Shown here in pieces: positions 1 to 64,000 of a DNA stretch of 64,000 nucleotides. How positions within the stretch are numbered: position 1 is the first letter of the stretch; each line of letters begins with the position of its first letter. The notes under the pieces were generated by a model that searched no databases, was not told the DNA's origin, and was given only the letters and a program-made list of their open reading frames with translations. Source of the stretch: Aplysia californica (Eukaryota); NCBI RefSeq assembly GCF_000002075.1, contig NW_004797506.1, positions 19,568 to 83,567 on the forward strand. The letters are read 5' to 3'. The translations under genes were made by a program, and so were the position numbers.

Positions 1-361
1 TGTGTGTGTGTGTGTGTGTGCATGTGCGCACATGTGCGTATGTGTGTGTGTCTCGTAGCAGAGGGTAAATGCGCAGACAGTTGGAAGGGCTGCAGAAAGA
101 GAGAGAAAGATGACCAAGAGACAGGCAGTTAAAGAGAGAGAACATGTTTGGAAAAACAAAAGAGAATAGACAAAAATAGATATTTACAAAGATATATAGA
201 AGCGAAGAGACAGAGAGCGACACTTATTCAGAATCAGACAGACATTCAGGTGGACAAGGGTCTATAGAAAAGAATCTACACCCATTCGCAGACACACACA
301 CATGTGCACACACACACGCATACACTACAAACACACACACAGGTGTGTCCGAGCAACTGAC

Positions 362-533
362 CCGGCCAGAGATCTGCTGAGCACAGTGGAACGTGCAGTG
401 GTATAAGTTGGGATAAACTCCACGCTCCTCCCGTTATCTGTCAGCCACTTGGAGATCTCTCTCAGCTCCTCCGTCACACGTTCCGACAGCTGCTCTAAAG
501 CCAAGTCAGTGTCTGTTCCCACCGGCGGTAACT
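362..533 (-). CDS. EXOC7: EXOC7 coding exon 6
   Basis: Within ORF 325..555; TTGTCAG acceptor, GTCAGT donor; encodes [19 protein letters not shown]...[13 protein letters not shown]. Confidence 0.85.
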
Positions 534-3500
534 CTGACAAGTACAAAACATGCAATAGAATTAAGTTTAAGGTGAGTATCCACTATAACATCCACATTTC
601 GTCTACCAAGGCTTTCAAATAGAGTTATCTTACCTCCATGTATATCACTTCGTAATACTGATAAAAACAAATACTCATGTCTTATTAAAACATACTACCA
701 CTGAGAAAAAAAATGGTAACATCTTACATCTTAGGATTTCATACTCATATGACACAGATGTACACAAACAATTATGCTATTTCAAGCCATACATCCCTGT
801 GCAACACAAGTAATAACCTACAATCATCATTTACAGATCAGTAATGTTTACTAAAACACAACCTCTGACCATCATCTTTTTTTTTTGTAGTACTGGTTTT
901 ACGGCGCTCACAATTGCATAGGGTCATATGAGCGCCAGAAGATTAGAGGTGCTACAAGAAAGTAACAAACATAAAAAAGAAGGAGGGGAGATGAGGACGA
1001 CAGATGTTTGATAGGGAAAAAGAAACAAACCACACCAGAGCACCCGCCAACCACCCACTTACCATCATCTGTGTTCAACAAATCCAATATGACAATGGCT
1101 GGCACTGGTCTTCCATGACGGTTCAGCAAAGACTTGAACTCATGCTGCAGCGCTTCTTTGCCATCGTCAAAAATCCTCTCCTGCCAAAAAAAGGATAAAA
1201 TCGTCAGCGCCGATTGTCTGGAAAAAAATAGCCTGTCTCCTCCCTAAGCCACTCCCCCCATTCACCACACACCCGAAACAAGTGCCTTTGACAACAACTT
1301 CAACATCACTAGGCATATGGAAAGGTGTAACAACTTCCACAACATTTGAATCAGATTCCAGTAACAGCATATTAACGCAATAATAGTCTAAACATTTTTA
1401 GGCAGGGAAAAAGTAAGGCAGACACACAAAAATAACAGACTGACAGAAAAGAAGTAAGACATAACAGCGGTACCTTCCGACCATCTGCACAACAGAGTCT
1501 ACAATTTGTAATATTCATATGCACGCAAGAAATGGTTGGCAAATCAGATTCTTCCGACAATATTAGTAAGAGTACAGACCAGTGTGTGCGTGAGAGTGTG
1601 TGCGTGTGAGTGTGTTTGTGTGTGTGTGTGTGCATGTACGTGTGTTTGTGAGAGTAAGCTAACTTCTTATATTCCCCTGCCCAGCCATGGTTACAATGTG
1701 CTGACATTAATGCAACATTGACAATATTATCGTGAAAACAACTCACAATGTCCTTCAGTTCCTTGCTGTTAGGGCTAAAGTTGTCAAAGTACTTCTTGGC
1801 TTTCAGAACCTTCTCCAGATAAGACATATACGTCTCCAAGTCACATGCAGCTGGCCTGAAAGAGTAAGTAGCATATTCAGTCATCAGTTACATGCACAGC
1901 AGAAATGTAGCAAGACTAAAACTAAAAGTGAAAGTGACAAATTTAAACATAAGTCAAACCTGCCACAAGGGTCCATTACAGAAATCACCAGTTCCCCTCC
2001 CCTCTTAACAATACCAAAACACACAGAACCCCACCCTTCTGCCCCATACCCTTAACATACATACACACAAAGATTGCCCCCCCCCCCTACCCTTCCCCAG
2101 CTTACCCTTCCTTCACTGTTGCCTCTACATCCTTTGCTGTGTGGTAATAGCTGAGCACATTGTCCAGGGTCTGCATTGTCTTCTCAATGTCTGGACACTT
2201 CATAAGGGACCTTTAACTTTTTTTAAAAAGAGGTATATGTGTCACGACGGGGTGGAATCAGGCGCTCGTCAATTTTGTTACTTATGGGGTTATTGGTATC
2301 ATCTTAAAGCCTGTTCATTGGTCTTCCTTTTGGTGAAAAAAAATATCCATCTATGTTGAATAGAAGTCAAAATATTTGCGATTGAAGGGGGTCAGGGTCG
2401 CCTGGTTTCAGGATAAAATTAATGAGAAAATGGCCACCAAAGTTTGGTAACTTCCATAGTTTGAGAGTCTTTGGAAACAGAAAATTTACATTTTTCATGC
2501 ATTTAGTCAATGCTTTTCGGGAAAATCCACATAAAAATGTGTTGCTTTAAATGGACATAAAAAGAAAATTAGAAAAAAATTGCCCATCAGCCCAAAAAAT
2601 GCTGATTTCTTCTATTTCATTATTTTGATGAGCGCCTGATTTCACCATGATGCCTCACATATGTGGATGATGCCATATGAAGAGGTTTTGCAGAGATTTA
2701 TGCCTCACTGGACATGCTTATTTANNNNNNNNNNNNNNNNNNNNNNNNNNNNNNNNNNNNNNNNNNNNNNNNNNNNNNNNNNNNNNNNNNNNNNNNNNNN
2801 NNNNNNNNNNNNNNNNNNNNNNNNNNNNNNNNNNNNNNNNNNNNNNNNNNNNNNNNNNNNNNNNNNNNNNNNNNNNNNNNNNNNNNNNNNNNNNNNNNNN
2901 NNNNNNNNNNNNNNNNNNNNNNNNNNNNNNNNNNNNNNNNNNNNNNNNNNNNNNNNNNNNNNNNNNNNNNNNNNNNNNNNNNNNNNNNNNNNNNNNNNNN
3001 NNNNNNNNNNNNNNNNNNNNNNNNNNNNNNNNNNNNNNNNNNNNNNNNNNNNNNNAAACATAAAAAATCTTGAATCAATCCTCAACTTTGTCATACCTTA
3101 GAGTTTTGCAGCAAAACCTCTACCTTTGGCTGAAAGAACAACTGTTTATGAGCCAGGAATCAAATATAAATTTCATCCTGTAGAAAAGCCAGACTGTCTT
3201 ACAGAGCACTTAACAACAAGGATACTTTCTTGACGGCGACGTAAGTTTTCTGTTTCATTGTAGACAGGAACGATTGTTTTCTCCAAGTTCTCCAGTCGCT
3301 CTTCAAAGCTATTGAGGATGTTGACCATTCCTGTCGTGTTGGAGTCATAACGCGTCAAGCATTGTCGGAGCAGGCCCAGGTTCGTTTCCTCCTTAGAATG
3401 CGAATTGTTGAAACAGAAAAAAATAGTTTCGACATTAGAATTTAAAATAATAAAACAAGACAAGGACCAAAAATGCAGAAGGACAAAGATGGCCACGGGA

Positions 3501-3895
3501 TTATGAGACAGAGATTCAGGGCATCAAAGGAAGAATATCTTGCATGTACATACAGGAGACATGTTTCTTGTTACTCCCACCTTCTGATCTACAATGAAAG
3601 AAATTTTTACGCAAACATTCCCTTCACTAATCACTCAGACAAGAAGGCCAGTAGAGGCCCCATTAACCACACTGCTTTTAACCATAGTATTCACTCCCAC
3701 AGACCTGCCACTCTATGAAACCTCAAAATCAGGATCTCAGGGAGAAAAAATCGGGATTTGGTGAAAAAAATCGGGATCATCGGGATCAACAGCAAATCAC
3801 CAAGGTGACTGCCAAAGCTAACGTAAAATTTTTCCAGGGATGTCCATAAATTACTTGGCCTATATGCCCTCTGTGTGTCTTTGTTTGTTTGTGCG

Positions 3896-3937
<42 letters not shown>

Positions 3938-6900
3938 GGTATGCGTGCGTGCGTGCGCGTGAGTTATCATTATTTTTTGTAAATCCTGAAGCATCACGTC
4001 AAGCACTCCTAGTCCAAGTGTCTATACCCACTCCCACCAATAAGTCCCAAAATACATGAACTTACGTTGACCCCGTCAACGGACGGTCCCCGACACGCAG
4101 AACTCACATGGCGATGTCATGTCACGTGACGCGAATGCGCGATTGAAACAATTTTTTACTAACGGGTCCGACTAACTGCGCGTTCACACAAAACACTCGG
4201 ATGAGCGACAGTCGTTCTACTTCTTAGATAACGACGTTTTTTGGGGGCGAGTCAACTACTAAATGCGGCATCGATATTTCGGGAAATAGTGCTCCGAGTT
4301 CCTACTGAAAAAAAGGTTCAACGGGTGCTTCTCGCGATAAAAAAAAAGAGAAGGCAGAGTATGTTTTTAGAAAAATCCAGCACAACAGCAGACTGAGACA
4401 AAAAATCGGGATACACGCAATTGAAATCGGAAAAATCGGGATGCTTCAGATTTGGGCGAAAAAATCGGGATATCCCGACTAAATCAGGATGAGTGGCATG
4501 TCTGCTCCCAGCAAAATGGCCTAACTGGAATTATTGTCAAAATCTAGACCATCTTCCAAAGATATCACTGAAGATGGAAAAAAAACACACTGATCACAAG
4601 TCTGTTCATCCAATACATTCAGAGAGTACAAAATTGAATAGATTTAAGAGTCCTTCAATTTGAGCCTGCCAACAAATAACTAAAAAGACTATGAAGGCAC
4701 CCAATTAGAGAAAAACATTACAAACCTGGAATGGGCTAGCAGGAAATACCGTAAAAGAAATTATTTTGTTGCAAGGTTCTTTTCACGGTAAAACAATTTT
4801 TGAATTTTGCAGGAGGATATTTTCATGGACCAAACATAAATTTTGCAGTCTGAACATATGTATGCCAAAAAAAGTGATTTGTCAGAAAAATACTCTTTTA
4901 CGGCAATGTTTTATGAACTCATAGTCACTACAACTTGTGGCATTTGAGTTGAAAGATTGTTTTTTTTTGTACAGCACTGGTACTCACCTAGAACAATATA
5001 ATATATTGTGCAGGATATGTTGCTTCCCATTGTATTTATTACTACTAGACCACCTCACTTAACTCATCAAGGTCTCTTGTGGCCTAGAGGTAAAGGTGTT
5101 GGCCTCTCATTCAAAGATCCCCGGTTCAAATCCGGGTAGCGACCGAAAAATTTTCTTCTCTTAAATTGTCACCTTTCACTTCCTTTCCTGTTCTCTAGCA
5201 ATTAATGTTCTGTCACCTGCTTTCGTCTCCCCTTTCTGCCCCCACCCCCTCATCTCCTTTGCCCTCTCCTCTGGGCCCCTGACTCTTTCTGCAGCCTTTC
5301 TACTGGTACTCCATGGCTCCTTCTTACTGCTGTCTTTCAGCCACACCCCTGATCTTCTGGTGGGAAAGATCTACGAGGGTGAAAAATCTCAGACGGCCCA
5401 TGTGCAAGTTGCGCACGTTAAAGATTCCTTGGCGGTCTAAAATCGATAAGAATAGGCATCGGCCGCCACCCGGGCAAAATTCAAAATTTCCTACCGACTG
5501 AAAAAGTTTAATGTGTCCCGCAAGCTCATATGACCTTATTCAGTTCATAAAACACTTACCAAAAAAACAAACTGTAACTGCCCCACTGGCTAGTTCTATA
5601 TCTCAAGCCTCAATCTCTTTAGCATGATGATGTATCTTTTCTCCAAATTTTCATTCAGTAACATTGTCTTTCTTCCGGTTCTCCGTTGCAACGATACAAT
5701 GATTGAGATTCCTTTATTATCTATATCTAGCTCAAAATATATCACTGGAAGTCTACAGAATACACTAATCAGTACATGCCGATTGTCTTTCAATTAAATA
5801 ATATTAACTCTTTCCGGAAAGAGCTGTTTTAGGTTTAGACGTAATTAACTTGTGACTCAATTCGGCTACATAAGTGATGCACAAAATAACTTCATATAAG
5901 CATAACTATCACTCAAAATATATGATAAATATTTTTATCAAATTGAAAAAAATTGAATAAGGAATACATTCCAACATGAAACAAGGGTTGATTTTAAATA
6001 TAAGTATGCATTACAAGGGTTAGAAATGGCGATGATGGTGAGAAAAATACATTTTAATGGAAAAAATTACACACACTAAACATGTGAACAAACAAATCAG
6101 CATAGCTATCTTATCATATACAGGTCAAGAGCAGATTCCATAAATTTCTGAACGTGCAGCTTTTTATTTGAATGCAATATTCCAATTTTTGTTTGAGCTA
6201 TAATATTTATACTGATTCCGGTTACAACGTTTTGTTGATGCAAGACTGCAAGAATTAATTCACTTGTTTTTCGCCAGACCAACACTTTGACAAAGTGAAA
6301 CTAGATGTTTTCGTTTCCTAAATCCTTTTCAAGTTTTCAATTTAAAAAAACAATACAAAGTACTTATAAATAAAGGATCATGTTAACTGATTCCATCCAT
6401 GATTTTTTTCCGTCTCTGGACAGAATTATTTTTCCCTGCGGTGCATATCTATTTAATGCATTACTGTGAAACCATAAGTTACTCTAATATGTAGGCCTAT
6501 TATACCAAACTGATGGGAATCAACAGAGGAATCAGTCAATATCAATGACAATGACCTATAATCTGTTTGTATTGTATTTTCCTTCAGACAAAAACGAATG
6601 AGGAAAAAAATTGCGCAACACTTCTTCGAAAATTTCGACTTACCGCATTTTCTCAGCTCTACAAGTCCATATAATCCATAGGAATAAACACGAAATTGTA
6701 GCGATATCACCCTAGCACACATTTATGCAAGAATTTCACAAATTTAGTTGAATATCTTTCTGAACGGCTTTTATACCAGGCTTGTGTTATTTACCCTTAG
6801 ACAGGGGCGCGGCGCCACTTCCAATTGTAATGCCTCTTATTACAGGCCTATAACCTGTAGACCTACTATATACGCCTCTTCGTTTAATTTTAATACTGAT

Positions 6901-9900
6901 ACAGGGACACCTACTTCCATGCAAGAAGAATAGATAAGTGCTGGTACTCTCAGAGAGAGATCTGATAATAAAGAACCAAGTTCTGCGCTAAAGATGCGCA
7001 CAATCACATCACATCATAACCACACACAAAACAATAACTTCCCACAGATCAACAGAAAAGCACACATTCACAGTCAAGAACACGCATGCACTATTGCCCT
7101 CGGGGCATCTTGACATAATGACCACATTCTCTGATTCACCTGCAGTTCTGGTTTCTAGAAAGCAGACAGTCAAACCTATTTTTAGACAGTTCGCAACCAT
7201 GCCATTGACCATGCCTTGTCCAGGCTAACTACCACTCCATCCCCTCCCTACCATACAGGCGCCAAATCCATCTTGGCCCTTTGGCCCAACAGTACAATCT
7301 CATAGTGTGGTGTTCTTGGTGATATCTCTTGTGTCTTCCGTCAAACGTCTGGATGGGGTTTGAAAGAAAAATTTTCTCTATTCTTAGAAAGAAAACACTG
7401 TTTTCAACTGATCGAATCAAATAGTTTATAGATCATTTTGAATTATTTTGACCAGACTTCACAACTAAACAATTCCCAGATCGGTTCAGGCAGAGACACT
7501 GGTTCAGGTAGCGCCGATCTGGGCTCGGCGCCCTCCGTGACGTCAGACGTAGGAAATGAAAGACGCGGGGAGATCCTTGCGACCGGCAACGGCAGGCTTA
7601 CCCGCCCTCCTCCCACTGGCCTAATTATAGACACCTTAACTAAAGGCTGGCGTACTTAGGGACGAACAATGAATAAGAGATTTGTTTGAAGAAAATATTG
7701 TGATATTTAGTTAAGTTTTGGAAAATCCTTTTCAATTTTAAGAAAATCCCTTCTGCATTTCAAAGGGTGGTGCCATGGCGCCATTTGCGCTTGGAGAGCC
7801 ACGCCACTGCACTTAGATGTAGCCTACATAGCGACAACAAAACAACGATTTTTGCAAGAATTTCGCGACGTTTCAATCGATATTGGCGCTCAGACATTGA
7901 GGTCAGGCTTGTTTACAAGTTCTACTTCCTTTCGACAACTTAAAAAGTAGGAACTATGTTAAAACACTCGCTAATTTAGTGCCCCCAACCTACATCGTTA
8001 AATCTTTTCCACACCAAGGTCGAAGAGGGGGAGGCATTGCTGCCATATACAGAAGTTCTTCAAGCCTTAAAATAACAACTAGTGCACTTAAGTGTGACCA
8101 CCCAACGTTTGAAGCTATGAATTTATCTATGGATCTTGGTTCCAAATTTTATAACGTCGTTTATATTTACCACCCACCATACAGCAAAATTAACAAGTCA
8201 ACAGAGTCTGCTTTCTTTTTAAAATTTTCAAAGTTTTTAGCGTCATTTTCGGTCAAGAAAGGTTATCTTGTTGTGCTTGGTGATTTTAATTTCCACTCTG
8301 ATTCTCCATCGTCACCTGGAGTCAAACATTTGACAGAATCAACTTGGTTCAGGTCATCACTGAACCCACCCATCGTTCTGGCCACGCACTTGACGGAGTC
8401 GTCATCAAGAAAGACTCAGAAGCTTTAAGAAAAATTTATGTTGTTACTTAGTTGTAGACCAACTATTTTCTGACCATTACTTAATCTTACTTGCGTTGGA
8501 AGTGACTAAGACCAAGCCTGAAAAACATTCTGTGTCTACAAGGAACATCAAAGGAATTGACATTAATAAGTTTAAAATGGATTTGTTGTCTCTTTATGTA
8601 ACTTTAAAACAGTTTGTGTTGATTTGTATAATTCCACTGTTAGGGCAGTTCTTGACAAGCACGCACCACTTGTAACTCGTCGTCTGTAGACTAGACCGTA
8701 TGCACCATGGTTCGGAGTTGAGGGGAAATTGGCCAAAATCAAATGCAGGAAGGCATAGAGACAATGGCTTAAAACAGGGCTCACCATCCGCAAGCATATT
8801 TTTAGATTAAAGAAGCAAGAGCTGAAATTTGTAACTAAATGTGCTCAAAAGAAATACTATGTCTTTAAATTGGAAAATTCAAAATCATGTCAACAATTAT
8901 TCAGCATCTGTGATGAACTATTAGGAAGGGTGAAAGAGACACGTCTCGCGAATTCTTTTAGCGATCAAGAACTACCCGAAAAGTTTGCTGATTATTTTAC
9001 AGATAAAGTCCAGAAACTAAGAAACGACCTTGATGACCATGAAACATGTTGAGATTTTGATGTATATGATGGGGTGATTCTTGATAAGTTTAAACCTGTT
9101 TCTGAAGAATACATTAAATCTGTAATTCTAAAATTCCCTAGCAAACATTGTGATCTCGACTCTGTCCCTAGTTCTCTGTTGTCTTCCTGCATTGACGAAC
9201 TGATCCCATTTAATACTAAAATCATAAATAATTCTCTAGTGTATGGATCAGTACCAGATTCGTGAGATTTTCCCCATTTTTACATAGTTTGACCATACAG
9301 TTTTCCCCCTCCATGTTTGAAACCTACATCCATTTCCATCAAAGTTTTGAGCGTCCGCTTCAATCAATTATGTTTCAAAGTCATCTAAAAATGGGTTTTA
9401 AAAAATATTTTGCAATTTTGGGTCATGTTTTTAATATTTTCTTCATTTTTTTCGAATATTTATATTTCCGACTTTAAATTACATCTTCTCTTTAATTTTT
9501 CATCTGAATAGCTTCATTATTTTACACAATGTACATCTATAGGAGACCTGTACTGAAATAGAGCCCTTTTTGAAGATAATCTAAGATTAAAATTACAATC
9601 GGTGCTTTTGTTGGGAATTTTGAGATTTTTTTGCTATTCATCTATGTACACATTTCCAGAGTCCATAATTATTTTCCTAATCATAATATTACAAATCTGG
9701 CGCTATTTGTCCATTACATAGGTGTTGTAGTTTGTACTTGCCAAAAATGAAAGCCGGACAAAAACTAAGAGAGAAGATAGCTTTTGAAATTTGATGAAAT
9801 TATCCAATATGGTGGATGTCTGCTTGGTTACCATGGTAACCATGTGCTTATAATAATAAATAATTACTTTAATTAATTTTTTGATGTCTGACTAATATGA

Positions 9901-12253
9901 ATATATCATCTTTGCTACATATAGTCAAGGGATATGGATTTTAGAAATTTCACCAGCAGATGGCCTTAAAATCGCTCTTGTAAAACCTTTGCTAAAGAAA
10001 CAAAACTTAGATCAGAATGTCTTGAAGAACCATAGACCTGTTTCAAATCTACCTTTTTTGTCTAAAATCCTTGAAAAGGTTGTCCTCGAGCAGCTTCGTC
10101 ATCACTTACAAGAGAACAATCTGTTAGAGCCATTCCAGTCTGCCTGTCGAGCTAACCACATCACAGAAACAGCACTTCTTAAAGTAATTAATGACATGCT
10201 TACTGATTGTGATTCAGGAAAAGTTGTTTTGCTGAGCCTTTTAGATCTATCAGCAGCTTTTGATACAATTAACCATTATATTTTATTGAAACGATTGGAA
10301 GTGTCTTTTGAATTATCCGGGACTGCCCTTAACTGGTTTTCTTCTTACCTGTCAGATCGTTACCAATCTGTTTTTATTAAAGGGCTTAAGTCATCAGATC
10401 ATGCTCTTACGTATAGGGTCCTCCAGGGATCAGTCCTTGGTCCAGTTTTGTTCACCATTTATACTCAACCACTTGTCAAGGAAATAGTTAAGTAAGTATG
10501 ACTTAAAATACCATTTCTATGCTGATCATACCCAAATTTATGGTTCAACATTGTTTACCAACTTAGATGAACTTGTCCATCGTGCTGAAAATTGTATTGC
10601 CGTAGTGAAAAACTGGATGAACAAAAATAAATTGATGTTGAAAGATTTATAAAACAGAAGTCATTCTGGCAGGCAATGCAAAGTCTGTTAAAAAGGTTGA
10701 CCACGATCACATTACAATAGGTGATGCAAAAATTGTATTTTCAAGAAAAGTTAAGAATCTTGGCATCTATTTTGATTCCAGTTTGTCAATGTCGGCTGAG
10801 GTAAATTATCTGATCAGCTGCATGTATTTAGAAATAAGAAAAATTAGCAAAATACGTCATCTGATCAATATTAAGTATACTGCTTTACTAGTAACTGGCT
10901 TAATTTTATCAAAACTCGATTATTGTAACTCCTTGTGTTATCAGGAATATCACTGGAGAAAGTTAAAAGACTTCAAACTGTCCAAAACAATGCTGCACTT
11001 TTACTTTTACGGAAAAGAAAGCGAGATTCTGCTAAACCTCTTTTACGAACTTTGCATTGGCTTCCTGTTGAGAAAAGGATTGTGTACAAGTTGGCCACCC
11101 TTTGTCACAAATGTTTGAATGATAATAATCATATTTATCAAATCTGTAAGACTGTACAACATTCCAACTCGCAGTTTAAGGTCATCAGCTGACAAAAAGA
11201 AATTTATTTTACCATCTATGAAACTTAAAACAATGGGTGAAAGGGCATATTTGAATACCAAGGCCCCAAGATCTGGAATGCTTTACCAAGTACTTTGAGA
11301 GAGATCAAATCTTTTGATTCATTCAAATGTCAGCTGAAGTCGTTTCTGTTTTTAAATTTAAAATTAATAAGATGAATATTTGGAATAATTTTCTTTAGTC
11401 AGAACACAACATTTTATGTTACTGTTGTATGTTGTACTGTATTGTAAAGCGCTCAGAGCCTGTGTACTTTATTCAGGGTTGAGCGCTATATAAATGTCAT
11501 TTATTATTATTTATTAAAAAGAACACATTGAATTAGTTTCAGATTTCGCTCAGATTTTGTTGAGCCGCTCACAGCGGTCGAATGGAGGCAGCGGAAAGGA
11601 CAGATAGAATCAGTTAAAGCGAAACAAAACTGAGGCATCCATCATAGCCAATATATCGGCTATGCGTCCGCAAGGGGTGTGGACTCGCGCCGATATCGGC
11701 AATACGCCCGGTAAGAGTTTTAATAGAGTCCTGTTTTGAGTTTGCGCCTCAAGCTTATGATATGGCATGTGACCAAGCAACAGTGTTATGCACTTAGGCC
11801 ACCTCTATTCTCACCCCGGGTGAGAATAGTGCAGGCGAGTCTTTTGGCTATTCTCACCCGGTGCGCGTTCACCGTTATAGCCTAGATCTAGGTCAACCAA
11901 TTTTGCGTTCTCCCTAAACCACAGAATTCTACACTGTGATAACAGAAAAATTGTAGAATTCTGTGCCGTGAATAAACGTTCCATTACTACTGTTAGCCTA
12001 CTAAAAGCGTACAATTTTGTCTGTGGGCAGTGGAGAGAGAGAAAGAGAGAGAGAGAAAGAGAGAGAGAGAGGAGTAGCGCGAAAACTTCCGGGCAAAACA
12101 AAATGGCGACCCGCGTAGTTCGGCTCCATTTGAAAAGTTAAATAGCCGTCCGTAGCATCTTTGTAGATGACCAAATTAATTTACTTTTTTGTGTTTTAAC
12201 ATCATTTTTTAACTTTGTTTTGGTCAATTTGGTGTGTGTGTGTGTGTGTGTGT

Positions 12254-12315
<62 letters not shown>

Positions 12316-24300: not shown

Positions 24301-27300
24301 ATATGAATTTTGAAAGTGAATTTCTCCATCTGTCGCATTTTGTTCTTGTAACATATATTCCCACGTCCGCATTTGAATAACTTGTTTGTCTTCCCCTACA
24401 GTACGTGGAGACAATTGCATTCCTGGAACGCCCCTTCCTCTTCCGCCTGTTCTACATGGTCCCAATGTTCATCATTTTCCGCACACGCCTGTACATGGCC
24501 TGGATCATGTCGGAGATTATGTCTGTGACGGCTGGACTGGGAGCATATCCAGCAATATCCAAGCCACAGTGTGGTCAGGGACCCACCGACTACAGCATGC
24601 TGGACACTTTGTAAGAATGGAATCTTCTCACCCCCTTTTCATCTCATTCCAATGTGTACCTTCTTTCTTCTCAAAGAAATAAAGTGGGGCAAAGTTTCAC
24701 ATAATTAATTGGTAACTTTGTCTTTGACACAGTTTATCCTATGAGATGATAAGTCTGTCCCGTAAATCCAGTTACCTGTATATGTAATGTATGCTAAAGT
24801 AGAAACTTGTTTTATGACAAAAAGATGATGTCTTCTACAATATGCACAGTACATGCCGTTGGGATGATAAGTAGTCTTTGACATAATTGTTAGTCTCTTC
24901 TCTTTTGCACATTTAACACGAGTTCAACTTTTGTGAGGAAGTGTATGTTATTGAGTATCTCTTTCTTTCTGCTAGGATGGCATATCTGACTCAACTGAAG
25001 TTGGCCCTGATAGACAAGTCGAAGGAACCTGCCTCACAAATGATGTACAATGAAATTCGCTTTAACTGATGAAACCAATCGTGGTTAATCTGAAACCAGC
25101 AGTAAACCAAAAGAAATAAAGTCCCTCATGTTTTTTTTCTTCCATCTGAGCAATCTTTCTAATCCGAAAATCTGGATAAATTGAAGAAAATCCAACAGTT
25201 CCACAGATTTGAAAGTCCAGATTTGAATTTGACACCTTTTATGGTATCTAGGAAGCAGGCCTTGCTAATTTAAATATGTTTGTCTCTCTTTATGTCTTAC
25301 TTGTTGATTTGCATACATTTTGATGGTTCAAACAGAACAGTACCCTTGAATGTGTTTTTCCAGTTACACATCACCCAAAAAGGTTGACCAACGCTACAAC
25401 TTTGAGACAGTGCACAACATTGACATATATGGCTGTGAGCTGGCCCCCTTGACCAAGCAAGGACTTCGCAGTTGGAACATGACAGTCCAGTACTGGCTGG
25501 CCACCTACATCCACCGCCGTGTGCCGCCCGCCCTCAAGGCCAACAGGTGACTACACGTCTGAATGTCAAAGCTGCTGGGGGTTTTTTGTTTGGTTTTTTC
25601 TCTTTTTTTTTTTTTTTTGGGGGTGGGGGTGGGGGGGTACATTTTTACTGCTCTACTAGACATAGCTGGCCCCGTGGGCTTTGTTGGTTACGTTTCTAGT
25701 TTGTATCTAGCAATGTGTTTGATTTTTTCAAGAATAAGGTAGACTGTCACAGAACTGGTCATGTAGAGAAATGATTGCTCCATTCTACCGACAGGACACC
25801 CAGACTAAGAGGATAGTCTTAGAAAGAAGACTTGTTCTGCAAGTGCCATAAAATATTTACTAAAAACTAAAAGATCAAGGGTATCAGCGATGTCACAAAT
25901 TTTGAGTTACCTGTCATCACGAATTAGTTTTCAATGCATTCAGCATCGTTAACTCACTTGCGACTGGGCCCTTTCACCAGTCACAAGCGTTGAAGACTGG
26001 CGTTTTGGGGGTATTTCAATAAATCACCACAACTCTCAGAATTACCCTATTGTAATCATTTTTCGACACAGTAAAGTAACATTCAAGCTTAATCTAATAC
26101 AAAAAACTAAAGTTGTCTAAGTCTAATACTTAAATTTGTATGATTTTTTAAAAATTGGCATGAATTTGATTTTCCGAAAAATTTCCAAAGACGTGACAAG
26201 TAGAATGAAATTCACTGCAACAACAAAAATAAAAGTTCAAAGTGTTCAGGTTTGATTTGTATACATGGGCGAGTGTTTGGTGAAAATATAAAAGCTGGTC
26301 TGTGCATTGATTCAGGCCCATACACTGAATTACATGAGACAGATGTATGGCACGTCGTTGTGATTTCGTTGCGCGAAAAACAACACCGGTACTAGTGCTA
26401 GATCTAGCCCTAGAACTACGACTCGGGCCGTGTTCGGGTACATATCCAGGATCCTAACTATTAGACACATCATATTCTGAGACACTAGAACTAGTAAAAC
26501 GCACAGAAGTATAGAAAACGGCGAAATTATGTGATTCTTGTTCATGCGACTTCTTCGACCGTTACTATGACACGACTGTCGGATTACTATCAGCTGTATA
26601 GAAAAAAACAAAGCGCGAGTTTCGGTCTGTTCAACCCCAGTTGGGGTCATTGTCCTTCACCTTCAATAACTTAAAAACTACCGGCCCCAGAGATACGAAA
26701 CGAAGTCTAAGTAGCTCAGGCTTGGCCAAACAAGGGTACGAGGCAGGTCTCGCGATCCGTGCGTGATTTGTAGAGCGAAAAAAAAAATCCAAAGTTGGTC
26801 ACGCAGGGCTTGTGAGACCCGCGACGGGGGTCACGCAACTGTTGTGTGACCCGTCTGAAGTGAGTTTTTAAAAAATTTGTTTGTGTTGGCAGACATATGT
26901 CAGCCTCTAATTTGCTCATCGTTTAGATCCTTGATTTGCTTCGAATATTTTCACCATAAATACTTTTAAGTTCTTCCTGAACTTCATAGGGATTTTCCAT
27001 TTTGTGTAAAGAAGTTAAACGACATCTTTCACCTTTTGACCAATTTTGAAAAATATTAGATAGTTTATTACGTCTATTTTTTAAACTAATTCTGGGACAG
27101 CCGTTGTACAATTCCATCCGCTGCTGCTGCAACAGCAGCTGTTAAGTTCGCGCTAGACTGTCTGGTGTTGAGGCAGAAAGGTGTAGACCCCTGAACCAGT
27201 CACTGCCCGTGTGTGATGTGAATGATTTTTCTTCCTCAGAGTGGCGATCACCATGACCGTAAGTGCCTTCTGGCATGGCATCCACCCTGGCTACTACCTC

Positions 27301-27585
27301 AGCTTCCTCACTGTCCCTCCCATCCTCATGGCGGAGGAGACCATGATCAAAGCTTTCCGCAAGGAGGCGAGCCCTCTGGGGCAGCAGCTCTTTGATTGGG
27401 CTTGCTGGTTCTTCAAGATGCGTGGCTTCGACTATATGTGCATGGGCTTTCTGCTGTTGCGTCTGGGCTCCACGCTTCGTTACTGGTACTCGATCTACTT
27501 CCTCGGACATCTTGTCATGTTATCATTTTTAGCAATCGGACATCTCGCTTTAGCTCTCAAACCTAAAAAGCCGAAGGCTCAATGA
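15090..27585 (+). CDS. MBOAT7: Membrane-bound O-acyltransferase 7 / lysophosphatidylinositol acyltransferase (LPIAT1), complete, 474 aa. join(15090..15325,19165..19291,22606..22777,23381..23532,24402..24610,25364..25546,27240..27585)
   Basis: Exon lengths sum to 1425 nt in frame. Motifs: AQLFLTLRMIG, YIGILTGPYYKYRTF.DWL, GLGAYP...CGQGPT, WNMTVQYWLATYIH (catalytic Asn region) and SAFWHGIHPGYYLSF (catalytic His motif of the MBOAT7 type). Confidence 0.95.
15417..15871 (+). mobile_element. Mutator-like non-autonomous element with 9-bp TSD; a truncated inverted copy follows at 15903-15992
   Basis: Ends GGCCACCTCTAT... / ...GAGAATAGCCACTTTC; TSD TCCTAGCCT on both sides. Confidence 0.85.
17630..17912 (+). 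mobile_element. RTE-type LINE 3' fragment
   Basis: Translation RWMGHTFRK...SLQWNPLGTRGRSRPWETWRR...AQNRDKWK followed by a (GAT)n tail. Confidence 0.85.
19165..19291 (+). CDS. MBOAT7: MBOAT7 exon 2
   Basis: Encodes SFIWNFGYLAVFR...TNAAQLFLTLR; TTGCAG acceptor, GTAAAG donor. Confidence 0.92.
21311..22353. mobile_element. TTAA-flanked piggyBac-like MITE
   Basis: TTAA|CTCATTCGCTACG ... CGTAGCGAATGAG|TTAA. Confidence 0.8.
22606..22777 (+). CDS. MBOAT7: MBOAT7 exon 3
   Basis: Encodes MIGIAFEIQD...SYAFCYIGILTG; TTTTAG acceptor, GTAAG donor. Confidence 0.92.
23381..23532 (+). CDS. MBOAT7: MBOAT7 exon 4 (not in the ORF track)
   Basis: Encodes GPYYKYRTFQDWLE...SFNIE; TTTGCAG acceptor, GTATAG donor. 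Confidence 0.9.
24402..24610 (+). CDS. MBOAT7: MBOAT7 exon 5
   Basis: Encodes YVETIAFLERPFLFRLFYMVPMFIIFRTRLYMAW...GLGAYP; CTACAG acceptor, GTAAG donor. Confidence 0.93.
25364..25546 (+). CDS. MBOAT7: MBOAT7 exon 6
   Basis: Encodes YNFETVHNIDIYGCE...WNMTVQYWLATYIH; TTCCAG acceptor, GTGACT donor. Confidence 0.93.
25953..26864. mobile_element. piggyBac-like MITE
   Basis: TTAA|CTCACTT ... AAGTGAG|TTTT; the right TSD has decayed. Confidence 0.6.
27240..27585 (+). CDS. MBOAT7: MBOAT7 last coding exon
   Basis: Encodes SAFWHGIHPGYYLSFL...KPKKPKAQ* after a CCTCAG acceptor. Confidence 0.95.
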
Positions 27586-28360
27586 TAGCTGAATGTCAGC
27601 AGCCGTGGGGAGTCTTCCAGGGTATAGCTGATGACTGAGTAAGTTGGATTTTCAGTCCTTGCTGGATGAGAGGCGCAAAGAAATTTATGGTTCGGATACA
27701 AACAGTTGTACAACAAAGAACAAAACCCCTGGAACATTCCATCATTGTGGAATTTGTGATATTTTGGAGGAAAAAAAGTTGTCTATTTTTTAGTGCGTGT
27801 AAAATTAAGAACCTATGTCATGAAGAGTTTATCTTATAAGTTCTATTTTATGTGTAGGCCTACCATTTGTCCTACAGAAATTCTTACTTTGTGTGTGCCT
27901 TTTGTCTGCAGAAAGTGCTATTTCGTGTGTGCAGATTGTCCACTGAAAGTTCTACTGTTTGCATGCCGTTTTTGTGTTTTTATTTCTATTTTGTTTGTAC
28001 TATCATTTTTAGATTCTACTTTATATGTGTGTGATATCAGTTATGATATGTTGTCACAAATGTTACAAAGCCACAAAGCCACCAAGTTTTGCTAGTTTTT
28101 TAAACTAACGAGGGAAAGGCAGGCGCGTGTGTGGATGAAGACAAGAAATCTTAGTTCATTTTTTGTGGATATTCTATGTACCGGTATGTGTTTTATAGAA
28201 AAAAAGATAGAGTACAGGGTGTTTTTTTTTACAAATCAAATCCTTACTGGATGTGTCTTTGAGTGTGTTAATATAAGGAATTGCAAGATCTAGACAGGGT
28301 GTGTTTTTCTTGTTTTAGATGAACAGATGTGGAGATTGCAGAACAGACTGTCCCCCCAGA

Positions 28361-29800
28361 CAGGGATGCCAACCAGTACGATTTTACGTATTTTAGTACG
28401 ATTTTTTGCCGAAAATACGCGAATACGACTTCATGAAAAAATACGCATCCTGGAATGTGAAAAATGCGAGATTCAGCTTGGGCGAGTACACCTAATTACA
28501 GGTATCTCAAGTCCTATCTTTTGTCAAAATAGTCTCAGTAACACGGAACTGGAATATTTGAAAACCAAGTGCGATAAGGTCAGTAAGTTCAGTTTTGCCG
28601 GTCGCGAATGTGATATATTCGTTCAGCTTTTCCCTGTCCGAGAGTACGTTTCACGCGAACAGGCGGCTATGGCGGCAGGCGGAAGTGTATGTGACACCGA
28701 GGCTCGATCGAGAAAATCAAGATCTACTTTCACTTTCGTTACCACCGAGAAGTTTGCCATCGGTAGTCTGATAGGCTAAAGCAACATTTGTGACAGGCAG
28801 GTTGTGCAGTATAAACGCTGTGTCGCCGTGCAAATTAAATTTAATCAATACTCCGACTCGTCTCTGTGCTGTGACTTGTGGGAAAAAAAGAAAAGAAAAT
28901 ACAAGCGTCGTCCGATTTTTAAATTGTCTAGCTCGCCATCGTGACCGGTCAGTGACCCTGCGCGCATTGGCATCTTAAAAATACGACATCGTGTGAGCAA
29001 AGGCCGTCTGTGGTGGGAGTAACGGCATTGCAAATTATAGGACTATGGAATAGAGGGGGGGGGGGGATGTGAAGGCAACACCGGAGGACAAAAGTTTGGA
29101 AGCAATTTCAATATTTTGATTAGAGCTCTCTGCTAAGCGCGCGTTGGTGCATGCCGTGTGCGGAACCGGGACACTTCATACTTTGCAAGTCCTTGTTATT
29201 GAAATAAAGTGTTCACGTTTCATTGGATGGGTGATAGTAAATTATACCTACAGTGTATGTTGTAGCTTTCTGTTCAAGACTGGCAGATTTTCAGTGTCAC
29301 TGCATCTTGCCCTCCACGGTTGTTACAACTTTCACAGTGCATGGGTCTACTTGAGCCTTTCAAGTTATTGCTCTTCTCTGAGTTTGACCCATAATTTTAG
29401 TCTGTCAGTTCATAACATGAATCATGACACCCAGACTGGTCCTTGATAGTCGAAATTCTTGTTCTAGGCCTTTCCGAACGCTCAAAGCAGGATTAATTTT
29501 TTATATAATAATGAGACGAAAATATTATACATGTAATAGACTGAAATACTTTAGTCAAACAAGACCCCAGTACAACACTGAACACTAACATGTTGACTGG
29601 ATACATGTATATATTGTACGCGTGTGTGCTCCCTTTTTCGGGCTGGTGAGCTAGTAATTTTTTTTCAGGAAATATTGCTGGACATCCTGAACATTTTAGT
29701 AGTTGGTCAGTTGGTCGTGGGAAATACACATTTTCCCCTGAAAATACACATTTTCATATCTCCCAATACTCATTTCGGTTTTCCGTGGTTGGCATCTCTG
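28361..29800. mobile_element. Non-autonomous hAT-like element with 6-bp TSD, downstream of the MBOAT7 stop
   Basis: TIRs CAGGGATGCCAACCA / TGGTTGGCATCTCTG; TSD CCCAGA on both sides. Confidence 0.8.
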
Positions 29801-32800
29801 CCCAGAGCTGTGCTACTGACTGAAATGTTTTTAGGCTATTCCCAAAGAGAGAGGGGGGGGGATAATAACATGTTCTTATGCACAGAGGAATTGCAAATGG
29901 GCTGATTTATCAAAGTCATGCTCACACTGTGCCGGAACAGCATAGGGGGAACTACTGCTTTTTCTTTCCCTATCCTTACTATCATCATTTTCCTCTACTT
30001 CCTTTGCCTGATTCCCTGTTTGGACTCCTCTGTTGACAGCCACCCCTTGGTGCTCATATGACCTTATGCAGTTGCAAGCACCATAAAACCTTACTAAAAC
30101 AAACAAAGCAGAATGGACTGCTAGACAGACGACTCATTCTATGAGAATGGGTTTATTTACTTCGATTTATTAGCTTGACAGTCAAACCGAGTGGCATTTC
30201 GATATTTTTTATCACACCGAATGGTTGTTTCAACTTGCATAATGACTTTCAGAGCACATTCATTGTAATTGTAGTGCTTCGACTCTGATAGGCTGTTCGT
30301 TTGGGTCTCAAATTTTGTTAGGATGTTTCGATGGTTGGAGTGCTCTGCCATAAGCTGACATAATGCCTTTTTTTCTTCACAGCACTTTCGAGAGAATGAG
30401 GTTTTTTGGTCAGTGTAACTATTTTAAAATAGAATAATTCAGAAATTTGAATTCTAATATATTCAAAAACTAGTCAGTTTCACTTTGATTTTTTCACACA
30501 TCTGGTCAGGTTTTTGATGTTACAAATAAAACAATTTTGTGCGAAAAAGAATAATGGCGTTTTGTCAGCTTACGCCAGTGCTGCCCTCTGTATGCAGCTG
30601 ATGATCTGGGGTTGACACTTGCTTGTTTATGTGTGAATAGGTTTTAATGCATTTGTAAGGATGGGAGAGTAGGGCAAGTGAGACTGAGAGGAACATTGTT
30701 TGGATTTTGTTTTCTTTATATTATGTATATTTATGCATGCTTTACTGTTTCAGTCAAACCAGTCGAAATGCAGATATACCTATTCTATCAGTCTATAGTG
30801 GCTGTTGGTGCCAACTTAAATTTATGAAATCTATTTTTAAACGATATTTTATCTCTATATAATAATGTAATATTTTGCTGTATGCTTTGTCTGTGTCCAC
30901 TAAGAGGACCATGCCACATGAACTGCATGCAGGGTGAATGTTGAGACGTCCACCACCCACACTTCTCCACACAAATCAGGGTCTGTAGGGTTTTCTTCCC
31001 TGTCCACCTCTGGGAGCTTATATCACCCACAGTATCTAGCCACTGTGCCTGTTCTACTGGAGTAGAAAGACACTATTGTATGGCAGACCACATGGCTGGA
31101 TTTCTGTCCTAAATCAGACATCAGAGGTTATTGTTTCGACTTGATTTGAGTCAATCACTGTACTTTTTATTCTCTTACTGCTTCTTAAAAGACTCTTTTT
31201 GAGTGAAACCCAATGGAATTGGAATTGAAAAAAACCCATAATCCATTATAATACTCACCATCCTGTTTTTGTGAATTCAGAGGTCCCAAGTGTACTTTTT
31301 AAAATCATATTTATGAAACAGCAAATTTTGCCAATTTGTATGATACTGTCGGTCACATTTTTTGGGGAATGGGCATAATGTGTGGTATTGGTTTCATAAC
31401 TCAAGCTGGCGTTGTTAAAATGATCCCAAACTCAAATATTATTCTTCCTGTCGGTAGGCCTACCCCGGAGATATCAATGAACCACCAGTTCTCTCTTTTG
31501 GTCTCAGGGAACTCATTCTCTCTATCCTTCGGTCTCCGTCTGGGTGATCACATTCGATCTCACGGTCTTAGGGACTACTTTCTCTCCCTTTGTGATTCAT
31601 ATCATATGTCAGTACATAGAGAACGTTATGTCTCAGTATCGTACTTATAGACCGATACACAAATGTCAGTCAACCCTTGAAATATCATTCTATTGGTCTT
31701 TGTCAGGTTTTGCTGATTTTAATTTTACCCTCAGATGGAAGTGGTGAACTTTGTATACATAAAACCATGATGAGATGATTTTCCTCAATTCTTTATTATC
31801 ATGTTTTTGACTTCAAGATTTTTAAAACTTAATTAAAGAGGCATTTTCAAATCAAAATGTCTTCAGTTTCAGTAGCATGTGAATTATAGTAGTCTTGTTA
31901 CTCAGACATTCTAAAGCAGAGCTTCTGTTTTTACTCCTGAGACAAGCTTCACGAAAAGTATGATTCCACTGTCTGACGTCACAGAGTTGTCATCGCATGT
32001 GAAAGATCTGTGGTGAATGCTATGTGTGAAATGTGACTTGACATCTGCCTCCAACAGGACCAAATGATCGGTGGCATAAAACTTTTTGACCTAGACATTC
32101 TCTTACTTGTAGAGACTTGGACTGTTACTCAAAGTCAAAGTGTACAGCTAGTAACAAAAAGACATGCTATCTTCTCCAGTAAAGTCAAAGTATTTCTTTG
32201 AAATGAAAATCTTGCAACACGTACAAATGTAGACACACAAACAGATACTTTCATGAGCATGGTCCTGTTGACTGATGACACATCTGGCTACAGATCAGAA
32301 GACTCCACATACTTTCAGACAAGTGTTTGGCTTTTTATTCCATGAAAAATAAACCTACATTGACACATATAACGCAGAGATGATGACAAATTTAAGCAGT
32401 GATAGTCGTTCTTTACCTTTTTTTTGTTTGTTAGAGGCAACCTTCCTCTCAGAAAAATAAAATGTCTTAACCCACAGCTCTGTTGCTTAAGAATTTTTTC
32501 AGCAGGTTATCATCAATGTGTTACAAGTGTCACTTCAGTTTCATTTTTCAAGGAATGGCCAATTTACAAACCAGCATGTACAAACGAGCACAAAAAATAG
32601 GCGCAAACAAATAAAAATAAAGAAATGCAACTGAGTACATCCAAAATAATACATACACTCTCCAATTCACTTCAACATTTATTTATTGCACTGTTCCAAG
32701 CCATATTGATAACATTGACAGTACAGAGCACGGTTCTGAGCAAATACGACCAGTAATGTACTAGTAAAAGCCATGCACCATGGCCATAATTCAGAACAGT

Positions 32801-33011
32801 ACAGGACGTGTACAACGTAGAAAAGGCTTTTGCACAGGGCGGGCACAACTTCCATAAAGCATTTGTACAGGGTGCATACGGCTTCCATACATCTTATAAT
32901 TGCTGGTCCCCGGAGCAGGAGGAATGCGTTCAAGTAAGATGAACATTTTATCGCCATCACAGCGTCAAATCCATGCCAGAACGTGGCAGTGTCAGTGTCA
33001 GTGCCACAGAG

Positions 33012-33149
33012 TCAAATGCCTTCTCCACTCGGGTGAGCTAACTCCTGAATGACACAGTGCAGTAACTGGTTTTGTTCACAGTCCAGCAAGGGCCATAAAT
33101 CTTTCTGTAATGCCCGGAGAGAGTCTAGGTCATGTGACTGGCATGCCAT
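33012..33149 (-). CDS. F8A1: HAP40 last coding exon (MACQSHD...HPSGEGI*)
   Basis: CCACAG acceptor; TGA at 33014-33012. Confidence 0.92.
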   Translation of the reverse strand: MACQSHDLDSLRALQKDLWPLLDCEQNQLLHCVIQELAHPSGEGI

Positions 33150-36100
33150 CTGTGGAGAGCAAAAACATGGGGTCAACAATACACTCTTGTACTTGTATCA
33201 TCTGGGCTGGGGAGATTTAGTGAGGTCTGATTTCTTGTGCGTCACTGAACTAGTGACATACGGAGGTTACCAGTGTCTGTGATGGAGTGCTTAGCCTCTT
33301 TGCCTTGCATACAAAAGATATAACTTCGGGGAAGTTATTTTACAGAGTACATGTCCATTTGCTTCAGGGAGATTCTCCATACAGACTGCTAGTAGTGCTA
33401 GGTCGACTTCTACAGGAAGGGTCCATGCCTCCGAAATAATAAACTCATGTCAATAGGAGTGTAAAGACATTTACTTTGCAAAAAGTTTTTTTTAAAACCT
33501 GATGAGAAATTGAGACCTGGTATAGAGAAAAAAATTACTCAATCGGGGTACAGTAGTCTCCGTCTAAACGCACGGTGCTCGGGAGGGCTCCTTAGCGTGT
33601 GTTTATACGGAGCGTGCGTTTACACGAACCTTTGCAAATGGAGGAAGGGACGCAGTCATCTCATTGCCTTGATATTCTAGTGACCTCCCTTTGGGGTGGG
33701 GGTCACTTTGGGCCTATAATGTGACGACACGTGACTGTTTTGTAAAAGATTCCCCGACTGCAAAGGCGTTGAATGGGTGTGTGTGTGTTTGGGGGGAAGG
33801 GGGGGGGGGGGCAGAAAGACAGACTCGATGTAATGAATGCACCATAAAATGTCGGGAACCAATAGCCTAAAAAGAAATTGTTTGTGATAGTCATAGAGAC
33901 GACGGCCCTGCCACGTGGCTTTCCAAGCGACCACCCCCGATCGTAAATTCATGAACGAGCATTCCCATGTGTTGCGCATCATAGGCTTAAGTCTAACTAA
34001 ACATTAGCCAACACGCAGTCACTCAAACACCAGTCAGAAACCTTCTCTCAATAAGATGCATTTCCAGTGACCAATCAAATAACGTTTCAGTCCCCCAACC
34101 CCCCAACATATCACCAACCACTCCTAGACCTATGTGTCTCGAAAGTTGTGTGTGAAAATGCTGTCCATCTCTCTCTTTGTTCGGCATAAGGGTTAGTCTC
34201 GTAAAATATCCGGTTTTCTAGGCTTGTCTTATTACTCAAGCTGTGCAGATCGTACAGTAGTCGTAGTGAAATTTCCCTTAGTCAAGCTTTACCTGTCAGC
34301 GTGTTTCGCAGATTGGAGCGTGCGTTTAGGGGGAGTGACCATGCGTTTGTACGTCTAAATTATATAGTAAAAAAAAACGTCAGAGGACGAAAGCGTGCGC
34401 TTGAGCGGAGCATGCTTTTGTATGGCGTGCGTTTAGGCGGAGACTACTGTATCAGAAATGAGTTTTGGTAAAAGACAACAGAAGAAAGTAAAGGGGAAAA
34501 AAAGCAGATGACAGCTGAGCACACGCGAACCCTCTGAAAATGGGATGTCCTCACCAACAAAACTGAGCTGTTCTTGAGATTGCATCTCTAAGCGTTAACA
34601 GATCTGCTACAGACCAGACACATGACAAATGTCTACGGGATGAAACGCCCAGGGTGATTTTGCAGGATCAAATGAAGGACTAGTTGATTAACAACACAAA
34701 TATTTTGAATATATATTATATCTTACACCCCATTTGTCTTAAAACATGATACAATGAGCAGAGACTATTCATATCATCTATTCTTGTCTCATCAAGACAA
34801 ATCTGTGAAAACACACTCAAGTCAGGTCAGAACCTTTGGGAGGGCAGGGGCTGTTCTCATCAAGTGTCCAGCAAGGGGAAATGGATGCTCAGATTTGTAT
34901 CCAGGACCTAATTTCCTTAAAAACCTCTACCAGACAAGTCAACAAGAAGCAGAGCCGACATCAGCAAAGCATGCATTCGCAAGGTCAGGTAAACTTAAAA
35001 CATGCCTCGCTCTTTTTTTAACTGACAAAATTAGGAAAGTACAGAAGTGAAGACATCAAACAAAGCTAGTTGACAATGACAGACCGTCCACACTCACCAC
35101 TACTGACTGAAGCAGGAGATACAGGTCCTCCCCCAGGTACATTTCTGAAAGAAATAATAAGGAAGTGTCTACGTACTCCCCGATTGGGGTCTACGTAGCC
35201 ATGGTCTCTAGGTGGACCCCAAAAATGTTGGATTGTGATTGGCTCGCTGAGCGAGCGGTAGTTTACATTGGTTAAAATGCAAGGCTGCTAGGCCTATTAC
35301 TGATCATCTCGGGTAGTATGTTTATCTTGTGTTACTATAATTAATTTATTTTAGCCAAGAGAGAGAGAGAGAAAGAGAGAGTATTTAATGAATAAACGTA
35401 TCTAGATCTAGATTTTGTTGTGCACCCAGCCAAGAGTGTGTAGTTCGGTCTAGATTTAGATTCTAGATCTAGATCTAGACATCTAGATTAGATCTAGATT
35501 CTAGATCTAGATATGTTTATTCATTAAATTATACTCTCTCTCTGGGCTAAAATAAATAAATTATAGTAACACTAGATCGACACACCGCCCGAGATGATCA
35601 GTAGCCTTGCATTGTAACCAAAGATAGTACAGCCTACCGTAGGGTGTAGTATCTTTGTTGTAACCAATGTAAACTACCGCTCGCTCAGCGAGCAAATCAC
35701 AATCCAACATTTTGGGGTCCACCTAGACACCATGACAACGTAGACCCCAATCGGGGAGTACGTAGACACTTCCAAATAATAATAGTAATAAGTGCATTTA
35801 CTCTACATTGTGCATATCCATGCTCTTCAGTTTGTTCTATAAGCTTTACAACAATTAATAAAACAACATATGGAAGTCAGACAATCTGCAAGTTTCTGTA
35901 GCATACAATATTTAAGTAAGGGGAGGAGTTAGAAAAGAGATTAAAAAATTGAGGAAAAGGTAAACCTTTATTGTTGAGAATACAATATTTCGAGATCATA
36001 CATGTCATTGCTGCAGGATTCTAAACAGCTTACACCAAAATTGCAGTTTTTGGCTTTCTTCCCTGAATTCTGACTGACATCATACAACACATCCTATAAA

Positions 36101-39100
36101 TAACTTTTAGCCAAATTTACCTGTCCAAATAGTAGGTACCAGAAACTAAATTTTCAAACTAGCTGTATGCCAAATTTATCTGTTCCATTTGAAAGGCCTA
36201 TATCCACTGAGCATTTTGGTACCATTCTTTAACCTCTCCGTCAATTTTTAAGAAAATTGTAATTGTTTAAAATTTGATCAAATTTGTTAAAGTCAGTCAC
36301 TGGCTGCAACCTCATGTTTGACAGACAATAAAAAAAGTACCAAGTGCACTAAACATCTCCACATTAACAGAGTACAAACACTATAACAAATGTATGGAGC
36401 CTAATTTTTTTCAAGACTGTGAGATCTTTACAAATCAGTATTTTATCGCCTCAAACACGATGATCTGTCGTTATTTCGACAAAAACACAGAGCGTTGACC
36501 CGGCGGCGCAGCACCGGCCCCCGAGGCGAGCGAGTCAGCTCTATACTGTAGTGTACCCCATGTGCGGGGTCACATGCTTTCTGAGTCTTGCGGAAGGATT
36601 GATAAAAAATAATTCCAAGTTAATTACTTTATTCTAATAGAAAATGAACTGATCTTTTAATTGATACCTTTTATAAGTCGGTATTTTACATATTTTGTGT
36701 AAAAAGGGATCTTTAAACATTTTGACGGTATTTTTAAAAGCTTTCTATAAAGACGCCAAAGGCTAAACTTATATCACGGGAAAGCCCGTTTAAAGCTCTA
36801 CAGTTCTCCGCCAATGAAAAGACGGTATTTAATCATCCCTCGTTCCGCGAAGCATTTGAATGCACGCGTGTCAATTTTTCAACCCGCCGACCTCGCATTC
36901 CGACCGCGAGGGGCTTCGCTTTCGTCGGCGATTCTCCAGCTCCTAATAATCGGACATATAAACAACTTACACCATTGTAACGAGGAAAAGCTGAACTATT
37001 ACAAGGTGTACGGCATTTGGTGTTTTATAGCGAAAGAGCAAAGAAACAGCGATCGGAATTACCCCGATTTTACCGATACCACGCGGTCGGAAAGCCGCGT
37101 GTGCCCGCGAGGCCGTGTTTACTCTACCTACAAATAGTCACTACAACATTAGACTCTAAACAGCTAAAATGTGTATAATAGCCTTGCTGTTTAGTTTTTT
37201 TCACTCTCCTGCAAAATTGACAGAAAGCGGATTAGACATTTAGAATCCCGCAGCAACAGTGTGAAGCCTCTGAAAGAAAAACACACAGGAGATCATCAGA
37301 GCTTCAAATTGAAACATAAAGATATGATGTAGCCCAGCGACATGACATGTAGACAGCAGCATGGACCAATGACACCAACACAGACAGTGTGTGACAATTT
37401 ACCTGTGATGCTGTCACATGATTCCCAAGTGTACTTCTCTAGCGTCTGTGCATGCTCAGGTCGGATTCTCTGTGGGGTCGGCTGATGATCAGACGAAACA
37501 AATCTATGTTACTCGATATTCAGGTACAATGCCCGCACCCACACCCCCTGAAACAAAAGGTCTCAGGACATTGCCCCCACTCTTGTAACCCTCTCGCCAA
37601 GCAAGTGTCCTGGGTGAGATCTGTCTGAGAGGCTAATGATCGATATATCACGATTATCTTCATAGAGAAGATTATGTACTCATCTATTCCTAAGTTGTGT
37701 GTTATATATATATATATGTTAATATAAGAACCCTACAAAACTATTTAAATTTAAATGGTTGTGGGTTTTAATTCCTGAATCAACTGGGTCCAGCCTTGCG
37801 CCCCTGAGTAAAACGTTTACATGACACTATCACCACTCCTTCATTTGGTCAACAAGCAACTGAAAAGCATCCTTTCCATACAAGGAGCAGGGATCTGGTA
37901 GCCTACCAATCTGTCCTGCTTGACATTGGATATCATTGGCCAGCTGTTTAACTGTGTTAAGCCCCAAATTCTAATTCTTCTTAATGGGTCCCCAGAGTAG
38001 TTCCGTACGAAAACGAAAGTGCAATAATCGAGTAGTTCTTATCATGGCCTTTCCAACGATACTAAACTTGATTACCTTGCAGCCACGGAAAGTGTTGTTG
38101 TCAAGTGGTAAAGTTTAGCATTTCTTGACGTTTTGTTAGAATTTTTTTGCCCCCCCTACCGCTTTCAAATACATTTTTATATATATCAGAGGTCTCCTTA
38201 GGTTTTGGGACCTTCACAAACGGATTCTTGACACATTTTTCTGTAAGAATATCCAAATACTCGAAGTTCCATTTTTTTTTAGCAAATACCCGATTTTCTA
38301 GGGGATCGAGACCCGCGGATTCCCTTAATCTGTGATGTCAGCAGCATGTACTCAAGAAATATTTTGTCTAAATTCAAATTCTAAGTATAGAAAAAGGCAA
38401 GAAAAGATATTTCATTTAAGTACAATTGTTAATACAATGAAACATTTTTTTCTCTCTCGTGTAAAATTTCGCTTTCTTGGCTTAGTGCATTTACGATATG
38501 CTCTCTGGCTCTGTAAGTCTCAATTTTCCTTTCACAATCTGACGATGCAGATACACACAAGTCACTCCCTGGGTGCATAACAGCATGACTCTGTGTCTCT
38601 ATGACATCTCCACACTAGACACCTACCTGTAACAACAAGAGCAGCAACACTCTAGTGATCTCACACTTGGCCAAGACATCACAGTATGCACCAATTGGCT
38701 GACCTGTGCTGGAAGAACCTACAAAAATAGAAGGTGACATTCAGGGAAACTGGATGTGGAAGTGATTCCACTACATTAGGGTAAAACCAGGTATCAAGTG
38801 ATTCAACTACATTTCAATGGCTGAGTGCAAGACTCCAACCAATGTCAGATGGCAAAATGGCACAGCAGTGCAGAGAAATATAAGTTAAATTGATTAAGGG
38901 AAATTGTATAAGAAGTCTTCTCCTTCTTCTTCTTCTTTGTGTTCCCCCACCAGATCTCAGGGGTAGATGACTACTGATTCTTCAACCTGCAGAGCAGCTG
39001 ATTTTTACATCTGAGACCGTTTGTCCTAATTCGTAGGGCCCCTTGCTTTCAGGTACAAGGCGTTCAATCATACCTACACAAAGATCAGGGGTGTGACTGA

Positions 39101-40964
39101 AAGACAGCAGTAAGGTAGAAGCAGTGAAAGAGTCAGGAGTAACAGAGATAGGAGCCCACAGGAGGCTTTGGTGTGGGGCTGGGGGCGTGGGGGAGGGGTT
39201 ATAAAAAGGAAATGAAAGCAGATGACAGAAGACGCCTAGAGAACCGGAAAGAAGTTGAATGGAGAAATATTTAATCGCTGTCAGGTTCTGATCCTGGGAC
39301 CTTTAGAAAAAGAGGTGAATGTTGTACCTCTAGACTACAAGAGCCCCTGATATGAAGAGAGTCCAATACATTAAGGGAAACTGGGTATGAAGTAATCAGA
39401 TTTATCAATGGACTTTATGTTTCAATCAAGAGCATAAAAACATAAACCCACAAAGGAATAAAAAGGACAGTCCTAATAATACATTATGTCTTCTTTCCAG
39501 TAAACACAGTGACAAACCAGACACTAGTCACAAAGGGAAAAATTCTCATACTAATAGCAAGGAGACAATTCAGCTCGTTTGGTACCATGCTTGTCAACAA
39601 CGCAGATGACCTTAATTCAAGTCCATAAGTCCTATTAGAGGTCCCACTTATTGAATAACCTTACAGCATTGAAAGCATTGTAAAACTTATACCTTGCTGT
39701 ACATCCATACGATAACCCTCATTTAGTTCCAGGAAAGAGCAAACCAATAATGAAAGGGAGAGCAAAGAAGTAAGACCGACCGGTGGCACCTTCCAACCGC
39801 CCGCCAAAATAAATACAACAACTGCAACAAATCAGGGCCGTTCACAGTACAAAAAGGAGAATAAAACACAAAGATAAGCAGACAAAAAGAAGCAGGGGAA
39901 AGGACACTTACCTCCTCTCTCATGAGCCAGATATGCCATTTCTGTGAGAACAGCCAAGGCTCCTTCATAGTCTCCTGAATAGAATCAAACAACAGAAACA
40001 AAAACATTTATGACACACTTCAACATTGACTCCTTGTGATGATGTTGTAAAATCAAATCAGCTAAATTCACAAAAATCTAATTCTAGATGTCCTTTCAAA
40101 GGCAAATGTCAGAACATAGGGCACATCCTTCTGATATTGGCATGTTTCCAGTGACATTATATCACTATCAGTGATAATTTCCAAACATTGACAGGTCAAA
40201 CAAAATGAGTATTTTAGATTGACAGTCTATGAAGACACCCATCTTAAATGGGTTAGGTAGTAGGGCGTCAAGTGGGTGTTAATTATTACATAATAATAAC
40301 ACAACATCGACAACTCTTTGCCTGTCAGCGTCCTGAGATATTATCCAACTTACTCGACTCCATCTTGCACTTGGCCACCATGTTTAAAGCATCAAGACAA
40401 TCCAGTGCACTCTGCAACAAGTTTGTGAGGGAGATGAAGAGAATTCCAAAGGCACAAAAGCAAAAGGGTAACATTTCTCTTAAGTGCAAAATTATTAAGA
40501 TTGGGTGACCTTATTTAGGCCACATATGGCCTAAATAAGCTAAACCCCCCTCCCTTGCCTTATTTAGGCCACAGTCCACTGTGGCCGAAATAAGCTAAAC
40601 CCCCCTCCCTTACCTTATTTAGGCCACATCTTATAGTAGATTTCTTGAACTAACCATGGATTCGGAAGGTCGAGATTCTACTGATCTTTTTATTTAGTGC
40701 AGGGGATTATTTTAAAATAGAGGATGATACTAAATGAAAAGTGGACCAAGGGTAAGAGTTGTGTGTCTGTGTGTGTGTGTGTGTGAGTGTGTGTGTATGT
40801 GTTTGTTTTGTGTGTGGTTGTGGTGAGAGAGATCTAGAGAGAGAGAGTAAATGTAATAGTGTGTTTGTATGTGTGTGTTGTGAAGGAAGGGGGTGGGGGA
40901 GGGAAAAATAGTCTACGTGAATGACCGCCGGTCAGTTCTATAAACCACAAGCCGCCACTGTATT

Positions 40965-41001
<37 letters not shown>

Positions 41002-44000
41002 ATTTTATTATGTATACTAAAAGACTGAGCGAAGGCTTACAATGTAAATTCTGTGCTCTACAAGTAGAGAAAATCCTAAGTTTGCGCAAAACAGATTTTA
41101 GAAAAAAAGTTGGATCTAATTTCTGTAATAAAAGTAAAAGTGATAGTTATGCTGCGATTTGTTATTATTAACTCTGGAAATACAGTTAGTTGCTGAATCT
41201 AAAAATAACTAGAACTGTGCAATTCGTTTTATTTCAATTCCAAAGCCCAAAGGCATAGCAAAAAGTAAGTTAGATCTAGATCTAGCAGTTGTAGGCTCTC
41301 TGGCTGCTTCTAGCATAGGCCTGCTACTACTGATTCTAAACAGGGAATCTAGATCTAGCTATCGCCTGCACTATTAAAGTCAAATATATGGTAAAATAAA
41401 AACAAAACTGAATTTTTTGTCAGTCAGTACATCCCAATTGCCATAGCCGCATGTATTAATAGTTGAATAATGCGATACCGAAGCAACACATTATCAGTGT
41501 GCAGAGGAGAGCGAGGTGCCCGGGTCGCTGACCGGTCGATTCGGTGGTTCGGCTTTTGTAGATCTATGCATTTTTTACGGAAAGCCCTATTACTAGATCT
41601 ATTAGTGTTGTGAAAACTTCAACCTCTACAGCTCAGGCGTCAAAAGATGCTGGAAAATAATAATACGTCCTGAAGTTTAATAATTTATACAGAATAACAC
41701 AGTACACAGCCAGTAGTTTTTATTTCATCGAGTTATAAAAATGGCCTTCGTATAAAAATTGCCTTGTTTTCAGAAGCAAATTTTAATAGTTCTAGTTCTA
41801 CCGAATCGATTTTCACGCGAATTTAACCATTTTGATGATCTTTCTTTTCCAAACAAACCGCTGTAAACCTTAAGATGTAGATCTAGGCCTGTCGGATGTG
41901 GCAGTGCGATTAACACTGAGTTGTTTAGATCTAGATCTAGACCCACAAAACACGAGGCTTCGTGGCCGATCACAAAAGTCTACGTCGGGGCTTATCGAGG
42001 CCAATTCGCCCTGCCGCGAGCACGTTCACTAAACTGCCTACTAGATAGAATCTACTACCAAAGATTCTCTACACGATCTTTGCTACTACTACTACATGTA
42101 CTACTACGAGACAGTACGAGAGAGTGTCACTCAGGCAAAGCTAGACCAGTGTAACTTTGACTCAGCCACGTAGTGTACACACTTTTTATACCCCAAATTT
42201 ACCCCGGAAGTCCATTCGGAGGATTTGACCTTTTCACTTGACCAAAGTGTGCCAAAATGGTAGCCTAGCTTTTGCCCCTCCATGAAGGAAAAATCTGGCC
42301 CTCATTCAAACCATTGGGATTGAGCAAAATTGTGCGTATTGTGCTTTGTTCTTTACAATATTCATTATGATTATGATCTATAAGCTGTACACTGAGACAA
42401 AACCATACTAAATGAGAAAGGTTCACCATTATGAAAGTGGAACGAACTCAGTTGCCTGAAAACGGTAGTTTGAGCATGTGTGGCCTAAATAAGCTAAACC
42501 CCCCTCCCTTACCTTATTTAGGCCACAGTCCACTGTGGCCTAAATAAGCTAAACCCCCCTCCTTACCTTATTTAGGCCATATGTGGCCTAAATAAGCACT
42601 CCCATTAAGATTTACTGCTTAAAATAGAAAACATCACAAGGTACCACCCATCGCCAATCAAACACAAGTTTACCTGACTACAACAAGATAACATCAAATC
42701 CTGTGAAAAACGAACCTTCGATTCAGATACAGGCAAGAGGTGCATAATTTTTCATATCATCACTTGCGTAAGAAAAAGGCGTAACTCCAAACTTGTTTTA
42801 GCTCACTCTGTAATGCATGGTCAAATGGAGTTAAGCATTTTTCTTGCAATAAAATTAACACAAATTTTAATAACAATATATCAGATTTAACAAAAAAGCA
42901 AACTGTGACCAGCTCAGACCTTTACACTAGAATCACAGAAAGTAGCACATTGTTTAAAAGGATTTTGATTTGCAAAGCTATGACAAATAAAACATACATC
43001 TATATATGCATACAAGTAAGTGCCAAGACATACATTATACACTACAAAAGCACAACATTCACACAAATACAAACATCCCACTTGCACACTCACAAACACA
43101 TTTAAGCAGACACACATCAACACACACATGCGTACACATATAAACACAAATGTCGCACCTGTGACTGTAGCTCCGCAGCACGCTGAAAGTGGACAATAGC
43201 CTCCCCAGGTTTGCTTACTTTCTGGAGAGAAAAAAAAAGAGACATAAGAAATGATGTCCATCACATGACTGAAATCAAAAGCCTACAGCTAGCTGACACC
43301 ACAAAGGTCATATCTACAGCATCTACTAGCTTCACGAGGCCTATCATGGGAAGGACTTTCAGAACTATCACTGCCTCTTAAAAAAACGTAGTGTTGCAAG
43401 AGGTGTTAGACCAATACAGTTTCACACATTTTGCAGAGCTATCACAAGACCAGTGTCGGCCACATAACCAGTATCATCCGGACAGCATTAGCAACACAAC
43501 TATAGAGCAGTCAAATATTTGTGGCGCAACTTATCCTCAAATATCTCTTTTTCAGGTAGGCCAATGTCACCCATACCTTGCATAGCAGTTGGTGTCATTT
43601 TGTCTAAGCTTAATTATATTTTTCCACAACAATAGAGGCTATATTTAAACAATTTTTTTCATTAATTTATATAAAATACTCCGTCACCCGGAAAATGGGA
43701 TTGTTCACGTCACAGCACTTCCATTTTTTCACACACACTTTGCATGCACATATGGCCTGCTTCACAACTAATCAGTGACCCTTTTTAGTGGCAAAACTTG
43801 TTACAAGAAATTAATTCTAAAGTGAACACATTTTTTGCACTAAAGTTTCTCAAAACAAGTGTTCAATAAGCATAATTCGTGATTAGAAAAAAATTGACGG
43901 ACCTGCTTTTAAAAGTGATATTGCCCCAGCTGTAGACCTTTTAAAATCTGTAGAAACCACCCACTTGTATTTTTTTATTAGCATTTATTAAGGAATCTTC

Positions 44001-47000
44001 TAGAATATGGCCAACAGAAGTTTTCAAAAATATTGATCTGTTAAGACAAATTGATATATGTCATAGTGCAAAAGCTGGAGAGTCTATGTTCGATAGTTCT
44101 GGAATTTTTTACTGCACTATACCATTAGGCAAAAAAACAGTGTAACACTTCTTTCCGAAATTCGTAAGGCCAACATCATCAAACACATCCACTCTCCATA
44201 AATGTTATTTCTCCAACCCACTGGGAGAGGTGGGCATCTGTCTAGTACAGCATTATAAAAAATATAATAAATAATAATGTGAGTACATAGACACACATAC
44301 ACATACTGAATACAGGTTAGACCTCATGAAAATCACACAAAAGTTCAGAATCCACAAACATGATACACCTGGAACAGCCCACCATCCGTTGCATGTGGCC
44401 ACTCACCCTTAGAACATTGCCCACCTCCAGGCACAGTGAAGCAGCCAGGGCAATCTGCTTGTTCTCTATGTGTACCTGCAAGACACATCAGAGACACTAT
44501 TGTGAACAAACTGACATCACACTATATAACCAAACACAATGATTAGAAGAAAAGTGAAAAGGGATGGGCCGGTAACTATGACTATGTCTATAACTTTCCA
44601 AAAACAATCTGAAAGTATACATTAGCCATTCCAGCAACCATTGTTCTAAGTTTGTATGTATATGTATAGTATAGGGTTTTACGGCGCTCGCAACTGCTAA
44701 GGTCATATGAGCGCGCCGTTCTAAGATCAGGGTTCCTGCCATGAACTTCCCACCAAATTCAAGGACATTTCAAGGAGGTTTCAAGGAGAAATTTTTTTAA
44801 TTCAAGGAGATTTGGTCAAGAAATTCATGACAAAAGCCTATTTTCGAAGGTCTACACTTGTCCGAAAAGAATCATATCATAGTTTCGATTTCCCTACAAA
44901 AACTGTTCACAGGATGACTGCCAACCCGGCTTCTCAATTTTCCGGTGGGGGGGCCTCATCCATTCTCCAGGGCATGTTACATAACAATGACTGTGCATGC
45001 TTCATTTATATATTATTTATTAATATATACACAGAATGGTGCGCACGCACGCATGTAGGTACATTCCAGTCAGCAACATGTCAGTGTGGCACTGGCATAC
45101 TGTGACTTAGGTATTGCAGTCAGTTCTTACTTATTTATATTTTCCCCTCATCATATTCCCCTATATAAACTATATAAAAATGAATCTTGCTTTGAGCCTG
45201 AGAAAAGGCCTAGAACCAGAATATCCACTGTCAAGAACCAGTTTGGGTGTCAAGGTTTATACAATATACCTAAAAGATAAAAATTATTACTCTAACTAAA
45301 AATAGAGTAATAACATGAATGTCTCAAGTAGACCTATTCAGTGTGAGAGGTGTAAAAACTGTGGGAGGGCAAGACGCAGTGACACTGAAAATCTGCAAAT
45401 CTTGAACAGAGAGCTCAAAAATAGAATACAATAAAGTAGTCTCCGCCTAAGATCCCGGTGCTCGGGAGCCAAGAAATGCGGGATCTTAAGCGAACCGGGA
45501 TCTTAACCAACGAACCCAGGGAAGAATCTATGGTGACCCATGTTAAGGCTCACAATCGGTAAAATGGTCTCCCTCCACTCTAAAATGAACTGATGTGACC
45601 CCTTGGTGGGTTTATGACATACGGCGAGCAAAGTGTGGTTAACCTTGATGACCTATCACAGTGCATAGTGGCATGAGGCGTGCCATTTTCACAAATTATC
45701 CTATCATGGTTCTCAATATCTACGCTTATCCAGCTGCCCCTCCCCTTTACCTGTANNNNNNNNNNNNNNNNNNNNNNNNNNNNNNNNNNNNNNNNNNNNN
45801 NNNNNNNNNNNNNNNNNNNNNNNNNNNNNNNNNNNNNNNNNNNNNNNNNNNNNNNCCCGTCGGATTATGCGACTGTGCGGCCGGGGCACGATGCCGTTTT
45901 TTCTCATAATCCTGCAACATTTGCATAATTTGGATTCCCCGTGTTTTGTCACGGTTTTTTTCCCCAATTATTCACAAAACAATAATTATTTAACTTAACT
46001 GCCTCGCCATGTGACTAAAGGGAAGTAATGACAGTAATTTTTATATAATAATTAAGTCTCATTTAAGTGATAAGTTTGTTATTTCCCTTGTAAGAAGATC
46101 TTGGTTAAGTTAATGGTTTATGGGTTAGGGATTTTGTTCCTTGAGCATGTTCAATTTTTCAATCCATCAAAAGTTGTTCTCATGTCTGCTGATGTTTCAT
46201 GTGTGACCGGTGTCCCTGGTTTTACTGATGTGCCAGCATCACAGGGTTTTGTGTCTTTCCTCCAACGTCTACAGCTGAAAGCTACACAGATTAGAGACAA
46301 TATTCTGTTGTTGTTTTTTTCTGACTCATGTGTATTGTTTTCTTTTTTAATACACAACAAATTACTGATACTGATATGTTCTGTTTTCAATTTTTCTGTA
46401 CATATAACTTGAAAATTCTTGTTGAAAAAATGCAAAACATGTTGCGAAGGGCGTTACGGTAACTTGCATAATTTTTGCATAATTTTGCATTTTTCTTGCC
46501 TAATTTGGCCATCTAAATTTGCATAGAGCTAATTCTGCGGGGACAGCCTTAAGGCCGTGATCAATTATACATCCCAGAACTAGTCAGAATGAGATACATC
46601 ATGTTTAGAAACTGTGGTCCTTGTGTTCATCACAAAGATTCCTTTAAGAAGCTTTAAAAACGTGGAACCGCGCGCTCAAAATTCATAACAGCTGAAAGAA
46701 TTTATAAAATAATATGCCTGTTGTTTATGTACAGAATTGTTATTCCCAATACAACTGCCTTCCTTTGTTTCAAACTACATTGTATATTATATTTGTGAAA
46801 GTTCCTCACTTTGGTTGCCTAAAAACGTCCGCACAGCTAAACTTTCAAATTTGAACAAATTAATGGTTGTTCAGAATCATTTAAAGGGTGCACTGATATA
46901 ATATTGAGGGGTCTGAAGTCACTGTTGTTTAATTTTCAGTTTTTCATTAGTTTCGTTTATATCTAATCTTGGGAAAGTCAGTCTTCTAAGACGCCATTGT

Positions 47001-47666
47001 AAACAAGTGAGGCTTCCGTTCACAAGCGGTGCGCACTGGTTCCACAATGACTTGACGATGGATTCTTTGTGAGTCCGTTCATGGAACGTGTCCCCGGCTA
47101 ACAGAGTAATATTCAGAACTTGGGAAAAATAACATTGTTTACTGATCTGATGTAAATGCTGCTTAGTTGAAATCTTTGGAAATGTTTGCTCTTTCATAGA
47201 TTCTATTTTTTATGCTATTCATCGTTTGCCTAACGTTTTCCTACTATCAAGACGTTCAGATGTGAATTTTTGTATTTTTGTTTGCAGGTGCTCCCCCCCA
47301 CCCCCCACTCCCCANNNNNNNNNNNNNNNNNNNNNNNNNNNNNNNNNNNNNNNNNNNNNNNNNNNNNNNNNNNNNNNNNNNNNNNNNNNNNNNNNNNNNN
47401 NNNNNNNNNNNNNNNNNNNNNNNNNNNNNNNNNNNNNNNNNNNNNNNNNNNNNNNNNNNNNNNNNNNNNNNNNNNNNNNNNNNNNNNNNNNNNNNCACCC
47501 CCCACCCCCCACCCCCATCCCACCTTGTTTTTGTATGGAGAAATATACTTCCATTTTCGTTTGACTTTTTTCTTTCAATTTGTTGATGGCTTTCCAGGAA
47601 TTCTCAACCGCTTGGTGACTTTTCTTGTCTGGTGAATAGTACTACAATGTAACCGGTTAACACACA

Positions 47667-47710
<44 letters not shown>

Positions 47711-50700
47711 TGTTTGGAAAGTAGAGTAGGAGGGAGAGTCTTGTTTGAATTTTAGACAAAATAACTTAACAATATAAAATGTTTAAAATTTGTTTAATAG
47801 CTCAACGTTTCGCCTCGTGGGCTTCCTCAGGAGCAACTCATCATCATCATGATCATCATCTCCATCATCATCATTGTAAACAGCAAGCAATAAAAAGGGT
47901 TAATGAGACTTGCAGAATTTCCGAGAAAATTTTAAAATAAAAGTTCAATGTTTTGCCCGATCACGGGCTTCATCAGGAACAGCATCATCATCATTGCCTT
48001 TCTCCCCCTGGACCAGGATATAGGCCACGAACAAACACTTTCCACCTTTCCCTATCCTGGGCTAGTCGCTTGATGTCACTCCATGTCTTCCCACTTTTCC
48101 GTACATCCATCAGGAACAAACAAAATAAATAACGTTACAATAGTCAGATGTACCAAAGACTACGCTAGCTATAGGTACCAAAGTGTGCGCATCAACGTCA
48201 CTGAGCCAAAAGGTGCGATAAACACAGATCAGCAAGACCAGGGAAAGAGGAATGTTATTGCAAGTAGTGGTATGGATATATAATATATATATATTTATAT
48301 ATTATAATTTATATATATATGTACCGTCAAATCATATATCATTTTTAATAGGCCTATTAATGTAAAGGTAAGTAGTAATAGTAGTAGTAGCTGTTGTAGT
48401 AATAGTAGTAGTACAGTAGTCTCCGCCTAAGATCCCACCGCTTACGATCCCGGTTCGCTTAAGATCCCGCTGATTTAAGAAAACAGAATTTATACTACAC
48501 AAAAGTCACCTCTAAGATCCCGCTCTGATTCACTCTGAAGGTCTACATTCGGCTAAGATCCCGCATTTCAGGTCATAATTTGCGGAAAAAAAACCGGGCG
48601 GCACAGCCGATCAACCAAGAGTGAAAATTTGAGATCAATAAACTGTCCGTCGCATCAAAGATCAGCTGCTATCGTGAATGTGATCACATACACGTTGTAA
48701 AACTCGATGAAGCGATACAATGTTTGCCCCAGACGGGATCACATCGGGGTGTGAACTGACCGACACGTTTGTTTTCCTCGAACATCTCACTCACACCTGA
48801 GCTATCCCCATATACTTACATCACTCATTGGGTGGGTAGGGCCTACACGTTCGCTCCTGGCGGGATCACATTGAACTGTGAACTCTTCCCTGACCATTGG
48901 AGAAGTTGTTTCTACTCCCGAATTTGCAAGACAGACTGAATTTTAATTGGTGTGTTCACAACGTAATGGTGTGTAACGACAAAGGCGGTTGGGGGAGATG
49001 GAAAGCTATACATTTTCGACAGGTAAGGGGGAGGGGAGGGGCAACTTGATAAGCGTAGATCTTGAGCCTCATGATAGGATAATAAGTGAAAATGGCACGC
49101 CTCATCCCACTATGCCCTGTGATAGGTCATCAAGGTTAACCACTCTTTCCTCGCCATACGTCATAAACCCACCCAGCGGTCACGTCAGTTCATTTTAGAG
49201 ATTGTTGGAGACCATTTTACCGATTGTAAGCCTTAACATGGGTCACCATAGATTCTTCCCTGGGTTCGTCGGTTAAGATCCCGGTTCGCCTAAGATCCTG
49301 CTTTTCCTTGCTCCCGAGCACCGGGATCTTAGGCGGAGACTACTGTAGTAGTAGTAGGAGGAGGAGGAGGAGGAGGAGGAGGCTTGTCGAGTCAAATCCA
49401 GAGAAGAAAAAGGGACCTGTGCACAGCACTAAAAGCTTTCGTCGCAACAAAATTAACCTGTTCACTCCATCTCCACTCGATGTATTTTATTTTCTATTTA
49501 ATTTACCAACCGTTTCCAATAGCTGTTTTATTTTTTTTATTTTTTTTTATTTTAACTGTTTCCTCTAGCTGTAATTCAAAAATAAAGAACAGCTGGTGGA
49601 GTTGGTGGGACAATAGAAAATAAAATGGAGTTAAGGGAAACAGTTTAGAAATATTTTTTGTTAAATGCAGTTGGTGAAGACCGTTGGAAAACAGAAAATA
49701 AAATACGGTTAGAGGAAACGGTTTTAAAGTATAAAAAAATACAATTAGTGGAAACGGTTGGAAAATAGGGGAAAACAGTTTTAAAATGTAAAATGAAATA
49801 CGTCTGTTAAGACTGTTGGGAAATAGAATATAAAGTACTATTGGTGCTGACGATTGGAAAATAAAATATAAAATACAGCTATACTGCTATAGGAAAAAGT
49901 TTTTTAAAAATAGAAAATGAAAAGCATCTGGAGGAGAGGGTTGTAAAATAGAAGAAAAAACACCTAGTGGAGACGGTCAGAAAATATAAAATAAAATACA
50001 TCTAGGGAAAATGATTTTAACATAGAAAATACAATACAGCAAGTGGACAAAGTTGGAAAGTCAGAAATAAAATACAGCTAGTGGTGACGGTTAGAAAATA
50101 TATAAGAAAGTACAACTAATGAACTAATGGAGACGGTTGAAAATTATTTTTTGTAAATACGGCTAATGGAGACGATAAGAAAAAATAAAATAAAATATAG
50201 CAAGTGGAGATGGTTGGAAAATATAAAAATAAAATGCAGCTAGTGTTGACGGTTTTAGAATATATATGAAAAAAAATACAGGTAGTGTTGATGGTTTTAG
50301 AATATGAAATAAAATACAGGTAGTGTTGATGGTTTTAGAATATGAAATAAAATACAGGTAGTGTTGATGGTTTTAGAATATGAAATAAAATACAGGTAGT
50401 GTTGATGGTTTTAGAATATGAAATAAAATACAGGTAGTGTTGATGGTTTTAGAATATGAAATAAAATACAGGTAGCGTTGATGGTTTTAGAATATGAAAT
50501 AAAATACAGGTAGTGTTGATGGTTTTAGAATATGAAATAAAATACAGGTAGTGTTGATGGTTTTAGAATATGAAATAAAATACAGGTAGCGTTGATGGTT
50601 TTAGAATATGAAATAAAATACAGGTAGTGTTGATGGTTTTAGAATATGAAATAAAATACAGGTAGTGTTGATGGTTTTAGAATATGAAAAAAAATACAGG

Positions 50701-53700
50701 TAGCGGAGACGGTTGAACAATACAAAGTAAAATACACCTAGTGGATGCAGTTTTGAAATAAAAAATAAAATACAGCTAGTGGAGATAGTTCTGGAATATG
50801 AAATAAAATACAGGTAGTGGAGACGGTTAGAAAATATTTATTAAAATACAGTTGGTGAAAACGGTTGGAAAATTTAAAATAAAATACAGCTAGTGGTGAC
50901 GGTTTTAGAATATGAAAAAAAATACAGTTAGTGAAGATGTTTGGAAAATATAAAAGAAAGTACAGCTAAGTGAGACAGTTGAAAAATACTTTTTTTATAT
51001 ACAGCTAATGAAGACGAAAAGAAAGAATAAAATAAAATACAGCGAGTGGACACGGTTGGAAAATATAAAATACAATACAGCTATTGTTGACGGTTTTAGA
51101 ATATGAAATAAAATACAGGTAGTGAAGACGGTTGGAAAATATTTTTTTTAATACAGCTAGTAGAGAAGGCTGATAAATATAACATTAAGAACAGCTAGTG
51201 GAGATGGCTTTGAAATACAAAATAAAATACAGCTAGTGCATGGAGACGGTTTTAAAATACAAAATAAAATACAGCTAGTGGAGACGGTTTTAAAATACAA
51301 AATAAAATACAGCTAGTGGAGACGGTTTTAAAATACAAAATAAAATACAGCTAGTAGTGGGCTCCCTAACTCCACCCCCACTGCAAATTTTAGTAGGAAC
51401 ATGCCACTTGGAACATACGTACCTTGAACAAAACTNNNNNNNNNNNNNNNNNNNNNNNNNNNNNNNNNNNNNNNNNNNNNNNNNNNNNNNNNNNNNNNNN
51501 NNNNNNNNNNNNNNNNNNNNNNNNNNNNNNNNNNNCCGTTGCATTCCGGGTCTCGGCGATTTTTTTCAAATGACCGGGTAATTCCAGGGGCCCCCGGGAT
51601 TCCCGGGGCCTGGCAGTCACCCTGTACACGTGTTCCTGTCCGATCTGGCAAAATTCAAGGAGTTTTCAAGGAGATTTTTCCTTGAATGCAAATTCAAGGA
51701 GTTTTCAAGGACTCCTTGAATTCAAGGAGGCCGCGGGAACCCTGTAAGTTTACTAATGGATTTGGTCAAACAGTTTTTTGAGTGGCATCCTTTTTTTCTT
51801 GGAAGGAAGAAAAGGGGAGGGGGGGGGACTCTGGGCTCAGTGGAAATGTTCGTTTTGCTGTTTTTACATTGCTTCTCTAGAGGAGAAGGCAGGCTTCAAA
51901 TGTGACTGCATCTGTGAACTGTACTAAATGTGAAAAAAGTTCAAATCTGATGCAGCACCTAAGTTGTTGGGAGAAACTAAAGGCCTTTATCACTCATCCC
52001 AAAGCAGAGGGAAGAAGGCTGTTCTCATAAAGGTTCTCCAACAGAACTAACTTGAATGTGTTGAGATATAAAGTGAACACTTTCTGAGTCTTAGGTGGTG
52101 ACAGTTACCTTGGTCTGCTCTTAACTCATTCAGTGTTACGGACAAGAATACTCGCGAAACGTGGGCCCCACCCACATACTAGCGACAAGTATTCTCGCAT
52201 TTCACCTCACTATCTTTATAGAAAGAATTACTCTATCTAATCCAAACTAAGTTATTTGAACTAATCGAGATGCATTATGAGATATTTTTTCTGCTCAAAC
52301 AGCCTTTGAGCCCTGTAGTTTTGATTGATTTTCTTGGATAGACCTAAATTTATGTTGCCATAACAAAACTGCCTTGTATATGAGGGGAGTTCACTGCAAG
52401 AGCGCTCAGCATTGAATGAGTTAACAGACCCACTTTCACCAACTAGAGGAATGACCCTTTCCCATAGTCATAAGACACATATATGTACATCTGTGTTATC
52501 AGAAACACATACTTCACATTTTCAGGTACATGATACAGCAGGTAACTATCTATCATTATTATTTATCTCTTGTGCCATGTTAAAATATAACTTTAGTTAC
52601 AGGGATAGCCATAGCATAAAATCTGGATGCTTTCCTTTAGAAGAAGAAGAGAATTTTTTTCAATTCGCCTATTCTAAAAAAAATATTCTGCAGTTGAGAG
52701 ATTTCCTATAAGGAACTTTTTTCACCAACCTCCAGTTATCCTGAAAACCAGGTCAAAAGCTATCCTTTGAAAGACAAACGTTGGTCTAATAAGGAATAGA
52801 TAAAAGATTAGCTGATCTTTACCCTGATAGCATGACTGTAGCAGTTGATGGAGGCCGTCAGGTCTTCCTGAAATCCCGGAACTCGGAGCTCTCTGTCAGA
52901 CAGTTCTGCCTCCAAGAACGCACGTGCTGCATCTAGCAATGCCTGGGCCTCGCCCGATGGGTTGGCCAGTGAGTTCTCACACCTGGAAGAGAGAGAAAGA
53001 GAGAGGGGGGGGGGGGTGAGTTGCTTCAACTCCCTGCTTACAATACATAGATACATAGAAAAATAACTAAGTACCAAAGTCAAAGGAACAATTGAGGATA
53101 CATTTAGACGACAAAATGTACATGGTACCTGTTTTGATTTGAGTTATCAACCTTAACCCTATCCGTACGTCGTGTACCTGTATCTACCTTAATCCTATCC
53201 GTACGTCGTGTTTCACTATCGAATCCATACGACGTGGAGAACTCTGTGCCACCACTTTCCAAAGAGGAAATTTACTCATTAATCCGATTCGTACGCTTTG
53301 CATAGCATTCTGTCAAAATTACTTTTTGAGAAAAGTACTAGAAGTATTCTAAAATGTGAAGAATACAACCCCGGGGGTACAAAATGACCCGAGGGCATTC
53401 AGATAGGGTTCCGCATGCGCAACGAGTTACTCATCTTGTACAAAATCACCTTGGGCAGGAGTATATGAGCACAAAGAATACTGTGCCCACAACACCAACA
53501 CAATCAGAAACAACAATGAAAACAGCAACAGCAACAAAAACAAAAACAACTTGAGAAGCTGTATGTACCTGGCCTGGGCAAGGCAACAGAAGCCAGCGTA
53601 CTGTGGACACTCCTGATTCCTCAGCTGTTTGGACAAACTAGCTGGATAGAGAAGGAAAAAAAACAACAGGTGTATCTTCAGAGAATATATGCGCTCAAGT

Positions 53701-56700
53701 CCGCATGTGTGCACACAAATATACACAAACCCCCAAAACACACACATACCCTCACCCACATTCTCTCTCTCTCTGTTTAGTACATGAAAACACACACACA
53801 ACACCCCACCCCCCCATCCCACACTCATTTACTCTTACCCAATCTCTCTTTCACACAATACACACACATGCAAATGCACACACACACATGCAAATGCATA
53901 GACACACAGACATGCACACACACACAAACACACACACACACATGTTTAATATGTCCCTAGAACACTCCCTAGAACCAAAAAGAGACTGCACCATAAATAC
54001 ATGACAATTTATATCTTCTCACAGCAAGAAATCTGTCTTGCCCTCAAGAACAGCAATGAAAATGTCTCTTATTACACTCTTATGATGATGTGGCAACAGG
54101 TTTCCACGTGCCCCATCCTGACTTCAAACTTCGCCTTTACAAAGAGAAAGGAGAATCAGCATACAGCCTTAGTGCTTCCTTTCCAAATAAGAAATTAAAA
54201 CAGTAGGTGCAAATTATTATCTCAAGACAATGGTACCCAGACTTTCTCTAAGTCCCAGACAGTCTGTGTATATATCCAGCCCGATCCCTCCCTTTCAAGA
54301 TCCAGTAAAAAGCAACAACTCAATGACAGGGACACGACAACAGCATATAGTAAAAGATACAATCATATATCACACAATTCAGTCTCTTGATAGTGAATAT
54401 GCAGGTCCTCTGCTAACACCTTTAGTGTCAGTTATATCAAGAAAAATTATAAAACACTTACCAAATTGCTCACTTCCTTCTGCTACATTTGGTTTTTTGA
54501 GAAATCTCCTGCAAAAAAATTCAAAACATAATGAAGAAAGACATTTAAAAAAAGAAACAATATCAATACCAAGGTTCATTTTTGCTATGAACGACTATAC
54601 GTCAATTGACCCACTCAGGCCAAAATCAATGGGTCAGTCTTGTGAATGATGGGTCAAGTGTGTAGGCAACATGCATGGAGAGTTGTTCTTGGTTGTTTTT
54701 GTATTAGTTAAAGTACATGTCATGTAAGCGTTTTACAGAGAAATAGTGGATTAATGACTTACCAACAATGTCTACTTGTGATGCTTGAAATTCCCATCCC
54801 TGCTCTCCCTTTGACTAACACTGACAATGAAAAATTAAACTTTCATCCAGATTGCTTACAAACAGGCTTAAATGAAAAGACAGTACATTCTAAGAACTAT
54901 GGGGACATGTCTTGATGTATTTTGAGGAAAAACTATTCATAAGTCAGTAATTAATTGGAGTATATGAATGAAACTTGGCATCTCCATGAGATTTTTAGTG
55001 CAAAATCTAGTTCTGCTATCACTTTTTCGATGTCTTTATTACTTCGGATCTTAAAAACTAATATTTGCGGGAAATTTGTCGAATTGCGTGACATCGTATT
55101 TACCGCGACCGATCACCCCTTCTAAAACTCAGTAAAGCGGTATCGGGAAAACCTGCAACGAAGTCATCGATGACCTTTTTAGTTATAGGCAGCCAATAAC
55201 ATGTCTCCTAGCAATCACGTGCCTTTCGCATGCCGGCAACTCGCGTTTTGAATCCGTGATCTAGTTTCCAGCTCTAGCGTTTTATCAATGGATGGGTGGT
55301 AATTTTAAGTTGGTACGTAAAATGTGCTACACACAGAGATCTGAAATTTTTCAGCAATGAAAAAGGCATGTGGGGTGCCTGTGTGAACAAAGCGCCTATT
55401 GACCCAGGGCATGTGCAATAAATGGGTCATTTTCTGACCCAATGCGCCAAATGGTGATGGGTGCATTTCAAAAATGAACCCTGCAATACTGCAAGAGTCC
55501 CAAAGCTCTGTCTCAGTCAATAAAGTAATGGTGGTCAATCAGTAGAACAATAATTTCTCAATCAATTAAGTCTTAAAAAGTCACCCCATCTTGACATCAT
55601 CTCAAAGTGTTTAGTCATTCCTGATACCACAACCCCCAATGCAGTATAAATTCATGAATAGAGAGGACCCTGTTCCTAACATCTCAAGACATTATAATAA
55701 TGTAACACATGACATTGTCACTCATTGTGGTGAAATCAGGTGCTCATTAGTATAATGAAATAAAAGAAACTGAGATTTATCAAATTCTTTATTTTTTTGG
55801 CTCAACACCTTTTTTTAAGTCCATTTAATTAGAGACTAATTTCTGTGTGGATTTTAATTTTTAAAGAAAGGCGGTCAAAGGCACCAAAAAAATGTAAATT
55901 TACAGTTTCCAAGGATACTTAACTCTTTAAACCCCATCGGACGCTGGAAGCGTCCAGCGGTAATAACCCTGTTCCCCATCGGATGCTAGGAGCATCCGAC
56001 ACTAGTGACATTTTCGTTTTATTTAGAGCTAGTTTTGCTTGGTTTTTGGAACTAATCCCGAACCAAGTCTTATAGTAATGACTAAACATTTGATTCCAAT
56101 ATTTAGAAGTTGGAGGCAAGCTTTAGGGGTTATAATGAGACATAGTGCACCAGGTTTAGGAGGCTGTAGAAAAAACTCTGGGAAACGGTGAAAAAAAAAT
56201 TCAGGGTTTAAAGAGTTACAGTTAAAGCTTCGGAAGTCATCAAACTTTGGCCTAATTTCTCGCTAATCTTACCTCTGACAAGAAACAACCCCACTTCCTT
56301 CAATAGCAAATATCGCAACTCGAGAAGCTGTATGATAGCCTTTGACTTTTATTCAAGATAGTGTGGGGGTATTTTTTTTTCAAAAGCAAGACAAATGAAC
56401 AAGCTTTAAGATGATACGGATCAATTATATAACTCCATTGCGCAAAAATTGACGAGCGCCTGATTTCATAATGTCGCGACACATATATGATCAGCAATTA
56501 AAGTAGGTATTCACAATTATATTCAGTCCTACCCTTCACCCNNNNNNNNNNNNNNNNNNNNNNNNNNNNNNNNNNNNNNNNNNNNNNNNNNNNNNNNNNN
56601 NNNNNNNNNNNNNNNNNNNNNNNNNNNNNNNNNNNNNNNNNNNNNNNNNNNNNNNNNNNNNNNNNNNNNNNNNNNNNNNNNNNNNNNNNNNNNNNNNNNN

Positions 56701-59700
56701 NNNNNNNNNNNNNNNNNNNNNNNNNNNNNNNNNNNNNNNNNNNNNNNNNNNNNNNNNNNNNNNNNNNNNNNNNNNNNNNNNNNNNNNNNNNNNNNNNNNN
56801 NNNNNNNNNNNNNNNNNNNNNNNNNNNNNNNNNNNNNNNNNNNNNNNNNNNNNNNNNNNNNNNNNNNNNNNNNNNNNNNNNNNNNNNNNNNNNNNNNNNN
56901 NNNNNNNNNNNNNNNNNNNNNNNNNNNNNNNNNNNNNNNNNNNNNNNNNNNNNNNNNNNNNNNNNNNNNNNNNNNNNNNNNNNNNNNNNNNNNNNNNNNN
57001 NNNNNNNNNNNNNNNNNNNNNNNNNNNNNNNNNNNNNNNNNNNNNNNNNNNNNNNNNNNNNNNNNNNNNNNNNNNNNNNNNNNNNNNNNNNNNNNNNNNN
57101 NNNNNNNNNNNNNNNNNNNNNNNNNNNNNNNNNNNNNNNNNNNNNNNNNNNNNNNNNNNNNNNNNNNNNNNNNNNNNNCTGTTAGGAATACTACTTGGCT
57201 TTGGGGGTCTACCACATTCTTGATGTTTGCTGCATGTATTACAGCCTCCGTCTCTGCCCTGTAGTTTGTACAATGTCGCCCTGTTGGGACTGCCTCTGCT
57301 TGTCGTCGTCCATTTGGGAACTGTACGTACACTCCGGCTCCTCCTCTTTTCACAGCATCAGTGGCAGATCAGTCTGTATAGATCCTTATTCATGTTTCTC
57401 GTGGGTATCTTTGTTCAAGCATGGACAGGGTGAGGGACTTCTTGCTTAGGTCGCTGTGGTCATCTTTAGTGGTGAACATAGGAATGGACGTGTGTATAAT
57501 TATGTTTGTGTTTTTCTTTTCCCATGATGGTGCCTCTGGGGTATGGTTCAGTATGTTAACTGTGGCTGGTAGATGGTCCCGTAGGGATCTTTGGATTTTT
57601 CTGCTTTCTTTGATGAAGTTGGATCTTTTAAGTCTTGTGGTGTTTGATCTGGCTGTTCTTGTGTGCACTATATGAATGATCCTCCATAGCTGTGGCCTTG
57701 GTGTACTGTATGAGAGCCTTGCATTCCCATCTCCTCTGCAGGGCCACAGAAGTTGTTTGTTCCATCTTTTCTATAGGCGTTGACCTCATTGCTCCAATGA
57801 TTATTCGGAGAGTCTGGTTTTGCACTTTTTCCAGAGTGTATTTGTGAGTCCTGTGCTGCAGTCATCCATGCACTGGATCCGTACTCGAGATGGGGCCTGA
57901 TTGCGCCTAGATAGACCTGTCTTAAGTGTTTTCTCATTTGCTCCCCACTGAGTTCCTGCTAGTTTTCTCATGATGTCCCTAAGAAGTGAACTTAAAAACC
58001 ACTCATTGCAACTGTCTCACACTGTGTGGTGTGTTTTTATTTGTTGCCGCTGCCAGCTTGAATCATCATGTCACAATAACCATTCATGCAATTTTCAAAA
58101 GGAAGCAGCTTACCAAGTTTCCCTTACAAAATTATTTACCAACCTGTGCCCGTGTAGTCAGCATATAGAGTAAAATTACCGGTTTGTCAAAATTAGGACG
58201 AAAACTGGCACGTCGACTTTAAAGTTTTATATCTCCTATCTGCTTTGCCTTAGAGACAAACCGAAACCAGCTACAGGAAGCCCTGTGATTGGATGACCCC
58301 AGGAATGACCTGTTTCAGCTTGTTCTCATATTTGAGGCCCTTACTGGGTGCAAAAGTGACGCCCGATTTATTTACGTGTTCAGTCACATTTTTTTTGTTT
58401 TCTCATGGATTCGGGCAGTATTTTGACATTCGGTCATTTTCAATTATTATCACATTTGTTTCTTTGCAAGCTTAACTCTTATAGGCCGTAACGACACATA
58501 CTGTGTTGTTTCCGCCAACCGCCATCAGCCGGGACGACACATACTGTGTTGTTTTTATTTCCTTATTCAAAGACGATGATGAAACCGATACTAGTTTTCT
58601 CCAATGGGTTTAGCGTGGGTTAAAGGTCACATCAACCGTTTGTAAAGAAATAGCGGGGCTTTTCAATTGTTTACAGTGCGTTGATGCGAGTTTTGAGCTT
58701 TGTTTTGCATTGGGGTTCGTGTGTCGTCTCTGAAATTTTCACTATACCGAAGAATAAGCCTCTGCGTCGTCAGGTAAACGCTTGGTAAGGCACACTTCTG
58801 AGAAAGCAAGTGAATTACTGAGAGAACTTATCGATAACACAGATTTAGGAGTAGAAAGTGGTGAATCTGACTTTGTCACGGAAAGAAAGAATTTTTTTCT
58901 TTCATTTTTCTCTTTTTTTGATTTCGTAATGTTATGTAACTCTTCAAAACTAACACATTTTCCTTTGAATTTCAATATTTTTATACTGATCTTATTCTAC
59001 GTTCAATGCCCTTTACAATGATGTATAATATGTGTACATTACTAACAGGGAAACACACTAAAAACACAAAAGAAAGTAACATATGTGATTTCCCTTGGTC
59101 AGCCATGATTTAATTCCGGTGAATCCAGGGTAAATAATGCCGGTCTATAAGAGTTAATAACATGATTTTTAATGCTTGTTATCAACACTTGAACACAATG
59201 ATAGTTTGTCTAAAGTGGTTTTCACCATTTATAGCTATTTTAATGAGTATGTATCTGACCCACTCTACCACGTGGTATCTGACTCTACTACACTGGCATC
59301 TGGCTCACTCAACTACACTGGTTTCTGACTCTGCTACACTGACTGACTGTATTACACACTGGTATCTGACTCTACTACACTGGTGTCTGACTGAGCTAAT
59401 ATATGCTGTATATGACTCTACTATTATTTAAATTAGGCACAAATTCTTGATTCTTTATTGTATAACCATCTAATCTTATGTGCCCAAAGGATGAGAAACT
59501 ACGGATTTTATGTTACAATCCGGGCACCCCCCCTTTTGGGCAAAAACGGCGAGACTGAACTGCAAATTCTCTTTCATCCTTGATAGGGTCTCATATGCAA
59601 ATAACTCTCCAGCTTTCAGAGTTTACCAAAACGTAGAATCTTCTAGGCTACAGGCCCCTTCATCCACAACCAAAGTTAACTCTTCCGGGGGAAAGAGCTT

Positions 59701-60725
59701 CACGCTGTTTTGCTCAGTTGATGAAGAAAAAGCTGTCTTAGTCTTAAGGACTATTTTTAGCAAAATATCACCGTAACTGTTGTTTCAACGAAAGTAATGG
59801 AGGTTGCTTTAGGTTTGTGTGCCACTCTTTTGGGGCTAGATTTAAAAACAAAGTTTTAAACGATTTTTTTGTACTCCAGTGCCCAACAGCTAAAAAAAAC
59901 ATGCTGCCCGACCCGGTACGATTACTCTAGATCTCTATATATATTATTATAGGCCTAGATCTATAGGATTATTCGTTCAGCTGGAACAAAGTTCAAAACC
60001 AAAGAAAAAATTGTCTTCAAGCAAAAATGTGATGTGTTTATCGTTGGTGCCGGAGCCAGTCAACTTGACTTAGACTTAAGGCTGATTGCGTGTTGAAGGC
60101 CTACTTTACACAAGGTGCCCGTTGGGGGATCAGGTCAGGTCGGGTCGGTTTGCTAGCCAGATTGAGGGCGCAAAGCGTGTGGCGACTATAGCGCCTGACT
60201 CGTAACCTTGGACCTTACTTTTGCATTCAGGCGACGAGTCGGGTGATTGACCCGACCCGACCCAATCCGCAAGGGGCACCTGGTATTAGATTTACCCTAC
60301 TTTTACACCAGAGACAAAAAAACTAGAATCTAGATCTAGATCTATATCTAGCCTGTGAAATTAACCTTTACTTTTGTTGTGTTGTTCCTTCGGCCTCTAG
60401 ACTCTAGATTCTAGATCTACATGATCAGTTAGATCAGGAATCATGAAGAGCAAGAAAATTGTAACCATGAACATAGCATTAAACTGCATTTTGGTGATGT
60501 TGAAGAGCGCATCTTTGGAAGAGCTTTGGGAGGGTGTAAAAATCGAAAATTCTCAAAATTTACATTTCAATGGCAATGGATTGCTGTCATTGCTTGCGAC
60601 AGCGACGTATGTTTTTGTTTCTATTTCTAGATTAGTAGATCTAGAATCTAGATTAAATATACTCACCTTTTCAGCTTATTGGTAACTGCTTTGTATTTTG
60701 TGAGAACATCACTGTCTTTCTCCAT
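33012..60725 (-). CDS. F8A1: 40-kDa huntingtin-associated protein (HAP40 / F8A homolog), complete, 12 coding exons, 315 aa. join(60667..60725,54462..54508,53569..53641,52823..52982,44407..44475,43159..43221,40354..40411,39912..39974,38627..38718,37403..37481,35098..35144,33012..33149)
   Basis: Exons sum to 948 nt in frame. The translation includes KYKAVTNKLKRRFLKKPNVAEGSEQF, ECPQYAGFCCLAQARCE, GEAQALLDAARAFL, HFQRAAELQ, DYEGALAVLT, GAYCDVLAKCEITRVLLLLLLQP, PEHAQTLEKYTWE, LLLQSVVMA and LWPLLDCEQNQLLHCVIQE..HPSGEGI, all matching HAP40 blocks I recognise. Confidence 0.93.
33551..34449. mobile_element. Tc1/mariner-superfamily (pogo/Tigger-like) MITE with TA TSD
   Basis: TA|CAGTAGTCTCCGTCTAAACGCACG ... 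CGTGCGTTTAGGCGGAGACTACTG|TA. Confidence 0.8.
35098..35144 (-). CDS. F8A1: HAP40 exon 11 (MYLGEDLYLLLQSVV)
   Basis: TTTCAG acceptor, GTGAGT donor. Confidence 0.9.
35161..35773. mobile_element. Foldback (whole-element palindrome) Mutator-like MITE with 9-bp TSD
   Basis: Arms GGAAGTGTCTACGTACTCCCCGATTGGGGTCTACG... pair for ~250 bp around a TCTAGA-rich centre; TSD AAATAATAA on both sides. Confidence 0.85.
36008..37262. mobile_element. Unclassified TIR element
   Basis: TTGCTGCAGGATTCTAAA at the left end and TTTAGAATCCCGCAGCAA at the right; TSD not resolved. Confidence 0.5.
37403..37481 (-). CDS. F8A1: HAP40 exon 10 (PTPQRIRPEHAQTLEKYTWESCDSIT)
   Basis: CATCAG acceptor, GTAAAT donor. Confidence 0.92.
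38627..38718 (-). CDS. F8A1: HAP40 exon 9 (..PIGAYCDVLAKCEITRVLLLLLLQ)
   Basis: TTTGTAG acceptor, GTAGGT donor. Confidence 0.92.
39912..39974 (-). CDS. F8A1: HAP40 exon 8 (DYEGALAVLTEMAYLAHERG)
   Basis: ATTCAG acceptor, GTAAGT donor. Confidence 0.9.
40354..40411 (-). CDS. F8A1: HAP40 exon 7 (SALDCLDALNMVAKCKMES)
   Basis: TTGCAG acceptor, GTAAGT donor. Confidence 0.85.
40503..42603. mobile_element. 2.1-kb Mutator-like non-autonomous element with 9-bp TSD
   Basis: Ends GGGTGACCTTATTTAGGCCACATATGGCC / GGCCATATGTGGCCTAAATAAGCACTCCC; TSD ATTAAGATT on both sides. Confidence 0.85.
43159..43221 (-). CDS. F8A1: HAP40 exon 6 (KVSKPGEAIVHFQRAAELQSQ)
   Basis: Long pyrimidine tract plus CCAG acceptor, GTGCGA donor. 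Confidence 0.9.
44407..44475 (-). CDS. F8A1: HAP40 exon 5 (VHIENKQIALAASLCLEVGNVLR)
   Basis: TTGCAG acceptor, GTGAGT donor. Confidence 0.9.
47668..47710. repeat. (CAT)n microsatellite; further CAT tracts at ~47839-47874 and ~47983-47994
   Basis: Direct reading of the sequence. Confidence 0.95.
47800..47834 (-). ncRNA. Minimal type I hammerhead ribozyme motif (Penelope/retrozyme-type), core intact
   Basis: Minus strand reads GCTC CTGAGGA A GCC CACGA GGC GAAA CG TT GAGC: stem I GCTC/GAGC, core CUGANGA + GAAA, stem II GCC/GGC, palindromic ACGU stem III. Confidence 0.7.
47943..47980 (-). ncRNA. Second minimal hammerhead motif, core mutated (GAAACG to AAAACA)
   Basis: Minus strand reads GTTC CTGATGA A GCCCG TGAT CGGGC AAAA CA TT GAAC. 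Confidence 0.55.
47983..48085 (-). mobile_element. RTE-type LINE extreme 3' end with (GAT)n tail
   Basis: The reverse strand resembles 17810-17912 (GCCCAGGATAGGGAAAGGTGG...GTGGCCTATATCC...GGCAATGATGATG). Confidence 0.65.
48414..49345. mobile_element. Tc1/mariner-superfamily MITE with TA TSD; partial inverted copy at 45434-45754
   Basis: TA|CAGTAGTCTCCGCCTAAGATCCC ... GGGATCTTAGGCGGAGACTACTG|TA. Confidence 0.85.
49465..51358. repeat. 38-bp minisatellite array (AAATAAAATACAGGTAGTGTTGATGGTTTTAGAATATG), homogeneous at ~50275-50700
   Basis: Period of 38 read directly; flanking units are degenerate; the first ~3 units are inverted. Confidence 0.9.
52125..52420. mobile_element. piggyBac-like MITE
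   Basis: TTAA|CTCATTCAGTG ... CATTGAATGAG|TTAA. Confidence 0.75.
52823..52982 (-). CDS. F8A1: HAP40 exon 4
   Basis: Encodes CENSLANPSGEAQALLDAARAFL...INCYSHAIR; TTCCAG acceptor, GTAAAG donor. Confidence 0.92.
53569..53641 (-). CDS. F8A1: HAP40 exon 3 (SLSKQLRNQECPQYAGFCCLAQAR)
   Basis: ATCCAG acceptor, GTACAT donor. Confidence 0.92.
54462..54508 (-). CDS. F8A1: HAP40 exon 2 (RFLKKPNVAEGSEQF)
   Basis: TTTGCAG acceptor, GTAAGT donor. Confidence 0.92.
55923..56215. mobile_element. piggyBac-like MITE nested in a copy of the 2234-2662 family
   Basis: TTAA|CTCTTTAAACCC ... GGGTTTAAAAGAG|TTAC. Confidence 0.65.
57179..57975 (-). mobile_element. Decayed I-group LINE fragment (post-RT region + RNase H), e.g. 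Nimb/Ingi-like
   Basis: Frameshifted pieces LAGTQWGANEK, IRPHLEYGSSAW, QNQTLRIIIGAMRSTPI, and RNase H motifs IYTD, GAGVY, NYRAETEA and VVFLT; runs into an assembly gap. Confidence 0.85.
58476..59153. mobile_element. piggyBac-like MITE or deletion derivative
   Basis: TTAA|CTCTTATAGGCCG ... CGGTCTATAAGAG|TTAA; internal direct repeat ACGACACATACTGTGTTGTTT x2. Confidence 0.8.
59250..59422. repeat. ~21-bp degenerate tandem repeat (CTGACTCTACTACACTGGTAT)
   Basis: About 7 imperfect units read directly. Confidence 0.75.
60667..60725 (-). CDS. F8A1: HAP40 exon 1 (MEKDSDVLTKYKAVTNKLK)
   Basis: ATG plus GTGAGT donor; phase 2 joins to RFLKKPN. Confidence 0.88.
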
Positions 60726-61657
60726 AACCGAATGCAATTACAGAATAGATTCTAATCAAAATTTCAATTGAGATTATCCGTTCTCTAGGCAATGACAATA
60801 AAAATATTAGAATGTAGATCTTGTGGTGACTGCTAGGCCAGCCTATTGCGGATGGGAGAGAACTCAGGAATCCTCCCTCACTCCGGCCTAGCCTAGGCCT
60901 ACTCTCAATAAGACAAGACCCGACCTGGAATGAATGTGATTTTCAATGTGGAAGAGCGGATCCCCCTTGATTATTGTCGCAAGCACAGAATTCTACAAGT
61001 GTAGAATTCTGTGGTCGCAAGTCAAGGAGTTTAGAACTAATTTTAATCTCCTTGGGTGCCGCCCACAGAGCATCCTCCATTACTTTTAATCTCCTTGTCG
61101 CAAGTACAAGTTCCTGCCCAATCGGAAACTGGAAACCCTTTCCCCGCCAACCAGTCGTACCATTGTCCAGCCCGAGTACTCATGTTCAGACAAAGTACCA
61201 CTTGTGCTATGGCTTTGAGAGTGTAAAACGAAAAAATCCCCTTTCTGTAGCAAGTATATGACTGTACTACATCTACCTGTATTTGCAATGCGTTGCAAAA
61301 CTAGATGTAGTCTAATTAATTACTATGAGACCATAACACTGAAACCCTTAAATAACGACTTCTGGTTGTTTAGTTGTTTTTTTTTTACTGTTTGACTAGC
61401 GTACATGTTTCTCCAGAAAAGGTACCAAAAAAAGCCAAAACTTCAAAGTGTTAGGCCTTGGCCTACACTAGCCTACACACAGAATTGCCTACAGTACAAG
61501 AAATAGCCTTGGCTTCAACCACAATGTAATTGTTTCTTCAGGCTTCATTGCCTTCAGGTCTGCTCTAGTCTTCTATTTCTACAAAGTGTGGCTAAGATAG
61601 ATCTAGTGGTTGTTCCTCTCTCACTGTCTCTCCCTAACCTCCTAATAATTAATTAAT

Positions 61658-62155
61658 GAAAGTGGCTATTCTCACCCGCCCGGAAGTTCTCGCAAGATCA
61701 ACTCCTCCCCTCCCCTCTTCTCTCTCTGTCTGTCTCTTTCTGAATACTGTCTATCGGTGTTGACGATCAAATTGACCAAAACAAAGTTAAAAAATGATGT
61801 TAAAACACAAAAGTAAATAAATTTGGTTGTCTACAAAGATGCTACGGCTATTTAACTTTTCGAATCGAGCCGAACTACGCGGGTCGCCATTTTGTTTTGC
61901 CCGGAAATTCTCGCGCTACTCCTCTCTCTCTTTCTCTCATTCTCCACTGCCCACAGACAAAATTGTACGCTTTTAGTAGGCTACAATTGTAATGGAACGT
62001 TTGTTCACGGCACAGAATTCTACAATTTTTCTGTTATCACAGTGTAGAATTCTGTAGTTTAGGGTGAATGCAAAATTTGGTGAACGCGCACCGGGTGAGA
62101 ATAGCCACAAGACTCGCCTGCACTATTCTCACTCCGGGTGAGAATAGAGGTGGCC
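61658..62155 (-). mobile_element. Full-length copy of the Mutator-like CTATTCTCACCCG family upstream of HAP40
   Basis: Reverse complement of 15417-15871, with both termini present. Confidence 0.8.
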
Positions 62156-64000
62156 AATAATTATACGAAGTGACAATATTTCTCCGAACATTCTGAGAAA
62201 TAGTGCCGATCTTTATTTCTCTGAACGGTTTCCGGCCTATTTTTATAATTTATTGCGAGAGTTCGGCGCTAACTTTCATTCTGCCTGTGGTCTGGGAAGG
62301 AACACCGCATGGCAAGCCCGCCTACTACAGACAACCTTCAGTAACACCCCCCACATACCCACCACCATCATGCACATGTTCATACACAAACTTATACACA
62401 CACTAACTAAACATGATCAGTGGACAACTTTTGAAAGTATGACGAGCTGAGCTGTAGATGGAGAGACAGTGTGAGTGACTGAGCAGGTGAAAGGAAGAAT
62501 GTACGAGTGTCACAGGCGACAGCAACTACAAAACTACAAGGCGACGACATCGACCCCCCCTAGCCTGGTCCAGAGCGCACGAACGAAAGGAATGCGGCTA
62601 TGGCAGGTTTTTGCTAATATTATTGTCCATGGTTCGTTGGGTGCAAGGGAATGAGTGAGATTTTCTTTGTGTGTGCCTGGAGGGAGGTGGTGGGGTGTGA
62701 AAGTCATGCGGACGGGGATGAGCCGCGGGAGAGAACACGGGAATTGAATGAATGAGTCAAAGTGAAAGAAAGGAACGACTCATGAGCCCTGGAGTGAATG
62801 GATCCTGTGTTTTTATTTTTGTATACTTGAACTGTTACTGAATAAAGGCTGAAATAAAGCCCGAAAAACAAACACACACACGCTCCTCACTCTCCACTTA
62901 CACACTTACTACCACACACAGACACACTCACACACGCACATGCATACACACACACACACTCACACAGGAGCAAATTTTTAGGTCTATATCTACATACATG
63001 TATTTCAATTTTCAAGAGCTAGTCTAGAGATTTTTAGATGAGTGTAAAAACGCGAAAAAGAAAGGTTTCACGACCGAATGAAATCAAAATTAAAACAGCC
63101 CATAAACAACCACAAAAATAAAAAATAAGGGCGTGAGTCCCCCTGTCCGAAGAAGATTGGCTGTGCGCAATTTTAAAACAAAGTACAGGATATTAGTATT
63201 ACATGTAAATTATGGAATCACACACATTAAGGGGCCTGCTAGAGTCAGTACACGTAGATCTAATTGGTTTTGGTGGAACGAACGCTCTAACATAACACAT
63301 TTAAATCTGTATACATGTATATATTTAGAATCTAATGAAAGTAGGAACATCAAATTAAATGACGTTACACTATACAACATCCCTTTCCCCCCCCCCCCCC
63401 CCCCCCAAAAAAAAATGATAGAAAAACAACACATCAGAACAATAACAAGAGAAAGAAAAAAATACACACTAACAAAATAAAACACCACAAAGAGGGAAAA
63501 ATAAAAGTAACTGTAACGTATTCAACAAATCAACGTGGTGACAACAAGTGAGAAAGAGACGAAGTGAAGCTAGGGGAACTTTCTTTCAAAAGTTAAGAGG
63601 TTCAATTTCTTTCTTTTTATATATTTTTTAAAATTTGACTTTTATTCCCCGATTCGGGGACCGAAAAATGCCAAAAAATCGAGCCACGATTGATTGGTCG
63701 CGGCCGCGACAAACGCAGATGCTAGTTCTATGTGACGTTATCAATAACCCTCCGTAGATCTAGATCTAGATCTAGACAGCACCCGAGTGAACACAACACA
63801 TTTTAGGTTTAAGAGCAGCACCCTTCATAGGCAACACGTCATATCTGTAGCGAAAAACCATTTGGAACTGTAGCATTTCTTTATATACGAATATTTACTG
63901 CGGACATTTTTTGGACCGATTGAACCATATTGTATACAAACAATCTTTGGTAGGCCTATACTATAATTATAGATCTATATAATATCCGAAATTTGCGGGA

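What the first reader, a model, noticed from the sequence alone, without database searches (positions are those of the whole stretch)
47668..48085. Two tandem minimal hammerhead ribozyme cassettes in an (ATG)n tract, sense to the HAP40 pre-mRNA
Seen: the - strand reads RTE 3' end, (GAT)n, HHR2 + ~70 nt, (GAT)n, HHR1 + ~90 nt, (GAT)n. Each cassette starts with a hammerhead and ends in ACA|ATG. The two motifs covary: stem I is GCTC/GAGC versus GTTC/GAAC, and stem II is GCC/GGC versus GCCCG/CGGGC. HHR1 keeps CUGAGGA/GAAA and a palindromic ACGU stem III. HHR2 has lost G12, in a pattern consistent with CpG decay. Established: minimal type I hammerheads with palindromic stem III occur in Penelope-like elements and non-LTR retrozymes and cleave as dimers. 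Inference: two different ~110-130-nt ribozyme-bearing elements independently targeted an ATG microsatellite, possibly seeded by an RTE tail. They are transcribed within HAP40 intron 4.
Basis: partly seen in the sequence, partly recalled or inferred. Interest (0 to 1): 0.7.

Follow-up and report, generated by a model that had tools for sequence, protein, structure and literature searches.

The report
Nested Penelope retroelement ends with hammerheads
The two ribozyme-like cassettes are broken-off tail ends of two related Penelope-type jumping genes that sit in ATG repeats, one of them split by a later insertion; they are likely inactive and of a known kind, though the family likely finds its ATG targets by pairing a short stretch of its own RNA with the cut DNA.

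Summary
The motifs are real, but they are not independent 110-130-nt elements. Both are 3' ends of two subfamilies of a Penelope-like retroelement (RT plus C-terminal GIY-YIG, Neptune/Nematis type). The 3' end is fixed at ACA and followed by ATG repeats (89 of 98 F1 copies; background 11 of 1695). The 5' end is variably truncated, and the longest copies reach endonuclease-coding sequence. The HHR2 element is about 0.4 kb long and the RTE-like piece inserted into its hammerhead core with an 11-bp duplication, so it did not seed the tract. HHR2 carries two CpG-type changes and is likely dead. Single minimal hammerheads from truncated PLEs are published (PMC4209133), and this scan noted such stubs before in other genomes. 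Two extras remain of interest. Leaders of sister subfamilies carry only ATGAT(G/A) right after the fixed end, and 4 clean target duplications start with ATGAT-like letters, which suggests homology-guided priming. F1 5' ends pile up just before the hammerhead (22 of 78 at risk in 15 nt; 4 of 23 in a pre-set check, p about 0.03). Cleavage and priming are untested.

The parts
47668..47710 (-). (ATG)14 tract at the 3' end of the F1 copy; target microsatellite
   Evidence: 89 of 98 F1 copies have >=4 ATG in the next 30 nt
47711..47838 (-). F1 stub: 128-nt 3' end of PLE subfamily F1, starting 8 nt before core C3, inside the family's pile-up zone
47800..47834 (-). HHR1, minimal type I hammerhead, intact core, palindromic stem III; predicted cut between 47804 and 47803
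   Evidence: stems I and II form in the isolated 43-mer (-9.1 kcal/mol, z -0.29) but not in the whole 128-nt stub
47839..47874 (-). Imperfect (ATG)12 tract between the F2 end and the F1 start
   Evidence: a contig of another sample (X6) matches 47845-47979 with no difference
47875..47981 (-). Downstream part of the F2 copy, beginning with the second copy of the target duplication
47943..47980 (-). HHR2, decayed: G12>A at 47954 and stem III G>A at 47949; predicted to misfold with the core paired
   Evidence: G12 kept in 36 of 41 other F2 copies, stem III G in 35 of 41
47982..48110 (-). 5'-truncated 3' end of an RTE-like LINE with (ATG)4 tail, inserted into the HHR2 core; its first 3 nt overlap the duplication
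48108..48118 (-). First copy of the 11-bp target-site duplication (stem I 5' strand plus start of the core)
   Evidence: D13, 100%
48119..48413 (-). Upstream part of the F2 copy (3' UTR) up to its internal (TAC)n tract
   Evidence: e.g. 235 identities, 35 mismatches, 49 gap letters to L051
48403..49356 (.). Inverted-repeat element (34-nt arms, 91%) at the (TAC)n tract; bounds the F2 copy upstream
   Evidence: I1
52821..52982 (-). HAP40-like exon upstream of the host intron
   Evidence: HAP40, E 0.0036; AG/GT
44406..44475 (-). HAP40-like exon downstream of the host intron
   Evidence: AG/GT, in frame with the upstream exon; no PDB hit on its own; likeness to HAP40 is by eye

Best explanation
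The locus is a stack of three insertions, likely made one after another: a 5'-truncated end of Penelope-like subfamily F2, an RTE-like fragment that split its hammerhead core, and a 128-nt end of subfamily F1 in the ATG tract behind F2. Shown: fixed 3' ends, variable 5' ends, links to GIY-YIG coding sequence, ATG flanks, the 11-bp duplication. Inferred mechanism: the element's GIY-YIG nuclease nicks ATG-repeat DNA; the freed strand ending in CAT repeats pairs with the AUGAU(G) that follows ACA in the element RNA; RT starts there, 70-95 nt past the hammerhead cut site, and usually stops early; the 5' junction is often closed by microhomology with the tract. Each new end lies beside an ATG tract, so later copies land next to earlier ones and give chance tandems. 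The hammerhead is a passenger that is kept by selection in the active lineages and decays neutrally in inserted copies. This pair is predicted not to cleave efficiently and to have no role for HAP40.
For: Copy numbers: 124 exact F1 22-mers, 26 exact F2 23-mers, 358 intact hammerheads of this type, controls 0. 5' starts run from 36 nt to over 420 nt from the end. F1 copy L009/L090 and F2 copies L051/L089 and L039 carry GIY-YIG coding sequence upstream (68-90% to the L087 protein). L087 has a 568-aa frame with RVT_1 and GIY-YIG over cut-off, a C-X4-C-XX-C linker and CCHH residues, and the same hammerhead about 97 nt before ACA|(ATG)n. Core positions vary as much as flanks among F1 copies (5.0% against 5.2-5.4%). 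Five other F1 copies directly follow another subfamily's end (7 of 86 flagged, one is the window, one doubtful). Priming: in 5 independent loci the pLTR end is followed by only ATGAT(G/A) and unique leader; 4 clean duplications in non-repeat targets start 0-1 nt after ACA with ATGAT-like letters. 5' microhomology mean 1.7 against 0.93 nt, p 0.003, n=37.
Against: No full-length F1 or F2 copy was found, and no F1 leader junction (0 matches); the leader evidence comes from sister subfamilies. Only 4 of 106 copies gave a clean duplication. In PAc, RT starts at a site not homologous to the cut DNA (PMC11167929). A one-event template switch between F2 and F1 RNA is not excluded by direct evidence. 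16 of 72 F1 copies have a long 3' tract and almost none 5', which plain insertion into an old tract does not explain well. No cleavage or priming was measured.
Confidence: 0.85

Rival explanations
1. The ~128-nt F1 stub is a defined run-off product: RT primes in the 5' leader of the element's own RNA and runs to a transcription start or a splice acceptor just before the hammerhead. This refines the best explanation and does not replace it.
For: 5' ends in the window +2..-12 around C3: 18 of 55 at risk in discovery (hazard ratio 6.2; 0 of 20000 scan simulations), 4 of 23 in the pre-set check (p 0.029). By eye, 14 of about 23 junctions in the first 100 of 124 rows fall at -8/-7, where a pyrimidine tract ending in AG overlaps an initiator-like motif (consensus recalled). 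In D. virilis Penelope the intron end maps to the 5' end of helix I (PMC4209133). Earlier scan notes report the same in other genomes.
Against: About a third of the pile-up sits at +1/+2, where the core resembles the ATG repeat, so microhomology explains it. Other subfamilies show about 10 scattered junctions in 100 of 274 rows (by eye). No test statistic exists for the 2-nt peak. Start site, splice site and RT stalling at the fold cannot be told apart here.
Confidence: 0.4
2. Independent non-autonomous retrozymes of 110-130 nt that replicate through circular RNA and form an active dimer here.
For: Hundreds of copies; a few identical tandems of 195-350 nt period (L026/L027, L197/L198, C306); excess of short F1 stubs; retrozymes derive from PLE ends (bioRxiv 2026.07.22.740005).
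Against: No fixed 5' end; most copies are longer; only 3 of 96 usable F1 junctions lie within 2 nt of the cut site; the two units are from different subfamilies; HHR2 is decayed and was split by an insertion; published retrozymes carry canonical type I hammerheads in 150-450 bp arrays (PMC7229834).
Confidence: 0.06
3. The locus is a host-selected ribozyme switch acting on HAP40 pre-mRNA.
For: Both motifs are sense to the HAP40-like gene and HHR1 has an intact core.
Against: Orientation is a coin toss; cores decay at the neutral rate in the family; HHR1 stem I has pairing probability 0.0 in the tandem context; a mixed dimer would have mismatches in stems I and III (inferred).
Confidence: 0.02
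4. F2 and F1 ends were laid down in one event by template switching through ATG repeats, or the RT adds ATG repeats itself.
For: Chains of ends from different subfamilies (L284); 31 ATG repeats in front of a leader that normally has two (L308/L309); 16 of 72 one-sided tracts.
Against: The two window copies differ much in likeness to their relatives; the 4 clean duplications show no added repeats; when a 5' tract exists both tracts have median 17 repeats (n=44, p 0.32).
Confidence: 0.08

Closest known systems
Minimal hammerheads in pLTRs of metazoan PLEs (Cervera and De la Pena 2014, PMC4209133)
   Same: [quoted passage not shown]
   Different: Helix II is only 3-5 bp here, not 6-8; strict ATG-repeat flanks were not seen in the parts I read.
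Neptune/Nematis-type EN+ Penelope-like elements (as defined in Craig et al. 2021, PMC8557442)
   Same: RT then C-terminal GIY-YIG, CX2-5CxxC linker, CCHH motif, hammerhead, 5' truncation, partial tandems, microsatellite bias.
   Different: Target is (ATG)n; the passages I read name (TA)n, (CA)n and (C)n for other clades. Neptune versus Nematis not resolved.
PAc Poseidon element of Anolis (Frangieh et al. 2024, PMC11167929)
   Same: RT starts inside the RNA 85-92 nt past the hammerhead cut (here the fixed ends lie 93 and 72 nt past it) in AC-rich sequence; uncleaved RNA is the template.
   Different: PAc starts at a site not homologous to the cut DNA and cuts at ATT; here the start site is followed by letters that match the target repeat.
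Metazoan non-LTR retrozymes (PMC7229834; bioRxiv 2026.07.22.740005)
   Same: Type I hammerhead, AT-rich, related to PLE ends, occasional tandems.
   Different: Retrozymes are arrays of one fixed unit of 150-450 bp; this pair is two unlike, variably truncated ends.
Athena/Coprina EN-minus PLEs and telomerase
   Same: Priming helped by repeat-matching letters in the RNA next to a hammerhead (PMC8557442 introduction).
   Different: Those lack a nuclease and use chromosome ends; this family has GIY-YIG and internal ATG targets.

Membership tests
PLE minimal hammerhead | CUGANGA / GAAA / UH core with helices I and II | tested here: met
   HHR1 complete; HHR2 has G12>A, family state intact in 36 of 41
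PLE minimal hammerhead | Extra nucleotide before helix II, G10.1-C11.1, palindromic stem III | tested here: met
   ACGU in HHR1 and in most copies; lost in HHR2
PLE minimal hammerhead | Compensatory changes among subfamilies | tested here: inconclusive
   One pair changes on both sides (6 of 24 rows, likely one or two events); rows were picked for an exact core except HHR2
PLE minimal hammerhead | Self-cleavage as dimer or with protein help | not testable with these tools
   Folding only
EN+ PLE, Neptune/Nematis type | RT followed by C-terminal GIY-YIG | tested here: met
   L087 frame, Pfam RVT_1 and GIY-YIG; F1 and F2 copies linked to the same C-terminus
EN+ PLE, Neptune/Nematis type | CX2-5CxxC linker and CCHH motif | tested here: met
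   Read in the L087 protein and in L051
EN+ PLE, Neptune/Nematis type | Fixed 3' end, variable 5' truncation, pLTR by partial tandem | tested here: met
   hammerhead-pLTR-leader junction at L310 and L311
EN+ PLE, Neptune/Nematis type | RT phylogeny places it in Neptune | not tested
   No named reference proteins were held
Non-LTR retrozyme | Tandem array of one fixed unit with a hammerhead in each | tested here: not met
   Two unlike units; variable 5' ends
Non-LTR retrozyme | Abundant circular or unit-length RNA | tested here: inconclusive
   PolyA reads are the wrong library; no pile-up of ends
RTE clade LINE (inserted piece) | RT C-terminal region, short tandem tail, target duplication | tested here: inconclusive
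   DUF6451 hit, ATG tails in the 20 loci read, 11-bp duplication; clade not placed on a tree

The most novel reading that the evidence does not exclude
This Penelope-like family chooses ATG microsatellites by RNA-DNA pairing: a 5-6-nt AUGAU(G) in its own RNA acts like a miniature telomerase alignment region at an internal RT start, unlike the non-homologous start shown for PAc. Priming at the leader copy of that site gives fixed ~128-nt hammerhead stubs that end at the transcript's start or splice acceptor, and the element may lengthen ATG tracts as it inserts.
Probability: 0.35. Interest if true: 0.55.

Novelty: new member of a known kind. Interest (0 to 1): 0.27.

Why it matters
The locus itself is ordinary transposon debris in an intron. 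Its value is as a window on an open question: how PLEs pick targets and start reverse transcription. Microsatellite bias has been ascribed to the zinc-finger linker as a hypothesis (PMC8557442). The match between the element's leader and its target here offers a second, testable cause and a link to telomerase-like priming. The RTE insertion also shows that the hammerhead core can be split and rebuilt by a target duplication.

Tried and rejected
Rfam scan: no hammerhead model matched; uninformative for minimal motifs. Pile-up at the cleavage site: 3 of 96, rejected as a signal. Purifying selection on inserted copies: not seen. De novo ATG addition: not shown; 4 clean duplications have none, and tracts are symmetric when both exist. 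F1 leader junction: 0 matches; one search showed no downstream letters. Full-length intact element: not found; pieces joined only by overlap of different loci. Sequencing runs: no RNA holder listed. Three polyA runs gave low depth, 7-10 reads at 99% or more, about 80% running on into other sequence, and no place where many molecules begin or end; this says nothing on cleavage or HAP40 pre-mRNA. No empty-site allele was seen. First HAP40 coding exon not located. Literature: one search found no paper on PLE base-paired priming at microsatellites; one search listed 13 papers with Aplysia and Penelope, none read; 'Aplysia' occurs 0 times in the held, cut supplement of PMC8557442. Repbase, Arkhipova 2006 and Lunse 2017 were not available, so these families may already be named. 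bioRxiv supplements were closed.

Full report
Observation. The - strand holds the two motifs, spacers and ATG tracts as described. HHR1 (47834-47800) has a complete minimal core. HHR2 (47980-47943) has G12>A and a second G>A that breaks the stem III palindrome. Both are CpG-type changes; 36 of 41 and 35 of 41 other F2 copies keep the G. Rfam has no hammerhead among 18 matches at E<=10. The site lies sense in an 8.3-kb intron of a HAP40-like gene; the intron number was not fixed. The genome is 927 Mb.

What the cassettes are. Each is multi-copy: 752 and 177 first-look candidates, 124 and 26 exact matches to 22- and 23-nt probes downstream of the hammerhead, and 358 intact hammerheads of the shared type, controls 0. 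I examined 100 of the 124 F1 matches and 47 distinct F2 loci (29 best BLAST hits plus the 26 probe hits, duplicates removed). The 3' end is fixed at ACA. 89 of 98 readable F1 copies and 39 of 46 F2 copies have at least 4 ATG in the next 30 nt, against 11 of 1695 background windows. The 5' end is variable: 59 of 100 F1 copies start more than 12 nt upstream of the core, 29 lack part of the hammerhead, and 29 of 47 F2 copies start 25 nt or more upstream. The longest copies run through internal microsatellites into GIY-YIG coding sequence (F1: L009/L090; F2: L051/L089, L039). A sister subfamily has a 568-aa frame with RVT_1 and GIY-YIG over Pfam cut-offs, a C-X4-C-XX-C linker and CCHH residues, and the same hammerhead about 97 nt before the same end. 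By the definitions in PMC8557442 (passages read) this is a Neptune/Nematis-type PLE.

History of the locus. The sequence upstream of the RTE-like piece (48413-48108) aligns to the 3' UTR of other F2 copies and stops inside the hammerhead core. An 11-bp direct repeat flanks the RTE-like piece. So it inserted into F2 and duplicated the 5' strand of stem I, which is why HHR2 seems to begin a cassette. Its family has short ATG tails of its own. The F1 stub is closer to its relatives (92-96%) than the F2 copy is to its own (77-86%), which fits a later arrival in the tract behind F2 (inference). Such stacking recurs: 5 other F1 copies of 86 follow another subfamily's end, and L284 is a chain of several. 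A contig from another sample matches 47845-47979 exactly, so that part is not an assembly error.

How it likely works. Five independent loci show a pLTR end followed by only ATGAT(G/A) and then unique leader; in the F3-type loci the leader runs on to the start of a long frame (15 matches, 3 in control, about 5 of them chance). Four clean target duplications of 9-16 bp in non-repeat DNA begin 0-1 nt after ACA with ATGAT-like letters (4 of 106 examined; the other 19 flagged rows were repeat-derived or chance). I infer nicking of ATG-repeat DNA and priming by pairing with the RNA's AUGAU(G), at an internal site 72-93 nt past the hammerhead cut. PAc starts RT 85-92 nt past its cut, but at a non-homologous site, and does not need cleavage (PMC11167929, parts 1-2 of 4 read). 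5' junctions with a clean tract show more microhomology than a simulated null (1.7 against 0.93 nt, n=37, p 0.003). Against: no F1 leader was found, and 16 of 72 copies have one-sided tracts.

The hammerhead. Among F1 copies the core varies as much as its flanks (5.0% against 5.2-5.4%), as expected for dead copies. Across subfamilies the core is shared and one stem I pair changes on both sides (rows chosen for an exact core, so this is weak). Isolated HHR1 folds into stems I and II without unusual stability (z -0.29), and not in the whole stub or the tandem context; HHR2 folds with its core paired. PMC4209133 (parts 1-2 of 4 read) reports no cleavage of single motifs, low cleavage of dimers, and that most motifs are single and tied to truncated PLEs.

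The pile-up. F1 5' ends are in excess in the 15 nt from +2 to -12 of C3: 18 of 55 at risk in the first 75 loci and 4 of 23 in the 25 loci set aside beforehand (p 0.029). The window's stub starts at -8. By eye, 14 of about 23 junctions in the first 100 of 124 rows lie at -8/-7; no statistic was computed. Other subfamilies show no sharp peak (by eye). Earlier scan notes propose run-off at a capped start. A splice acceptor fits as well, as Penelope's intron ends at helix I (PMC4209133; passages of PMC2377424 read). RT stalling is also possible. Only 3 of 96 junctions lie at the cut site.

Other papers. PMC7229834, PMC3846280 and PMC12602865: passages only. bioRxiv 2026.07.22.740005: part 1 of 5 and passages; supplements closed. 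One search found no paper on base-paired PLE priming at microsatellites in this library; Repbase and Arkhipova 2006 were not seen.

Verdict. A real feature, misread as small independent elements. It is a new member of a known kind, interest 0.27. The homology-guided priming reading has probability about 0.35 and would merit about 0.55.

Noticed in passing
window 48403-49356 and about 45418-45549: Inverted-repeat element with 34-nt arms and internal sub-terminal repeats, sitting at a (TAC)n tract; a related end seems to lie near 45.5 kb in the same intron.
   Followed up: partly
window 50188-51355: Tandem array of a 38-bp unit, about 30 copies, in the same HAP40 intron.
   Followed up: no
window 17605-17970 (+): 3' end of a second, diverged RTE-like family with an ATG-type tail (36% to the inserted piece).
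   Followed up: partly
L308 and L309, about 120 nt before the match: 31-32 ATG repeats stand in front of a leader sequence that normally has two; possible repeat addition or copying of a read-through tract.
   Followed up: partly
L306, L308-L311 leader after the pLTR end: A splice-donor-like motif right after ATGAT(G/A)TG and an acceptor-like motif before the long frame suggest a retained 5' UTR intron, here downstream of the hammerhead.
   Followed up: no
L284 (G000:C1421:57500-67400): Chain of at least five hammerhead-bearing ends of different subfamilies; one hammerhead is duplicated around a 314-bp stretch.
   Followed up: partly
L026/L027, L197/L198, G000:C306:312776-313444: Near-identical tandems of truncated F1 ends (periods about 195-350 nt); possible starting points for retrozyme-like arrays.
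   Followed up: no
F1 copies, core position U4: A U4C core variant in 10 of 78 aligned copies, also seen in RNA reads of one run.
   Followed up: no
L328:5252-6334 (-): The element's frame has a long proline- and serine-rich N-terminal part with no Pfam match.
   Followed up: no
window 14.9-27.6 kb (+) and 0.9-3.5 kb (-): Exon-like frames of an MBOAT-type acyltransferase gene and of an Exo70-like gene (names from recall, not tested).
   Followed up: no
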